NCBI RefSeq assembly: GCF_044647545.1
Contig: NZ_CP172818.1
Strand: one strand, 5' to 3'
DNA from: Escherichia coli
GTDB taxonomy: Bacteria; Pseudomonadota; Gammaproteobacteria; Enterobacterales; Enterobacteriaceae
Length of the DNA: 64,000 nucleotides
Shown: positions 1 through 64,000 of the stretch, in pieces
Numbering within the stretch: the first letter of the stretch is position 1
Layout: the number at the start of each line of letters is the position of its first letter
Program-made: the position numbers and the translations under genes
The notes under the pieces: generated by a model
What the model was told of the DNA's origin: nothing
The model's input: only the letters and a program-made list of their open reading frames with translations
Database searches by the model: none

Positions 1-13008: not shown

Positions 13009-13887
13009 TTAATAACCTTTAATCATTTTCAGCAGATACTGACCATAAGCATTTTTTTTCAGAGGTTCAGCTAATACTTTCACCTGCTCAGCATCAACAA
13101 ACCCTTTACGGTAAGCAATTTCTTCCGGGCAGGAAACTTTCAGCCCCTGACGCTCTTCAATTGTTGCAATAAAGTTGCTTGCCTCAATCAGGCTCTGATG
13201 TGTCCCCGTGTCTAACCACGCATAACCACGCCCCATCATGGCAACAGATAAACGCCCTTGTTCCATATAGATACGGTTAATATCGGTAATTTCCAGTTCA
13301 CCGCGGGCAGAAGGCTTAAGATTTTTCGCCATTTCGACAACGTCGTTATCATAAAAATAAAGCCCGGTTACCGCATAATTACTTTTTGGTTGTAGCGGTT
13401 TTTCTTCCAGGCTGATCGCCGTACCGTTTTTATCAAACTCAACGACACCATAGCGTTCAGGATCATTAACGTGATAGGCAAATACCGTTGCACCACTTTC
13501 TTTGTTAACAGCGGCATCCATTAACTTAGGCAGGTCGTGACCGTAGAAGATATTATCACCAAGTACCAAAGCACAATCATCACCACCAATAAACTCTTCA
13601 CCGATAATAAATGCCTGCGCAAGACCATCCGGACTCGGTTGCACTTTGTACTGAAGATTCAGGCCCCACTGGCTACCGTCACCCAGCAGTTGTTGAAAAC
13701 GAGGAGTATCCTGTGGCGTACTAATAATCAGAATATCGCGAATACCCGCTAACATCAGTGTAGAAAGCGGATAATAGATCATCGGTTTATCATATATAGG
13801 TAATAGCTGTTTACTGACGACCATAGTCACAGGATAAAGACGAGTACCAGAACCACCCGCTAAAATAATACCTTTACGCGTTTTCAT
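13009..13887 (-). CDS. rfbA: Glucose-1-phosphate thymidylyltransferase
   Basis: 292-aa [24 protein letters not shown]...; nucleotidyltransferase signature. Confidence 0.9.
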
Positions 13888-13944
13888 TTCATCATTCCTT
13901 TTAATTCATCTTGCTCCACCATCACGAACAAGATGCAAAAACTA

Positions 13945-14844
13945 TTAAATTGCTGTAGTCGTAAATAATTCGTTGAGCATGCGTTTCACACCAACCTGCC
14001 AGTCAGGCAATACAAGCGCAAAATTCTGCTGAAATTTTTCTGTATTAAGGCGAGAGTTATGTGGACGACGAGCTGGTGTAGGATAGGCAGTTGTTGGTAC
14101 TGCGTTGAGCTTGTTGAGTGCAAGAGGAATGCCTGCATTGCGCGCCTCTTCAAAAACCAGCGCAGCATAATCGTACCAGGTTGTGGTACCACTGGCTACC
14201 AAATGGTACAAGCCTGCGACATCCGGTTTATTCAGTGCGACACGAATGGCATGTGCCGTACAATCAGCCAGCAGTTCAGCACCTGTTGGCGCACCAAACT
14301 GATCATTAATAACGGCTAGTTCTTCACGCTCTTTTGCCAGACGCAACATCGTTTTGGCGAAATTATTTCCTTTACCTGCATAGACCCAGCTGGTACGGAA
14401 AATTAGGTGCTTCGCACAATGCTCTTGTAATGCTTTTTCTCCAGCTAACTTGGTTTCACCGTAAACATTTAGCGGTGCGGTTGCATCCATCTCCAGCCAT
14501 GGCGTGTCGCCATTTCCAGGGAATACGTAGTCAGTTGAGTAATGAATTACCCAAGCCCCAACTTCATTTGCCGCTTTTGCAATTGATTCAACGCTAGTCG
14601 CATTGAGTAATTGTGCAAATTCGGGTTCTGACTCAGCCTTATCTACTGCGGTGTGAGCCGCAGCATTAACAATAACATCAGGTCGAATTCTTTTGACTGT
14701 TTCAGCCACACCTTCAGGGTTACTAAAATCACCACAGTAATCAGTGGAGTGAACATCAAGAGCAATCAAATTACCCAGAGGTGCCAGAGCACGCTGTAGT
14801 TCCCAACCTACCTGCCCTGTTTTGCCAAAAAGGAGGATATTCAT
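13945..14844 (-). CDS. rfbD: dTDP-4-dehydrorhamnose reductase
   Basis: 299-aa [23 protein letters not shown]...; recognised as RfbD. Confidence 0.9.
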   Translation of the reverse strand: MNILLFGKTGQVGWELQRALAPLGNLIALDVHSTDYCGDFSNPEGVAETVKRIRPDVIVNAAAHTAVDKAESEPEFAQLLNATSVESIAKAANEVGAWVIHYSTDYVFPGNGDTPWLEMDATAPLNVYGETKLAGEKALQEHCAKHLIFRTSWVYAGKGNNFAKTMLRLAKEREELAVINDQFGAPTGAELLADCTAHAIRVALNKPDVAGLYHLVASGTTTWYDYAALVFEEARNAGIPLALNKLNAVPTTAYPTPARRPHNSRLNTEKFQQNFALVLPDWQVGVKRMLNELFTTTAI

Positions 14845-15929
14845 TACTGGCGGCCCTCATAGTTCTGTTCAATCCACGATTGATAGGCACCACTTTTCAC
14901 ATTATCAACCCATTTTGCATTAGCCAAATACCATTCCACCGTTTTACGAATCCCACTCTCAAACGTTTCCTGTGGTTTCCATCCCAATTCGCGACCAATC
15001 TTCTCAGCATCAATCGCATAACGGCGATCATGCCCTGGGCGATCAGCAACATAAGTAATTTGCTCACGATAAGATTTCTCTTTCGGGACTATCTCGTCCA
15101 ACAAATCACAAATAGTCAGCACAACATCGATGTTTTTCTTTTCGTTGTGTCCGCCAATGTTATAGGTTTCACCCGCTTGACCTTCAGTAACTACGGTATA
15201 TAACGCACGCGCATGATCTTCAACATACAGCCAGTCACGAATTTGATCCCCTTTGCCATAAATAGGTAATGCCTTACCTTCCAGAGCATTAAGAATTACT
15301 AGTGGAATCAATTTTTCCGGAAAGTGATAAGGACCGTAGTTATTCGAACAGTTAGTCACAATAGTCGGTAAACCATAGGTACGTTTCCACGCGCGGACTA
15401 AATGATCGCTGGATGCTTTTGATGCGGAATAAGGACTACTAGGCGCGTAAGCTGTCGTCTCAGTAAAGAGGGGTAATTGTTCTTTATTATTTACTTCGTC
15501 AGGATGAGGCAAATCACCATAGACTTCGTCAGTAGAAATATGATGAAAACGGAAGCTATTTTTCTTGTCGCCATCAAGAGCAGACCAGTAATTGCGAGCC
15601 GCTTCCAAAAGGACATAAGTACCAACAATATTGGTTTCAATAAATGCCGCAGGGCCTGTAATTGAACGATCCACATGGCTTTCAGCAGCCAGGTGCATCA
15701 CTGCATCCGGCTGATGCTGAGCAAAAATCCGCGCCATTGCAGCAGCATCGCAAATATCCGCATGTTCAAAAACATAGCGTTCAGAGTCAGAAACATCAGC
15801 AAGTGATTCCAGGTTTCCGGCGTACGTTAATTTATCGACATTAACAACACTATCCTGCGTATTATTTATAATGTGACGAACTACAGCAGAACCAATAAAT
15901 CCTGCGCCCCCAGTAACAAGTATCTTCAC
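14844..15929 (-). CDS. rfbB: dTDP-glucose 4,6-dehydratase
   Basis: 361-aa [23 protein letters not shown]...; SDR fold; first gene of the rfb operon. Confidence 0.9.
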
Positions 15930-16004
15930 TTAATTTATTCCATATTACTTCAGAGCATGCTGTGAAATAAGCGGCTCTCAGTTTGATTAATAGAGGTATT
16001 AATG

Positions 16005-16043
16005 CACGCTACCGCCCCTGGCTTTACAGCTACCAGAGCACTG
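16005..16043 (-). promoter_or_regulatory. JUMPstart element with ops site (RfaH recruitment) in the rfb operon leader
   Basis: Minus strand reads cagtgctctggtagctgtaaagccaggggcggtagcgtg; ops GGCGGTAGCGTG at 16005-16016. Confidence 0.85.
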
Positions 16044-16301
16044 CATGCATTCCTACGATGTGACGAGCGTTACCCACTCGCGCTTAACTCGAAAAATTCA
16101 AGCGCTAATTGTCTTACCAATCCGCTCTGGAAACAAGGAAAATCCTGGAAAACTTTGACTAAAATCCTATTGCTAAGTCGTTGTTATTCTGATTGTTTAT
16201 ATAAAACAACGGCAGGAAAATTCGCAACAAATTACTTTCGCCGCTAATCTTCACTGCCGTTATAATTTTCTTATCAACCGTTACATCCGGTCAGATTTTC
16301 A

Positions 16302-17195
16302 TTATTCGCTTAACAGCTTCTCAATCCCTTTACGGAACTTCGCCCCTTCTTTGAGGTTGCGTAGTCCATACTTCACGAACGCTTGCATATAACCCATTTT
16401 TTTACCGCAGTCGTAGCTGTCGCCGGTCATCAGCATGGCATCAACGGACTGTTTTTTCGCCAGTTCGGCAATGGCATCAGTCAGCTGAATACGCCCCCAT
16501 GCACCAGGCTGAGTGCGTTCAAGTTCCGGCCAAATATCGGCAGAAAGCACATAGCGACCAACGGCCATGATGTCTGAGTCCAGCGTCTGCGGCTGATCCG
16601 GTTTTTCGATGAATTCAACAATGCGGCTGACTTTACCTTCGCGGTCCAGCGGCTCTTTGGTCTGGATGACAGAGTATTCAGAGAGGTCACCCGGCATACG
16701 TTTTGCCAGCACCTGGCTGCGGCCCGTTTCGTTGAAGCGCGCAATCATGGCAGCAAGGTTGTAGCGCAGCGGGTCGGCGCTGGCGTCGTCGATCACAACG
16801 TCTGGCAGCACCACGACAAATGGATTGTCACCAATGGCAGGTCGTGCACATAAAATGGAGTGGCCCAAACCTAAAGGTTCGCCCTGACGCACGTTCATAA
16901 TTGTCACGCCCGGCGGGCAAATGGACTGTACTTCCGCCAGCAGTTGACGCTTCACGCGCTGTTCAAGGAGAGATTCTAATTCATAAGAGGTGTCGAAGTG
17001 GTTTTCGACCGCGTTCTTGGAAGCGTGAGTTACCAGGAGGATTTCTTTGATCCCTGCAGCCACAATCTCGTCAACGATGTACTGAATCATTGGCTTGTCG
17101 ACGATCGGTAGCATCTCTTTGGGAATCGCCTTAGTGGCAGGCAACATATGCATCCCAAGACCCGCTACAGGAATAACTGCTTTTAAATTCGTCAT
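16302..17195 (-). CDS. galF: UTP-glucose-1-phosphate uridylyltransferase-like protein GalF, 297 aa
   Basis: ORF 16302-17207; start placed at [14 protein letters not shown] to match known length. Confidence 0.9.
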
Positions 17196-17369
17196 TATTT
17201 CATCCACCTGTAAAATGGTTGCTGAATTATAGCTTGTTCGATTTTTTTCGCCAGCATCAATTACCCTGAATTGATTACTGAATTACTTGTGATGTTACGC
17301 CGCTTCGTTGTGGATTGCAGTAGCATTGTTCCTAAGTATGGCTCCATTTTTCCAGGAATGGTCGCAAAT

Positions 17370-18764
17370 CTACTCTCTCCGTTCCGGCAATCTAAAGTTA
17401 ATCTTTGCCACATTAACAATATGGTGATTAATCCTGTCGATATCGACGGAGCTTTGCCCTCTTTCATTCACCGCATGAACATTTGCAAGAGACAGCAGTG
17501 TTTCTTTTTTCGCCATAAACACGCCGCGAACGTCTTTGCGCATGTCGAAGTTCATGCTCAATGCGGGTCCAACTGAGGATTCCTGCATCACATTGATATT
17601 ACGCATAAAAAGATGTTGCGGTTTGTTGTGTAACTCCAGCGACGCACGCTTCATCTCAATGTTAGTCAGCGCCACAAAGGAGACAGCATTCCCGGCGGAG
17701 ATTTGAATGCCGTGCAATTTATAAGCAAGATGAGTATTATCCAGTTGAATATTATTCACCCGGAAATTCTGCGGTATCGAGAGATATTTGCCTTTAATTA
17801 CCCCATAGCCGATTAACATCCCGGCACTATTAATCATTTCAATATTATCAATCACAAAGTTGTCACAACCATAAATAGCAACTGTGGCGTTATCAATACC
17901 TGCTTTCTTACTGAAATCCGGCGTGATATTACGGGCTTTGATATTACGAATAACAAAATGTTTACCATTTTCAACATGGATCAGTTGCCGACAATCCGAT
18001 CCCGTGATATTCGCCACGACAAAGTTTTTCACTGCCTGGTCTTCCGGGTAGTTGTTATCATAAGTGCTTCCCGCAAGACCTATGCCAATGCCCCAGTTGA
18101 TTTTGCCGTTAGTACAGTTGATGCGCTCGATGACATGGTCAGATATCAAAATATCACGGTCGTTAATCGCCACGTTCCATTCAATAGCGTCGCCCTGTAA
18201 GTCACTGAACTTACAGTTGGTGATGTTGGCACCGATAATCTGATTATGAAATCCCTGGCGTAAGATGGCGTAATTAGCGTGGCTGACAGTGAGGTTATCG
18301 ATGGTCAGGTTGCGCATGACCCGTTTGTTTTTGCCGCCGATATAAATCTGCGTTACCGGACCAAAGCCGCTCATCGCCAGCCCTTTGATGGTGCAGTCAG
18401 AGCCGCGCACATCCAGGGTGATGTTATGCATACTGCCGCCCTCCTCCCCTGTCACCTGGCTGCCGTCCTGTAAGACAAATCGCCCTCTGCCGTTGCCGCG
18501 CAAGCTTCCAAGAATGTGTAACGTTTTACCGGGAGGGATAAAGATGCCGGTGTTGATATTGTCACAAACCAATCCGCCAGGCACGACAACCGTTTGCCCT
18601 TCGCTGAAGGCTTGTTTAAATGAGGCGATCCAGTCGTGAGGGTTGTAGTCGTTAATGTTTACGCTTTGTCGGGCGGATAGTGCGCGAGCGAAAGGGGTAT
18701 GAAGGAAGGCAAGCGCGGAGCTTGCCGTCAGGAAGGTGCGTCGGGAGAGTGTTTTAAATGGCAT
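17370..18764 (-). CDS. wcaM: Colanic acid biosynthesis protein WcaM
   Basis: 464-aa ORF with N-terminal signal-like sequence; last gene of the colanic acid operon. Confidence 0.9.
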
Positions 18765-18774
18765 ACGTTCTCCT

Positions 18775-19995
18775 CTATAAAGCCTGCAGCAAGCTGGCGA
18801 GTTCTCGATTAATCACCTGCTGGTTAAAATCGTGTTCGACTTTTTCGCGAGCACGTTTGACGACAGGAGCCAGTTCGTCGGTGTCCAGTTGGCTAAACGC
18901 CGCCAGTCGTTGCGCCAGTGCGCGAGCATCGTTCTCAGGCACCAGCCAGCCGGATTTATCGGCCTCCACCAGTTCCGGTATTCCGCTATGCAGAGTAGAA
19001 ACCACCGGAATGCCGACCGCCATCGCTTCCATTAGCGCCACCGGGATGCCTTCCATATCGCCGTCCGCACCCGTTACCGAAGGCAACAGGAAGACATCCG
19101 CGTCGTCGAGCATCGCCTTCACTTCGTGGCTTGGTTTAAAGCCCGGCATCTCCACCACATCTTCCAGTTGATATTGTTCGATGAGGGTGCGCAGGCGTCG
19201 TTCCCACGGGCCAATGCCGAGGATGCGATAGCGAAATGCCACGCCCTGCTCTTTCAACTGACGGCAGGCTTCGATCGCCACATGCAGGCCTTTTTTCTCG
19301 GTTAAGCGTGCGACGGAAATGATTTCCAGCGGCGTTGCGGGCGCTTTCACCGGACGCGGGCTAAAACGCGTCATGTCCACGCCCATGCGCGATACGGCGA
19401 TTTTTTCCCTCGGGCAGCCCATTTTTTGCAGCCTTCCGGCCCACAGATTGCTTATTGGTAACATCAGGTCGCCACGGCGAAACAGTTGTTGATATTCGGG
19501 AGTGTAGTGGTTGAGCACTTCCCGACTGGAGATATCAATACCGTGGAAGATAGTGGCAATTTTGCCGCGAATGACACCCAGTTCGCGTAGTTTTGCCGCG
19601 GTTACCCCAGCAGGGCCAAAATGAGCGATAAACACATCGGCATGAAACGGTGTTGCGACCTGGCCGCAAATGGCAGACAAAATCAGGTTCCGCGACTCGG
19701 CACCATAGCGTTTGAGGTTAAGCGCCTGCCAGGTATTTTTACGATGAATGCCGCGTAAGGTCTGACTGGCTCGGTGGCGCAGTTTCGCCACTTTGCCCGT
19801 AGGTTCGTCCTGTAACCAGCGGGTTCTGGCGGCAAGGTTGTATTTCGTCCATGCCGCGTGGGTGTTCTGGGTGTCGCCTTTTTGCAGCGCGAGAATCTCC
19901 ACCTCAAATCCCATATCAATAAACGCGGTAATTTGGTTAAGGACGAAGGTTTCTGAAGACAGCGGGAATTTCAGTAAAAAGAAGCCAACCTTCAT
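18775..19995 (-). CDS. wcaL: Colanic acid glycosyltransferase WcaL
   Basis: 406-aa ORF; GT4-type glycosyltransferase. Confidence 0.9.
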
Positions 19996-21272
19996 TTCAC
20001 TTCCCCGATGCGTTCAAGCACAGATTGCACCATCTGCATTCCTGTCTGACGCTCACGACTGACGGCTTCGTTAAGTCGTGTATTCAGCGCAGGAAGCTGG
20101 CCTAAGGTATCCGCAACCATCGCTTGCAGGCTGCCGTCTAATAAATGACGGATATCAATTGCCATCTCTGGTAGCCCCAGTTGTTGCATAATCCCGGCGG
20201 ATTTATGTTCATAGTTGATGGCAATCGCTGGAGTGGCAAAGTTCATCGAGATAATGGCAGAGTGCAAGCGCGTACCGACGGTGAGTTCACAGGCCGCCAG
20301 AATTTTGCCCATTTCCAGATCATTGAGTTCATCCATCACTACGTGGTAACGGGCAGGATCGCTGATGTGCTGGCGCAGGTTGAGCGCCACCATGCGGTCG
20401 TCTTTGTTATAGCTGTCGATGCCCGTACAGGTGGAGAGCGCAATCACCTGATACCCTTCATCGAGAATGCGATTGACCACCCCGGCAAAGGCTTTTTCAT
20501 ACGCTTGTTGGGTGGTGCCGAGACGTTTGTCAAACGGTGCCAGTTCGCGCAGGGTAATGGCCACCGTTTTCTGTTGTGCGGCAACGTCCAGCCAGTGTTG
20601 AACGGCATAGCTGGCGGTGAAGTCTTCGGTGTGGTGATCGACCAGCCACGCGGTATCGACGCCATGTTCGACTTTTGCGGTGGTGATATTGCTGCGTTTC
20701 ATCAGTTCAAGGCTGACCGATTCGCGCAGGATCAGCGCGTCGCAGTGACCGAATACGTAGTTCACCAGTTGGTTAAATTGCTCATCCTGGAACGGGCCGA
20801 CGCTGTGACCAATCATAAACAGCGGCTTTTTCGCCATAAACGTGCAAAGCGCATGTTCAAACTGCGGAACGCCGTAGAGATCGACAAAAAACGATCCGCC
20901 GACCTGAATAATGGCGTCGTAACCTGACAGCAGGCGCACGAAGTCGGTGAATCCCTGGGCGATGGCGATATTACGCAGCTTGCCAGTGTCGGTGACGCGT
21001 GAGAGCAATACCTGGTGCTGGTAGCGGCGACGGAGAACTTTTTTAACGCGCCCAACCACGCCCGCCGCGCTGTTGTGTTGTTTCATTTGCAGGAACAGCG
21101 GATCGCCCATTACCGGACGGTTGAGCAGCCAGGAAGAACTGACCGGATAGCGACTCATCACGTCCACTTCGGCGTGTGGATTGAGGATGTTGATGGCATC
21201 AAGTAAGCCGCGCAAGATGGCGCTGTCGCCGCGATTGCCGCAAGTGTGGTTGCCCAGAATAAGTAATTTCAT
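19992..21272 (-). CDS. wcaK: Colanic acid pyruvyl transferase WcaK, 426 aa
   Basis: ORF 19992-21569; start placed at MKLLILGNHT (ATG 21270-21272) to match known length. Confidence 0.85.
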   Translation of the reverse strand: MKLLILGNHTCGNRGDSAILRGLLDAINILNPHAEVDVMSRYPVSSSWLLNRPVMGDPLFLQMKQHNSAAGVVGRVKKVLRRRYQHQVLLSRVTDTGKLRNIAIAQGFTDFVRLLSGYDAIIQVGGSFFVDLYGVPQFEHALCTFMAKKPLFMIGHSVGPFQDEQFNQLVNYVFGHCDALILRESVSLELMKRSNITTAKVEHGVDTAWLVDHHTEDFTASYAVQHWLDVAAQQKTVAITLRELAPFDKRLGTTQQAYEKAFAGVVNRILDEGYQVIALSTCTGIDSYNKDDRMVALNLRQHISDPARYHVVMDELNDLEMGKILAACELTVGTRLHSAIISMNFATPAIAINYEHKSAGIMQQLGLPEMAIDIRHLLDGSLQAMVADTLGQLPALNTRLNEAVSRERQTGMQMVQSVLERIGEVK

Positions 21273-21343
21273 TTTTTCCTCATAAATTTGATGCCAGGTG
21301 AGGCTATGTTTGTTGTGTTCGTTGCGGAACCGAAAACAGCCAT

Positions 21344-22822
21344 TCACCCCGCCCGTAAAAGCATTTTCATTTTTTCGCTGCGACAAAACTGACGCTTCAC
21401 TTCCACTACCAGCGGATGGCGTGACAGCACAATCATCACCACAAACGCCAGCACGCCTGCGGCTATTTGCACCGCCAGCAGCATCCCCAGCGCCAGTTGC
21501 CCTTTCAGCACAATGCCCAGCGCATAACTGACCGCCAGCGTCGGCAGCGAGAGATAAAACGGCAGCCATAAACTCAGGATGTACTGGCGATAACTGGAAC
21601 CGAGCACCGGTTTAATCATCACGAAATAGCTCAGAATGGTGTTGATAATCTGCACCAGCAGGAAGCCAAGCGTGACGCCGATTGCGCCCGCCATCTGCCC
21701 ACCAATAACAATCGCCGGAATAAACAGAAAGGTTTTGAATACGTTGAATTTAAAGCTGATATCGACCCGCGCTTTCGCCATCAGCAGCGAACCAATCGGG
21801 TTCCCCACTGAGCGCAGCAGCCCCACCACACACAGCAATTGCAGCACCGGAATAATGCTGTTCCACTTCTCACCAAAGACCAGCGGTACAAAGTTATTCG
21901 ACACCACCATCAGCCCCAGCAGCGCCGGAAAGTTGATAATCCCCACTACCGACAGCAGCTTGTAGAAGTTAACGCGCAGCTTTTCGGTGTCGTCCTGAAT
22001 TTTGGCAAATGCCGGAAACAACACGCGGGTGATGATTGGGTTCAGCTTCATCGGCGGCACAACGGCCACGTTGTACGCCAGGTTGTATCCCCCTGCCACG
22101 CCCGCGCCGAGAATACGCGCCAGCACCAGCGTTGAAAGGTTGGTATTGAGATAGTTGATGATGCTGTCCGCCGTCAGCCAGGCACCAAAGCGTAAGTTCG
22201 GTGCCACCGACGCCAGCGAGAAATGCAGACCGGGGCGATAAATTTTGCGACCAAAGTAGCCAAACAGCAGCGTTCTTACCGCACTATTGACCAGATAACC
22301 GAGGATCGCGGTCATCGCCAGTGGCCAGAAATGGGCGCTAACCACCGTAAAAGTGAAGCCCGCCAGCACCGCGCTGGTTTCGATCATGCCGATTTTGTTG
22401 AACTCCAGCTCTTTTTGCATCAACGCGCGGAACTGCTGCCCGTGGGGGATCACCACAAACGCCAGCGACAATGTTTTAATCAACGGTGCCAGGTCCGGGT
22501 TATTCAGCACGTCACCGATGAGATCACTCAACAAAAACACCGCCACGCACACCACAAGCCCCAGCCCAACGTTCAGCCAGTACAGCGTGGTGAGTTCAAG
22601 GTGGCTGATTTCTTTTCGCTGAATAATCGAGTTAGCGATACCGAAGTCAGAAAGTGTATCTGCCAACGCGATAATCACCAGCGACACAGTCAGCAAACCG
22701 AACTGGTGGTTGTCGATAATCCGCGCCAGCACGGTCATTTGCACCAGCCCGAGGCCGATGATGATCACCGTGGCAATCGCCGACCACTTCGCGCCGCTGA
22801 TGGTTTTTTCACGTAAGCTCAT
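21344..22822 (-). CDS. wzxC: Colanic acid repeat-unit flippase WzxC
   Basis: 492-aa multi-TM ORF; recognised as WzxC. Confidence 0.9.
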   Translation of the reverse strand: MSLREKTISGAKWSAIATVIIIGLGLVQMTVLARIIDNHQFGLLTVSLVIIALADTLSDFGIANSIIQRKEISHLELTTLYWLNVGLGLVVCVAVFLLSDLIGDVLNNPDLAPLIKTLSLAFVVIPHGQQFRALMQKELEFNKIGMIETSAVLAGFTFTVVSAHFWPLAMTAILGYLVNSAVRTLLFGYFGRKIYRPGLHFSLASVAPNLRFGAWLTADSIINYLNTNLSTLVLARILGAGVAGGYNLAYNVAVVPPMKLNPIITRVLFPAFAKIQDDTEKLRVNFYKLLSVVGIINFPALLGLMVVSNNFVPLVFGEKWNSIIPVLQLLCVVGLLRSVGNPIGSLLMAKARVDISFKFNVFKTFLFIPAIVIGGQMAGAIGVTLGFLLVQIINTILSYFVMIKPVLGSSYRQYILSLWLPFYLSLPTLAVSYALGIVLKGQLALGMLLAVQIAAGVLAFVVMIVLSRHPLVVEVKRQFCRSEKMKMLLRAG

Positions 22823-22823
22823 A

Positions 22824-24218
22824 TCAATATGCCGCTTTGTTAACGAAGCCCTTGAATACCGTCAGGAAAACGATTTTGATATCGAACCAGACGCTCCATT
22901 CGCGGATGTACTCAAGGTCGAACTCGACGCGTTTTTCCATTTTCTCCAGCGTGTCGGTTTCGCCGCGCCAGCCGTTAATCTGCGCCCAACCGGTAATGCC
23001 CGGTTTCACTTTATGGCGCAGCATGTAGCCTTCAATGAGCTGGCGATACTGTTCGTTATGCGCCACCGCGTGCGGACGTGGACCGACAATCGACATCCCC
23101 CCGGTCAGCACATTGATAAACTGCGGCAATTCATCCAGCGAGGTGCGGCGCAGAAAGTTCCCCACTTTGGTGACGCGCGGATCGTTCTGCGTCGCCTGGG
23201 TCACCACTTTGTCGTTCTCCATCACTTTCATCGAACGGAACTTCCACACTTTGATCGGCTTGCCATCCATGCCATAGCGAGTCTGGCGGAAAATAACCGG
23301 TCCTGGTGAACTGAGTTTTACCGCCAGCGCAATACAGCACAGCACCGGGGAGATCAGCAGCAGAATAAGCGTCGCCAGCACAATATCTTCCGCACGTTTT
23401 AGCAGGCGGTTAACCCCGGAAAGCGGCGTGTCATACAGCGGCACCACCGGTACGCCGTTCATCTCTTCGAGACGGGAATGGAGAATGTTGAAGGTAAAGA
23501 CATCGGGGATCAGCAGCACCGAACAGGTGGTGTCCGCCAGTTGATGGACCAGTTTTTTCACTCGCGCGCCGTCGCACATCTGCATCGCGATATAGACGTT
23601 ATGAATCTTGCCCGCTTTCGCATCCTCGACCAGTTGTTGCAGATTGCCCGCCCAGTCGTTAGAAACGCCGCCCGGTTTCGGGTCGTGGTAAACGCCCACC
23701 ACTTCAAACCCTAACCACGGCTGATTACGGAAGCTTTCCATCAGCATTTGTCCGGCGGCTAAATCCCCCGCTACGGCGACCATGCGTTTGTTATAGCCAT
23801 GATTACGCAGCCAGCCCGCCCCAATGCGAATACACGAACGGCAAACCACCAGTCCGATGCTGGTCAGTCCATACCACGCCAGCCAGATTTTCAGTTGCGT
23901 GTCGAAATCATTGTTAAACGCCACCAGTCCGGCGCTGAAAATCACGCTTAACGTCCAGTTTTGTAGCAACAGAGCAAATTCTGTCGATGCCCGAACACCG
24001 CGCCATGAGCGATAAAAATCGGTGATGCCGCCCAGCATCTGGAACACCACCAGCGTAATCAGCGCCACCAACAGGTGCATGTAGAGGAATGACAGTCCGC
24101 TCACTTCGCAAACCAGCCATAGTCCGGCAAACATGATGGTGATATCTGAAAAGCGTTGCACCATAGAGATTAACGATGCATTGGTTTTCGCTCGCTCGCG
24201 CTTTTTTAGATTTGTCAT
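22824..24218 (-). CDS. wcaJ: UDP-glucose:undecaprenyl-phosphate glucose-1-phosphate transferase WcaJ
   Basis: 464-aa ORF; N-terminal TM region and C-terminal sugar transferase domain. Confidence 0.9.
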   Translation of the reverse strand: MTNLKKRERAKTNASLISMVQRFSDITIMFAGLWLVCEVSGLSFLYMHLLVALITLVVFQMLGGITDFYRSWRGVRASTEFALLLQNWTLSVIFSAGLVAFNNDFDTQLKIWLAWYGLTSIGLVVCRSCIRIGAGWLRNHGYNKRMVAVAGDLAAGQMLMESFRNQPWLGFEVVGVYHDPKPGGVSNDWAGNLQQLVEDAKAGKIHNVYIAMQMCDGARVKKLVHQLADTTCSVLLIPDVFTFNILHSRLEEMNGVPVVPLYDTPLSGVNRLLKRAEDIVLATLILLLISPVLCCIALAVKLSSPGPVIFRQTRYGMDGKPIKVWKFRSMKVMENDKVVTQATQNDPRVTKVGNFLRRTSLDELPQFINVLTGGMSIVGPRPHAVAHNEQYRQLIEGYMLRHKVKPGITGWAQINGWRGETDTLEKMEKRVEFDLEYIREWSVWFDIKIVFLTVFKGFVNKAAY

Positions 24219-24272
24219 CGTTGTTCCTGTTTTTAACCCCTTACCCGCAGTGGGGTAAGGGAAGATCCGACA

Positions 24273-25643
24273 TTACTCGTTCAGCAACGTCAGCAGAGTT
24301 CGCGTTCGCGCTTCCATCAGCGGCACATCACCGCGTGATTCCACATTCAACCGCACCACCGGTTCGGTGTTGGAGGAGCGCAGATTAAAGCGCCAGTCGG
24401 CAAAGGTCATGCTGATGCCATCGGTACGATCCACCGCCAGCGCCTCGCGGCTAAAGTGCTGTTCCACGCGGTTAATCGCCTCAACAGGTTGTGCCAGTTT
24501 GCTGTTGATCTCACCGCTTGCCGGAAACGCCGCCATCCGGTCGCGCACCAGTTCGCCCAGCGTTTTTCCTTTCAGGCACACCAGTTCGGCGACCAGCAGC
24601 CACGGGATCATGCCGCTGTCGCAGTAAGCGAAATCACGGAAGTAATGGTGGGCGCTCATTTCGCCACCGTAGATGGCGTCTTCCTTGCGCATACGTTCTT
24701 TAATAAAGGCGTGTCCGGTTTTCGACATTACCGGCGTACCGCCTGCGGCAGTCACCACATCAACGGTGTTCCAGGAGAGACGCGGATCGTGGATGATCTT
24801 CGCGCCGGGATTTTTTTCGAGGAACGCTTCTGCCAGCAAACCGACAATGTAGTAACCCTCGATAAACTGCCCTTTTTCGTCAAACAGGAAACAGCGGTCA
24901 AAATCGCCATCAAAGGCAATGCCCATATCCGCGCCGTGTTTAATGACCGCATTGCGAGTGTCGTCGCGACATTCTGGCAGCAGCGGGTTAGGAATACCGT
25001 TGGGGAAATTGCCGTCCGGCGTGTTGTGCACTTTGATCAATTCCACAGGTGCGCCGAGGGCGTTAAAGCGGGCTTCGATGGCGTCCACCACCGGACCCGC
25101 TGCGCCGTTCCCGGAGTTGATCACCAGCTTGAGCGGCGTGAGGTTTTTGACGTTGATATAACCGAACAGGTGATCAACGTAAGCGTCACGCAGATTGATT
25201 TGCTGATAGCGACCGCGTTTGGTTTCATCAACGGGAGGGAAGTCGTTGGCTTCTGCCAGACGCTGGACATCGCGCAGTCCGGTATCACCGCTGATCGGGC
25301 GGGCCCCCTCGCGCACCAGCTTCATGCCGTTGTAATCCATCGGGTTATGGCTGGCGGTAACTTCAATGCCACCATCCACGCCGAGATGGAACGTGGCGAA
25401 ATAGATCTCTTCGGTGCCGGACATGCCAATATCCAGCACATCGACGCCCGCATCCTGTAAACCTTTCGCCAGCGCCAGTTTTAAGGTTTCGCTGGTGAGG
25501 CGGACATCACAGCCTAACACAATGGTTTTCGGTTTGAGAAATTCGCCATAGGCGCGACCAATGCGCCAGGCGATATCTTCATTCAGTTCTTCGCCTAATT
25601 TCCCGCGAATATCATAGGCTTTAAAGCAGGTTAATTTTTTCAT
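24273..25643 (-). CDS. cpsG: Phosphomannomutase CpsG (ManB), 456 aa
   Basis: ORF 24273-25691; start placed at [14 protein letters not shown] to match known length. Confidence 0.9.
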
Positions 25644-25743
25644 GTCGTTACCCTTTTTCAGGCAATAGTTGGCCCTGACCGAAACGGCCAATTTTGTTTT
25701 TTCGTTATTTACCGGAGAATTAATCCGGTTGATTATTCAACGG

Positions 25744-27180
25744 CTACACCCGTCCGTAGCGATCCGCGAAGCGCACCACATCATCCTCTTCGAGATAAGA
25801 GCCGGAGCGCACTTCAATTAAATCGAGCGGAATTTTCCCCGGGTTTTCCAGGCAGTGCGTCGCCCCCAGCGGAATATAAATGGACTCGTTTTCACCAAGC
25901 AGTTTGATATCACCGTCAATAGTGACTTTTGCCGTTCCCGCGACCACTACCCAGTGTTCCGCGCGGTGATGGTGCATCTGTACTGACAAGCCTTCGCCCG
26001 GTTTCACGGTGATGCGTTTCACCTGATAGCGGTCGCCCGCGTCGATAGAGTCATATTTGCCCCACGGACGATACACTTCGCGATGCACCCGATGCTCATG
26101 GCGACCATCAGCTTTGATCTGCTCGACCACTTTTTTCACATCCTGCACCGCATTACGGTCGGCAATCAGCACCGCATCTTTGGTCTGCACTACCACCAAA
26201 TCTTTCACCCCGACGGTGGTGACCAGGCCAGATTCGGCATACACATAGCTGTTTTCAGTTTTGTGATTAATCACATCGCCATGGCAAACGTTGCCCTCGG
26301 CGGTGTGGGCGCTGATCTCCCATAAAGAGGACCAGGAGCCGACATCGCTCCAGCCTGCATCCATCGGCACCACAACGGCATCTGCCGTGCGTTCCATGAC
26401 CGCGTAATCCACCGACTCTTCCGGGCAGGCCAGAAACGCTTCTTCATCCACACGAATAAAATCGAGATCCGGATCGACGGCGCTCATCGCTTTTTCGCAG
26501 GCATCGAGAATATCCGGGCGATATTTTTTCAGTTCTTCGAGATAGCGTCCGGCACGGAACAGGAACATACCGCTGTTCCAGTAATATTCGCCGCTTGCCA
26601 CATAGGCCTGAGCGGTTTCCAGATTCGGTTTTTCGACAAACTGCGCCACTTCAAAGGCCACCGTATCCTGCTCGCCCGCCGACACTTCACCGCGACGAAT
26701 ATAGCCATATCCGGTTTCAGGTAGATCCGGCACAATGCCGAAGGTGACCAGCTTACCCGCTTCGGCATACGGCATGGCATTACGCACGGCGGCACGGAAC
26801 GCGTCTTCGTCGGCAATCACATGATCCGCCGCCAAGACCAGCATTAACGGGTCGCTCTCCGGGCTATGACGTTTTGCCGCCAGCGCCGCCAGCGCAATGG
26901 CAGGTGCAGTGTTACGCCCTGCCGGTTCGAGAATAATGTTCTCGGTGAGTTTATTCAGTTGACGCAGCTGTTCCGCGACAATAAAGCGGTGCTGCTCATT
27001 GCAAATCACCACCGGGCTTTCGCACTCCACGCCGTTCAGGCGGCAGATGGTGGTTTGCAGCATGGTGAGATCGCCTTTCAGGCATAAAAACTGCTTGGGG
27101 TAAAGTACGCGGGAAAGCGGCCATAAGCGGCTACCGGAGCCACCTGCCATCACAACTGGATAGAGTTTCGACTGCGCCAT
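25744..27180 (-). CDS. cpsB: Mannose-1-phosphate guanylyltransferase CpsB (ManC)
   Basis: 478-aa [27 protein letters not shown]...; recognised as CpsB. Confidence 0.9.
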
Positions 27181-27182
27181 AA

Positions 27183-28406
27183 TTATCCCCGAATATCATT
27201 TATAAATTGACGTAACACGTTCTCTTTATCGAGCGTGCGTTCGGCATATTCACGTGCCACCGTGTTGTGTTTGGGCAGCAGGAGCGCCTGACGAATCCCC
27301 GCCACCAGCGCCTCGACCGATTCCGGTTCCACGCAAACCGCAATGCCCGGAAAGGTTTCGCAAAGCTGTCCCAGTTCTGTGTGGGCTTCAGCAGTAATCA
27401 CCGCGTTACCGCCTACCGCCAGAATATTGGTCAGTTTCGACGGCAATACGGCATCTGCCGCGCCGCGTTTTTGCACCACCAGATGGCAATCGCCCATCTT
27501 CAGCAGTGCGGGTAAAGCGTCATATGATTGCAGCGGAAAAAATTGCATGTTGCGCAGTCCACGCTGCTGCGCCATTTTTTCCAGCCGCGCTTTGCCGCCG
27601 CCCTGCCCGACAATGGCAAAAATAAGCGGTTCATCGCGCAGGCGATCGGCAGCTTCAATAACGTTTTCCAGCCCCTGCTTTTCACCAATATTGCCGGAGT
27701 AAAGAATGATTTTTTTGTTATCCGGCAGGGCAAGCTGGTTACGAAGGTCGTCAACATCGGCGTCTGCAACATGTTGAAAACGGGCGATTTCCGACCAGTT
27801 GGGGAAGAAGATGACGTTTTCTGCCGCCACGCCTTTTTCGATGGCTTTATTCATCATCGAACGCGAAATCGTGGAGACGTTATCGACGTTATGCAGTCCG
27901 CTACGTTCGAACGCCGTCGCCAGCTGTGCCACTTTGCCGCCTTTGCCTTTTCCGGCAAGGCCCAGCCCCAGCATGGCGTCCACTTCGTAATCCTGAATAT
28001 GCAGCACCGTGCGCGCACCAGACAGTTTCGCCAGCAGGCGCATTCCCGGCGTGCAAAACAGCGTTGGCACCACGCCGATAATGCGATCCGGCTTCCAGCG
28101 ACGTTGCGCCATCAGCGGAAAGAAACTGCTGGCGGCAAAACTGCCGAGATGCAACAGGCGTTTCAGGGTGCTCGGCTGTTTTGGCACGTACAGCGGGCAG
28201 CGCCACACCGTGGCGGCCCCCTCTTCTCGTTTGTACCGCCAGGCGGAATAGTTCTCGCCCACCTGCCATTGCGGGTAGTAAGGCGGTGCGGTAATAACCC
28301 GCACCTCATGACCTTGTGCCGCCAGCCATTCCACCATCTCGCCGGTGTACTTGCCGATGCCGGTTAACTCCGGCGAGTAGTTAATGCCGTAGACCAGTAT
28401 TTTCAT
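27183..28406 (-). CDS. wcaI: Colanic acid glycosyltransferase WcaI
   Basis: 407-aa ORF; GT4-type glycosyltransferase. Confidence 0.9.
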
Positions 28407-28882
28407 AATCCGGGAACTCCGGCACGCTTCTCAGCGAGAAAATAGGCGCGGCTGTTAGCGTGAACATTGTCACTGGCGAGCAACGCGTCCGGCGTCAGCC
28501 AGCGGTAATCGTCATGCTGCTCATCCGGCAGTAACAGATCTTCTTCAGCGACTCTGAAGCGAAAACCGAGCACCACATAGTGAGTGGTGAAATCCGTGTC
28601 GGAGAAGTTATCGTCATAAAAGTGCTGCCAGACACCGTAAAACTGGCCTACTGTTATCGGCAGACGCAGCCCCAGTTCCTCCATCGTCAGCCGCTCAAAT
28701 GCGGCTTCCAGCGTTTCGTCTTTCTGCACGCGCCCTCCCGGCACAAACCAGTAACCCTGCGCCGGGCGGTTGGTTCTTTTGCCAAGCAGAAACTCGCCGC
28801 GACTGTTCTCGACAATAAAGTCGAGAGAGACAAGCGGAGTAGAGCGCACTACCGTGGCAAAGTCTTCCTGACGTAAAAACAT
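28403..28882 (-). CDS. gmm: GDP-mannose mannosyl hydrolase (Nudix), 159 aa
   Basis: ORF 28403-28885 begins MMFLRQEDF; second Met taken as start; overlaps wcaI start. Confidence 0.85.
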
Positions 28883-28884
28883 CA

Positions 28885-29850
28885 TTACCCCCGAAAGCGG
28901 TCTTGATTCTCAAGGAACCACTGGTAAGTGCTGGCGAGCCCCGCTTCCAGTGAGATTTCGTGATACCAGCCAAGCTGATGCAGGCGTGTCACATCCAGCA
29001 GTTTGCGCGGTGTACCATCCGGTTTACTGGCATCAAAAACCACCCGACCTTTGTAACCCACCACTTTGGCGATGGTTTGCGCCAGCTCGCGGATAGTGCA
29101 GTCAACGCCCGTGCCGACGTTAATGTGCGACAGCATCGGTTGGGTGTTCTCCAGCCAGACTTCGTGCGCCAGCTCCATCACATGAATGCTCGCCGCCGCC
29201 ATATCATCGACGTGCAGAAATTCGCGCATCGGTGTACCGCTGCCCCACACCACCACGTCCGGTGCATTCTGTGCCGTCGCCTCGTGGAAGCGACGCAGCA
29301 ATGCAGGGATCACATGCGAATTACTCGGGTGGAAGTTGTCATGCGGGCCATACAGGTTGGTCGGCATGACCGAGCGATAATCGCGTCCATACTGGCGGTT
29401 GTAAGATTCGCACAGTTTGATCCCGGCGATTTTGGCAATAGCATAAGGCTCGTTAGTCGGCTCCAGCGTACCCTGCAATAACTCGCTTTCTGCCATCGGC
29501 TGTTTTGCCAGTTTCGGGTAGATACAGGACGATCCGAGAAACAGCAGTTTGTTCACGTCGTTCTGATGCGCGGCGTGAATGATGTTGCTCTCAATCATCA
29601 TGTTCTGGTAGATGAAATCTGCCGGATAGGTGTTGTTGGCAACAATGCCGCCCACTTTCGCCGCCGCCAGATAGACCTGGTCAATACGTTCGCTGGCAAA
29701 GAAATCATGCACCGCGCGGCTGTCCAGCAGGTTCAGCTCGTCGCGGGTGCGTAATACCAGTTCCACATCACCGCGCTGTTCGAGCTGCCGCCTGATGGCG
29801 GAACCGACCATCCCGCGATGGCCAGCGATAAAAATGCGTTGTTTACTCAT
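28885..29850 (-). CDS. fcl: GDP-L-fucose synthase
   Basis: 321-aa [24 protein letters not shown]...; recognised as Fcl. Confidence 0.9.
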
Positions 29851-29852
29851 GC

Positions 29853-30974
29853 TTATGACTCCAGCGCGATCGCCACGTCGTAGCCGTGAGATTTCAGCAG
29901 AGAGTGTTTTTTCGCCGCTTCAAGGTCATTAGCCACCATTTCAGACACCATCTCTCTGAGGGTGATTTCCGGTTTCCAGCCCAGTTTTTCGTGCGCTTTG
30001 GTCGGGTCGCCGAGCAGCGTTTCAACTTCAGCCGGACGGAAGTAACGCGGATCAACGGCGATAATCACATCACCCGGTTTAACGCCCGGCGCGTCATGCC
30101 CGGTGACGGAAACCACAATGCCCTTCTCTTCAACGCCCGTACCTTCAAAGCGCAGTTTGATGCCCAGTTGTGCTGCCGCCATTTCCACGAACTGACGCAC
30201 GGAGTACTGAACGCCGGTGGCAATAACGAAATCTTCCGGTTGTTCCTGTTGCAGCATCATCCACTGCATTTTTACGTAGTCTTTGGCATGGCCCCAGTCA
30301 CGCAGGGAATCCATATTGCCGAGGTACAGGCACGATTCCAGCCCCTGGGCGATGTTGGCGATTGCGCGGGTGATTTTGCGGGTAACGAAGGTTTCGCCGC
30401 GGCGCGGGGATTCATGGTTGAAGAGAATACCGTTACAGGCGTACATGCCGTAGGATTCGCGGTAGTTAACGGTGATCCAGTAGGCGTACAGTTTGGCGAC
30501 CGCATACGGAGAGCGTGGATAGAACGGCGTGGTTTCTTTCTGCGGAATTTCCTGCACCAGACCATACAGTTCAGAGGTGGAAGCCTGATAGAAACGGGTT
30601 TTCTTTTCCAGACCGAGGAAGCGGATCGCCTCCAGCAGACGCAGCGTACCCATCGCGTCGACGTCAGCGGTATATTCCGGTGACTCAAAAGAAACCGCAA
30701 CGTGGCTCATTGCGCCCAGGTTGTACACTTCATCCGGCTGCACTTCACGCAAAATGCGCGTCAGGTTGGAGGTATCACTCAGGTCGCCATAATGCAGATG
30801 GAATTTCGGGTTGCAGGTGTGCGGATCCTGATAAATGTGATCCACGCGCTCGGTGTTGAATGACGATGCGCGACGCTTAATACCATGCACCTCGTAACCT
30901 TTTTCCAGCAGAAACTCTGCCAGGTAAGAACCGTCTTGTCCGGTTACGCCGGTGATGAGAGCGACTTTTGACAT
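29853..30974 (-). CDS. gmd: GDP-mannose 4,6-dehydratase
   Basis: 373-aa [26 protein letters not shown]...; recognised as Gmd. Confidence 0.95.
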
Positions 30975-31000
30975 GTCTTATTCCTCTGTATTTTTTGAAT

Positions 31001-31549
31001 TTATTCAGTTTCAACGCGTTTGCGTATCACCACTGCGGGGTTCCCCCGGCAAACCACATTTGCCGGAAGCGATTTAAAAACACTGCTTCGCGCACCCACG
31101 ACGGTGCCGTTGCCGATCGTGACGCCAGGGGCAACAAAAACATCTGTCGCCAGCCAGCATTTCTCGCCAATCACAATAGGCGTGGCGTTAATGGTGAAAT
31201 GTTGACTTGCATGGTCGTGGCTCCCGGTGCATAAATAACTTTTTTGCGATATCACCGAATGTGCGCCAATGGTTATTTCACCGAGGGTATATAAATTGAC
31301 CTCATCGCCGACCCACGCGTAATCACCTAAGGTTAATTTCCACGGATAGGTAATTTTTACTGACGGACGAATAACTACGTTTTTTCCTATTTTTGCGCCG
31401 AATAAACGTAATAAAAATGCCCGCCAGCGATACAATACTTGTGGCGACCAGGCAAATATTGTTGCCTGTACCGCCCACCATAATTGCACTTTAATAGCAT
31501 TGCTGCCCCGGAACCCTTTCGGCACCGAGAACCCACTTAAATCCTGCAT
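31001..31549 (-). CDS. wcaF: Colanic acid acetyltransferase WcaF
   Basis: 182-aa ORF with hexapeptide-repeat acetyltransferase character. Confidence 0.85.
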   Translation of the reverse strand: MQDLSGFSVPKGFRGSNAIKVQLWWAVQATIFAWSPQVLYRWRAFLLRLFGAKIGKNVVIRPSVKITYPWKLTLGDYAWVGDEVNLYTLGEITIGAHSVISQKSYLCTGSHDHASQHFTINATPIVIGEKCWLATDVFVAPGVTIGNGTVVGARSSVFKSLPANVVCRGNPAVVIRKRVETE

Positions 31550-31564
31550 CGTTTTCCCTTATAT

Positions 31565-32311
31565 TCAGCTTTTGTTATATAAGGCTTTCGTCTTTGAGGT
31601 AGTACGCTGGCGTAAATGCCAGGATAATTCTGCCCAGAAGCCAGGCACATGTAATATTTGCCGTTGGACTTTTTTGGCATCAGCACACAATTCCATATTA
31701 TTGGTGGTAGATACCCCACCCATGGAAAATTCAGACACCAGGCCATTGAGTTTTTTAAATGCATAACCGGCTTTATACATTTTGGCCGCCAGCGCGTAGT
31801 CGGAAGAAACTTTATATTCCAGGTCATAACGCCATTTCTTCAAGCCGGACACCGGGAAAAATATCGCCTGATGACTGGCGGGCAGGCTGTGGTAAATATA
31901 CCAGCCCGGTTTGGCGCTACGTTTAATTTTATGCCCGTCGCCAAAATCCAGCAGCGCATCGCCGGTGATCATCACGTTATCTTTTTGCACTTTTAACTTA
32001 CGGACAAAATTTGCGGCATCCTGATGAAAAATATCGCCCGAGTTGAGAAACAACGCGAACTTGCCTTGTGCCATCGCAATGCCCTTGTTCATGGCGTCGT
32101 AGATACCGTTATCTGGCTCGCTGACAAAGCGTAGGTTATAGATACCCTTGAGATTTTCCAGATACTCACGGGTACCGTCGTTGGAACCGCCATCGACAAC
32201 AATCCATTCGAAGCTGATATCGTCCACCTGCGCTAGATGCGCCAGCGAGGCATGTGTTTTGACTATCCCTTCGAGGTTACGAAACGCGACAGTGATTATG
32301 CTAAGCAACAT
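31565..32311 (-). CDS. wcaE: Colanic acid glycosyltransferase WcaE
   Basis: 248-aa ORF; GT2-like ([10 protein letters not shown] motif). Confidence 0.85.
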
Positions 32312-32321
32312 GTTCTTATTC

Positions 32322-33539
32322 TTACCTCGTAATATTTAACGCTTTTCGCAAAATAAACGGACAGACGATTAAAAATGCATATTCCGGGCTAAATATCGAA
32401 CCGGTAAAAAACAGCGATACCGGAGTAAAAAGATATAATTGCACGCGAAAATTGCGGTTATCACCAAAAGCGTTGATCATCATTTTTATCACTTTCCCCA
32501 TGTACCACAGTGATAAAAACACTGCGAACCAGGAAAAATAAATAATCAGCAGATACAAACCATTGTCTATGGTTTTTCCGATATCCGCACCGTTAAATAT
32601 TCCGAATGATGCGACATATTCATAAAGTGAGCCAAATCTGACTACACCGTCAATATGGGTCAAAGAATAACCGACCATCACCAGCGGACCGACAATACGA
32701 TAATACGATGACGATCCTTCCGTGCCTAAATCCCCCAGACGGGTGGAAATATAAGGAAACGCGATTACCACACCAACCAGGAATACAGCCAGAGAAATCA
32801 ATGCTAACGGTAACTTTTTCTTAATCGCCTCTTTATTCAGATATTGAAATGCCCACTCCAGCAAATAAAAAAGGATAAAGGTCATAACCCCTGAAAACGA
32901 TCCGGATAATATTATCCCTGCGAGAATCATAGCATCGGTTTTAGGCGTTTTGATACCAAACTGTTTGATGCTGAGCCAAATTGAGATTAATGCCAGAGCG
33001 AAAAATGCCGGTTCGAAATAAAGTGCTGTCGTGCGCTTGCCGCCGAATTTGATGAAATTCAGCACATAGCTGTTGCTGTAAATCAGATATTTCGAAATCG
33101 ACTCCATAATACTGCTGCCACCGGTGAGGATAATTTGCGCCATCTCCACTGCCGCCAGCGCCACCACCAGCCCGACCACCAGATAAAAGAAACGTAATAT
33201 CTTGCGATGGTTGTGTGGCGAAATCGTTTTAAAGCGAATACTCCACACCATGCCAATAATGATCACAATATAGACAAACAGCATGGTTGAAGTGACGTAT
33301 TTACTGGCATCCAACGACTGACCAAACAGGTAGTTAAACGCCGTGAGTCCCGCGCCAATCCCTAAGGCAATCATCAATTTTTTAACGCTGATGCGTTCTA
33401 AAAACAGCAGTAACAAGACAGGTAAAAAAGTGACGATGGTGATGGGGAAACTTTCGCCAAGCTGGGCGATTTTGACGTTAACCAACAGGTAAATCAGCGG
33501 CAGCAGCAGGTAGCTACAGATTCTGATAGAAGTTGACAT
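32322..33539 (-). CDS. wcaD: Colanic acid polymerase WcaD, 405 aa
   Basis: ORF 32322-33611; start placed at [14 protein letters not shown] to match known length; multi-TM. Confidence 0.85.
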
Positions 33540-34731
33540 ACTCCTCCAGCATCTGTTGTCCACTGTAGGCGGCGCGGCTGCGCTGGCTGAACTCAGCCAG
33601 CGTGGTACCAAATATCGCCTGCGCGATTTCCGGTTTGCTTAACTGCACCAGTTGCAGCACGTCTTCTTCGCTGACGGTTTTACCACCGGATTTTTGCAAC
33701 ACTTCCCGCGCCGCGTCGCTATGGGTGGCAATCACCGGCACACCAATCGATAGCGCCTCACACAAAATCAGTGGGTAGTTATCGACGCGAGAACTAAATA
33801 CCAGCGCATCCATCTGATTGAGCGCGCTCATCAACTTGCGCTTGTCAGTTTCAAAGCCGTGATTAACCACGTTGCCAGCGGTGAACGGCGAGAACTTACC
33901 AAAGGTATGCAGTTCAATTTTGTCGCCCAGCGCCATCATCTCACGCACCAGTTGCTGGTTAGTCTTGCCGTCGTAACGCAGGTCATGCGCTACCACCGCG
34001 ATTTTCGGCTTGCCCTGAGTTTCGCGCACCGGAGGCAAGTCCACCAGAATCGCTTCGGTTGCCATATCAATGCCATTATTGATAATCCGGCAACGCCCTG
34101 GCCCGTACAGACTATTGAAAGCATCAGCCACATGCTGGCTGGGGGAAATAAACTGACAGCCCAGTGCCAGCATCTCACGGAATAACTGGCGTTTGCCCGC
34201 TACCAGCTGGTGTGCGCGATCAATCTTCACCGGCGGATAGTTATTTAAGGTCGGGCATTTCTGGCAGCCCGTTTTCCAGCCTTCGCAACCGTCGGTAAAA
34301 GCGCAGCGTCCGGTAACGCTCCAGTGGTCGTGCAGCGTCCAGACCAGAGTGACATCCGATTTGTGGTTTTTCACTTTTTCGCAAAAGCGCACCACGCTCT
34401 TAAGATTCAACCAGTAGCTGTGCAGCACATGAAAATGCAGGACCACCGGTCCCGGTGTGCGAGTAATGGTGCGATATAACTCATTGAAATTGCCGAACAG
34501 ATCGCGATTAAACAGACGAAACAGGGCAATGTTCGCCATCGCGGTCATCCGCGGCGTATGTTTGATGACCTGCGGATAGTTCTGATGGCTGACGCTCTCT
34601 TTGCCGCCTTTGCCGTAGCCGTAGACAAAATGTGACGCCAGCCCCTGTTGCAGCGCGCGCTGGTGGAGATCTAACGCCACACCTGCTGCCCCGCCTTCCG
34701 CCAGTCGCACATTGAATTGCAGAATATTCAT
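33514..34731 (-). CDS. wcaC: Colanic acid glycosyltransferase WcaC
   Basis: 405-aa ORF; 3' end overlaps the wcaD start by 26 nt. Confidence 0.85.
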   Translation of the reverse strand: MNILQFNVRLAEGGAAGVALDLHQRALQQGLASHFVYGYGKGGKESVSHQNYPQVIKHTPRMTAMANIALFRLFNRDLFGNFNELYRTITRTPGPVVLHFHVLHSYWLNLKSVVRFCEKVKNHKSDVTLVWTLHDHWSVTGRCAFTDGCEGWKTGCQKCPTLNNYPPVKIDRAHQLVAGKRQLFREMLALGCQFISPSQHVADAFNSLYGPGRCRIINNGIDMATEAILVDLPPVRETQGKPKIAVVAHDLRYDGKTNQQLVREMMALGDKIELHTFGKFSPFTAGNVVNHGFETDKRKLMSALNQMDALVFSSRVDNYPLILCEALSIGVPVIATHSDAAREVLQKSGGKTVSEEDVLQLVQLSKPEIAQAIFGTTLAEFSQRSRAAYSGQQMLEEYVNFYQNL

Positions 34732-35216
34732 TTAATTACCTTCACTCGCGCTTTTTCTCCCACCACCAGCGCGTTGTCCGGGACAGAGTCGAGCACCACG
34801 CTGCCCGCGCCCACGGTGACGTTGTTACCAAGCGTGATATCACCAAGAATAATGACGTTGGCACCGAGTTCGACGCCGTTGCCAATGTGTGGACATGCCA
34901 TGTTATCGGCACCACGATTGCCGATAGTGACGCCGTGGCGAATGGTGAAATCATCCCCCGCGACCACGTTTTTATTGATTACTACGGCGTAACCGTGATG
35001 GATAGTAAAGCGGCGGCCAATGGTCGCGGCAGCCTGGATTTCATAACCGAAAAAGCATTCGGTGATAATGCGATACAGCACCAGCAGCGGGGCCGCCCAC
35101 AGATTGTTGAGGACGTTCTTTTTGCGCCACACCGAACAAAAATGAGCGGCGCGATAGGCAAGAACCATGCAGCACGGGCGTAAACTCCAGCTGTTGGCGC
35201 GCAGATCTTCCAGCAT
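34728..35216 (-). CDS. wcaB: Colanic acid acetyltransferase WcaB
   Basis: 162-aa ORF; serine acetyltransferase-like hexapeptide repeats. Confidence 0.85.
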   Translation of the reverse strand: MLEDLRANSWSLRPCCMVLAYRAAHFCSVWRKKNVLNNLWAAPLLVLYRIITECFFGYEIQAAATIGRRFTIHHGYAVVINKNVVAGDDFTIRHGVTIGNRGADNMACPHIGNGVELGANVIILGDITLGNNVTVGAGSVVLDSVPDNALVVGEKARVKVIK

Positions 35217-35218
35217 CT

Positions 35219-36058
35219 TTAGCGCCCCCGAATACCATCAGCCAGACGTTTGCCGTTACGCACCGACAGCAGCGTCAGCAAAGTGCGCCAGGTCATGCGT
35301 TTATTGCGGATCTGGTAGAGGGTAAACAGCTGATATTTTTTGCTGGCGCGGTCGAATTTGTCTTTGTGCTTACGGTAAAAGTGGAAGTATCCGGAGAATT
35401 TTTTCGGTGACGAGGTGATCTGCATTTCGCCGTGATTGATATGCAGGATCTGCGTCGCCTCTTCCACTTTCCACGGTTCGCCATACTCCACCACCATCCG
35501 CAGGAAGATGTCGTAATCCTGTGCCGCTTTCAGTTCGGTATCAAACAAACACTCTTTGAAACGCCACGCCCAGGTAAAGACCTGATTGCCAATGATATTG
35601 CGTTTGTAGAACAGGCGGCGTGAATACGGCGATTTGGGATACAGCGGTAGGCTTGCCGGTTGGGAATAGACTTCGCCCTGGCAAACGTAGTCGTTAGCGT
35701 ACAAAAAGGCGTGAGTGACCAGTTGCTGTTTATGGGCGAGGAAGACGCTCAGGCGGTTGGGTGTCCATTCATCATCATCATCGATCCCGGTGATGTATTC
35801 CCCTTGCGCCAGCATAATCGCCTGGTTACGTACCGCGCACGCCCCGCTGTTAATGTCGTTGTGAATGTAAGTGATACGCGGATCGTTGAGGGCGGTGACG
35901 TACTGTTGTAGTTGTTCCCAGGAGGTGGAGCAATCATCCACGATGATCATCTCCCAGTTACTGTAGTCCTGGCGCAGGACCGATTTTATCGCCCGAATAG
36001 CCAGTTGTTGGCGGTTCCAGGTCGGCATATAGATTGAAATCAGCGGATTGTCTTTCAT
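35219..36058 (-). CDS. wcaA: Colanic acid glycosyltransferase WcaA
   Basis: 279-aa ORF; GT2 family (IIVDDCSTS motif). Confidence 0.85.
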   Translation of the reverse strand: MKDNPLISIYMPTWNRQQLAIRAIKSVLRQDYSNWEMIIVDDCSTSWEQLQQYVTALNDPRITYIHNDINSGACAVRNQAIMLAQGEYITGIDDDDEWTPNRLSVFLAHKQQLVTHAFLYANDYVCQGEVYSQPASLPLYPKSPYSRRLFYKRNIIGNQVFTWAWRFKECLFDTELKAAQDYDIFLRMVVEYGEPWKVEEATQILHINHGEMQITSSPKKFSGYFHFYRKHKDKFDRASKKYQLFTLYQIRNKRMTWRTLLTLLSVRNGKRLADGIRGR

Positions 36059-36092
36059 AGGTTGTTCTCCCGGCTTATGAGCTGGTTTGCTT

Positions 36093-36129
36093 GCCGGATG
36101 CGGCGTGAACGCCTTATTATCCGGCCTAC
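36093..36129. repeat. REP (repetitive extragenic palindromic) element between wzc and wcaA
   Basis: gccggatgcggcgtgaacgccttattatccggcctac matches the REP consensus; a second partial palindrome lies at 36136-36168. Confidence 0.7.
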
Positions 36130-36153
36130 GGGGCGGTGCGAATGCAGGCGTCG

Positions 36154-46368: not shown

Positions 46369-49300
46369 ATGAGCAAACAATCACAGCATGTATTAATTGC
46401 CCTGCCCCACCCGCTGCTTCACCTGGTCAGTTTAGGTTTAGTCTCGTTTATCTTCACCCTTTTCTCACTTGAGCTTTCGCAGTTTGGCACCCAACTCGCC
46501 CCACTGTGGTTCCCGACGTCCATCATGATGGTGGCGTTTTATCGCCATGCCGGGCGCATGTGGCCGGGGATTGCGCTGAGCTGCTCGCTGGGAAATATCG
46601 CCGCATCCATCCTGCTTTTTTCCACCAGCTCGCTGAACATGACCTGGACGACCATCAATATTGTTGAAGCCGTGGTCGGGGCAGTGCTACTGCGTAAATT
46701 GCTGCCGTGGTATAACCCATTGCAAAATCTGGCTGACTGGCTGCGTCTGGCACTCGGCAGCGCCATTGTTCCACCTCTGTTAGGGGGTGTTCTGGTTATC
46801 CTGCTGACGCCCGGAGACGATCCTCTCAGGGCATTTTTGATATGGGTACTGTCAGAATCCATCGGCGCACTGGCACTGGTGCCGCTGGGATTGTTATTTA
46901 AACCACACTATCTGCTGCGCCATCGCAACCCACGGTTGCTTTTTGAGTCGCTGCTCACGTTAGCCATCACACTGACGTTAAGCTGGCTTTCGATGCTGTA
47001 TCTGCCGTGGCCTTTTACTTTCATTATTGTGCTGTTGATGTGGAGCGCCGTGCGCCTGCCACGAATGGAAGCCTTTTTGATCTTCCTTACCACGGTGATG
47101 ATGGTGTCACTGATGATGGCCGCTGATCCCTCCCTGCTTGCTACGCCGCGTACATACCTGATGAGCCATATGCCGTGGCTACCGTTTTTGCTGATCCTGC
47201 TGCCCGCCAACATCATGACCATGGTGATGTATGCCTTTCGTGCGGAACGCAAACACATTTCCGAAAGCGAAACCCGTTTTCGTAATGCCATGGAATATTC
47301 CGCCATCGGCATGGCATTAGTGGGCACCGAGGGGCAATGGCTGCAATCCAACAAAGCACTCTGCCAGTTTCTCGGTTACAGTCAGGAAGAACTGCGCGGA
47401 CTCACCTTTCAGCAACTGACCTGGCCGGAGGATCTCAATAAAGATCTGCAACAGGTTGAAAAGCTGATCAGCGGTGAAATAAACACCTATTCAATGGAAA
47501 AACGCTACTACAACCGCAATGGCGATGTTGTCTGGGCGTTGCTTGCCGTCTCACTGGTGCGCCACACCGATGGTACGCCGCTCTATTTTATCGCTCAGAT
47601 TGAAGACATTAACGAGCTAAAACGCACCGAACAGGTGAATCAGCAACTGATGGAGCGCATCACGCTGGCTAACGAAGCGGGCGGGATTGGCATCTGGGAG
47701 TGGGAGCTTAAGCCGAATATTTTTAGCTGGGATAAGCGGATGTTCGAGCTGTATGAAATTCCTCCGCATATCAAACCGAACTGGCAGGTGTGGTACGAGT
47801 GCGTGCTGCCGGAAGATCGCCAGCATGCCGAAAAAGTGATTCGCGATTCATTGCAATCGCGCTCTCCCTTTAAACTGGAATTTCGCATTGCCGTGAAAGA
47901 TGGCATCCGCCATATCCGCGCCCTCGCCAACCGGGTACTGAATAAAGAAGGCGAAGTCGAACGTCTGCTCGGCATTAATATGGATATGACCGAGGTTAAA
48001 CAGCTTAACGAGGCATTGTTTCAGGAAAAAGAGCGCCTGCACATTACGCTTGATTCCATCGGTGAAGCCGTGGTCTGTATTGATATGGCGATGAAAATTA
48101 CCTTTATGAATCCGGTGGCGGAGAAGATGAGCGGCTGGACGCAGGAAGAAGCGTTAGGTGTTCCACTCCTGACGGTGTTGCATATTACTTTTGGCGACAA
48201 CGGACCATTAATGGAGAACATTTACAGTGCCGACACCTCACGTTCCGCGATTGAACAAGATGTGGTGTTGCACTGCCGAAGCGGCGGCAGCTACGACGTG
48301 CATTACAGTATTACGCCGTTAAGTACTCTGGATGGCAGCAATATTGGTTCGGTTCTGGTGATTCAGGACGTCACCGAATCGCGCAAAATGCTGCGCCAGC
48401 TGAGCTACAGCGCCTCCCATGATGCACTGACGCATCTCGCCAATCGAGCCAGTTTTGAGAAGCAACTACGCATCCTGCTGCAAACGGTAAACAGTACACA
48501 TCAGCGACATGCACTGGTGTTTATCGATCTTGATCGCTTTAAAGCGGTGAATGACAGCGCCGGGCACGCCGCTGGCGACGCTTTACTGCGCGAACTGGCG
48601 TCATTGATGCTGAGTATGCTGCGCTCCAGCGACGTGCTGGCGCGACTCGGTGGCGATGAATTTGGTCTGCTGCTGCCAGATTGTAATGTCGAAAGTGCGC
48701 GTTTTATCGCTACACGCATTATCAGCGCCGTGAATGACTATCACTTTATCTGGGAAGGACGAGTACATCGGGTAGGTGCCAGTGCCGGGATTACCTTGAT
48801 TGATGACAACAATCATCAGGCGGCTGAAGTGATGTCGCAGGCTGATATCGCCTGTTATGCCTCCAAAAATGGTGGACGGGGCCGGGTGACGGTTTACGAA
48901 CCGCAGCAAGCTGCCACAAATAGCGAACGGGCGGTGATGTCGCTTGATGAACAGTGGCGGATGATTAAAGAGAATCAGTTGATGATGATCGCCCACGGTG
49001 TCGCTTCGCCGCGGATCCCGCAAGCGCGTAATTTGTGGCTGATTTCACTTAAGCTCTGGAGTTGCGAAGGCGAGATTATTGATGAACAAACATTTCGTCG
49101 TAGCTTCAGCGATCCGGCACTTAGCCATGCTCTTGACCGACGGGTATTCCACGATTTTTTCCAGCAGACCGCAAAAGCGATTGCCAGTAAAGGCTTAAGC
49201 ATCGCCCTCCCCCTTTCCGTTGCCGGTTTGAGTAGCGCCACGCTGGTGAATGAACTACTTGAGCAGCTGGAAAATAGCCCTCTACCACCACGGTTATTAC

Positions 49301-49686
49301 ATCTGATTATTCCGGCAGACGCGATTTTAGATCACGCAGAAAGCGTGCAAAAACTGCGGCTGGCGGGATGTCGGATCGTATTCAGTCAGGTGGGCCGCGA
49401 TCTGCAAATCTTCAACTCGTTGAAAGCAAATATGGCAGATTACCTGCTACTTGATGGTGAGTTATGCGCCAACGTGCAGGGAAATTTGATGGATGAGATG
49501 CTGATTACGATCATTCAGGGGCACGCTCAGCGACTCGGGATGAAAACCATCGCCGGGCCAGTCGTTTTACCCTTAGTGATGGATACGCTTTCTGGCATCG
49601 GCGTCGATCTGATTTATGGCGATGTGATTGCCGATGCCCAACCGCTGGATTTGCTGGTGAATAGCAGTTATTTCGCGATTAACTAA
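46369..49686 (+). CDS. dgcE: Diguanylate cyclase DgcE (YegE): N-terminal membrane domain, PAS repeats, GGDEF domain, degenerate EAL-like C-terminus
   Basis: 1105-aa ORF; GGDEF motif in RLGGDEFGLL; C-terminal region lacks the canonical EAL active-site motifs. Confidence 0.9.
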   Translation: MSKQSQHVLIALPHPLLHLVSLGLVSFIFTLFSLELSQFGTQLAPLWFPTSIMMVAFYRHAGRMWPGIALSCSLGNIAASILLFSTSSLNMTWTTINIVEAVVGAVLLRKLLPWYNPLQNLADWLRLALGSAIVPPLLGGVLVILLTPGDDPLRAFLIWVLSESIGALALVPLGLLFKPHYLLRHRNPRLLFESLLTLAITLTLSWLSMLYLPWPFTFIIVLLMWSAVRLPRMEAFLIFLTTVMMVSLMMAADPSLLATPRTYLMSHMPWLPFLLILLPANIMTMVMYAFRAERKHISESETRFRNAMEYSAIGMALVGTEGQWLQSNKALCQFLGYSQEELRGLTFQQLTWPEDLNKDLQQVEKLISGEINTYSMEKRYYNRNGDVVWALLAVSLVRHTDGTPLYFIAQIEDINELKRTEQVNQQLMERITLANEAGGIGIWEWELKPNIFSWDKRMFELYEIPPHIKPNWQVWYECVLPEDRQHAEKVIRDSLQSRSPFKLEFRIAVKDGIRHIRALANRVLNKEGEVERLLGINMDMTEVKQLNEALFQEKERLHITLDSIGEAVVCIDMAMKITFMNPVAEKMSGWTQEEALGVPLLTVLHITFGDNGPLMENIYSADTSRSAIEQDVVLHCRSGGSYDVHYSITPLSTLDGSNIGSVLVIQDVTESRKMLRQLSYSASHDALTHLANRASFEKQLRILLQTVNSTHQRHALVFIDLDRFKAVNDSAGHAAGDALLRELASLMLSMLRSSDVLARLGGDEFGLLLPDCNVESARFIATRIISAVNDYHFIWEGRVHRVGASAGITLIDDNNHQAAEVMSQADIACYASKNGGRGRVTVYEPQQAATNSERAVMSLDEQWRMIKENQLMMIAHGVASPRIPQARNLWLISLKLWSCEGEIIDEQTFRRSFSDPALSHALDRRVFHDFFQQTAKAIASKGLSIALPLSVAGLSSATLVNELLEQLENSPLPPRLLHLIIPADAILDHAESVQKLRLAGCRIVFSQVGRDLQIFNSLKANMADYLLLDGELCANVQGNLMDEMLITIIQGHAQRLGMKTIAGPVVLPLVMDTLSGIGVDLIYGDVIADAQPLDLLVNSSYFAIN

Positions 49687-49702
49687 GGCGTGCTTCCCCA
49701 TC

Positions 49703-49727
49703 GCCTGATGCGACGTATCAGGCCTAC
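49703..49727. repeat. REP-like palindrome between convergent dgcE and alkA
   Basis: gcctgatgcgacgtatcaggcctac; stem cctgat/atcagg; overlaps the alkA stop codon. Confidence 0.5.
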
Positions 49728-50578
49728 AATTCGGCTTCGTCTGGTTGCCAGCCTTCCGTATACCAGATATGCAACAGCGCATAAGAACGCCAGGGCTTCC
49801 AGCGTTCGGCATAACGGCGGATTTGTGCCGGTGTCATTCCCGGAAATCGCTGTTTAATCAGATAATCATCCGGCAGGAAAACATCTTTCGCCTGCCAGCC
49901 GCGCAAGGCGAAATAATTCGCCGTCCAGCGCCCGATACCCGGAAAAGTTTGAAGCGTTTTCATCGCTTGCTCTACGTCGCCCGGAATTGTCATTGATAAG
50001 GTGCCCTCCAGCGCCGCATTTGCCAGATGAATCAGTGCCTCTGCCCGTTTCAACGGCATACCTAACGCTTTTAATGCCTGCGGGTCGGCTGCAGCCAGCC
50101 GCTGAGGCGTGGGGAAGCAGACATAATCCGGAAAATCATCCAGCCGTTCGCCATAAAGCTGTGCCACTCTGGCGGTCAATTTTGCCGCCATCGCCACGCT
50201 CACCAGTTGGCCTAAAATCGCCCGCACGCCCTGCTCAAAAACATCAACACAACCAGGTAAACGCAATCCGGGCCGCGCTGCGCCTAACTCGCCCAACGCC
50301 CCATTAACAATCTGCGGGTTACATTGCAGATCAAACAGGCGGCTCATTTTCGCCAGACACTCAGCGGCAACAGGTTCTAAACCTGCACTTAAATTTATGT
50401 GCAGAGTATGGCTGGCTATATCCGGAATAGCAGTCACCACGCCGCGATATTCGCCCACCGCCAGACTACGGGCATAATAATCGTCAGCGACCGTTTCCAC
50501 ACCGTTCACCGCACGGGCGGCGAGAAATCCCAACATCCACGACCAGTCATATGGCGGCTGCCAGTTCAGGGTATACAT
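49724..50578 (-). CDS. alkA: DNA-3-methyladenine glycosylase II
   Basis: 284-aa ORF MYTLNWQPPYDWSWMLGFLAARAV...; recognised as AlkA. Confidence 0.9.
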   Translation of the reverse strand: MYTLNWQPPYDWSWMLGFLAARAVNGVETVADDYYARSLAVGEYRGVVTAIPDIASHTLHINLSAGLEPVAAECLAKMSRLFDLQCNPQIVNGALGELGAARPGLRLPGCVDVFEQGVRAILGQLVSVAMAAKLTARVAQLYGERLDDFPDYVCFPTPQRLAAADPQALKALGMPLKRAEALIHLANAALEGTLSMTIPGDVEQAMKTLQTFPGIGRWTANYFALRGWQAKDVFLPDDYLIKQRFPGMTPAQIRRYAERWKPWRSYALLHIWYTEGWQPDEAEL

Positions 50579-50630
50579 CGCATCTCCTTTTTAATCCGCT
50601 TTCAGCATAAACGTTATTCAGACGCTACGC

Positions 50631-50638
50631 TTTGCTTT
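50631..50638 (-). promoter_or_regulatory. Candidate Ada box in the alkA promoter
   Basis: Minus strand reads AAAGCAAA about 55 bp upstream of the alkA start; matches the Ada-binding motif known for alkA. Confidence 0.4.
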
Positions 50639-50711
50639 CATATTCCGGTTGTCGCGACGGCAACATTTCGCTAAAGTCTCGCCCCTTCTTCACCGGCATG
50701 GGGATTATTTC

Positions 50712-52064
50712 GTGTTTATTGGTTTTGATTACGGTACAGCAAACTGTTCAGTGGCGGTCATGCGCGACGGTAAGCCGCAATTACTGAAAATGGAAAACGA
50801 CAGCACGCTGCTGCCTTCAATGCTTTGCGCGCCAACGCGTGAAGCGGTAAGCGAATGGCTGTACCGCTATCATGATGTTCCGGCAGACGACGATGAAACG
50901 CAGGCGCTGCTGCGTCGGGCGATTCGTTATAACCGCGAAGAAGATATCGATGTTACGGCGAAAAGCGTGCAGTTCGGTCTTTCCTCACTGGCACAGTACA
51001 TTGATGATCCAGAAGAAGTGTGGTTTGTGAAATCACCAAAATCGTTCCTCGGTGCCAGCGGCTTAAAACCGCAGCAGGTAGCGCTGTTTGAGGATCTGGT
51101 CTGCGCAATGATGTTGCACATTCGCCAGCAGGCACAGGCGCAATTGCCAGAAGCGATTACCCAGGCGGTGATTGGTCGCCCGATCAACTTCCAGGGGCTG
51201 GGCGGCGATGAAGCAAACGCCCAGGCACAAGGGATTCTGGAGCGCGCAGCGAAGCGTGCCGGGTTTAAGGACGTGGTATTCCAGTACGAGCCGGTGGCGG
51301 CTGGGCTGGATTACGAAGCCACCTTGCAGGAAGAAAAACGGGTGCTGGTGGTGGATATTGGTGGTGGTACGACTGACTGTTCTTTACTGCTAATGGGGCC
51401 ACAGTGGCGTTCGCGCCTCGATCGTGAAGCCAGCCTGCTGGGTCACAGTGGTTGCCGTATTGGCGGTAACGATCTGGATATCGCACTGGCGTTTAAAAAC
51501 CTGATGCCGTTACTGGGCATGGGTGGCGAAACCGAAAAAGGCATCGCCCTGCCGATTCTGCCGTGGTGGAATGCGGTTGCCATCAACGACGTCCCTGCGC
51601 AAAGTGATTTCTACAGTAGTGCCAATGGTCGTCTGCTTAACGATCTGGTACGCGATGCCCGCGAACCGGAAAAAGTGGCCCTGTTACAGAAAGTCTGGCG
51701 TCAGCGTTTAAGCTATCGCCTGGTGCGCAGCGCGGAAGAGAGCAAAATCGCCCTTTCCAGCGCAGCGGAAACCCGCGCATCGCTGCCGTTTATCAGCGAT
51801 GAACTGGCAACGCTGATTAGCCAACAGGGGCTGGAAAACGCCCTCAGTCAGCCGCTGGCGCGAATTCTGGAACAGGTGCAACTGGCGCTGGATAACGCCC
51901 AGGAAAAACCGGATGTCATCTATCTGACTGGTGGTAGCGCCCGATCGCCGCTGATTAAAAAAGCGCTGGCAGAACAGTTGCCGGGCATTCCGATTGCAGG
52001 CGGCGATGACTTTGGCTCCGTCACCGCCGGGCTGGCACGCTGGGCGGAAGTGGTATTTCGTTAA
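50712..52064 (+). CDS. yegD: Hsp70-family (actin-like ATPase) protein YegD, 450 aa, GTG start
   Basis: ORF 50649-52064; start placed at GTG 50712 (FIGFDYGTANCSVAV) to match known length; Hsp70 ATPase motifs (DIGGGTTD). Confidence 0.85.
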   Translation: MFIGFDYGTANCSVAVMRDGKPQLLKMENDSTLLPSMLCAPTREAVSEWLYRYHDVPADDDETQALLRRAIRYNREEDIDVTAKSVQFGLSSLAQYIDDPEEVWFVKSPKSFLGASGLKPQQVALFEDLVCAMMLHIRQQAQAQLPEAITQAVIGRPINFQGLGGDEANAQAQGILERAAKRAGFKDVVFQYEPVAAGLDYEATLQEEKRVLVVDIGGGTTDCSLLLMGPQWRSRLDREASLLGHSGCRIGGNDLDIALAFKNLMPLLGMGGETEKGIALPILPWWNAVAINDVPAQSDFYSSANGRLLNDLVRDAREPEKVALLQKVWRQRLSYRLVRSAEESKIALSSAAETRASLPFISDELATLISQQGLENALSQPLARILEQVQLALDNAQEKPDVIYLTGGSARSPLIKKALAEQLPGIPIAGGDDFGSVTAGLARWAEVVFR

Positions 52065-52073
52065 TTGAAAAAT

Positions 52074-52117
52074 GGCTCAGCAGCGGCTTAAATCAGCCTG
52101 CGCCTGAGCCAGTTTTT
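52074..52117 (+). terminator. Candidate yegD terminator embedded in the 3' end of convergent yegI
   Basis: Stem ggctcag/ctgagcc (52074-52110) followed by agtttttc; yegD and yegI stops are only 12 bp apart. Confidence 0.4.
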
Positions 52118-54017
52118 CTGCCGCCTGACGTAACGGTTCCATCAACGGCATGGTCCGTGCTGGAGCTTGAAGGCGGAATCGCTGCAACTCTGTCGCGCCG
52201 ACAGTCAACGTCGATTCCAGCCGATGTCGTTTGGCGGCCATTTTAGTCAGTACCGCTTGTCTGTCTGCAGGCGTTACCGCTTCGTTCGGCCTGAAAACAA
52301 AACGGCGTTCGCAACTCGCTTTCCAGTCGATAACCGCCTGGGTCAGATGATCACCAAAACCTTTTACTTGCTTAACGCTCCGTCGGGTAACGTCTGCCGC
52401 CGTTTCAATACCAAAGGACCGTAACGCCGCTTTACGCGCAGGGCCAACGCCGGGAATAGAGGCAACATCAATAAAAAATCCCTCCAGAAACTTCTGCTTC
52501 TGCCGTTCCCTTGCGGTGTCCTGAAGTGCTGCCAGATCGCGCTTTTCTTCTTCCGGTAACCCAAGAATTTCGTCCTTCATTTTTTCGAGCATCGTCCGTT
52601 TGGCGATAAAACCTTCCAGCCCGCCCAACTGTTGGATCTGGCTGACTAAATGGTCATAGTCCATTTTTGCGCGATTAAAAGCCTCTCTTCGTTGCTGGAT
52701 TTCTGCTTTGTACGCTTTGCTTGTCAGGCTGCCAATAATCCAGATAGCCGACAGCACAGGAACCAAAATAATATAACGTGGTTCTGTCTGAAGGCCGCAA
52801 AGCAACAGCGATAACGCTGACAGTGCGATCTCAATCAGAATGATGTATTCACGCCTTAACAGGCCTAAAGGAAGCGGCCTGCCAGTCGGTTGGAAATGAT
52901 CGGGTAATGGCAGTTGCAATGCTGGCGGTGCTACTGACGCCATCACCATCGCCCAGACTTTCGCCAGCACAAAATCACCGCTGGTGGTAATGACCTCTTC
53001 GCCGAGATCAATAAAATAGATAACGCCTTGATTATCCAGAGCACACCACGGGCAGTCAGCCAAATGACCGGGATAAACATGCATTGCCGAAACGGTACAT
53101 TTCTTTAACTGTTGGCGTAGTAAATCAAGTGCCGCTACCCACGCTTTTGCCGTCGGACGCCCGGTTGCCACGCCACTTTCCGTGAATGCCTGCTGAAACA
53201 TGGCTTCAACATCGCCCGGTAACATCGACAGCGGAATAGATCGTGGCGGCGGTTTTAAACCACGTCGCTGATTATCTGACGCGTAGGCATAACGGAAATG
53301 GGCAATATCCGTCTCCAGCGCATTACCCGCATCAGAGATAAGCGGTACACCGGAATAAGGATGCCGACCACCAAACAAGACGTGAAAAATCAGCAACGCA
53401 AGGCCAAAATTATCGTGATTCGCGGTGCGTTCAAAGCCAACAAATGACGACAAGGTTTGCAGCTCTGGCGACGTAAAATGCGACACGCCCACTTCGCATA
53501 AATGCAGCGTTCCATTGGCGTTAATCTGAAAGGAGTCGCTATCAATCAACACCACTTTGCTGTCACGGCCTACCATAAAGCTGTTCTGGTTTACGTCACC
53601 CACGACGTGCCCGTGCTCGTGAATCGTAGCAAAAGATGAAGCAATATTGCGCGCAACATAGAGTAGAAAATCCCACGCACAATGAGGGTAACGTTGACGA
53701 CGATGTGCCGGGCTATAGATCATATGAATCGGTTCTTTACCAGAAACTTTTGGCATCATAAAACCGATAACCTTTCCGCCTCGTCCACCGTGAAGCGTTG
53801 CCTGCGGCCAGGCGACATAATTCAACAATTGCGCGTCAGCTGTCGCAGCCATAAAGGCAAGTTTGTCCTGTTTTAAGGCGGGTGGCGGCGTGTGATAAAT
53901 CTTGGCGACGCTATCGACAAACTCCTCGATATCATAAACCGCACCTTCGCCGCCTTTGCCCAGTTCACGGCCAGGCGTAACGCACTCACCAGTAGCAGTA
54001 TATAAAGTGGGTTTCAT
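52077..54017 (-). CDS. yegI: Hanks-type Ser/Thr protein kinase-like protein YegI (kinase-like N-domain, two predicted TM helices, C-terminal helix-hairpin-helix-like motif)
   Basis: ORF 52077-54053; start placed at [11 protein letters not shown] (Met13), alternative start at 54053; Gly-rich loop GKGGEGAVYD; HhH-like PGVGPARKAALRSFG. Confidence 0.8.
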   Translation of the reverse strand: MKPTLYTATGECVTPGRELGKGGEGAVYDIEEFVDSVAKIYHTPPPALKQDKLAFMAATADAQLLNYVAWPQATLHGGRGGKVIGFMMPKVSGKEPIHMIYSPAHRRQRYPHCAWDFLLYVARNIASSFATIHEHGHVVGDVNQNSFMVGRDSKVVLIDSDSFQINANGTLHLCEVGVSHFTSPELQTLSSFVGFERTANHDNFGLALLIFHVLFGGRHPYSGVPLISDAGNALETDIAHFRYAYASDNQRRGLKPPPRSIPLSMLPGDVEAMFQQAFTESGVATGRPTAKAWVAALDLLRQQLKKCTVSAMHVYPGHLADCPWCALDNQGVIYFIDLGEEVITTSGDFVLAKVWAMVMASVAPPALQLPLPDHFQPTGRPLPLGLLRREYIILIEIALSALSLLLCGLQTEPRYIILVPVLSAIWIIGSLTSKAYKAEIQQRREAFNRAKMDYDHLVSQIQQLGGLEGFIAKRTMLEKMKDEILGLPEEEKRDLAALQDTARERQKQKFLEGFFIDVASIPGVGPARKAALRSFGIETAADVTRRSVKQVKGFGDHLTQAVIDWKASCERRFVFRPNEAVTPADRQAVLTKMAAKRHRLESTLTVGATELQRFRLQAPARTMPLMEPLRQAAEKLAQAQADLSRC

Positions 54018-54774
54018 GGTACCACAGCGCCAGTGCCAACGTTTTATCATCATCGGTACGCTCGTTTACCGCCGGGCTGGACAAAAACTGCTTTAACAAT
54101 TCAGGTAATAAATCGAGTTGTTCCTGCGTTGCTGACGCCAGTCCATTGAAAAACGGGGTAAAGAAAGGCACATGCGGAGAATTATCCAGCATATTTAACG
54201 CCAGTCGCTGAATACCATCCGTAAATGCTGCAACTTTATGCGCACGCTCAGTACTGGTGTAAGTTTCCAGTCTGGAAACAGCATCGTCATCGGTAATGAA
54301 GTGCGTCATATTGGCATATTCCCCCACCATCGGCGTGAGCGGCAGTTGCAAACCGTGACCCAAATCTACCACCACGCCGCCATCGCCAATCTGCATAATC
54401 AAGGTGCCATTAGCTGATGAAATCAATCCCAAAAACGTGCAGGCAAAATCGCGAACCGCTAATTCTTTGGCTTCCGCCTCGGCAAAAAGTCGCTGACGAA
54501 TGGTCAGCACAATGTCCGTTGCGAGGACATCATTAAGCCCCAATTCCCCGCCCTGCACTTTTTGCGACATATAAGCCATCGCTTCATTGACGGCGAGCAT
54601 CGCACCTTCGCCACCCTGCGAGACGCTGCCTGCGCCATCAGCGACAAATACCGACAATAATGGCTGCTGGTCTTCTAACCAGGCAACCTGCATCTGGCAG
54701 GCATCCTGGCAAGACAAGTCAGCGCTGATGTGCGACGTTCCAACGGTTGATGCATAGACCAGACGCCAGCTCAC
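53986..54774 (-). CDS. pphC: PP2C-family Ser/Thr phosphatase PphC (YegK)
   Basis: 262-aa ORF; recognised as YegK; 3' end overlaps the yegI start region. Confidence 0.8.
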
Positions 54775-55430
54775 ACTGACGTCCAGCCTTTTGGCGCTTC
54801 CAGCACAACTTCCGTTCCCGGCGTGGAGCGGGAAACCGAACGCAGCGAACTGGATAACCAGCTAAACAGTTCACGGAATTGTAATCCCTGCAGTGGCAAA
54901 GGCTGACGAACGCTGATTTGTGCCAAAGTCTTCATATCCGCCCCCTGAACACCGATGGAAAAGAAGGCAAACTTCTTATCTTCTTCCCCCTGAAACACTT
55001 TGTTGGCGGCAGCCTGCCACTCATCGGTTGGAGCGCCATCGGTGATCAGGAAAATCCACGGGCGATAATAGGAAATACCATTGGCGCGATACTCACGTTT
55101 GCGCTCCTCAACCATATCCAGGGCTTTGGTAATGGCAGCGCCCATTGGTGTATCGCCCTGGGCAAACAGGATGGGCGGGAAAAAATTAGCGGCGCTGGTA
55201 AAGGGTTGTTCCACATGCACCGGGCCGAACGTCACAATACCGAGTTCCACTCTTTTTAAGGCCAGCGAATCGGCAAGCAGCTCATCGCGAAAGGTAACCA
55301 ATCCGGCGTTAAGTTCATTAATAGGTCTACCGTTCATAGAACCAGAAACATCCAGCAGCAAAATGCAGGGACAACGTGGTTCCGGGTTACTGGCAAAATC
55401 GCTGGTGGCAAACGTGATTTGTTCGCTCAT
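54771..55430 (-). CDS. yegL: von Willebrand factor A (vWA) domain protein YegL
   Basis: 219-aa ORF; MIDAS-like motif DVSGSM; overlaps pphC start (ATGA). Confidence 0.85.
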
Positions 55431-55611
55431 AAGAAATCCTTTCTTAGAGAATTATTGAGGTCCGGTATCATACCGATTGCAATAATGAAATAAGAGCAAA
55501 CGAAGAAACTTTCAGAATTAGGCCCGGCGGCGCAGAAAATTTTGCTATTCGCCTCGCAAGAACGGAGAGCCGTCGATTGACACTAAGGGCGGAGTGACAT
55601 AATTTCAGGAG

Positions 55612-55760
55612 TGAGGGTTAGGGAGAGGTTTCCCCCCTCCCCCTGGTGTTCTTAGTAAGCCTGGAAGCTAATCACTAAGAGTATCACCAGTATGATGACG
55701 TGCTTCATCATAACCCTTTCCTTATTAAAAGCCCTCTTCTCCGGGAGAGGGTTTCCCGTT
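55612..55760 (+). ncRNA. sibA: SibA antisense sRNA (type I antitoxin of ibsA); boundaries approximate
   Basis: Plus-strand promoter TTGACA 55577-55582 and -10 near 55598-55605; terminator hairpin ccctct/agaggg plus T-run at 55731-55760; fully overlaps ibsA on the opposite strand. Confidence 0.55.
55652..55711 (-). CDS. ibsA: Type I toxin IbsA, 19-aa hydrophobic peptide
   Basis: Minus-strand ORF translates to MMKHVIILVILLVISFQAY. Confidence 0.8.
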   Translation of the reverse strand: MMKHVIILVILLVISFQAY

Positions 55761-55947
55761 TCAGCGTCCCGCTGAAATCGTCGGCTTACCTCCTTTCGCC
55801 CTGAATGCAGTCTATCGCTAACGCGTGAACAAAATAGTTTCCCCTGTGATTATTGCGTAACGTCTCGCAAAGAATATTTGCTCGCAGGATCGCAGACTAC
55901 AAAGCCTGCGGATTGACAATCTGATTGTGAAGGCATACTTTCAGGAG

Positions 55948-56089
55948 TGAGGGTAGAGCGGGGTTTCCCCCGCCCTGGTAGTCTTAGTATGCTGGCCAGC
56001 TAATCACTAAGAGCACCACGATGATGATCCACTTCATCATGACCCTTTCCTTATTTAAGGCCCCTTCCTCGGGAGGGGCTTTCCCGTTT
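55948..56089 (+). ncRNA. sibB: SibB antisense sRNA (type I antitoxin of ibsB); boundaries approximate
   Basis: Second copy of the sib repeat: promoter TTGACA 55913-55918, terminator hairpin plus T-run about 56058-56089. Confidence 0.55.
55984..56040 (-). CDS. ibsB: Type I toxin IbsB, 18-aa hydrophobic peptide
   Basis: Minus-strand ORF translates to MMKWIIIVVLLVISWPAY. Confidence 0.8.
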   Translation of the reverse strand: MMKWIIIVVLLVISWPAY

Positions 56090-56247
56090 CAGCGTCCCGC
56101 TGAAATCGGCGGCCTACCTCCTTTTGCCCTGAATGCAGTCTATCGCTAACGCGTAGATAAAATAGTTTCCTGTGTTATTACTGGATGCGTGCTCGCAAAT
56201 GCGCCCGTCATTCAGACGATTCCCGACAGTGTTTCATAATTCCTCCA

Positions 56248-64000: not shown

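Follow-up and report, generated by a model that had tools for sequence, protein, structure and literature searches.

Two JUMPstart/ops elements in the leaders of the O-antigen (rfb) and colanic acid (wza-wcaM) operons of an Escherichia coli genome

The stretch of Escherichia coli DNA that we analyzed (64,000 nt of contig NZ_CP172818.1, hereafter the window) contains two copies of the classical 39-bp JUMPstart sequence, which very probably load RfaH at the rfb and wza-wcaM leaders. Both copies serve as markers for the 5' ends of two large surface-polysaccharide operons and for the dependence of these operons on RfaH, and they indicate that the rfb unit is separate from galF and that the wza leader is long and untranslated. 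Both elements and this interpretation are already known and are textbook material: the 39-bp JUMPstart element, including the K-12 rfbB copy, was reportedly described by Hobbs and Reeves in 1994, and the account of JUMPstart/ops by Bailey et al. in 1997 is said to be textbook knowledge now. What we add is modest and comparative, namely that wza-linked and galF-linked JUMPstarts are distinct subtypes across enterobacterial genera and that the part of the wza leader that follows ops is constrained.

Results

Two full-length JUMPstart sequences with perfect ops elements

The initial annotation of this DNA had placed 39-nt JUMPstart sequences on the minus strand at 16005-16043, upstream of rfbB, and at 40086-40124, upstream of wza, and both locations proved exact to the nucleotide in an Rfam scan. 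The JUMPstart family (RF01707, gathering score 35 bits) matched the rfb copy with 60.0 bits (E 2.6e-11) and the wza copy with 57.3 bits (E 1.6e-10), in each case over its full length (model positions 1-38 of 38), and the scan found no further JUMPstart match in the window. Read on the minus strand, the 39-mer of the rfb leader (16043..16005) is CAGTGCTCTGGTAGCTGTAAAGCCAGGGGCGGTAGCGTG and that of the wza leader (40124..40086) is CAGTGTATTGGTAGCTAAAAAGCCAGGGGCGGTAGCGTG. On re-inspection, the ops 12-mer GGCGGTAGCGTG was present without mismatch at the 3' end of both 39-mers, and throughout the 64-kb window it occurs exactly at these two places only, where ~0.008 exact matches would be expected by chance (64 kb, both strands). 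Both ops copies also conform to the pattern GGCGGTAGnnTG, with the C3:G8 pair, G4, G5, T6, A7, U11 and G12 all in place. The copies had been said to differ at about five positions; pairwise comparison of the 39-mers gave exactly five (positions 6, 7, 8, 17 and 18), i.e., 34/39 identity, and the likeness between the rfb and wza intergenic regions is confined to the 39-mer. RefSeq genomes carry no annotation at either 39-mer.

The ops core GGCGGTAG occurs five times in the window compared to 1.2 expected. The three octamers outside the JUMPstarts, at 27413-27420(-) in wcaI (sense), 40677-40684(-) antisense to yegH, and 58993-59000(+) in mdtB, were rejected as ops sites because they are inside coding regions and because those at 27413 and 40677 are without the ops 3' half. 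Intragenic ops-like sites have been reported not to bind RfaH.

Both elements are intergenic and are found on the sense (non-template) strand, in predicted untranslated leaders and on the same strand as the downstream genes. Each is a non-coding, full-length match above threshold that precedes a polysaccharide cluster, as is expected of JUMPstart family members. The distance from the end of the rfb element to the rfbB GTG is 76 nt, with 75 nt between ops and this codon; from the wza element it is 178 nt to the wza ATG, and the 5' end of the wza ops is 190 nt before this codon (40097-39907). rfbB is followed by rfbD, rfbA and rfbC, and all genes from rfbB to wbbL (15929-4262, ~11.7 kb including IS5) and from wza to wcaM (39907-17370, ~22.5 kb) are on the minus strand. 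Each locus has a long downstream multigene operon encoding envelope or secreted components, as is characteristic of RfaH-controlled operons. The yegH gene (+ strand, start 40566) is divergent from wza. The galF-rfbB region and the region upstream of wza are each 100% identical to many RefSeq genomes.

A poor Shine-Dalgarno (SD) sequence in the first gene, which is a usual but not strictly defining trait of RfaH operons, was found for both wza and rfbB. The anti-SD duplex of wza has a predicted energy of -1.6 kcal/mol (rank 29 of 30 genes, the second weakest in the region), and that of rfbB, which has a GTG start, -3.3 kcal/mol (rank 23 of 30). These weak SD sequences are consistent with the reported recruitment of ribosomes by RfaH to leaders that lack an SD (PMC5995543).

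Table 1. Features at the rfb and wza loci (positions refer to the window).
Feature	Coordinates	Strand	Basis or remark
JUMPstart, rfb (O-antigen) leader	16005..16043	-	RF01707, 60.0 bits
ops GGCGGTAGCGTG, rfb leader, RfaH recruitment and pause site	16005..16016	-	Exact match
JUMPstart, wza-wcaM (colanic acid) leader	40086..40124	-	RF01707, 57.3 bits
ops GGCGGTAGCGTG, wza leader	40086..40097	-	Exact match; -190 spacing as in CFT073
rfbB, GTG start, first rfb gene after the element	14844..15929	-	Annotation of identical RefSeq sequence
wza, ATG at 39907, first wza-wcaM gene	38768..39907	-	Annotation of 99.99% identical sequence
galF	17195-16302	-	
galF intrinsic-terminator-like hairpin, then U-rich tract	16206..16263	-	Folding and cross-genus alignment
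Candidate rfb promoter TTGTTT-17-GACAAT	16108..16136	-	Inside conserved island (16101-16144)
wza upstream islands	40307..40408	-	40408-40391; 40367-40343 (TGTCAAC..AAAGAAACTCCTAAAA); 40326-40307 (CTTAATATAATTCTTAAAAA)
Candidate wza core promoter	40254..40284	-	Invariant columns CTTGCCTG ... CTG.AACA.T in 17 sequences
wza leader, ops to start codon, without Shine-Dalgarno	39908..40085	-	Conservation; anti-SD duplex

Published evidence for RfaH at the two leaders

The claim that both operons are antiterminated by RfaH is supported by the perfect ops sequences, the full JUMPstart matches and the position of the elements in sense-strand leaders, as well as by published ChIP-seq data, in which the same GGCGGTAGCGTG in the O-antigen and wza leaders of strain CFT073 is listed as RfaH-bound (PMC9765446). 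The ops of the CFT073 O-antigen leader was bound by RfaH in the wild type strain (PMC9765446), and the distance from the start of the wza ops to wza in CFT073 is 190 nt, as it is in the window (PMC9765446, Dataset S2). RfaH was found at CFT073 wza only in a Δhns ΔstpA strain, the promoter being silenced by H-NS in rich medium, and wza-wcaM was termed a likely cryptic RfaH-regulated locus (PMC9765446). Because occupancy at CFT073 wza was seen only without hns and stpA, the wza element appears to be idle in ordinary culture.

Previous studies showed that RfaH targets only operons with the 12-nt ops in an untranslated leader, that its binding site within a paused elongation complex is on the non-template strand, and that the K-12 rfbB ops works as an ops+ reporter (PMC2871177). 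The ops bases involved in RfaH recruitment are C3, G4, G5, T6, A7 and G8, of which G4, G5, A7 and G8 are essential; C3:G8 is the stem of a DNA hairpin whose T6 is flipped out and accommodated in a pocket of RfaH, and pausing at U11 depends on G12 (PMC5995543). Colanic acid synthesis has been described as JUMPstart/RfaH-controlled (PMC9976346, PMC3101779).

Comparative survey of JUMPstart sequences

We searched one genome per species with the pattern TGGTAGC N5-7 GCCAGGGGCGGTAG and classified the resulting loci with the Wza, RfbB and GalF proteins of the window as probes. The survey yielded at least 120 loci, almost all of them in Enterobacterales. Among the 120 matches listed, 30 had wza downstream, 56 had galF upstream and 34 were at other loci, and the arrangement seen in the window was shared by 86 of these 120 JUMPstarts from other genomes. 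The survey pattern fixed the stem positions other than position 8, and at position 8, among the matches listed, T was found in 26 of the 30 wza-linked copies and C in 54 of the 56 galF-linked copies (Fisher p = 1.3e-15). Within the same listed matches, the loop of galF-linked copies was always 6 nt and began with TG in 51/56, mostly as TGT.., and wza-linked loops were 5-7 nt and often began with TA. Judging from these comparisons, the five differences between the two 39-mers are locus-specific subtypes kept across enterobacterial genera. Such locus signatures show that the two elements are old, separately maintained paralogues and not the products of a recent duplication. Within the species, 4140 of 5426 complete E. 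coli genomes, MG1655 among them, carry the wza 39-mer unchanged, and 2178 of 5426 carry the rfb 39-mer unchanged.

Both copies can form the 5-bp stem of the Rfam model, cUGGu/gCCAg, with C-G versus U-G as the outer pair. Folding together with the surrounding sequence gave a minimum-energy structure other than this stem, and the wza copy was about as stable as shuffled sequences (z of -0.11).

Five JUMPstart matches were on short non-enterobacterial contigs: L019, L020, L108 (Arthrobacter), L033 (Erysipelotrichia MAG) and L065 (Peptococcaceae MAG). Four of the five carry an E. coli-like galF or rfbB (96-100% amino-acid identity), and the L033 contig gave no GalF or RfbB match. These contigs are likely assembly contamination.

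A galF terminator and a candidate rfb promoter

The galF hairpin listed in Table 1 has a dG of -30.3 kcal/mol (z = -7.09 compared to shuffled sequences). In an alignment of 18 galF-JUMPstart regions, its stem, AACGGCAG/CUGCCGUU, was kept in other genera by means of two-sided changes, for example AACGACAG/CUUGUCGUU, GCGACAGCC/GGCUGUCGC and GCGGUGGC/GCCGCCGU, and its inner stem-loop (16244-16224) was terminator-like by consensus scan. This hairpin is the galF terminator, and rfb therefore has its own promoter and constitutes a transcription unit separate from galF. A match of the plant microRNA model MIR8001 (E 0.013) to the same site was dismissed as spurious.

Between the galF terminator and the JUMPstart there is only one conserved island, GATTTTCCTTGTTTC..ATTGGTAAGACAATTAG, which is kept in Escherichia, Citrobacter, Salmonella, Enterobacter and Intestinirhabdus. 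The candidate rfb promoter within it predicts a transcription start at ~16101. The start of the O-antigen transcription unit of CFT073, 67 nt ahead of ops (PMC9765446), is equivalent to ~16083 here, and both estimates are upstream of the JUMPstart.

Conserved islands upstream of wza

The initial annotation also held that the wza leader is long, with a transcription start upstream of 40124. Counted from the JUMPstart, the leader measures at least 218 nt to the ATG, and we infer on good grounds that transcription starts upstream of 40124, because ops must be transcribed in order to work and because the sole promoter-like islands shared across genera are at 40408-40254. Four conserved islands were apparent in an alignment of 17 sequences from Escherichia, Citrobacter, Salmonella, Atlantibacter and other Enterobacteriaceae (Table 1). 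The island closest to wza contains a candidate promoter composed of TTGCCT (40283-40278), a 17-nt spacer and the extended -10 sequence TGT-AACACT (40263-40255), which reads TGC-AACAAT in other genera. Transcription from this promoter would start at ~40248, giving a predicted leader of ~341 nt in which the JUMPstart would extend from near +124. From this island to the JUMPstart, the sequence is too divergent to be aligned (~53% identity).

The other three islands (40307-40408) are probably operators for an activator of the RcsAB type. The RcsAB box consensus is TaAGaatatTCctA (PMC3950696); the conserved islands agree with it at only ~10/14 positions, and no RcsAB box was found upstream of wza when TAAGAATATTCCTA was searched with as many as 3 mismatches allowed.

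A sigma-70 consensus scan missed the conserved islands upstream of both JUMPstarts. The sites that it proposed, TGGAGA-16-CATAAT at 40240-40213, which falls in the divergent sequence between the last island and the JUMPstart, and one within the final part of galF, were rejected because they are unconserved across genera, and the conserved islands are therefore preferred as promoters. Altogether, the conserved islands are probably the promoters of wza and rfb, together with activator boxes in the case of wza.

Two other features were noted in this region. RefSeq annotates a 49-aa hypothetical protein at 40216-40365(+), opposite wza and across the wza promoter islands, which is probably a spurious call. 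Just upstream of the wza JUMPstart, a stem-loop consisting of CCCUUUCUC..GAGAGGG followed by UUUUAAAAAUU (40143-40179(-); dG -13.4, z -2.5) falls inside the predicted leader and is unconserved outside Escherichia.

Constraint in the wza leader between ops and the start codon

MG1655 has the same sequence over all 218 nt that extend from the JUMPstart to the wza ATG (100% identity) and shows ~20 differences in the 300 nt upstream. In comparisons with Citrobacter and Salmonella, identity is 77-88% for the 178-nt leader that follows ops, 55-65% for third codon positions of wza and ~53% for the spacer that precedes the JUMPstart. The identity of the leader thus exceeds that of third positions and spacer, the leader is therefore under purifying selection, and this constraint goes beyond what RfaH recruitment alone explains.

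The most conserved block of the leader, TTTTTAGGACTGATGCCAGTTAAATTT (40025-39998), holds an 8-codon ORF (MPVKFLFN*, 40012-39986) that is preceded by AGGA. This mini-ORF is kept in Escherichia, Citrobacter and Salmonella with a fixed stop and with variation that looks synonymous (four Leu codons, TTT/TTC), and it has 27 codons in the two of three Atlantibacter sequences that could be read. In Mixta, Erwinia and Winslowiella the nucleotide motif persists, but the ATG is lost in 2 of 5 sequences and the peptide is not conserved. A leader peptide is therefore less well supported than an element acting at the nucleotide level.

Searches for RNA structure gave largely negative results. No Rfam family besides JUMPstart matched the wza leader; RNAalifold predicted 16 pairs, none of which showed a compensatory change; a long-range UUGGUAG:CUGCCAA pairing rests on invariant columns only; and whole-leader folds were no more stable than shuffled sequences (z of -1.06 and -1.80). 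CsrA binding at the GGA motifs of the leader was rejected as an explanation, since a published EMSA on the wza 5' UTR was negative (PMC6333774). The pattern of conservation raises the possibility that the 178-nt leader holds a further, undescribed cis-acting element, for which TTTTTAGGACTGATGCCAGTTAAATTT is the candidate, although we regard this as rather unlikely. If it were true, TTTTTAGGACTGATGCCAGTTAAATTT might be a ribosome-loading or standby site for the RfaH-bound polymerase ahead of the SD-less wza and might set up transcription-translation coupling; alternatively, it might bind an unknown regulator.

A mosaic rfb cluster and other features of the window

The O-unit part of the rfb cluster (4165-12909) consists of K-12-like O16 genes (wzx, glf, wzy, wbbI, wbbJ and wbbK), with wbbL interrupted by IS5 (transposase ~4761-5741). 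Strain BS-01 matches this segment at 100% and MG1655 at 99.9% identity. On either side of the segment, the window is 99.98-99.99% identical to the O1 strain FDAARGOS_497, and the upstream junction is in rfbC. For a 4-kb stretch across the rfbC junction, none of the complete RefSeq E. coli genomes exceeded 97.2% identity. On the evidence of these identities, the rfb cluster is a mosaic. A reading of the O-unit as O1 was rejected because its genes are those of O16 with wbbL::IS5. Since wbbL is interrupted, RfaH-assisted transcription of rfb probably yields no O antigen.

At ~42172, the window is without a ~1.5 kb segment that is present downstream of yegH in FDAARGOS_497 and that carries an IS110-family transposase. 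Two SIB antitoxin RNAs (RF00113) were found at 55577-55726(+) (147.5 bits) and 55913-56055(+) (136.8 bits), opposite ibs type I toxin genes and between yegL and mdtA. An algC RNA motif (RF02929, 78.2 bits) is present at 25648-25697(-), within the colanic acid operon and between cpsB and cpsG.

Discussion

Our results indicate, with high confidence, that the two 39-mers are JUMPstart elements that load RfaH, by a mechanism that is established for the JUMPstart/ops family and that we infer for these two copies. RNA polymerase would start at a promoter upstream of the element, transcribe into ops and pause at U11, ops being a consensus pause sequence as well. The non-template ops bases would form a small hairpin, with a C3:G8 pair, a G4-A7 loop and T6 flipped out, which autoinhibited RfaH would recognise and bind, whereupon its C-terminal domain would be released and refold. 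RfaH would then stay on the polymerase for the rest of the operon, where it would exclude NusG, and hence Rho-dependent polarity, suppress pausing, counter H-NS and help to recruit ribosomes to first genes without a Shine-Dalgarno, and the distal genes of the ~12-kb and ~22-kb operons would thereby be expressed. Initiation would be controlled separately, with wza needing Rcs activation or relief from H-NS silencing, and the wza element would matter only once this Rcs/H-NS-controlled promoter fires. The rfaH gene itself is outside the window.

We considered whether the 39-mer might be mainly a structured RNA element, acting through the Rfam stem, with recognition of ops DNA by RfaH being secondary. 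This is improbable. The stem cUGGu/gCCAg is part of the Rfam model and both copies can form it; furthermore, the lone difference within it (C versus U at position 8) keeps the pairing with G26, and position 8 was always a pyrimidine in the 120 JUMPstarts among the matches listed (C in 85, T in 35). However, the stem is not the predicted fold in context, its stability is unremarkable, and mutagenesis and structures have shown that recognition takes place through a non-template DNA hairpin within ops (PMC5995543). An RNA stem acting in addition to ops is possible.

It is less probable still, and indeed very unlikely, that the wza copy is a relic without present function and that RcsAB and H-NS, acting at the promoter, are the sole determinants of colanic acid expression. 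In wild type CFT073 grown in rich medium, wza is neither transcribed nor bound by RfaH, as a relic would predict, but RfaH does bind there once transcription is derepressed (PMC9765446). The high frequency of the identical wza 39-mer among complete E. coli genomes (4140 of 5426) also speaks against decay, as does the retention of ops bases 9-12 (CGTG), which the survey pattern left unfixed, in 27 of the 30 wza-linked copies among the matches listed; moreover, the element is invariant while the surrounding spacer is unalignable. That the two copies reflect chance similarity or a recent local duplication with no regulatory meaning has next to no probability and is already refuted by the statistics and the comparative data. 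Apart from the shortness of the motif, nothing favors chance, and against it are two perfect 12-mers where ~0.008 are expected, both inside 39-mers with Rfam E-values of 1e-10 to 1e-11; a recent duplication is contradicted by the five differences, which are locus signatures across genera and mark the copies as old and separately maintained.

The preferred reading, i.e., RfaH loading at both leaders, places the two elements among well-characterized systems. The rfb copy is closest to the K-12 rfbB JUMPstart/ops, with which it shares the galF-rfbB position, the ops 12-mer, the RF01707 match and the downstream rfbBDAC genes, and the window further resembles K-12 in having O16 genes with wbbL::IS5. 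Unlike K-12, however, the window has a galF-rfbB region that is 100% identical to the O1-type strains ATCC 11775 and FDAARGOS_497, and its flanking backbone is not that of K-12. The wza copy is matched by the wza-wcaM ops of CFT073, a different strain, in its 12-mer, its 190-nt distance and its operon, although wza is a pseudogene in the sequenced stock of CFT073.

The hlyCABD, kps (group 2 capsule) and rfaQ/waaQ operons follow the same RfaH logic and likewise have the core GGCGGTAG in a leader that is not translated. The hly and kps ops sequences differ at positions 10 and 12 (GGCGGTAGCATG and GGCGGTAGCATA) and their leaders are longer, the hly UTR being 768 nt (PMC9765446). In group 1 (K30-type) capsule strains, a galF-linked JUMPstart in the galF-wzi region heads a Wzy-dependent operon that includes wza (PMC6128206). 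There, the capsule locus replaces colanic acid beside galF, whereas in the window wza has its own element of the wza subtype ~24 kb from galF. Finally, in the lambda N/nut and Q/qut systems and in the Nus system of rrn operons, a factor is likewise loaded in a promoter-proximal position and rides on RNA polymerase to suppress termination, but RfaH differs from these in that its target is the non-template DNA strand and not RNA, that it works on its own and that it takes the place of NusG.

Follow-up and report, generated by a model that had tools for sequence, protein, structure and literature searches.

The window analysed here, a 64-kb stretch of Escherichia coli DNA taken as a whole, contains the colanic acid cluster in the order wza-wzb-wzc-wcaABCDEF-gmd-fcl-gmm-wcaI-cpsBG-wcaJ-wzxC-wcaKLM. 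Within the cluster, cpsG and wcaJ are separated by a 54-nt spacer (24219-24272), with the stop codon of cpsG at 24273-24275 and the AUG of wcaJ at 24216-24218. On the mRNA, the spacer and its borders read UAA-UGUCGGAUCU-(UCCCUUACCC-CACUGC-GGGUAAGGGG)-UUAAAAAC-AGGA-ACAACG-AUG, where the brackets enclose a complete stem-loop. The two genes, named after the RefSeq annotation of identical E. coli sequence, and the features around them are the following.

40086-40124, minus strand: JUMPstart/ops leader of the wza-wcaM operon that contains the hairpin (RNA motif match)
24273-25643, minus strand: cpsG, colanic acid phosphomannomutase, the upstream cistron
24263-24272, minus strand: 10-nt 5' linker from the cpsG stop codon to the hairpin, variable
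24237-24262, minus strand: complete stem-loop, UCCCUUACCC / CACUGC / GGGUAAGGGG, nine Watson-Crick pairs and a closing U·G
24253-24262, minus strand: 5' arm on the mRNA, pyrimidine-rich, UCCCUUACCC
24247-24252, minus strand: hexaloop CACUGC, which differs between species and within E. coli
24237-24246, minus strand: 3' arm on the mRNA, purine-rich, GGGUAAGGGG
24219-24236, minus strand: wcaJ leader, 18 nt, unstructured and A-rich (UUAAAAAC, AGGA, ACAACG)
24225-24228, minus strand: wcaJ Shine-Dalgarno sequence AGGA; ACAGGAACAACG is conserved across genera
22824-24218, minus strand: wcaJ, undecaprenyl-phosphate glucose phosphotransferase, the initiating enzyme and downstream cistron

In CFT073 without H-NS and StpA, RfaH is bound to wza-wcaM as a single unit (PMC9765446). 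The operon holds three structured intercistronic elements, namely a REP-like palindrome, an algC RNA motif and the cpsG-wcaJ hairpin. The palindrome, GCCGGATAATAAGGCGTTCACGCCGCATCCGGC, fills the wzc-wcaA spacer (36059-36153) at about 36094-36126 on the minus strand, and is probably the stem-loop attenuator that the literature describes behind wzc for colanic acid and group 1 capsule clusters (reported by Rahn & Whitfield 2003, cited in PMC2516531 and PMC3438125). The algC motif (Rfam RF02929; 25648-25697, minus strand; 78.2 bits, gathering score 33.8) occupies the cpsB-cpsG spacer immediately 5' of the cpsG start codon, and was also found at the orthologous place in Salmonella arizonae (L006), Leclercia (L015), Enterobacter cloacae (L020) and Kosakonia (L032), the L numbers being those of the loci compared below. 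Elsewhere in the window, a second, ops-containing JUMPstart motif stands ahead of the O-antigen cluster (16005-16043, minus strand), and two tandem Sib antitoxin sRNA genes (55577-55726 and 55913-56055, plus strand; Rfam RF00113, 147.5 and 136.8 bits) presumably form an ibs/sib type I toxin-antitoxin pair.

Two simple readings of the cpsG-wcaJ junction were set aside. An internal wcaJ promoter was rejected, since no sigma-70-like site is present between 23500 and 25000 on either strand; and the absence of any step in GC content argues against a module boundary or the end of an ancestral manCB operon. No description of the cpsG-wcaJ hairpin was found in the literature that we searched.

Folding and conservation of the stem

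The original prediction had reported an inverted repeat in this spacer, and the repeat is real. On the plus strand, the repeat finder gives two arms of 9 nt each, CCCTTACCC (24238-24246) and GGGTAAGGG (24253-24261), which are 100% complementary; the loop between them measures 6 nt (24247-24252) and not five, as had been stated. A closing pair between U(24262) and G(24237) extends the stem to 10 pairs, seven of them G-C. Folding energies, for which a comparison with shuffled sequence had been suggested, are indeed distinguishable from it: the 29-mer hairpin reaches -17.0 kcal/mol (z = -3.57, matched by 1 of 200 shuffles) and the 54-nt spacer -17.3 kcal/mol (z = -2.06, 4 of 200). The hairpin is kept in both the minimum free energy and the centroid fold of a 181-nt context. 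The same 181-nt fold predicts a second helix of 11 pairs (CUGACGUUGCU/AGUAAUGUCGG; 24267-24293, minus strand), which straddles the cpsG stop codon just 5' of the hairpin, in a region that ribosomes translate through.

Membership in a known RNA family was rejected, as no Rfam covariance model hit the hairpin, even with the E limit relaxed to 10; at the gathering threshold, the orthologous slots of seven other loci gave none either. Judged from a single genome, the repeat is modestly unusual. Four perfect inverted repeats with arms of 9 bp or longer and a short loop are present in the window, where block shuffles give 1.7 +/- 1.4; the remaining three lie at 5962-5982, 33581-33602 and 59197-59221. 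The decisive case against chance is instead comparative.

A MAFFT alignment gapped the 3' arm of two Citrobacter sequences and was replaced by a stem-registered manual alignment of 17 Escherichia, Citrobacter and Salmonella sequences, with the loops padded by N. In this alignment, whose registration leans towards structure, 92.5% of the cells are paired, compared with 39-66% in controls with a slid register. Among these 17 sequences, three of the nine core pairs have changed on both sides: an A-U pair became G-C in seven sequences, a C-G pair became U-A in three (two U·G intermediates are also present), and a U-A pair became C-G in one. This corresponds to only some 3-4 compensatory events that are independent of each other. 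Covariation scores 0.224 here; shuffles give 0.140 +/- 0.017, and none of 500 is as high.

The rate of change points in the same direction. Divergence per site pair is lowest in the core stem (0.17) and higher at the wcaJ 4-fold synonymous sites (0.41), in the flanks (0.45) and in the loop (0.55), so that the stem evolves 2.4 times more slowly than synonymous sites. We also simulated neutral evolution of an ancestral hairpin (K80) along the neighbour-joining tree of the wcaJ 4-fold synonymous sites. The simulation keeps 6.07 +/- 0.54 of the nine pairs, whereas 8.64 are observed, a value that none of 5000 runs attained; with the rate set to half that of the synonymous sites, the observed pairing still has a probability of just 2e-4. 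Nine alleles from E. coli and E. whittamii differ from one another in loop sequence, in loop length and in the two linkers. Loop variants within E. coli include AUUGC, UCUGC and an extra C, and the sole stem change within the species, C to U, gives a G·U pair. Because of the covariation, the slow evolution of the stem and the neutral simulation, we conclude that the hairpin is a conserved secondary-structure element whose pairing has been kept beyond neutral expectation. The cause could be selection or, less probably, a palindrome-correcting process acting on the DNA.

We looked for signs of the strand on which the element acts. In 53-56 of about 75 loci the more stable fold belongs to the sense strand, 17 loci showing the opposite order, and the same preference appears in 26 of 34 genus groups (p = 0.003). 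Both strands of a palindrome are bound to fold, and in Escherichia the antisense hairpin has a slight advantage (-18.2 versus -17.0 kcal/mol). However, 80-nt windows inside the wcaJ coding sequence show the same sense bias (334 versus 127), and we therefore dropped it as evidence for selection on RNA. The C-arm-first polarity was discarded as a strand criterion too, since a palindrome reads C-arm first on either strand. Within the core stem, the sense strand has four G·U wobble cells, and the antisense strand would have one. This excess and the location within a transcribed operon weakly hint at RNA-level action, which we infer for the hairpin.

Occupants of the cpsG-wcaJ spacer

For a broader view, one genome per species carrying WcaJ was scanned, which gave 80 Enterobacteriaceae loci, and the cpsG-wcaJ interval, from stop codon to AUG, was extracted. 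A strong hairpin or nested palindrome fills this slot in 76 of 78 Enterobacteriaceae species. All 77 spacers that were folded are stable except that of L022 (39 nt), and a helix of at least five pairs is missing only in L003, where the stem is weakened, and in L022. In the latter locus, from Citrobacter sp. MGH106 (spacer at about 2462-2500), and in no other species, the hairpin has been lost by deletion, which provides a natural knockout comparable with its relatives. The median folding z of the cpsG-wcaJ spacer is -4.4, with 92% of species below -2. By comparison, the wzxC-wcaK spacer, taken as a control, has a median of -0.85, with 37% below -2, and is shorter than 25 nt in 26 of 74 cases.

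The occupants themselves differ widely. Simple hairpins with the arms CCCTTACCC/GGGTAAGGG occur in Escherichia, Salmonella arizonae, C. amalonaticus and C. sedlakii; those of the C. freundii group are CCYTTGCCC/GGGCAARGG, those of Leclercia, Lelliottia, E. mori, E. soli and Silvania CCCCTCTCCC/GGGRGAGGGG, and those of Kosakonia CTCTCCCC/GGGGAGAG. Enterobacter, Kluyvera, Buttiauxella, Pseudenterobacter, Phytobacter, Superficieibacter and others carry nested palindromes of 80-357 nt, and Mangrovibacter, Siccibacter, Franconibacter and Cedecea have unrelated GC hairpins, not of the BoxC type, in the same slot. The conserved unit is the whole spacer slot rather than the particular sequence of this hairpin, a point that the original prediction did not contain. 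The geometry is also regular. Spacers range from 46 to 357 nt, and the structure starts a median of 7 nt past the stop codon (75 species) and ends a median of 21 nt before the AUG (IQR 18-23), leaving free an A-rich leader and ACAGGAACAACG.

Some loci deserve separate mention. In Citrobacter youngae CCUG 30791 (L009) and Citrobacter sp. Cu233 (L011), at about 2100-2500, cpsG is deleted apart from its last ~50 nt; the remnant is fused into a short hybrid ORF (MSQIIRVTTCDICYGSVGDVRLNVRTRTLLALLNQ*), and the hairpin and the wcaJ RBS are intact. A locus labelled Chryseobacterium sp. 18061 (L075, CACSKA010000001.1) has an enterobacterial-type wcaJ (81% identity) and a Leclercia-like hairpin spacer, and is likely to reflect contamination or mislabelling.

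Relation to BoxC-type repeats

BoxC/PIT/TMECO repeats of E. coli and other Enterobacteriaceae were reportedly described by Bachellier and co-workers in the 1990s and by Hoyne and co-workers in 2000. Their consensus has three blocks, CCCTCNCCC-N3-6-GGGNGAGGG-N3-GGGNGAGGG (Holder et al. 2015, PMC4666352). That paper cites PIT/BoxC as lacking promoter or terminator activity and any demonstrated function, describes palindromic TMECO pairs as often partly deleted with a stem-loop left behind, and reports Salmonella as free of TMECO (PMC4666352). The locus studied here is not named in the supplements of that paper.

The three-block pattern has no match in the 64-kb window. Since it does not fit the hairpin, the latter is a two-block minimal hairpin of BoxC type and not a BoxC element proper, a relation likewise absent from the original prediction. 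It corresponds to blocks 1 and 2 with one compensated difference. The two share a 9-nt C-block (CCCTYNCCC), a short loop, a complementary G-block, an intergenic setting and the same slot. They differ in that the hairpin lacks the third block (the second G block), which defines the triplex-capable element, departs from the consensus at arm position 5 (C-G to U-A), and occurs in Salmonella, S. arizonae (L006) carrying it despite the reported absence of TMECO from that genus. The window has a single copy of the CCCTTACCC...GGGTAAGGG form when up to three mismatches are allowed.

Canonical elements nevertheless enter the slot. The nested palindromes described above fit the BoxC consensus, and the pattern matches the cpsG-wcaJ spacer in 18 loci (17 species loci, L001 included, and L082, a second E. 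coli strain). Most of these matches are inverted pairs, and Enterobacter, Kluyvera, Buttiauxella and Lelliottia are among the genera concerned. The pattern was also found in the wzxC-wcaK slot of 8 of 74 species (nine loci), mostly as inverted (-,+) pairs, for example at 5398-5528 in L014, 5387-5609 in L018, 5383-5466 in L051 and 5449-5538 in L077. Within E. coli, both forms are present: of 5426 complete genomes, 4639 (about 85%) have the short allele and 509 (~9%), including ST131 and E69, a BoxC allele of 127-134 nt with an element of TMECO type B. A query with the 64-nt whole spacer at blastn sensitivity, which would miss shorter or diverged copies, gave practically a single site per E. coli genome (4130 places in 4129 genomes). 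The outer arms of the long allele, CCCTCACCC...GGGTGAGGG, occupy the positions of the short hairpin's arms and are one compensated pair (C-G to U-A) away from CCCTTACCC/GGGTAAGGG of the window. The identical protein WcaJ WP_000183119.1 is encoded beside the BoxC long spacer in one genome (L082, ST-131) and beside the short-hairpin spacer in another (L086, Ecol_276); therefore, the switch between alleles is recent or recombinational.

Candidate roles of the hairpin

Our preferred reading, to which we assign a probability of roughly 0.4, is that the hairpin is a selected intercistronic mRNA stem-loop, which may act as an exonuclease barrier or segment stabiliser in the RfaH-dependent wza-wcaM transcript. 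The hairpin would leave RNA polymerase running and, once the transcript is complete, obstruct 3'-to-5' exonucleases such as PNPase and RNase II. Their point of entry would be either further downstream or an end created by endonucleolytic cleavage of the A-rich single-stranded linker 3' of the stem. The upstream wza...cpsG segment would thereby be stabilised relative to the distal wcaJ-wcaM segment, and expression levels would differ on either side of the gene for an initiating, potentially toxic, membrane enzyme. The wcaJ RBS would stay open because the 18 nt unstructured leader is always kept. By analogy, the position of the stem just outside the footprint of a terminating ribosome, the A-rich linker, the free RBS and the exchangeable palindromes would all fit a classical stabiliser.

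Intercistronic REP stem-loops reportedly stabilise upstream mRNA, as Newbury and co-workers are said to have found for malE-malF in 1987. The likeness of the cpsG-wcaJ hairpin to such REP/BIME stabilisers lies in a GC-rich stem-loop without a U-tract, placed in an untranslated gap of a polycistronic mRNA. However, its stem is shorter and belongs to another sequence family, and its stabilising activity is presumed by us. The REP consensus is an imperfect palindrome of the GCCGGATG...CATCCGGC type, and the hairpin is unrelated to it in sequence, unlike the REP-like element of the wzc-wcaA spacer. The hairpin joins two known kinds of element, the intercistronic stem-loop and the BoxC-type palindrome. 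An extension that we put forward only tentatively holds that the cpsG-wcaJ junction is a selected hairpin slot, for which BoxC/PIT/TMECO repeats, inverted pairs and collapsed minimal hairpins would be interchangeable occupants.

Among the other explanations, a role in transcription must be considered, the hairpin having the size and stability of an intrinsic terminator (10 pairs, a 6-nt loop, -17 kcal/mol). It differs from one in lacking a U-tract, in lying within an operon directly before an RBS and in having an A-rich tail. As the original prediction had noted, no U-tract adjoins the stem, which is followed by GGGG-UUAAAAACAGGAACAACG-AUG, and the terminator scan omits the site; at least five T in 8 nt after the structure are found in only 2 of 77 species, the other 75 having at most four, and the tail is about 49% A across related species. 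Termination proper was rejected on these grounds. The poorly expressed genes cpsG and wcaJ, like wcaA and wzc, have no entries in the searchable Term-seq supplements of PMC7815308. A weaker version would be a transcriptional attenuator or pause site that reduces read-through into wcaJ-wcaM and is overcome by RfaH. RNA polymerase modified by RfaH resists hairpin-dependent pausing and termination, and this resistance, together with the missing U-tract, makes termination unlikely. In favour of attenuation, the operon is RfaH-dependent and a stable GC-rich hairpin stands directly 5' of an initiating transferase gene. The post-wzc stem-loop offers a parallel as an intra-operon hairpin in a polysaccharide operon under RfaH/JUMPstart control, located directly upstream of the initiating transferase gene (wzc-wbaP) in the cps clusters of K30 and Klebsiella (PMC2516531 and PMC3438125). 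The cpsG-wcaJ hairpin sits instead at another junction (cpsG-wcaJ and not wzc and the next gene) and has no U-tract. Overall, we regard attenuation as quite improbable. Of the proposal that the element serves RNA stability or processing rather than termination, the second half is supported by the absent U-tract and the RfaH-bound operon. The first half, probably the best of the readings considered, fits a pairing under selection, as judged from covariation, slow change of the stem and presence in nearly all species.

A doubtful account makes the hairpin a functionless remnant of BoxC. Elements would insert into permissive gaps, inverted pairs would collapse to hairpins by internal deletion, and the pairing would be kept by template switching that corrects quasi-palindromes in the DNA and not by selection on RNA. 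Much of the BoxC evidence agrees with this: the arms are one compensated pair from those of BoxC, canonical TMECO/BoxC occupies the slot in 509 genomes of E. coli, in about 18 of the 80 scan loci and in the ST131 record L082, and BoxC lands in the wzxC-wcaK slot too. The TMECO paper reports pairs collapsing to stem-loops, with no known function and no promoter or terminator activity (PMC4666352), the folding bias of the sense strand is matched by coding windows, and L022 tolerates the loss of the hairpin, which is dispensable at least there. On the other hand, 76 of 78 species have an occupant in the slot, whereas the comparable wzxC-wcaK slot is often empty; the stem is slower than synonymous sites by the factor given above and neutral simulation never reached its pairing; distant genera (Mangrovibacter, Siccibacter, Franconibacter and Cedecea) hold non-BoxC hairpins at this place; Salmonella, reportedly free of TMECO, has the hairpin; and G·U intermediates are tolerated, although templated correction of DNA would be expected to erase such wobbles. 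We consider it rather unlikely that the hairpin is a device serving wcaJ translation, either insulating the RBS from upstream sequence and from ribosomes terminating on cpsG or, as a processed 5' stem-loop, protecting wcaJ-wcaM from 5'-end-dependent decay by RNase E. The narrow distance from structure to AUG at any spacer length, with ACAGGAACAACG never covered, would suit such a device, as would the persistence of the hairpin with wcaJ where nearly all of cpsG is gone (L009, L011) and the complementarity of UUCC in the C-rich arm to GGAA in the Shine-Dalgarno region, by which an unpaired arm could occlude the RBS. Yet any gap-filling palindrome that spares the RBS is expected to give the same geometry, and we saw no sign of a conserved switch to pairing of the arm with the Shine-Dalgarno region. 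Finally, a chance repeat devoid of biological meaning is scarcely credible: the count of four in the window is not far above that in shuffles, but the covariation, the slot conservation, the slow evolution of the stem and the neutral simulation effectively refute it.

Other regulatory models were also rejected. A two-site CsrA model, in which the hairpin would bridge a GGA in the 5' linker and ACAGGA at the Shine-Dalgarno sequence, fails because this GGA is not conserved in E. whittamii and Citrobacter. An RNA thermometer or Shine-Dalgarno-sequestering switch does not fit a stem that excludes the Shine-Dalgarno sequence, is too stable and shows no conserved alternative pairing. A sequence-specific protein operator is unlikely, as the arms change by compensation and unrelated palindromes substitute for them in other genera.

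Under the stabiliser reading, the hairpin may bear on the economy of colanic acid synthesis, in which the export and sugar-nucleotide genes upstream of the junction are needed in other amounts than the initiating transferase and flippase genes downstream of it, and in which an excess of WcaJ ties up undecaprenyl phosphate. An intercistronic hairpin would be a simple way of setting such amounts within one 20-gene transcript, and the natural E. coli alleles, short and BoxC, constitute a ready-made pair for comparing capsule-gene expression. Should the hairpin be inert, the site would still illustrate cleanly how palindromes turn over and collapse at one fixed locus. To our knowledge, BoxC elements have gone without an assigned function for about 30 years. 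If the slot reading is true, they may have been recruited into long polysaccharide operons as intercistronic RNA modules serving as insulators or stability barriers. The comparative pattern, a junction that always holds some GC palindrome while BoxC comes and goes, would then give BoxC a concrete and testable job.

Follow-up and report, generated by a model that had tools for sequence, protein, structure and literature searches.

DgcE is the main Escherichia coli diguanylate cyclase triggering production of the curli and cellulose matrix. Its gene in the window (the whole stretch of 64,000 nucleotides analysed here) raises the question of whether the C-terminal part of the protein, which occupies the place of an EAL phosphodiesterase domain, can degrade c-di-GMP and, if it cannot, what it does instead. 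The open reading frame at 46369..49686 (plus strand) begins with ATG and, according to the list of reading frames and its translation, encodes 1105 amino acids plus a stop. It is dgcE (yegE), with 100% DNA identity to the annotated dgcE of several complete E. coli genomes, and the gene is present in 5416 of 5426 genomes. The protein scores 2065 bits against the NCBIfam equivalog model NF007298 (PRK09776; cut-off 1135), residues 1–1105 aligning to profile positions 1–1111, and both this match and the chromosomal position between udk and alkA, an arrangement as in K-12, place it in the DgcE/YegE orthologue group. BLAST against K-12 is collinear over 42863–53038, and K-12 DgcE (YegE, b2067) has the same length of 1105 aa, the same domain order and the same neighbours, with 98.4% amino acid identity; 14 of the 18 substitutions (among 1105 residues) lie within residues 850–1085, and all 18 leave the motif positions discussed below untouched. 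In FDAARGOS_497, dgcE is 100% identical but the O-antigen region differs, IS110 is absent and the register breaks in alkA; its annotation was applied only within the BLAST-collinear part. On the dgcE strand, scans of the udk–dgcE and dgcE–alkA intergenic regions for promoter and terminator consensus sequences yielded no match beyond what shuffled sequence would give.

DgcE starts with MASE1, continues with three PAS domains and ends with GGDEF followed by EAL, all encoded on the plus strand. The MASE1 membrane domain (residues 19–294; 46423..47250) matches Pfam PF05231 with 123.8 bits, and the three PAS domains (approximately residues 299–675; 47263..48393) are recognized by the Pfam PAS, PAS_3, PAS_4 and PAS_9 models and by TIGR00229 on three stretches. 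The GGDEF domain (residues 682–838; 48412..48882) covers profile positions 1–160 of 161 in PF00990, with 155.7 bits. Direct reading places the A-site GGDEF at residues 761–765 (48649..48663), within the RLGGDEFGLL that the earlier note had correctly pointed out in this 1105-aa frame, and the RxxD-type I-site RSSD at residues 752–755 (48622..48633), five residues upstream of it; both sites are tabulated identically for dgcE in PMC11327459. The cyclase domain is thus intact, being complete and carrying the GG(D/E)EF signature of active cyclases, and published work has found that DgcE output needs the GGDEF motif and that c-di-GMP falls on deletion of dgcE (PMC6510439; PMC5635695; PMC13031359).

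Downstream of the cyclase lies a degenerate EAL-fold domain of about 240 aa, EALdeg (residues ~859–1099; 48943..49665, plus strand), delimited with AlphaFold2, Foldseek and Pfam. Pfam PF00563 matches residues 898–1088 at E = 1e-19, its 71.3 bits exceeding the gathering cut-off of 31.3, over profile positions 39–234 of 236, so that the match begins downstream of the profile's EAL-motif region, and the score justifies the description of this part as EAL-like. The AlphaFold2 model (pLDDT 88, pTM 0.85) forms a barrel of alternating strands and helices, resembling the TIM-barrel-like EAL fold. A Foldseek search with this model gave 105 PDB matches at E ≤ 0.001, and all 50 of the 50 listed are EAL-domain structures, with those of FimX, RbdA, LapD, RocR and TBD1265 at E-values of 1e-12 to 5e-15 and TM-scores of about 0.7–0.8. 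Taken together, profile match and predicted structure indicate that the C-terminal ~240 aa of DgcE are a true EAL homologue in which the fold is kept.

The catalytic residues are a different matter, as neither the canonical EAL nor the DDFGTG motif occurs in the last 260 aa. In a MAFFT alignment of the DgcE C-terminus with the active phosphodiesterases PdeL, PdeH and PdeR, a large spurious gap falls over the EAL-motif region, and hhalign of the DgcE family against active EAL domains is uninformative on this motif because it covers only residues 908–1102. Because of the spurious gap, the register was taken from the phmmer alignment to FimX and from alignments of the family profile to RbdA and to two structures of FimX. 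These put L891-I892-S893-L894-K895, within NLWLISLKLW, at the EALxR position (49039..49053, plus strand, as for all features that follow), L891 and K895 corresponding to E141 and R145 of PdeL. The register carries an ambiguity of one residue, MAFFT being shifted by one, so that either L891 or I892 replaces the glutamate; direct inspection found no acidic residue anywhere in residues 885–898. The metal-binding asparagine (PdeL N200) is replaced by P948 in ALPLS (49204..49218; hhalign and the MAFFT column table). LHLIIPADAIL (residues 977–987; 49297..49329) aligns to the ELTE motif by hhalign, MAFFT and the RbdA alignments, with I980 and A983 in place of PdeL E232 and E235, and SQVGRD (residues 1006–1011; 49384..49401) aligns to DDFGTG by phmmer, hhalign, MAFFT and profile-to-PDB comparison, with S1006 and Q1007 in place of D262 and D263; each of the two strings occurs once in DgcE. 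By both hhalign and MAFFT, L1027 in YLLLD (49441..49455) stands for the catalytic lysine (PdeL K283), G1063 and V1066 in IAGPVV (49549..49566) for E319 and E322 of the AEGVE motif, and Y1083 in IYGD (49612..49623) for the conserved glutamine (PdeL Q339). The earlier note was therefore right in assigning SQVGRD to the DDFGTG position, whereas the profile–profile, MAFFT and profile-to-PDB alignments move LHLIIPADAIL from the EAL motif, where L891-I892-S893 belongs, to the second and third glutamates further downstream.

Altogether, in comparison with PdeL, PdeH, PdeR and solved EAL structures, 0 of 11 catalytic, metal-binding or substrate-binding positions are kept in EALdeg, and the defining elements of an active phosphodiesterase (Glu and Arg of the EAL motif, the Asn, ELTE, DDFGTG, the KxD Lys, EGVE and the QG Gln) are absent. 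PdeL, PdeH and PdeR keep all 11 residues, except for a valine at the arginine position of PdeH. The sole conservative replacement in DgcE is at that same arginine position, where K895 is an arginine in most orthologues; this is a point against a domain unable to bind c-di-GMP, the equivalent arginine having a central part in how the receptor LapD binds it. Judged by alignment and model, EALdeg lacks every residue for metal binding, water activation and c-di-GMP hydrolysis, and since the catalytic residues are all lost it would be unable to degrade the c-di-GMP made by the adjoining GGDEF domain. RbdA (PA0861; PDB 5XGB), an active phosphodiesterase, illustrates the difference. It is the best profile match to DgcE over GGDEF plus EAL (E = 2e-41) and shares the PAS-GGDEF-EAL layout, but its EAL domain is the active one and has ELL...R, EVTE, DDF, KID and AEFVE...QG, every one of them replaced in DgcE. 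A reading of EALdeg as an active phosphodiesterase was rejected, with none of the 11 functional residues intact. Of the two things that the earlier note held would together speak against its claim, a confident EAL match was found and intact catalytic residues were not.

A function for such a domain has been proposed on genetic grounds. Pfiffer, Sarenko, Possling and Hengge (2019, PLoS Genet; PMC6510439) showed this 'EALdeg' domain to be inhibitory and described it as counteracting DgcE oligomerization. In that work its deletion hyper-activated the DgcE pathway, with matrix overproduction resembling a pdeR mutant, the isolated domain dimerized in two-hybrid assays, SDS-resistant DgcE oligomers built up when it was missing, and the effect was independent of MASE1 and of RdcA/RdcB (PMC6510439). 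These data agree with the replaced residues, the kept fold and the purifying selection documented below, which supports the earlier suggestion of a non-catalytic regulatory domain. We consider it very probable (roughly 85%) that the gene is dgcE and that its product ends in a catalytically dead EAL-fold domain acting as an autoinhibitory module. EALdeg would have been kept in this role and, following the mechanism in the literature, may self-associate and oppose assembly into higher-order oligomers that bring the GGDEF domains of DgcE into productive pairs; cyclase output would therefore be set by the balance between the EALdeg brake and activation via MASE1 (with RdcA/RdcB) and the PAS region. 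The anti-oligomerization mechanism has the status of a hypothesis, for which deletion phenotypes and immunoblots, rather than structures, are the source.

The degenerate EAL proteins YdiV/RflP and BluF work by contacting other proteins. EALdeg could likewise be mainly a docking surface for partners from the c-di-GMP 'supermodule' (PdeR, DgcM and several phosphodiesterases), with autoinhibition as a secondary effect, a proposal that fits with conserved motifs of its own that are unrelated to catalysis. Of the GGDEF/EAL proteins of E. coli, moreover, five are interaction hubs, and DgcE is one of them, with PdeR and several phosphodiesterases among its contacts, but in the part of PMC5635695 considered here these contacts are not assigned to a particular DgcE domain, and deletion of EALdeg leads to hyper-activation rather than to lost signalling to PdeR (PMC6510439). 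We regard docking as the main role as unlikely. Docking as such is compatible with autoinhibition.

A still less likely alternative is that EALdeg is a receptor that binds c-di-GMP without hydrolysing it and thereby provides product feedback on the cyclase. Its appeal lies in FimX (Pseudomonas aeruginosa and Xanthomonas; PDB 3HV8, 4J40, 4FOU, 7LKQ), a degenerate EAL receptor of c-di-GMP that is among the best solved sequence matches of DgcE and among the top fold matches listed; the nearest solved relatives by both measures are its receptor-type degenerate EAL domains. FimX has the same GGDEF-EAL tandem with a non-catalytic EAL, and its SQFGCS at the DDFG position resembles the SQVG of DgcE. 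LapD (PDB 3PJT, 3PJW), a degenerate autoinhibited receptor whose signalling state is set by EAL dimerization and intramolecular contacts, is also among the listed fold matches (TM 0.76–0.84); it too is a membrane-anchored GGDEF-EAL protein, and the EALxR arginine, at whose position DgcE keeps a basic residue, sits in the middle of the site where LapD holds c-di-GMP. FimX, however, keeps the residues that contact c-di-GMP, namely the EVL Glu, the Arg, the KID Lys, the FVE Glu and the QG Gln. At the corresponding positions DgcE carries L, K, L, V and Y, and of the set it retains nothing but a basic residue in place of the arginine. Inspection of these residues suggests that EALdeg does not bind c-di-GMP, as Pfiffer et al. 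also noted that its c-di-GMP-binding residues are not conserved (PMC6510439), and the intact RSSD I-site of the GGDEF domain already gives product feedback. The partner domains differ as well: the GGDEF domain is degenerate in FimX and inactive in LapD, a c-di-GMP-binding protein that passes its signal outward to a protease in the periplasm, whereas that of DgcE is predicted to be active and restrained by its EAL domain.

The available orthologues and alleles point to a retained function of EALdeg. The homologue search returned mostly gene fragments, with enough full-coverage orthologues to assess conservation and no bridging active EALs. Across genera, EALdeg is 45–66% identical, less than the GGDEF domain at 68–86%. 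Enterobacterial orthologues with as little as 39% identity still carry the degenerate residues, which shows the degenerate state to be ancient within Enterobacteriaceae, and all eleven degenerate positions are identical in the six intact E. coli alleles compared. Invariant blocks of EALdeg in the orthologues (RLLHL, GC, VGR, LMDEM, IIQGHAQR, IAGP, SYFAI) persist as non-catalytic motifs at 39–65% identity. In DgcE, RLLHL lies at residues 975–979, VGRD at 1008–1011, LMDEM at 1040–1044 and IIQGHAQR at 1048–1055. Among the six alleles, 34 of 44 variable amino acid positions (77%) fall in the last 263 residues, which make up 24% of the length, and synonymous change shows no excess in EALdeg. The dN/dS ratio of the C-terminal region is 0.26, against 0.02 for the rest of DgcE; EALdeg is thus under purifying selection, with dN/dS below 1, and the constraint is comparatively weak, because the ratio exceeds that of the remaining protein ~13-fold. 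The idea of a functionless relic drifting neutrally, to which this excess of variable positions, the raised dN/dS and the lower identity across genera might seem to point, has next to no chance of being correct and was rejected, since the ratio is well under 1, the six intact alleles have no stop codon within EALdeg (two frameshifted alleles are broken in MASE1), the non-catalytic motifs are conserved, the model is confidently folded and the deletion has a clear phenotype (PMC6510439).

The degenerate EAL domain of DgcE and its inhibitory role are already known, matching Pfiffer et al. 2019 (PMC6510439); in c-di-GMP research the domain is textbook material and its inhibitory role has been worked out genetically, and both carry little weight as a discovery. 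The case serves rather as a clean positive control, a pseudo-enzyme domain recognized from sequence alone, to which the present re-analysis adds a residue-by-residue tabulation, a corrected motif assignment and the antiquity of the degenerate state in Enterobacteriaceae. A modest new observation is that EALdeg is the polymorphism hotspot of DgcE, which could guide allele-swap work on strain differences in biofilm formation. Tentatively, and with the odds against it, EALdeg might be a fast-evolving 'tuning knob', allelic variants of the brake setting strain-specific thresholds for DgcE oligomerization and, through it, for the making of curli and cellulose; secondarily, the conserved Lys/Arg of the EALxR position might reflect residual binding of a nucleotide ligand.

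The single long open reading frame at 46369..49686 on the plus strand (1105 codons with an ATG start in the window's ORF list) is dgcE, formerly yegE. Its DNA is 100% identical to annotated dgcE in several complete E. coli genomes, homologues are encoded in 5416 of 5426 complete genomes of the species, and the product scores 2065 bits along its entire length against the NCBI equivalog model for the DgcE cyclase (cut-off 1135), displaying every feature tested for membership of the orthologue group. Of the 1105 residues of the protein, 18 are different in K-12 DgcE, and the gene neighborhood is arranged as at K-12 b2067, with asmA, dcd and udk (minus) upstream and alkA (minus) followed by yegD, yegI, pphC and yegL downstream. 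We are therefore dealing with the known DgcE system itself and not a mere lookalike. Its degenerate EAL domain is already known and is taken as established in PMC13031359, PMC11327459 and PMC5635695, which leave the picture unchanged; mildly new are only the corrected motif assignment, the retention of Lys/Arg by orthologues at the EALxR position, and the clustering of amino-acid polymorphism in the C-terminal domain.

Pfam recognizes a MASE1 domain (residues 19–294, 123.8 bits), PAS-family matches (residues ~299–675, resolved as three stretches by TIGR00229), a complete GGDEF domain (682–838, 155.7 bits, profile positions 1–160 of 161) and an EAL domain (898–1088, E = 1e-19, with 71.3 bits well above the gathering score of 31.3). 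The clear GGDEF motif reported in the earlier note is borne out, with the A-site GGDEF (761–765) and the RxxD I-site (RSSD, 752–755, five residues upstream of GGDEF) both intact and tabulated identically in PMC11327459. The EAL match starts at profile position 39, leaving the N-terminal part of the profile uncovered. An AlphaFold2 model of residues 840–1105, built from an alignment of 13 orthologues (mean pLDDT 88, pTM 0.85), shows strands and helices alternating as in a barrel, and its two N-terminal strands (871–879 and 889–897) correspond to the YQP and EAL strands left out of the Pfam alignment. A Foldseek search of the PDB with the model gave 105 matches at E ≤ 0.001, the best 50 of which are all EAL-domain structures (E = 5e-15 to 1e-11, TM 0.7–0.8); FimX, RbdA/PA0861, LapD, RocR, TBD1265, MorA, PA3825 and Bd1971 are among the matches listed. 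Both sequence match and predicted fold thus place the C-terminus in the EAL superfamily, as a true EAL domain by homology and predicted structure.

The DgcE family was compared with three experimentally established E. coli phosphodiesterases from the K-12 genome, PdeL/YahA, PdeH and PdeR, aligned together, using hhalign profile-profile alignment (probability 96%) and a joint MAFFT alignment; in a third comparison, the family profile was aligned to PDB sequences. Relative to PdeL, E141 of the EAL motif is replaced by L891, R145 by K895, N200 by P948, E232 by I980, E235 by A983, D262 by S1006, D263 by Q1007, K283 by L1027, E319 by G1063, E322 by V1066 and Q339 by Y1083. The canonical residue is found at all eleven positions in the three active enzymes, except that PdeH has Val at the Arg position. 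The alignments disagree by one residue on the register of the EAL motif (L891/K895 by phmmer with FimX and by profile alignments to FimX and RbdA, I892/L896 by MAFFT), which is immaterial to the conclusion because residues 885–898 include no acidic residue. None of the three residue groups that define active EAL phosphodiesterases is present and, judged from these alignments, the domain would be unable to act as a phosphodiesterase. The degeneracy proposed in the earlier note accordingly holds, the EAL match being confident and its catalytic residues lost. The motifs that it quoted, RLGGDEFGLL, LHLIIPADAIL and SQVGRD, all occur exactly so in the translated frame, and SQVGRD does take the place of DDFGTG, whereas LHLIIPADAIL corresponds not to EAL but to ELTE, with the second and third glutamates; the true EAL-motif position is L-I-S inside NLWLISLKLW.

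Fragments of orthologues from enterobacteria, Salmonella among them, span the whole EAL-like domain at 39–65% identity and are all degenerate alike: Asn is replaced by P/A/T, the Asp pair by S/T plus Q/H, Lys by L/M/I/V, the first Glu of EGVE by G, and Gln by Y/F. They also share (near-)invariant blocks of their own, namely RLLHL, GC, VGR, LMDEM, IIQGHAQR, IAGP and, at the C-terminus, SYFAI(N/H). The degenerate state is thus ancient, and the domain has gained conserved features of its own. In most orthologues, Arg occupies the position of E. coli K895, so the basic character of the EALxR arginine position is conserved. Across genera, the EAL-like domain is 45–66% identical, compared with 68–86% for the GGDEF segment. 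Among six intact E. coli alleles (window, K-12 and four others), mean pairwise dN/dS is 0.26 for residues 843–1105 and 0.02 for residues 1–842, with 34 of 263 and 10 of 842 amino-acid positions variable, respectively (p = 9e-12 by a Fisher test comparing non-synonymous with other variable sites); all eleven motif-equivalent positions are invariant. Synonymous divergence is not raised in the C-terminal region (dS 0.089 vs 0.114), which rules out an imported divergent segment. The domain is thus less constrained than the enzymatic and sensory domains, yet clearly under purifying selection, as expected for a regulatory pseudo-enzyme domain.

Pfiffer et al. (PMC6510439) found that deletion of this degenerate EAL-fold domain (EALdeg) causes matrix over-production comparable to that of a pdeR mutant, that isolated EALdeg dimerizes in two-hybrid assays, that SDS-resistant DgcE oligomers appear or increase without it, and that inhibition by EALdeg does not depend on MASE1 or on the GTPase activator RdcA/RdcB; in their model, EALdeg disturbs productive oligomerization of the PAS3-GGDEF part. 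We adopt this model as the best explanation: taking the loss of catalysis from the present analysis and autoinhibition from the published genetics, we infer a steric mechanism whereby EALdeg, without catalysis, would counteract productive PAS3-GGDEF oligomerization. The residue losses and purifying selection found here, together with the inhibitory role from those genetics, support the non-catalytic regulatory domain that the earlier note had proposed. It is conceivable, if rather unlikely, that EALdeg is a fast-evolving tuning module setting strain-specific DgcE output. A primary role as docking surface for PdeR, DgcM or phosphodiesterases would fit the standing of DgcE as an interaction hub (PMC5635695) and leave room for autoinhibition as well; we consider it improbable. 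Less probable still is a c-di-GMP receptor in the manner of FimX or LapD: FimX is among the nearest solved relatives and shares the SQ(F/V)G motif, and a basic residue is kept at a position central to the LapD binding site, but the motif Glu, Lys, FVE Glu and Gln kept by FimX are all lost in DgcE and the intact I-site already supplies product feedback; by its residues, EALdeg would not be a receptor-type degenerate EAL. The idea of a neutral relic conflicts with a dN/dS below 1, with the conserved motifs, with the confidently predicted fold and with the deletion phenotype (PMC6510439).

Of eight E. coli dgcE copies sampled, those in NZ_OW968288.1 and NZ_CP101522.1 (O157:H7) are annotated as frameshifted pseudogenes; one has an extra G after nt 413, within a G-run, and the other an extra A after nt 457, both in the MASE1 region, and another record holds just the first 34% of the gene; these disrupted copies are consistent with the dgcE pseudogenes published for pathogenic lineages (PMC11327459). 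Collinear identity with strain FDAARGOS_497, whose dgcE is identical, stops at 49734, in the alkA 3' end, 48 bp past the dgcE stop codon, and dS along dgcE varies about 3-fold (0.05 in MASE1, 0.17 in GGDEF); together these suggest a recombination mosaic at the locus. The spacer between the convergent dgcE and alkA genes (49687–49723) is just 37 bp, compared with 108 bp including additional REP-like sequence in K-12; it holds a REP-like hairpin, GCCTGAT-GCGACGT-ATCAGGC, and no canonical terminator was detected in it.

Elsewhere in the window, yegH and asmA have between them a ~500-bp segment (42360–42862) that K-12 lacks. It contains a 60-aa frame (42349–42531, plus strand) that corresponds to a RelE/ParE-family toxin in truncated form and bears a pseudogene annotation in FDAARGOS_497. 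A ~330-bp patch at 42480–42810, rich in homopolymers (G7, A8, C6, T6), with an AT-rich tail and no intact ORF, aligns at just ~60–70% identity to an antitoxin-like helix-turn-helix gene found in other strains of E. coli, both flanks being essentially identical. The window version of the patch occurs in none of the ~910 complete E. coli genomes with this segment (best full-length match 80.8%), and it has the appearance of either poor-quality sequence in the source assembly or a pseudogene with many mutations. Finally, BLAST aligns no part of the O-antigen gene cluster region (4165–12909) with the O1-type cluster of FDAARGOS_497, whereas the flanks of the region (1–4164 and 12910–42172) are 99.98–99.99% identical to that strain, which suggests replacement of the serotype cluster by recombination.

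Follow-up and report, generated by a model that had tools for sequence, protein, structure and literature searches.

An element matching the Ada box of the Escherichia coli alkA promoter lies at a conserved distance from the -10 hexamer across Enterobacteriaceae

Ada boxes of the described promoters

Ada binds DNA as an asymmetric monomer. Its target comprises two short elements, an A box (AAT) and a B box (GCAA), which He et al. 2005 defined on structural grounds (PMC3788762). Both boxes are found in the ada, alkA and aidB promoters, at differing distances from the start sites (PMC4437013). Ada is also described as contacting the ada promoter via AAAGCGCA and the alkA promoter via AAAGCAA (PMC3788762). 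For the Ada element, PMC3788762 and PMC4437013 cite Teo 1986, Akimaru 1990, Landini & Volkert 1995 and He 2005. For E. coli K-12, the alkA Ada box is given as AATATGAAAGCAA, 53 nt upstream of the start (PMC6505713, Table 7). The same study reports that alkA of K-12 is induced +2.72 log2 by MNNG. It also finds perfect A/B boxes to be similarly frequent upstream of unregulated genes. Hence, the motif alone proves nothing. Activation of alkA is unlike that of ada and aidB; polymerase binding is very weak and both methylated and unmethylated Ada stimulate (PMC4437013).

We analysed a 64-kb stretch of E. coli DNA, referred to here as the window, that contains alkA and its promoter. What we say of Ada binding, the methylation switch and induction comes from the literature. 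The motif, its identity with K-12, its conservation and its spacing were computed here. The closest relative of the site is the K-12 alkA Ada box itself (AATATGAAAGCAA / AAAGCAAA). The two regions share the 13-mer, the 53 nt to the start, the -10 hexamer, the Shine-Dalgarno sequence and the divergent yegD gene. They differ at four intergenic substitutions, one of which is a C in K-12 in place of the window T at position 50627.

The ada promoter of MG1655 provides a second comparison. Its element, AATTAAAGCGCAA, shares the A box AAT, the 6-nt spacer and the B box GCAA with that of alkA, and faces the regulated gene in the same way. However, the B box of ada is 36 nt from the -10 hexamer (TAAAGG) and upstream of a recognisable -35 hexamer (TTGCGT), whereas that of alkA is 22 nt from the -10 and over the -35 position. 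This closer architecture at alkA is consistent with the distinct mode of activation described in PMC4437013. The base 5' of the B box also differs, being C in ada and A in alkA. According to PMC3788762, citing Landini & Volkert 1995, the C in ada confers an approximately 10-fold higher Ada affinity than that of alkA. More distantly, the alkA box of Pseudomonas putida (ATT-N6-GCAA) has the same B box GCAA and 6-nt spacer, and alkA is Ada-dependent there; P. putida alkA is not inducible in E. coli (PMC3788762).

The site upstream of alkA

The alkA coding sequence (49724 to 50578, minus strand) is an open reading frame for DNA-3-methyladenine glycosylase II of 284 amino acids. On the plus strand, yegD (50712 to 52064; GTG start at 50712) encodes an HSP70-family protein of 450 amino acids. 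Both assignments combine the reading frame with RefSeq annotation, which for alkA is that of matching strains. The genes are divergent and 133 bp apart in RefSeq, with dgcE and yegI on the flanks. A 501-base query spanning the site found matches in 5,411 of 5,426 complete E. coli genomes, and the features beneath the matches were always annotated yegD and alkA. Identity over the query was 100% to strain FDAARGOS_497 and 96.6% to K-12. That the downstream gene is alkA, as an initial sequence-only reading of the window had assumed, follows from the annotation of FDAARGOS_497 and from the 96.8% identity between the AlkA proteins of the window and K-12. In K-12, ada lies approximately 163 kb from alkA, a distance outside that of the 64-kb window.

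AlkA is 284 amino acids long in the window and 282 in K-12, the alkA 3' end lying at window positions 49721 to 49730. In FDAARGOS_497, which is otherwise identical across the promoter, the alkA coding sequence spans 858 nt, made up of 285 codons and a stop codon. Hence, the C-terminus of AlkA is variable among strains. The ExcludonFinder paper gives dgcE-alkA and yegD-yegI only as convergent pairs, and this has no bearing on the divergent promoter.

The sequence-only reading had flagged an Ada-box-like 8-mer, AAAGCAAA, about 55 bp upstream of alkA on the minus strand. This string is indeed present at 50638 to 50631 of that strand, inside the divergent yegD–alkA intergenic region. It spans -60 to -53 from the A of the alkA ATG and is 52 nt from that codon (50578), which fits the approximate distance. 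The 8-mer (50631 to 50638) is an older form of the alkA Ada box, corresponding to the AAAGCAA cited as the alkA element in PMC3788762. The full Ada box, AATATGAAAGCAA, occupies 50632 to 50644 of the minus strand, as judged from the AAT-N6-GCAA pattern, identity with K-12 and Table 7 of PMC6505713. Briefly, it consists of the A box AAT (50644 to 50642), the 6-nt spacer ATGAAA and the B box GCAA (50635 to 50632). The minus strand around the site reads ...CGACAACCGGAATATGAAAGCAAAGCGTAGCGTCTGAATAACGTTTATGCTGAAAGCGGATTAAAAAGGAGATGCGATG... and the 13-mer is on the alkA coding strand, oriented towards alkA, with 53 nt to the ATG. Both the string and its offset are those of PMC6505713 Table 7. Pairwise alignment of the 133-bp intergenic region with that of K-12 gave 4 substitutions, none of them in the 13-mer or in GGAATATGAAAGCAAAGCG. 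Box, -10 hexamer and Shine-Dalgarno sequence are identical in the two strains.

Motif statistics are, in themselves, uninformative because both counts are at chance level. On both strands of the 64-kb window AAAGCAAA occurs 5 times; shuffling the window gave an expectation of 4.46, with 5 or more copies in 43 of 100 shuffles. The remaining four copies are within long open reading frames. The pattern AAT-N6-GCAA is likewise no commoner than chance would give, with 13 occurrences against 19.4 expected. The significance of the site thus stems from its position, its identity to K-12 and its conservation, not from motif counts.

The arrangement of the alkA core promoter is consistent with control by an activator. 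The -10 hexamer TATGCT (50604 to 50609, minus strand) lies 22 nt from the B box, and a Shine-Dalgarno sequence, AAGGAG, is found at 50584 to 50589 of the same strand. Allowing a 17-nt spacer to the -10, the -35 position would be AAGCGT (50627 to 50632, minus strand), which the B box overlaps. This hexamer matches TTGACA at 1 of 6 positions. From the -10 position only, we predict an alkA transcription start site (TSS) at 50597, plus or minus 2 nt, on the minus strand. By this estimate, the Ada box would span about -47 to -35. The lack of a usable -35 hexamer, together with a B box over the -35 position, fits Ada-dependent activation. Work by Landini and Busby from 1999 is said to have found that, owing to this architecture, Ada contacts a different sigma-70 determinant at alkA.

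Consistent with a weak core promoter, a sigma-70 consensus scan of positions 50450 to 50850, at a threshold of 9 of 12, returned no promoter. We read this as the outcome of a weak, activator-dependent alkA promoter and a yegD promoter that scores 8 of 12, not as promoter absence. No alkA TSS is present in the Cappable-seq supplement, and the SMRT-Cappable-seq supplement has no entry for b2068; both datasets were made without alkylation. At the least, this does not conflict with an alkA promoter that has almost no activity in the absence of Ada. The most probable mechanism would begin with recognition of AATATGAAAGCAA by the N-terminal domain of Ada, as described in the literature. Ada bound at the B box would then replace the -35 contact and recruit RNA polymerase. 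Such recruitment would induce the 3-methyladenine glycosylase AlkA after alkylation damage.

Conservation and variation of the box

We compared alkA promoters across Enterobacteriaceae. So that the loci were chosen independently of the promoter, they were found using a degenerate DNA pattern for the AlkA N-terminal peptide WQPPYDW, with one genome per species. Loci were retained only if tblastn confirmed them as alkA. This gave 35 loci, including two E. coli reference loci, from genera including Escherichia, Citrobacter, Salmonella, Enterobacter, Kosakonia, Lelliottia, Pluralibacter and Pseudenterobacter. The DNA pattern also matched about 80 cyanobacterial contigs (within L007 to L122; Nostoc, Leptolyngbya and others) in which tblastn matched no AlkA. 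Evidently, an unrelated, conserved cyanobacterial protein contains the heptapeptide as well.

The pattern AAT-N6-GCAA was present at -64 to -68 from the start codon in 29 of the 35 alkA loci. In Citrobacter amalonaticus it was found at -128, with a 63-nt insertion downstream. Using MAFFT, we then aligned the window with K-12 and 31 other loci, 33 sequences in total, and took the average identity to the window as the measure of conservation. The A box was 97% conserved, the B box 98% and the 13-mer as a whole 94%. Values for TATGCT (50609 to 50604) and the Shine-Dalgarno sequence were 94% and 85%, respectively. By comparison, the segment from the box to the -10, which includes the -35 position of alkA, was 56% conserved, that from the -10 to the Shine-Dalgarno sequence 46%, and positions 50662 to 50655 45%. 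The gap between B box and -10 was 22 nt in 29 of 30 box-bearing loci and 21 nt in the remaining one. These data indicate that the 13-mer is under purifying selection relative to neighbouring non-coding DNA (94% against 45–56% in the flanks). Hence, cross-species conservation independently supports a function for the box. We regard the cross-genus comparison as a clean demonstration that the A/B 13-mer, and not the older 8-mer, is the unit conserved, with a constant 22 nt between it and the -10.

The alignment also refines the definition of the site. Position 50631, the eighth base of AAAGCAAA, is conserved in 33% of sequences and is G in most genera. Because the A and B boxes are conserved and this base is variable, the conserved unit is the 13-mer AAT-N6-GCAA, not AAAGCAAA. 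The proposed match to the alkA Ada element is thus upheld by identity with K-12, by the published alkA element and by conservation across species, while its boundaries required correction from the 8-mer to the 13-mer. Comparison with the published Ada footprints on alkA, which had been suggested as a check, was made through secondary citations, and these assign the Ada element of alkA to this sequence.

Some alkA loci depart from this pattern. No A/B box was found upstream of alkA in Superficieibacter electus, the Enterobacteriaceae metagenome-assembled genome UBA5654 or Shimwellia, while Enterobacter sp. ENT03 and Bisph1 keep GCAA with a degenerate A box (GAT); together these are loci L006, L105, L034, L071 and L004. 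Absence or degeneration of the box suggests that Ada control has been lost or rewired in some lineages.

Within E. coli, variation near the box includes position 50627, which falls in the alkA -35 position. This is T in the window, in ST131 and in E. albertii, Citrobacter and Salmonella, and C in K-12, O157 and some other strains. The T looks ancestral from this distribution. With C, K-12 gains an overlapping, ada-type AAAGCGCA; this string is not conserved and is absent from the window. A more drastic change is found in E. coli 23CRST001 (NZ_AP045758.1; L123, 3257 to 4640). Here, an IS4-family element, ISVsa5 (IS10-like), separates the Ada box from the alkA -10, and is flanked by a 9-bp target duplication, AGCGTAGCG. 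This was the only clearly disrupted locus among the matches listed. The insertion is predicted to abolish Ada-dependent induction, so uncoupling alkA from Ada.

The divergent yegD promoter and the role of the box

The box is also close to the promoter of yegD. On the plus strand this comprises a -35 hexamer TTGTCG (50649 to 50654), a 17-nt spacer and a -10 hexamer TAAAGT (50672 to 50677), and it starts 4 nt from the A box. TTGTCG and TAAAGT are kept in 27 of 29 box-bearing loci with adjacent yegD, and the 4-nt offset from the A box in 25. The hexamers are conserved and the spacer, to which positions 50655 to 50662 belong, is variable. Supplementary Data 2 of the SMRT-Cappable-seq study lists a forward TSS for b2069 (yegD) at MG1655 position 2147647. 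This corresponds to 50685 of the window (plus strand), allowing for a published coordinate that may be 0- or 1-based. The yegD start (MG1655 2147674) follows 27 nt after the TSS, and TAAAGT precedes the TSS by 8 nt. Relative to it, the Ada box is at about -53 to -41, in inverted orientation. The yegD 5' leader, CTCGCCCCTTCTTCACCGGCATGGGGATTATTTC (50678 to 50711), has very high cross-genus conservation for a non-coding stretch. Within it, an inverted repeat, CCCC...GGGG, overlaps the likely ribosome-binding site.

Given this proximity, the single Ada box could be shared. Bound Ada would then activate alkA and also modulate yegD, either by activation or by occluding upstream contacts. The centre of the box falls near -47 when counted from the mapped yegD TSS and near -41 from the predicted alkA TSS, and the back-to-back arrangement is conserved across genera. 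Even so, we consider such sharing unlikely. With respect to yegD, the box points the opposite way from the one in the ada promoter, and the Ada monomer is asymmetric in its binding. Furthermore, yegD is not named in the MNNG tiling-array paper (PMC6505713) or in MMS transcriptome data, sources whose coverage of genes is incomplete. There is accordingly a slim chance that Ada binding couples the Hsp70-family protein YegD to the alkylation response, be it via activation or via occluded polymerase contacts.

Alternatively, this A+T-rich block might mainly serve yegD, its likeness to an Ada box being secondary. It would then provide an UP-element-like contact for the alpha-CTD (-53 to -41) or the site of some other regulator. 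The box is 4 nt upstream of a conserved yegD -35 hexamer whose promoter has a mapped TSS, the usual location of an UP element. We find this very improbable because box and yegD can be separated. Two loci, L082 and L014, do not have yegD adjacent, and L014 has lost the yegD -35 as well; in both the box is still with alkA, at the unchanged 22-nt spacing to TATGCT. Hence, the box belongs to alkA. In addition, conservation falls precisely on the A and B boxes (97–98%), and published work attributes the site to Ada and alkA. Finally, we reject the explanation that AAAGCAAA arose by chance and regulates nothing. In its favour one might invoke the motif counts (5 against 4.46 and 13 against 19.4 expected) and the A/B boxes upstream of non-responsive genes (PMC6505713). 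Against it, the published K-12 site is identical and at the same offset, the 13-mer forms an island of 94% cross-genus conservation between flanks of 45–56%, and 29 of 30 loci keep the same 22-nt distance to the -10.

We conclude that the site is very probably the Ada box already described for the alkA promoter, carried without change by this E. coli strain, with binding by Ada taken from secondary citations. Mechanistically, confirming the alkA Ada box in this window brings nothing new. An annotation-free first pass had nonetheless picked out a genuine regulatory element. Only the close, conserved adjacency of the box and the yegD promoter leaves a point of some interest. The Ada regulon has long been held to comprise only four genes; if Ada were to act on yegD, that gene would be an unrecognised addition. 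The site itself belongs to the classic adaptive response to alkylation damage, where self-methylation turns a DNA-repair protein into a transcription factor.

Follow-up and report, generated by a model that had tools for sequence, protein, structure and literature searches.

A probable two-way intrinsic terminator at the convergent yegD/yegI junction of Escherichia coli, encoded mostly by the end of yegI

The yegD/yegI junction

The DNA analyzed here, referred to as the window, is a 64-kb stretch (64,000 nucleotides) of an E. coli genome in which yegD and yegI converge. The TAA of yegD occupies 52062-52064 according to both direct reading and the list of open reading frames (ORFs), and the same two sources confirm the statement of an earlier note on this DNA that the stops of these convergent genes are 12 bp apart. 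The RefSeq annotation of an identical haplotype places the ends of both genes as the ORF list does, and gives the gene order dgcE, alkA (minus strand), yegD (plus), yegI (minus), pphC (minus), yegL (minus), ibs/sib and mdtABC. The genes yegL, pphC and yegI form an operon (bioRxiv 10.1101/303594). Coordinates in MG1655 are obtained by adding 2,096,962 to those of the window, which places the hairpin described below at 2,149,036-2,149,072. The features of the junction, in window coordinates, are as follows.

50712-52064, plus strand: yegD coding sequence, Hsp70/actin-family protein of 450 aa (ORF list; RefSeq annotation of the identical haplotype; Pfam HSP70, 1.6e-24)
52065-52076, no strand: spacer TTGAAAAATGGC, 12 bp, the sole non-coding DNA between yegD and yegI
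52067-52073, minus strand: yegI U-tract (GAAAAAT on the plus strand, AUUUUUC on the minus strand), 3' of the hairpin in the yegI transcript
52074-52110, both strands: hairpin of 37 nt (fold energies, window scan, shuffles, recodings)
52077-52079, minus strand: yegI stop codon UGA, which in the yegI transcript forms part of the hairpin's 3' arm (C-UGA-GCC)
52077-54017, minus strand: yegI coding sequence, Ser/Thr kinase with a helix-hairpin-helix region, 646 aa (ORF list; RefSeq annotation; published kinase characterization)
52111-52119, plus strand: yegD U-tract AGTTTTTCT, directly 3' of the hairpin and antisense to the yegI codons GAA-AAA-CTG (Glu-Lys-Leu)
53986-55430, minus strand: pphC (PP2C phosphatase) and yegL (vWA protein), upstream in the operon that ends at the hairpin

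A hairpin between two U-tracts, built largely from yegI codons

RNA folding of the junction, a check proposed in the earlier note, was run and yields a 37-nt hairpin that is more stable on the minus strand (-22.9 kcal/mol, z = -4.8) than on the plus strand (-20.2 kcal/mol, z = -3.9); 0 of 200 shuffled sequences folded equally well. Its outer stem of 7 bp is a perfect complement between GGCTCAG (52074-52080) and CTGAGCC (52104-52110), has G-C pairs at its base and can be extended by one U-A pair (52073/52111). A 2x2 internal loop separates this stem from an inner one of 6 bp with one bulge, in which, on the plus strand, 52083-88 pairs with 52095-98 and 52100-01 around a 6-nt loop (52089-94). 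The stem and the AGTTTTT following it are therefore as the earlier note had described them, the sequence at 52111-52119 being AGTTTTTCT. The hairpin is longer than those of typical terminators and is interrupted by the internal loop and the bulge.

Runs of five U follow the stem directly on both strands. On the plus strand the run begins after one G, or after A-G if the additional U-A pair is not formed, and on the minus strand the tail after the hairpin reads AUUUUUCAA or AUUUUUCAAUUA; with the additional pair counted, the tails are GUUUUUCU (plus) and UUUUUCAA (minus). Two hallmarks of an intrinsic terminator are present, namely a stable GC-rich stem-loop and a U-rich tract directly 3' of its stem, and the layout is symmetric, with an A-tract 5' and a T-tract 3' of one hairpin between convergent genes, as in bidirectional terminators.

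About 43 of the 55 nt of the element are yegI coding sequence, which supplies the whole loop, one arm and the template for one U-tract, and the last 13 yegI codons with the stop (…EKLAQAQADLSRC*) encode most of it. In the frame of the yegI mRNA the hairpin reads cuG GCU CAG GCG CAG GCU GAU UUA AGC CGC UGC UGA GCC (…L A Q A Q A D L S R C stop), such that its 5' arm consists of Ala-Gln codons and its 3' arm of the final Cys-codon base, the UGA and the three bases that come after it. The spacer contributes those 3 nt of stem and the A-tract, and the remainder of the spacer constitutes the yegI U-tract. Hence the earlier placement of the terminator inside yegI holds for most of the structure, but not for the three nucleotides of its plus-strand 5' arm (52074-52076) that belong to the spacer. 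The stem starts 8-9 nt past the yegD TAA and overlaps the last 11 yegI codons and the stop, leaving only the U-tract downstream of yegI. The earlier assignment of the hairpin to yegD is likewise supported but incomplete, because the structure is symmetric, carries the yegI stop in its stem, and is equally good or better as a terminator for yegI.

Strength of the site within the window and relative to chance

We scanned both strands of the entire window for single hairpins of up to 45 nt that end 0-2 nt before an 8-nt stretch with at least five T; the restriction to such hairpins was imposed after folds of 60 nt that admitted multiple branches had proven too permissive. Among 97 candidates with a hairpin and a T-tract, the yegD/yegI site ranks first on the minus strand (-24.5 kcal/mol, tail TTTTTCAA) and fourth on the plus strand (-21.8 kcal/mol, tail GTTTTTCT), energies comparable to those of the asmA (-21.9) and his/wzzB (-19.3) terminators in the same scan. 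Chance levels were estimated from 12 dinucleotide-preserving shuffles of the 64-kb window. No site in these shuffles reached -24.5, while sites reaching -21.8 occurred at an average of 0.67 per shuffle. Sites qualifying on both strands at -16 or better arose 0.25 times per shuffled 64 kb, and the window holds only two of them, at the yegD/yegI and his/wzzB junctions. The top rank and the rarity in shuffles indicate a hairpin well beyond chance, positioned exactly at a convergent junction.

The next plus-strand candidate downstream of yegD, at 52197-52238, is much weaker (-14.4 kcal/mol), and the claim that the sole strong terminator-like structure past yegD lies inside the yegI coding sequence therefore stands. 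A built-in scan for promoter and terminator consensus sequences did not report the yegD/yegI site, because its loops are limited to 3-8 nt. No Rfam family matched 51500-52700. The 65-nt region around the element is nearly universal in E. coli, being present as a single copy (median of 1 place) in 5410 of 5426 complete genomes. Since it occurs once per genome and is mostly intragenic, the element is not a repeat of the REP or BIME type.

The second two-strand site provides an internal comparator. The hisIE/wzzB junction (141-164) carries GGGCAAGGTGTCACCACCCTGCCC, a bidirectional terminator of the classical type with a T-run on each strand. Like the yegD/yegI site, it is a single GC-rich palindromic hairpin with an A-run on one side and a T-run on the other, located where two convergent genes meet. 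However, it lies wholly in the spacer, whereas at yegD/yegI the spacer is 12 bp, the element is mostly yegI coding sequence, and the yegI stop is in the stem. Another convergent pair in the window, dgcE/alkA, has a 37-bp spacer (49687-49723) with a REP-like palindrome, GCCTGATGCGACGTATCAGGCCTAC, that has no T-tracts and whose fold is not significant; this pair is also in a published list of excludons (PMC12288877).

Codon choice and variation among strains

The earlier note had proposed that the end of yegI is under both coding and structural constraint. We redrew the last 20 yegI codons and the stop 2000 times according to the codon usage of the window, with the spacer and the amino acids held fixed. 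The real hairpin energy was reached by 0 of 2000 recodings on the minus strand, where -20 was reached by 0.35%, and by 0.1% of 2000 on the plus strand. The recodings average about -10 to -11 kcal/mol, and the YegI peptide alone thus gives some baseline self-complementarity. That recodings so rarely match the real energies indicates a strongly non-random choice of yegI codons and stop.

Variation was assessed in 15 distinct haplotypes, comprising 11 from E. coli together with E. whittamii, two other Escherichia species and strain E69. Hairpin and T-tract together (46 nt) contain 11 variable sites, as compared with a mean of 10.8 for all 46-nt segments of the 2.2-kb alignment, so variability is not reduced. 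Third codon positions of yegI within the hairpin region vary at 6 of 14 sites, versus 48% gene-wide. Eight sites of the hairpin vary among the 15 haplotypes, all at paired positions. No pair is altered on both sides in this set, and the 6 of 14 pairs that depart from the structure do so only through unpaired cells; 92% of cells remain paired because the sequences are close to one another. With no covariation, and with variability at the local average, the 15 haplotypes do not mark the hairpin as a conserved structured RNA. The proposed dual constraint is therefore borne out by how the sequence is built, in that the choice of codons and stop is non-random, but not by reduced variability, compensatory change or otherwise detectable purifying selection at a depth of 15 haplotypes.

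Nearly all sampled E. coli haplotypes carry a hairpin near -20 kcal/mol, one E. coli haplotype being at -14. The hairpin is weaker in E. whittamii, at -14.6 kcal/mol and on the plus strand only, and in Escherichia sp. MOD1-EC7003 it is reduced to -7.7/-10.1 kcal/mol with both T-tracts weakened as well. Substitutions in the stem account for the weakening in all three. The spacer is the most variable stretch, with changes in 10 of its 12 columns, a length of 11 bp in some strains and a variable A-tract. Identity bands appeared to show the 65-nt region to be more conserved than the 2.2-kb region, but we do not rely on them because the variable spacer is cut off in local alignments. Strain FDAARGOS_497 matches the yegD-yegI segment at 100% identity, and most other complete genomes match it at 94-97%.

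Two further observations concern the same region. For E. coli core DNA, the yegD-yegI segment (51000-53200) is unusually diverse, with 59 of 5419 records at least 99% identical and 1778 at 90-95%. In addition, yegI is annotated as a frameshifted pseudogene in one strain.

Homologues and origin of the junction

Klebsiella, Piscinibacter, Chromobacterium and many metagenomes contain relatives of YegI at about 60% identity. Members of the family are mostly 645-652 aa long and share the C-terminal motif …(K/R)(K/R)LAQAQADLS…. In the Klebsiella, Piscinibacter and Chromobacterium genomes the cassette of vWA, PP2C and kinase genes is intact and located elsewhere, away from yegD, and the yegI homologues of these three genomes show no hairpin overlapping the stop (z of +0.4 to +1.2). 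A search of genome contigs with YegI returned Escherichia only, which limits the depth at which covariation can be assessed. A YegI fragment 98% identical to that of E. coli is encoded on a contig of 559 bp and 0.5x coverage that is labelled Streptomyces sp. A1136, almost certainly owing to contamination of that assembly.

A soil strain designated E. coli, MEI4BO-21, lacks yegI-pphC-yegL. In this strain yegD is followed by 46 nt, the sib/ibs module and mdtA. Relative to 52061-55942 of the window, homology breaks at the last yegD codons and resumes at the sib/ibs repeat. Its genes upstream are 67-80% identical to those of the window, as compared with 91% from mdtA onward, and this disparity indicates that the region is a mosaic.

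Two histories of the hairpin were considered and set aside. One is that a C-terminal extension of YegI engulfed an intergenic terminator, but the length of the family is near-constant and its C-terminal motif is the same. The other is that the hairpin is an ancestral yegD terminator; the cassette-free strain MEI4BO-21 has unrelated sequence after the yegD stop, although its yegD, at 77% identity, is too divergent to settle the matter. The most economical reading of the sequences is that the cassette directly abuts the yegD stop in Escherichia and that the hairpin was assembled there from yegI codons and a few junction bases.

A probable shared terminator and its alternatives

From the anatomy and strength of the site we infer that 52065-52119 is likely to be a compact bidirectional intrinsic (Rho-independent) terminator common to yegD and the yegL-pphC-yegI operon, and that it is probably leaky. 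A polymerase arriving from either side would transcribe the hairpin and then a U-tract. Assuming termination 7-9 nt past the stems, the yegD mRNA would end at about 52117-52120, 40-43 nt into yegI as antisense, and the yegI mRNA at about 52065-52069, in the spacer. The predicted overlap of the two mRNAs, about 50 nt, would then be the terminator itself. Read-through in either direction would be untranslated antisense RNA, which should be terminated by Rho; Rho would thus serve as a backstop. The supplementary data of three end-mapping studies (Adams 2021, TERMITe and SMRT-Cappable-seq) contained no entries for yegD, yegI or the MG1655 coordinates, and both units are weakly expressed under laboratory conditions (PMC13232886; bioRxiv 10.1101/303594).

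The expectation that the terminator is leaky derives from the positions of the two stop codons. When a terminator is located a few bp past a stop codon, the trailing ribosome represses it almost completely; full efficiency requires a distance of more than about 30 bp, and repression also affects terminators near the ends of coding regions (Li et al., NAR 2016; PMC4824070). Both the 8-9 nt between the yegD stop and the stem and the negative distance for yegI match the range over which coupled translation repressed the tR2 terminator almost fully in that study. However, tR2 was assayed in an engineered reporter, whereas yegD/yegI is a natural site at which the effect would be expected both ways at once. 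Given a stop just ahead of the stem on one strand and within it on the other, a closely trailing ribosome should hinder folding, and termination would thus be incomplete under tight translation coupling in both directions. Incomplete termination fits the listing of yegD-yegI among pairs with overlapping transcripts: it is one of 165 convergent pairs that overlap in at least 50% of 58 MG1655 transcriptomes (ExcludonFinder, 2025; Table 1, PMC12288877). This listing also substantiates the convergent transcription that the earlier note had raised.

One alternative, which we regard as unlikely, is that the hairpin functions mainly in 3'-end protection. Polymerases would run on and be stopped by Rho, and exonucleases would then trim the transcripts back to the stem-loop. 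The trimming of Rho-terminated transcripts back to stem-loops is reportedly the subject of one study (PMC6061677), which we count in favor of this possibility, together with the internal loop and bulge of the hairpin. The proximity of both stop codons to the stem, which should lead to suppression of intrinsic termination by coupled ribosomes (PMC4824070), and the overlapping transcription reported past the gene ends (PMC12288877) would also be in keeping with it. Nevertheless, protection alone would not need runs of five U right after the stem on both strands, and hairpins with such tails seldom arise in shuffles.

Less probable still is that the structure is a functionless by-product of the YegI C-terminal peptide (…KLAQAQADLS…), whose codons are self-complementary (GCN-CAG with CTG-NGC), the rest being due to chance. 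The motif is conserved in the protein among homologues of about 60% identity, the recodings retain an average energy of about -10 kcal/mol, and the hairpin shows no excess conservation or covariation and is degraded in Escherichia sp. MOD1. However, the real sequence is an extreme outlier among the recodings (0/2000 and 0.1%), its outer stem takes in the stop codon and three post-stop bases, T or A runs are present on both flanks, and homologues with the same peptide motif have no significant structure (z of +0.4 to +1.2).

Comparably improbable, in our estimation, is that the junction acts mainly through interference between convergent transcription units, a possibility raised in the earlier note, either by head-on collision of polymerases at the hairpin or by formation of double-stranded RNA that is cut by RNase III. 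It would then be an excludon, in which expression of either gene would lower that of the other. The yegD-yegI pair is in the 'excludome' list for MG1655 (PMC12288877), a collision model has been put forward for overlapping bidirectional termination sites in E. coli (bioRxiv 10.1101/2022.10.23.513370), and overproduction of YegJ strongly raises yegD mRNA (PMC13232886), which points to cross-talk at the locus. Like yegD-yegI, convergent excludons are short-spacer convergent pairs with reported overlap of transcript ends. The classical excludon, in contrast, implies a long antisense overlap and mutual repression, whereas what is reported for yegD-yegI is overlapping transcription. Moreover, the sites of the collision class are described as having no intrinsic-terminator features (bioRxiv 10.1101/2022.10.23.513370), unlike the yegD/yegI element, which resembles a canonical intrinsic terminator in both directions. 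Strong collision effects also seem unlikely because both units are weakly expressed, such that collisions should be rare. The overlap predicted if termination works is only about 50 nt and would fold intramolecularly.

We give least credence to the proposal that the terminator is a translation-gated switch between the yegD and yegL-pphC-yegI units, in which ribosomes finishing yegI would hold the hairpin open because the yegI stop is inside the stem, such that a well-translated yegL-pphC-yegI transcript would read through antisense into yegD while untranslated transcripts would terminate, with the reverse applying more weakly to yegD. Were this true, expression of a TerY-P-like kinase/phosphatase cassette would be coupled to the Hsp70-like YegD, and the switch might bear on the rise in yegD mRNA upon YegJ overproduction.

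Bidirectional terminators, terminators that overlap gene ends, repression of terminators near stop codons by ribosomes and overlapping transcription at yegD-yegI have all been described already. If the two-way intrinsic terminator favored here is confirmed, it would represent a case of genome economy, in which 12 non-coding bp and the tail of one gene end two opposing units. It would also be a caution for terminator predictors that are limited to intergenic DNA or small loops.

The yegL-pphC-yegI cassette and neighboring variation

TerY-P triads combine a TerY-like vWA protein and a PP2C phosphatase with a Ser/Thr kinase that carries a nucleic-acid-binding fusion at its C terminus, the three being encoded in an operon (PMC11090510). 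The yegL-pphC-yegI cassette (52077-55430) resembles this architecture, with Pfam matches to VWA and PP2C_2 and a sub-threshold match to HHH_5, and the kinase activity of YegI has been published (PMC13232886; bioRxiv 10.1101/303594). The order of the three genes is the same in the Klebsiella, Piscinibacter and Chromobacterium genomes, where YegI is about 60% identical and the neighbors of the cassette include defense-type genes (GmrSD, BrxR/WYL, JetB, KAP NTPase and ScoMcrA-like). PADLOC models searched against the cassette gave weak matches to the kinase domain and none to the other two proteins. A defense role for cassettes of the yegL-pphC-yegI kind is therefore only a lead.

Over 50001-63999 the window differs from FDAARGOS_497 at one position, a 1-nt deletion that converts GGTAACC to GGTACC (54015-54025). 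The deletion lies 5 nt before the pphC stop and removes the TGA that overlaps the yegI ATG. As a result, pphC runs on to 53986, across the first ~10 codons of yegI, and its product lengthens from 253 to 262 aa; either a genuine variant or a sequencing error could account for this. The window lacks yegJ (54017-54014), which K-12 carries between yegI and pphC; in the window pphC and yegI abut or overlap, an arrangement described for B strains (PMC13232886). Elsewhere in the window, the O-antigen cluster (4165-12909) differs from that of FDAARGOS_497, and the IS110 element that follows yegH in that strain (~42172) is absent. The window thus derives from a different strain, and the yegD-yegI haplotype is common to both.

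Follow-up and report, generated by a model that had tools for sequence, protein, structure and literature searches.

Genes for a vWA protein, a PP2C phosphatase and a Ser/Thr kinase occur together in a class of gene sets known as the "TerY-P triad". According to the accounts given in PMC11090510 and PMC4978471, the triad of ter clusters was described by Anantharaman, Iyer & Aravind in 2012. An intact ter cluster has the gene order TerY1-TerX-TerY2-TerY3-PP2C-kinase, with a zinc ribbon following the kinase domain. Two other settings have been described. First, TerY-P-like triads are stand-alone anti-phage systems, as PMC11090510 states with reference to Gao 2020; as outlined in PMC11090510 and PMC7699616, the Gao 2020 system combines vWA, PP2C and kinase proteins, and its kinase ends in an OB fold, a nucleic-acid-binding C-terminal module. 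Second, TerY-P modules with a kinase plus zinc ribbon are found in Type II/III-A CoCoNuT (McrBC-like) systems, where they are associated with restriction-type genes and where a role as an add-on cassette for signalling has been suggested (PMC11090510).

Two groups of bacterial kinases outside this class also invite comparison. In eSTK/eSTP pairs (PknB/PstP, PrkC/PrpC, Stp1/Stk1), a Hanks-fold kinase that autophosphorylates in its activation loop is encoded in one operon with the PP2C that dephosphorylates it; these kinases span the membrane with a single helix, carry PASTA-type sensor domains outside the cell and lack a vWA partner. The abortive-infection kinases PD-T4-6 and staphylococcal Stk2 suggest a general parallel, that of a kinase triggered by infection. 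Here, we compare the Escherichia coli yegL-pphC-yegI operon (YegLKI) with these systems. The first-pass annotation had pointed to under-described biology at this locus, which is half true: the description suits the system's physiological trigger, its substrates and what YegL does, but PphC and YegI each have a biochemical paper of their own, published in 2018 and 2020 (bioRxiv 10.1101/303594; bioRxiv 10.1101/819920). Nor is the arrangement itself undescribed, since it belongs to a named class of which one variant is validated as anti-phage. Judged by sequence, yegL-pphC-yegI is the Escherichia copy of a widespread TerY-P-type triad, a self-contained and horizontally spread phospho-switch. The operon was already named and known; new here are the homology to the ter triad, the invariant gene order without a fourth gene (73 of 73 loci) and the frequent proximity to defence genes.

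In the window, by which we mean the entire 64,000-nucleotide stretch analysed, the three genes are co-oriented minus-strand ORFs of the E. coli chromosome, positioned as first annotated (Table 1); for yegI, a longer ORF extends to 54053. RefSeq record NZ_CP033850.1 has the same three genes annotated and is a 100.0% match to the window save for one extra base. The genes are as tightly packed as had been claimed, with zero intergenic space among the three, but both junctions need correction. The yegL/pphC overlap, previously read as ATGA, is actually GTGA, the start codon of pphC being GTG. The overlap of at least 32 nt between pphC and yegI is present in the window, but it is the product of a 1-bp deletion, and pphC and yegI normally meet in a 4-nt ATGA overlap, as already reported (bioRxiv 10.1101/819920). 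At the deletion site the window reads CATGGTACCAC; a base-by-base comparison shows that the otherwise identical NZ_CP033850.1 reads CATGGTAACCAC. The apparent 32-nt overlap arises because the window is without one base at ~54021/54022. The resulting frameshift changes the end of pphC from ...LWLP* (253 aa) to an altered 13-letter ending, which is why PphC has 262 aa in the window; the canonical RefSeq protein has 253 aa, and its stop codon (54014-54016) overlaps the yegI ATG. A 61-nt query spanning the site had zero identical matches in 5,426 complete E. coli genomes, and every full-length match contained the extra base (98.4%, equivalent to one gap). The long gene overlap, the sole unusual feature in the first-pass annotation, therefore traces to a single missing base that is shared by no other genome.

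Table 1. Features of the yegL-pphC-yegI locus in the window.
Feature	Position	Strand	Description and basis
yegL	54771-55430	-	219 aa; ORF call; cytoplasmic TerY-type vWA protein
pphC (yegK)	53986-54774	-	262 aa in the window's frameshifted reading; ORF call; PP2C-family Mn2+-dependent Ser/Thr phosphatase
yegI, whole gene	52077-54017	-	646 aa; ORF call; inner-membrane Ser/Thr kinase; RefSeq "protein kinase YegI"
YegI kinase domain, ~aa 1-300	53118-54017	-	divergent Hanks fold
YegI zinc-ribbon-like motif, C-x5-H-x8-C-P-W-C (C307, H313, C322, C325)	53043-53099	-	directly after the kinase domain
YegI hydrophobic hairpin, ~aa 389-435	52713-52853	-	two transmembrane helices; hydropathy peaks
YegI probable double helix-hairpin-helix, ~aa 515-571: IPGVGPARKAALRSFGIETAADV plus VKGFGDHLTQAVIDW	52305-52475	-	Pfam, conservation, AF2
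1-bp deletion	54021-54022	.	one A of AA (+ strand) / one T of TT (pphC reading strand)

The neighbouring yegD has its stop at 52064 and is convergent with yegI, with 12 bp between the stops, as first described. The functional link suggested for this Hsp70-like gene is Escherichia-specific: none is annotated beside the triad in the Pfam-annotated loci outside Escherichia, and we dropped the yegD-triad linkage for that reason. Whether other genomes carry an extra gene, yegJ, in the block had been raised as a point to check. It is absent from the window and present in 1,924 of 5,426 genomes (35%), where it separates pphC from yegI. Counts of internal promoters and terminators, which might hint at independent transcription, did not exceed those in shuffled sequence. 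The GC content of the triad is slightly below that of its flanks, with no clear signature of recent transfer.

The folds first assigned to YegL and PphC are borne out by Pfam (YegL: VWA, 2.2e-9, and VWA_2, 4.2e-7; PphC: PP2C_2, 7.4e-51, residues 11-220). In YegL, a MIDAS motif (D27-x-S29-x-S31 plus T94 and D131) and a Ser-rich tail (W191-L-S193-x-S195-x4-S200-x-S202) are both conserved across 75 orthologues; overall conservation of YegL is 99.5%. The phosphatase activity and enzymology of PphC have been reported (bioRxiv 10.1101/303594): the enzyme is Mn2+-dependent and dephosphorylates YegI in vitro, and both B and K-12 alleles have intact ORFs and active enzymes. PphC and YegI both favour Mn2+ (bioRxiv 10.1101/303594; bioRxiv 10.1101/819920).

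The kinase fold of YegI is likewise upheld, by an AF2 model (pLDDT 91.9) whose top Foldseek matches are PknB and other kinases (probability 1.0); against the PDB, the matches to the kinase domain include PknB, CaMKII and BRAF (probability 1.00, TM(target) 0.64-0.70). Across 47 homologues, the invariant columns are G22, E24, K39, D141, N143, D159, D161, S162, E185 and D202, and K39, D141 and D159 provide the catalytic Lys, the catalytic-loop Asp and the metal-binding Asp of Hanks kinases. The motifs are non-canonical, with VGD and DSD in place of HRD and DFG (bioRxiv 10.1101/819920), and Pfam Pkinase does not match E. coli YegI even at E<=10. The same model matches 17 of 20 YegI homologues at E<=0.001, indicating that E. 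coli YegI is a divergent member of the Hanks family rather than a non-member. YegI autophosphorylates on Ser in vitro (bioRxiv 10.1101/819920), and activation-loop autophosphorylation is common to YegI and the eSTKs. Unlike the eSTKs, YegI has no extracytoplasmic domain, in addition to its VGD/DSD motifs and its invisibility to Pfam Pkinase.

Beyond the kinase domain, YegI contains three further elements. C307, H313, C322 and C325, which form the predicted zinc ribbon, are all invariant in two independent alignments. The two transmembrane helices proposed earlier correspond to hydrophobic segments at ~aa 389-409 and 413-435, and the hydrophobic stretch is kept in 46 of 47 homologues; PhoA-LacZ fusions place YegI in the inner membrane as a two-pass protein with both termini in the cytoplasm (bioRxiv 10.1101/819920). 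The third element, a C-terminal HhH motif, was annotated from PGVGPARKAALRSFG, which is indeed present, and the evidence for it is convergent but borderline. The putative HhH region matches Pfam HHH_5 weakly (7.6e-4), its two G-[IVF]-G hairpins are nearly invariant, and the AF2 model of the C-terminus has a pLDDT of 93.6; Foldseek places Rad51/Dmc1 N-terminal HhH domains on top, yet at E values of 0.5-2. Long helices (aa 415-511 and 583-645) flank the region. Sequence searches of the PDB returned nothing significant (NleH1 kinase, E 0.03; RadA 1pzn HhH, E 0.5; coiled-coil noise). On balance, the YegI C-terminus is likely a double helix-hairpin-helix, with a predicted role in DNA binding.

How closely does the operon resemble the triad of ter clusters? 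The comparison was made with a Klebsiella plasmid cluster. YegL shares 31% identity with TerY1 of the IncHI2 ter cluster (E=5e-26), and among annotated plasmid proteins its closest relatives are TerY and TerY-C. The YegI profile aligns with the ter-cluster kinase over 327 columns, zinc ribbon included (hhalign probability 98.8%, E=8.7e-17), with the zinc-ribbon-like motif aligning to CPYC of the TerY-P kinase. PphC matches the ter-cluster PP2C at E=2e-5. By these alignments, YegL, PphC and YegI each have a homologue in the archetypal triad of TerY, PP2C and kinase-with-zinc-ribbon, in the same order, a homology that is new here. There are also differences. The ter triad is embedded in a large cluster that also holds additional TerY paralogues and genes of the TerD family, whereas YegLKI is a minimal, stand-alone cassette. 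The ter-cluster PP2C is 577 aa long, with a long N-terminal extension, and the kinase is 499 aa long; no counterpart of the YegI hairpin or HhH was seen in the comparison, which covers the aligned kinase and zinc ribbon.

The stand-alone anti-phage system of Gao 2020 shares the three components and, as described in the sources cited above, differs at the end of the kinase, where YegI has a membrane hairpin, a coiled coil and a probable (HhH)2 instead of the OB fold; this comparison is one of descriptions. In CoCoNuTs, the triad shares a larger operon with genes for helicase, HEPN and McrBC-like proteins, whereas no conserved partner gene was found for YegI-type triads. The kinase core of YegI has weak similarity to the PADLOC PD-T4-6 models (E=3.9e-5), which reflects the generic kinase fold, and PD-T4-6 and Stk2 are encoded by single genes, without vWA or PP2C partners. 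In a scan with PADLOC-DB 2.0 HMMs, YegL and PphC were unmatched and YegI gave weak PD-T4-6/MkoA kinase matches. The archetypal ter TerY and PP2C proteins, scanned as a control, were likewise unmatched; the negative PADLOC result therefore says little against membership, and PADLOC-DB 2.0 apparently has no model covering the TerY-P class. An NCBIfam scan of the triad gave weak partial matches alone (cobaltochelatase vWA, Stp1 and a lanthionine-synthetase kinase domain).

The recurrence and linkage of the triad, proposed in the first-pass annotation, are strongly upheld in other genomes. Among loci with >1.5 kb of sequence upstream of the kinase (n=73), the order vWA, PP2C, kinase on one strand was found in 73 of 73, and the junctions overlap or almost abut in every Pfam-annotated locus shown. 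The YegI-type family comprises 3,168 representatives at E<=1e-30, and the triad occurs in bacteria (among them Proteobacteria, Firmicutes, Actinobacteria, Acidobacteria and Cyanobacteria) and in archaea (Methanoregula). Clustering of the flanks of 80 genome loci revealed no conserved fourth gene, and the flanks are wholly different between loci. Recurrent flank clusters were considered as partner genes and rejected: some are paralogues from generic families (ABC ATPases, histidine kinases, response regulators, CoA ligases), and others reflect synteny specific to one clade, the Competibacteraceae. A 69-aa basic protein plus SNase, upstream of some triads, was not found at the E. coli, Klebsiella and Chromobacterium loci. 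Close relatives of E. coli lack the triad at this locus, and Klebsiella spallanzanii carries it at a different one. Within E. coli, the locus is kept in 5,416 of 5,426 genomes, and dN/dS values of 0.18 (yegI), 0.17 (pphC) and 0.04 (yegL), from one strain pair only, indicate purifying selection. Among 2.9 million viral contigs there were three weak or proviral matches, which indicates that the cassette is not phage-borne.

The triad is often, though not always, near defence genes. Such genes lie within ~8 kb in seven of nine Pfam-annotated loci outside Escherichia, as a raw count. The sets are BrxR/JetB/SLFN helicase; AbiH/KAP NTPase; GmrSD with type I RM; type I RM with Mrr; Mrr 28 nt downstream; Abi_C/GmrSD/HsdR; and AbiJ. 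In Pseudomonas alcaligenes, Gabija GajA and GajB are directly upstream of the triad. At 20 further genome loci, about six nearest neighbours match PADLOC, of which one to three are convincing, Gabija being the clear case. Several triad loci, that of E. coli included, sit amid housekeeping genes, and membership of the core genome in nearly all E. coli is unusual for a defence system. We found no report of phage resistance for YegLKI in the literature. E. coli B strains are classical permissive hosts of T phages. The operon is intact in these strains (bioRxiv 10.1101/303594), which means that the locus, at its poor native expression, fails to stop T phages. The laboratory that characterised the proteins could not detect robust expression (bioRxiv 10.1101/303594; bioRxiv 10.1101/819920), and for yegI no more than weak stationary-phase expression was seen (bioRxiv 10.1101/819920). 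The triad in E. coli appears to be cryptic, with very low expression. When overproduced, YegL or YegI increases DNA damage (bioRxiv 10.1101/354589), and YegI overexpression slows growth (PMC6116040).

We consider it somewhat better than an even bet that the operon is a TerY-P-type three-gene phospho-switch, driven by a DNA cue through the YegI tail, with a role in conflict or defence; conflict or defence signalling is the most likely biological role that we infer. In such a switch, PphC would hold YegI unphosphorylated and silent. On the cytoplasmic side of the membrane, a DNA-related cue, be it damaged DNA or DNA entering from a phage or another foreign source, would be read by the predicted HhH/coiled-coil tail of YegI. 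The cue would lead to dimerisation and autophosphorylation of the kinase, and active YegI may then phosphorylate YegL and/or other cellular or invader proteins. The conserved Ser-rich tail of YegL could dock into a MIDAS metal site, and the cell would respond by arresting growth or by interfering with the invader. Put most simply, the triad is possibly a cryptic DNA-sensing defence module. A bolder version seems to us unlikely: that the operon is a cryptic, membrane-anchored foreign-DNA sensor that founds a very large TM+HhH TerY-P defence subclass, in which the (HhH)2 tail would detect DNA arriving at the inner membrane, PphC would set the threshold, phosphorylation of the YegL Ser-tail would switch the MIDAS so that it binds a target and infection or plasmid establishment is aborted, and yegJ of the K-12 lineage would uncouple the switch.

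The core-genome position of the locus would fit a housekeeping stress-signalling pair, in which YegI and PphC regulate endogenous proteins, for example in stationary phase or under DNA-damage or envelope stress, YegL is an adaptor, and phages and mobile elements play no part. Housekeeping flanks in E. coli and at loci such as L007, L080, L083 and L087, the weak stationary-phase expression of yegI, the DNA-damage phenotype of overproduction together with the adjacent alkA, and the numerous E. coli phosphosites without a known kinase (PMC8463566) all favour this reading. We nevertheless regard it as rather unlikely: the cassette moves as a unit across unrelated contexts and domains of life, which is atypical for a host-wired regulator, it is lacking at this locus in close relatives and lies elsewhere in K. 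spallanzanii, and restriction, Abi or Gabija genes are frequent neighbours.

Low expression has a different significance if the operon is a decaying remnant, acquired once by an Escherichia ancestor and now silent, drifting and without current function. The interruption by yegJ, the protein-level evolution of yegI and pphC at three to four times the rate of their neighbours, an IS5-family (ISKpn26) insertion in one genome and the pphC-end frameshift in the window itself all fit such decay. Set against these are the purifying selection on yegI and pphC (from the one strain pair), the intact ORFs and active enzymes of both the B and K-12 alleles, the retention of the locus in >99% of genomes and the conservation of YegL, making a remnant quite improbable. 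Very unlikely, in our view, is a metal/tellurite-type chemical-stress sensor, in which YegL, through its MIDAS, senses a metal or a ligand that depends on one, and kinase and phosphatase relay the signal as phosphorylation. It draws on the TerY proteins of tellurite-resistance clusters as the nearest annotated relatives of YegL, on the conserved MIDAS residues, on the Mn2+ preference of PphC and YegI, and on the "metal-sensing phosphorylation-dependent switch" hypothesis put forward for the TerY-P triads of ter clusters, in the form quoted in PMC11090510. However, MIDAS motifs are generic protein-ligand sites; TerD, TerC, TerB and other ter genes were not noted beside YegI-type triads in the Pfam-annotated loci, flank clustering of the 80 genome loci yielded no conserved neighbour, and the elements conserved in YegI (HhH, zinc ribbon, membrane hairpin) suggest sensing of nucleic acid and membrane, not of a metal.

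Very few Ser/Thr kinase/phosphatase pairs are known from E. coli, and YegI with PphC is one of them. Once the pair is placed in the TerY-P class, what had been a vague "orphan kinase" problem becomes a set of specific questions in the best genetic model, and the yegJ polymorphism provides natural "coupled" and "uncoupled" alleles. From Methanoregula to Paenibacillus, the triad is an obligate three-gene cassette.

The yegL-pphC-yegI block very probably belongs to the TerY-P family, i.e., the class of vWA, PP2C phosphatase and Ser/Thr kinase triads named after tellurite-resistance (ter) clusters. ORFs and RefSeq annotation agree on three co-oriented minus-strand genes, and the block had been identified correctly by the first-pass annotation, as had the convergent yegD 12 bp away. 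This region comes from the E. coli chromosome; with a 3.7-kb query, strain FDAARGOS_497 matches at 100.0%, and 5,416 of 5,426 complete E. coli genomes carry the sequence. One match in the plasmid collection (H43, NZ_CP141089.1), a 4.9-Mb E. coli record with yegL at 99.5% identity, looks like a misfiled chromosome, and plasmid matches of ≥95% identity for this locus are therefore to be disregarded. Immediately upstream of yegL, the ibs type I toxins vary in copy number, with four genes at the same place in strain L002.

Features of the yegL-pphC-yegI region in the window and of loci fetched for comparison (L-handles; positions within each locus)
Feature	Position	Strand	Description
yegL	54771-55430	minus	ORF, 219 aa
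pphC (yegK)	53986-54774	minus	ORF, 262 aa as read in the window; 253 aa in RefSeq
yegI	52077-54017	minus	ORF, 646 aa
yegD	stop at 52064	opposite to yegI	convergent with yegI, stops 12 bp apart
dgcE, alkA, yegD	one flank of the block	opposite to yegI-pphC-yegL	RefSeq annotation
ibsA, second ibs toxin, mdtABC	beyond the other end of the block		RefSeq annotation
Sib antitoxin RNA	55577-55726	plus	Rfam SIB_RNA, 147 bits
Sib antitoxin RNA	55913-56055	plus	Rfam SIB_RNA, 137 bits
ibs toxin ORF	~55654-55713	minus	opposite Sib RNA
ibs toxin ORF	~55986-56042	minus	opposite Sib RNA
L003	5719-6474		region with 69-70-aa basic protein upstream of vWA gene
L010/L011	5700-6501		region with 69-70-aa basic protein upstream of vWA gene
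L009	6075-6284		69-70-aa basic protein upstream of vWA gene
L092 (IncHI2 plasmid p100R, mcr-1)	10061-14259		ter-cluster triad with truncated PP2C

The predicted folds of all three proteins were borne out. YegL matches Pfam VWA (2.2e-9) and PphC matches PP2C_2 (7.4e-51). A Pfam search of E. coli YegI found no kinase domain, its sole match being HHH_5 at 7.6e-4; Pfam Pkinase recognises 17 of 20 more distant homologues. An AlphaFold2 model built from 47 homologues (pLDDT 91.9) nonetheless predicts a kinase fold, with its first 300 residues matching Hanks kinases such as PknB at a Foldseek probability of 1.00. Residues K39, D141, N143, D159, D161, S162 and E185 are invariant in the alignment, as are C307/H313/C322/C325, which form a putative zinc-ribbon-like motif just after the kinase domain. 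The two predicted TM helices correspond to hydrophobic helices at ~389-435, where a hydrophobic stretch is kept in 46 of 47 homologues. In the C-terminal region (466-646; pLDDT 93.6), long helices flank a small modelled unit with two G-h-G hairpins. The best structural matches, the N-terminal (HhH)2 domains of Rad51 and Dmc1, reach only E 0.5-2, and a RadA sequence match (E 0.5) points the same way as HHH_5. These matches concur with the HhH-like motif noted earlier; statistically they are weak, and HhH is probable and not proven. Across 75 YegL orthologues, the MIDAS residues D27, S29, S31, T94 and D131 are conserved, as are four Ser/Thr positions of the C-terminal tail, S193, S195, S200 and S202, which may be phospho-acceptor sites; S193 and S195 are also found in TerY1.

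Several lines of comparison tie these proteins to the ter clusters. Among annotated plasmid proteins, those closest to YegL are TerY and TerY-C from tellurite-resistance clusters (31% identity to TerY1, E=5e-26). On a Klebsiella plasmid, one intact ter cluster has the gene order TerY1, TerX, TerY2, TerY3, PP2C, kinase; its PP2C matches PphC (E=2e-5), and its kinase matches the YegI profile (hhalign probability 98.8%, E=8.7e-17) over both the kinase domain and the zinc ribbon, where CPWC and CPYC align. In the passages available from earlier work, the TerY-P triad is defined as a TerY-like vWA protein together with a PP2C and a Ser/Thr kinase that bears a zinc ribbon at its C-terminus; a function as phosphorylation switch has been hypothesised for it, and OB-fold variants are validated as stand-alone anti-phage systems (PMC11090510, PMC7699616, PMC4978471). 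YegLKI has every one of these defining architectural elements, and is set apart by its kinase tail, which comprises a membrane hairpin, a coiled coil and a probable HhH unit. PADLOC models do not recognise YegLKI; since they also miss the archetypal ter triad, this negative is uninformative. In the COG database, YegL already has the label “vWA domain of TerY type”, and a JGI name among the YegI orthologue matches shows that the architecture is on record; the assignment is thus not new in kind. In the ter-cluster triad of p100R, only 236 aa from the N-terminus of the PP2C are left (E=2e-24 against residues 1-267 of the 577-aa intact protein), and PAP2, ISApl1 and mcr-1 take the place of the kinase; it appears that the triad was the insertion site of the mcr-1 cassette.

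The three genes travel together. Klebsiella, Piscinibacter, Chromobacterium and many metagenomes contain full-length YegI orthologues at 56-62% identity, and a sensitive search returned 3,168 cluster representatives at E≤1e-30. When each species is represented by one genome, relatives are encoded in at least 572 stretches, from Proteobacteria, Firmicutes, Actinobacteria, Acidobacteria, Chlorobi, Planctomycetes and Cyanobacteria to methanogenic archaea. With HMMs of the YegL and PphC orthologues, and counting loci with >1.5 kb upstream, we found vWA, PP2C and kinase genes in order, adjacent and on one strand in 73 of 73 loci; the seven exceptions were truncated contigs. The flanking genes differ wholly from locus to locus, and what clustering of flank ORFs brought up was generic paralogues and clade-specific synteny, but no fourth gene that is conserved. 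A suggested link with the Hsp70-like yegD did not hold, no yegD-like gene being linked to the triad in the annotated loci outside Escherichia. Viral contigs essentially lack the cassette.

In some loci from betaproteobacteria and metagenomes, the gene immediately upstream of the vWA gene encodes a 69-70-aa basic protein, and in most of these a secreted-type SNase nuclease comes next. The basic protein is very conserved, its identity (84-87%) being above that of the triad itself. The loci of E. coli, Klebsiella and Chromobacterium have neither gene; the two may constitute an accessory module. Separately, in 14 loci, mostly Competibacteraceae/Contendobacter MAGs (L042, L050, L051, L060, L062, L063, L066, L070, L073, L075, L084, L088-L090), the kinase is followed after ~50 nt, on its own strand, by a gene of ~212 aa that is weakly TetR-like, giving a clade-specific four-gene arrangement.

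The junctions in E. coli required correction. The yegL stop does overlap the pphC start, not as ATGA but as GTGA, because pphC starts with GTG. The reported pphC/yegI overlap of at least 32 nt is due to one missing base. In a base-by-base comparison with an otherwise 100% identical RefSeq genome, one base is absent at 54021/54022 (window CATGGTACCAC, record CATGGTAACCAC), which frameshifts the last two codons of pphC, alters the canonical ...LWLP* end and lengthens the protein from 253 to 262 aa, with a 32-nt overlap in place of 4 nt; the PP2C domain (residues 11-220) is unaffected. A 61-nt probe spanning the site had zero identical matches in 5,426 complete E. coli genomes; wherever the junction is contiguous (3,468 genomes) the extra base is present, and the remaining genomes gave half-matches. 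Because the window's junction matched no genome, we put the long overlap down to a probable sequencing or assembly error or else a private mutation. The usual junction, an ATGA overlap, is already published (bioRxiv 10.1101/819920). The window lacks yegJ, a gene that 1,924 of the 5,426 genomes have; where present, it separates pphC from yegI and is read in the other direction. This polymorphism has been described before. YegJ is a binding partner of RNase E, and yegD is induced when YegJ is overexpressed (PMC13232886). In one E. coli genome (match H29, NZ_CP101210.1), an IS5-family (ISKpn26) transposase is annotated inside the yegI-pphC-yegJ region, disrupting the locus.

What the triad does in E. 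coli is a matter for more tentative argument. Defence or restriction genes lie within ~8 kb in seven of nine Pfam-annotated non-Escherichia loci: BrxR, JetB, an SLFN-type helicase and a ScoMcrA-like gene; AbiH and a KAP NTPase; GmrSD with type I RM; type I RM with Mrr; Mrr, 28 nt downstream; GmrSD, HsdR and Abi_C; and AbiJ. Among 20 other genome loci sampled, no more than ~6 nearest neighbours match PADLOC models, the sole unambiguous case being a complete Gabija pair in Pseudomonas alcaligenes, and several triad loci, that of E. coli included, sit among housekeeping genes. By raw counts, the association is frequent and not universal. A defence or conflict role is possible, at somewhat less than even chances. 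In the favoured mechanism, YegI would be held off by PphC; its HhH/coiled-coil tail would sense a DNA-related cue on the cytoplasmic side of the membrane and so promote dimerisation and autophosphorylation, and active YegI would then phosphorylate YegL and/or other proteins, with arrest or interference with an invader as the outcome. Against such a role, the locus lies in the core genome, its expression is near-silent, and E. coli B strains, which have an intact operon, are classical hosts for T phages.

Three main rivals stand beside this reading: an endogenous stress-signalling module, a metal-stress sensor resembling ter systems, and a cryptic, decaying remnant. Selection was gauged by dN/dS in one strain pair (L001 vs L002): 0.18 for yegI, 0.17 for pphC and 0.04 for yegL, with neighbours at 0.05-0.15; yegL, yegD and mdtA together span 0.04-0.06. 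In that pair, yegI and pphC are ~96% identical at the protein and DNA levels alike, and protein identity is 99.5% for yegL and 98.4% for neighbours such as yegD. For this one pair, the values indicate purifying selection on the operon, relaxed for yegI and pphC. As the family assignment is very probable and the defence or conflict role only tentative, we put the two combined at slightly better than even.

The proposal of the block as under-described biology stands in part. The block is already known, and its enzymology is published: PphC is an active Mn2+-dependent PP2C that dephosphorylates YegI (bioRxiv 10.1101/303594), and YegI, a two-pass inner-membrane protein with both ends cytoplasmic, autophosphorylates on Ser despite its VGD and DSD motifs (bioRxiv 10.1101/819920). 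On overproduction, YegL and YegI rank among “DNA damage-up” proteins (bioRxiv 10.1101/354589), and YegI overexpression slows growth (PMC6116040). The yegD-yegI pair is also listed as a convergent excludon (PMC12288877). At the level of titles, abstracts or passages, 26 papers naming YegI yielded no connection to TerY-P or phage defence. What this analysis adds is an explicit tie of yegL-pphC-yegI to the TerY-P family; it also demonstrates that the three genes are obligately linked in bacteria and archaea alike, and gives an orphan kinase system of E. coli a hypothesis that can be tested.

Follow-up and report, generated by a model that had tools for sequence, protein, structure and literature searches.

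The five Sib RNAs of Escherichia coli K-12 are about 140 nt long and cover the whole of the functional ibs mRNA (Han et al. 2010, PMC2943612). According to the same study repression is cognate-specific with the exception of ibsA, which is repressed by non-cognate Sib RNAs. SibC contains two independent target-recognition domains, TRD1 (+46 to +68) and TRD2 (+99 to +115): the first pairs inside the ORF and the second, helped by the P6 loop, at the initiation region (PMC2943612). Initial contacts between Sib and ibs extend into the flanking sequence, repression leads to mRNA degradation, and swaps of TRD1 and TRD2 switch specificity between ibsC and ibsD. Cells without SibA were found to be viable (PMC2943612), so the A module may not act as a strict cognate pair. 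With respect to the toxin, IbsC is described as helical and depolarises the membrane within minutes, residues 6-19 (the hydrophobic core plus the C-terminal residues) being sufficient for toxicity; toxicity and depolarisation upon overproduction are known for IbsC and others (review, PMC8309996). For Salmonella IbsA, binding to the Fo subunits a and b together with a fall in ATP is described in a 2025 preprint (bioRxiv 10.1101/2025.05.26.656083). Tandem duplication of ibs-sib within one intergenic region has been stated earlier (PMC2887945, PMC2943612); new type I systems have even been sought on the criterion of such a tandem arrangement (PMC2887945).

Here we describe such a locus in a window of 64,000 nt, the whole stretch of E. 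coli DNA that was analysed. We are highly confident that it represents a tandem of two type I toxin-antitoxin modules, one being ibsA/sibA and the other an allele of ibsB/sibB, both housed in the 888-bp gap between yegL and mdtA (55431-56318; Table 1). In E. coli K-12 MG1655 the same interval is annotated with sibA (b4436), ibsA (b4667), sibB (b4437) and ibsB (b4668), and the orthology is borne out by the position between yegL and mdtA, the order and the orientation, which all agree. The locus is the ibsA/sibA-ibsB/sibB locus of K-12 in another E. coli strain, and as such already described and annotated. As far as the sequence can be read, nothing in it contradicts two tandem ibs/sib modules. 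The first-pass annotation, made from the letters alone, had proposed the same gene names; these are supported by Rfam, Pfam and synteny with K-12, with the specification that copy B is a divergent allele. A Megablast search with 55400-56330 against 5426 complete E. coli genomes recovered the region from 5419. One of these records, E. coli FDAARGOS_497, is 100% identical over the region, and each of the two ORFs carries an Ibs toxin annotation there. The match ends at query position 800 in many E. coli genomes, which means that the ~120 bp just upstream of mdtA are divergent or replaced there.

Table 1. Features of the ibs/sib locus between yegL and mdtA (positions in the window).
Feature	Position	Strand	Basis and remarks
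yegL	ends 55430	-	vWA-domain protein; coordinates transferred from 100%-identical record
Putative sibA promoter: -35 TTGACA 55577-82, 17-bp spacer, -10 TAATTT 55600-05	55577-55605	+	sequence; start of Rfam model; K-12 layout
SibA antitoxin RNA, 145 nt	55613-55757	+	ends transferred from K-12 sibA (b4436) by alignment; Rfam RF00113
ibsA ORF, 19 aa, MMKHVIILVILLVISFQAY	55652-55711	-	translation; identical to K-12 IbsA; Pfam PF13956; annotated ibsA, WP_010723109.1
ibsA Shine-Dalgarno region AAGGAAAGGG, 2 nt before ATG	55714-55723	-	sequence; in the TRD2 target zone defined for SibC (Han et al. 2010, PMC2943612)
SibA terminator hairpin, 11 pairs, 4-nt loop, then TTTCCCGTTT	55729-55754	+	fold; G+C-rich
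Conserved downstream segment A: hairpin TTTCAGCG-TCC-CGCTGAAA 55759-77, minus-strand AAAGGAGGTAAGCC 55783-96	55758-55871	.	repeat search, MAFFT
Putative sibB promoter: -35 TTGACA 55913-18, 17-bp spacer, -10 TACTTT 55936-41	55913-55941	+	sequence; start of Rfam alignment; K-12 alignment
SibB antitoxin RNA, minor allele, 136 nt	55949-56084	+	ends transferred from K-12 sibB (b4437) by alignment; Rfam RF00113
ORF at ibsB position, 18 aa, MMKWIIIVVLLVISWPAY	55984-56040	-	translation; Pfam PF13956; annotated Ibs family toxin, WP_106421789.1
ibsB Shine-Dalgarno region AAGGAAAGGG, 2 nt before ATG	56043-56052	-	sequence
SibB terminator hairpin, 11 pairs, then TTTCCCGTTT	56057-56082	+	fold; G+C-rich
Conserved downstream segment B: hairpin 56087-56105	56085-56199	.	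repeat search, MAFFT
mdtA	starts 56319	+	coordinates transferred from 100%-identical record

Translation of the two minus-strand ORFs returns exactly the tiny hydrophobic peptides that had been quoted beforehand, and the suggested comparison with Ibs toxins gave a positive outcome. Both peptides match the Pfam family Ibs_toxin (PF13956) over profile positions 1-19 of 19, with 49.9 bits for peptide A and 38.0 bits for peptide B against a gathering cut-off of 27 bits (each query was lengthened by 3-4 in-frame codons from upstream, as the search takes at least 20 aa). A scan with the NCBIfam HMMs yielded no match for either peptide, both of which are very short. Peptide A does not differ from K-12 IbsA at any residue; peptide B shares 15 of 18 residues with K-12 IbsB (MMKLLIIVVLLVISFPAY), the differences being L4W, L5I and F15W. 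Set beside the five K-12 Ibs peptides, both fit the same pattern: a length of 18-19 aa, an MM(K/R) start, an unbroken hydrophobic core and an aromatic C-terminal part that ends in Y. RefSeq names the product of copy B only as 'type I toxin-antitoxin system Ibs family toxin' (WP_106421789.1), and K-12 RefSeq grades IbsB merely as a 'putative toxic peptide'. By position copy B is ibsB/sibB, and on the evidence of its sequence it is a divergent allele. The remark that an ORF finder with a 60-aa cut-off misses these genes is trivially true, given that even a list of ORFs from 20 aa omits both.

On the opposite strand, a search of the whole window against Rfam gave two matches to SIB_RNA (RF00113), at 55577-55726 (+; 147.5 bits, E = 1e-30) and at 55913-56055 (+; 136.8 bits, E = 4.4e-28). 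Both are full length (model positions 1-147 of 147) and lie far above the gathering score of 56 bits, so the Rfam check that had been proposed for the Sib family is answered positively. The RF00113 model begins at the -35 hexamer and stops short of the terminator; the match coordinates are therefore not transcript ends. The predicted minimum free energy is -58.5 kcal/mol for SibA (z = -4.4 against shuffled controls) and -60.1 kcal/mol for SibB (z = -4.5). A consensus structure common to both copies and K-12 SibB-E comprises 42 pairs; compensatory changes occur in 8 of these, which is modest covariation support given six sequences. The structure is built from an outer stem, a G-rich hairpin, a long hairpin spanning the 3' half of the ibs ORF, and an AUGAUGA/UCAUCAU hairpin that covers the ibs start. 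Each ibs ORF lies, together with its Shine-Dalgarno region, within the corresponding Sib transcript (Table 1), which is the geometry of a type I cis-antisense pair and confirms the earlier view that the peptide genes are fully inside plus-strand units.

The -35 hexamer TTGACA that had been claimed for each unit is present in both, and the layout TTGAC(A/G)-17-TAnnnT recurs in all five K-12 sib copies. The -10 hexamers TAATTT and TACTTT agree with the consensus only at T1, A2 and T6. A consensus promoter and terminator scan did not call the Sib promoters or the plus-strand Sib terminators; we ascribe this to the weak -10 hexamers in the former and the interrupted T-runs in the latter, and not to absence of the elements. 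After each Sib hairpin the tail reads TTT, then CCCG, then TTT. Of the 'hairpin plus T-run terminator' described in the first-pass annotation the hairpin thus holds for both copies (11 pairs each), whereas the T-run is short and interrupted (TTTCCCGTTT). The only terminator-like call of the scan concerns the minus-strand mirror of the SibA hairpin (55751-55732, followed by CTTTTAATAA), which is situated in the ibsA leader and could attenuate ibs transcription. The tail of this mirror hairpin (55732-55751) runs into the ibsA Shine-Dalgarno region; in copy B the corresponding tail is weaker (CTTAAATAA). The other call of the scan was a promoter-like site near mdtA.

The two modules are head-to-tail copies of a unit of ~330 bp, as was claimed initially; direct repeats, a start-to-start spacing of 328-336 bp and a MAFFT alignment all agree on this. 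The proposed self-comparison accordingly revealed an internal repeat: four co-linear direct-repeat blocks were found (55598-55871 versus 55934-56199) at 76-84% identity. In a global alignment the homology between A and B spans from about 55541/55877 to 55871/56199. The extent originally given, 55570-56095, contains the modules, though its end falls short, as the repeated unit reaches about 56199. Between A and B the identity of individual segments (MAFFT) ranges from 62 to 85%: it is 67% from the -35 to the transcription start, 62% in the 5' part of Sib, 75% in the ibs ORF, 84% in the ibs translation-initiation region, 82% in the Sib terminator and 85% in the 114 bp past the terminator.

The best-conserved part of the repeat (85%) is thus the downstream segment, into which neither the Sib RNA nor the ibs ORF extends. 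Since these segments are located upstream of the ibs ORFs, they probably represent the ibs promoter and leader. The hairpin within them is perfect (8 bp), and only its short CAGC...GCTG core is common to copies C, D and E. An Rfam search of 55400-56330 at E<=1 gave nothing besides the two Sib matches, which leaves the downstream segment without a described RNA family. The consensus scan called no ibs promoters on the minus strand. Inspection by eye gave TAGACT (55814-55809) and TTGCGA (55870-55865) as candidates, neither with a convincing partner hexamer at 16-18 bp. The minus strand of the segment also carries a strong Shine-Dalgarno-like AAAGGAGGT with no canonical start codon after it. A possible leader ORF behind this element (55783-96) was rejected as unsupported: no ATG, GTG or TTG occurs at a suitable distance, all that follows being an ATT with 5 codons behind it.

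How the modules would operate can be outlined by analogy with SibC/ibsC. The plus strand of each module would give rise to a structured Sib RNA of ~140 nt from its own sigma-70 promoter, ending at the G+C-rich hairpin. With the Shine-Dalgarno sequence, the start codon and the whole ORF of the minus-strand ibs gene within the Sib transcript, each Sib is perfectly complementary to its own ibs mRNA. This complementarity, like the anatomy of the locus, its family membership and its synteny, is observed directly here. First contact with the ibs mRNA would be made through two exposed elements: the 3' half of the ORF would be contacted by TRD1 and the translation-initiation region by TRD2. Mapped from SibC, the equivalents are found at 55658-55680 and 55990-56012 (TRD1) and at 55711-55730 and 56040-56059 (TRD2). 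Pairing would then spread, translation would be blocked and the mRNA degraded, so that the hydrophobic peptide is not made. If made, Ibs would be expected to form a single helix in the inner membrane, upon which membrane potential and ATP level would collapse and growth would stop. That transcription, repression and toxicity take place in this strain we infer from published work on K-12 and Salmonella.

Unit A shows about 6 differences from K-12 in the alignment, none of which is inside the ORF. SibB differs from that of K-12 at 11 positions in 136 nt, changing 3 of the 18 IbsB residues, and all 11 (within 55990-56058) fall in the equivalents of TRD1 (6), the P6 loop (4) and TRD2 (1). Of 5349 E. 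coli records, no more than 61 contain the SibB allele of the window at >=99% identity. The number of modules between yegL and mdtA varies from 1 to 3 by strain, with two here and in K-12: E. coli MS1494 has a single module (locus positions 849-905) encoding MMKILIIVVLLVISYPAY, and E. coli MSB1_8G has three (locus positions 853-1569) encoding IbsA, MMKLLIIVVLLVISWPAY and MMKILIIVVLLVVSYPAY. Residues 4, 5, 13 and 15 of the IbsB-type peptides are variable across strains. Only two aspects can be called mildly new, namely that the differences between this SibB and that of K-12 are all in published recognition elements and that the copy number runs from 1 to 3. It might be argued, as a tentative and rather doubtful reading, that the specificity determinants of Sib/ibs are diversifying between strains at one locus, beyond the divergence of paralogues, while SibB could still substitute for SibA by way of the 24-nt pairing at the ibsA start. 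The clustering of differences in the equivalents of TRD1, the P6 loop and TRD2, the variation of the peptides and the presence of 1-3 modules would agree with repeated unequal crossing-over or gene conversion giving rise to new, mutually insulated specificities.

The same variation bears on the question whether one or both modules are inactive relics, with a toxin that is not expressed or an IbsB that is non-toxic with W4 and W15, and hence neutral repeat DNA kept by hitch-hiking. We consider this unlikely. Although the consensus scan found no ibs promoter, both ORFs are intact and preceded by the same AAGGAAAGGG Shine-Dalgarno region, the TTGACA of both Sib promoters is perfect and neither terminator hairpin is disrupted. 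K-12 IbsB may be graded merely as a 'putative' toxin, yet the IbsB variants keep the aromatic residue 15 and the hydrophobic core, parts that are reported to be needed for the toxicity of IbsC (PMC8309996). Delta-sibA cells are viable, and a copy number of 1 to 3 between strains implies that individual copies are dispensable; against this, nearly all E. coli genomes possess the locus, and the Rfam scores of the two Sib copies are far in excess of the cut-off. Two tandem ibs/sib modules remain the preferred reading.

Pairing between the modules was also considered. SibB (56032-56055) can pair with the ibsA initiation region (55703-55726) over 24 contiguous nt with one G.U, whereas pairing of SibA to the ibsB start region is broken by an A.C mismatch. 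Judged from base pairing, this asymmetry could contribute to the published coverage of ibsA by non-cognate Sib RNAs (PMC2943612). Both the 24-nt stretch and the reported non-cognate repression of ibsA would also suit a situation in which the Sib RNAs act mainly in trans on other targets, or in which each serves the module next to it, the ibs overlap being secondary. We regard this as very improbable, as the computed cognate duplexes are far more stable (-272/-277 kcal/mol) than the non-cognate ones (-172 to -175 kcal/mol), the published TRD1/TRD2 swaps switch ibsC/ibsD specificity (PMC2943612) and no further Sib target is reported in the literature examined. The chance that the real coding genes are the plus-strand ORFs starting from ATGATGA inside the Sib transcripts is negligible: such ORFs do exist (55692-55775, 27 aa, and 56021-56149, 42 aa) and both begin with MM, but they were rejected as coding since their start is merely one arm of the AUGAUGA/UCAUCAU palindrome, they are unlike in length and C-terminal sequence and lack a preceding Shine-Dalgarno sequence, and it is the minus-strand peptides that match Ibs_toxin.

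The value of the tandem ibs/sib assignment is mainly that of a quality check, in that reading raw sequence recovers genes of 18-19 codons and antisense RNAs that are missed by standard ORF cut-offs, and in that the first-pass call proved exact to the base. In addition, the strain variation at the locus could serve the study of how antisense specificity evolves. Elsewhere in the window, Rfam reports at gathering level an algC RNA motif at 25648-25697 (-; 78.2 bits) and two JUMPstart elements at 16005-16043 (-) and 40086-40124 (-), with 60.0 and 57.3 bits. Such motifs are typical of the leaders of polysaccharide gene clusters.

Of the known systems, ibsA/sibA-ibsB/sibB of K-12 (b4667/b4436 and b4668/b4437) is the same in flanking genes, order, strands, spacing and layout of promoters and terminators; the IbsA peptide is identical, and ibsB/sibB of the window differs at 11 of 136 nt. 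With ibsC/sibC of K-12 (PMC2943612) the locus shares the RNA and peptide families, the overall fold and a Sib that spans the ibs initiation region and ORF. The positions of TRD1 and TRD2 can be mapped onto both copies, though the recognition sequences differ. Unlike the tandem pair described here, ibsC/sibC is present as a single copy at fau-serA, and its sequence upstream of ibs is, beyond the short CAGC...GCUG hairpin, unrelated to units A and B. IbsA/SibA of Salmonella Typhimurium likewise combines a 19-aa toxin of the Ibs family with a cis-antisense Sib RNA (bioRxiv 10.1101/2025.05.26.656083), but as a single copy in the yqiK-rfaE region; the Fo a/b target and an infection phenotype are reported for the Salmonella peptide. 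More distantly, ldr/rdl and zorO-orzO/zorP-orzP also have a small hydrophobic toxin and an antisense RNA duplicated in one intergenic region (PMC2887945), with toxin and RNA families that are unrelated to Ibs and Sib. In these systems the antisense RNA, Rdl or Orz, either overlaps no more than a portion of the toxin mRNA or is encoded divergently; Sib, by contrast, extends over the entire ORF and the initiation region (PMC2943612).
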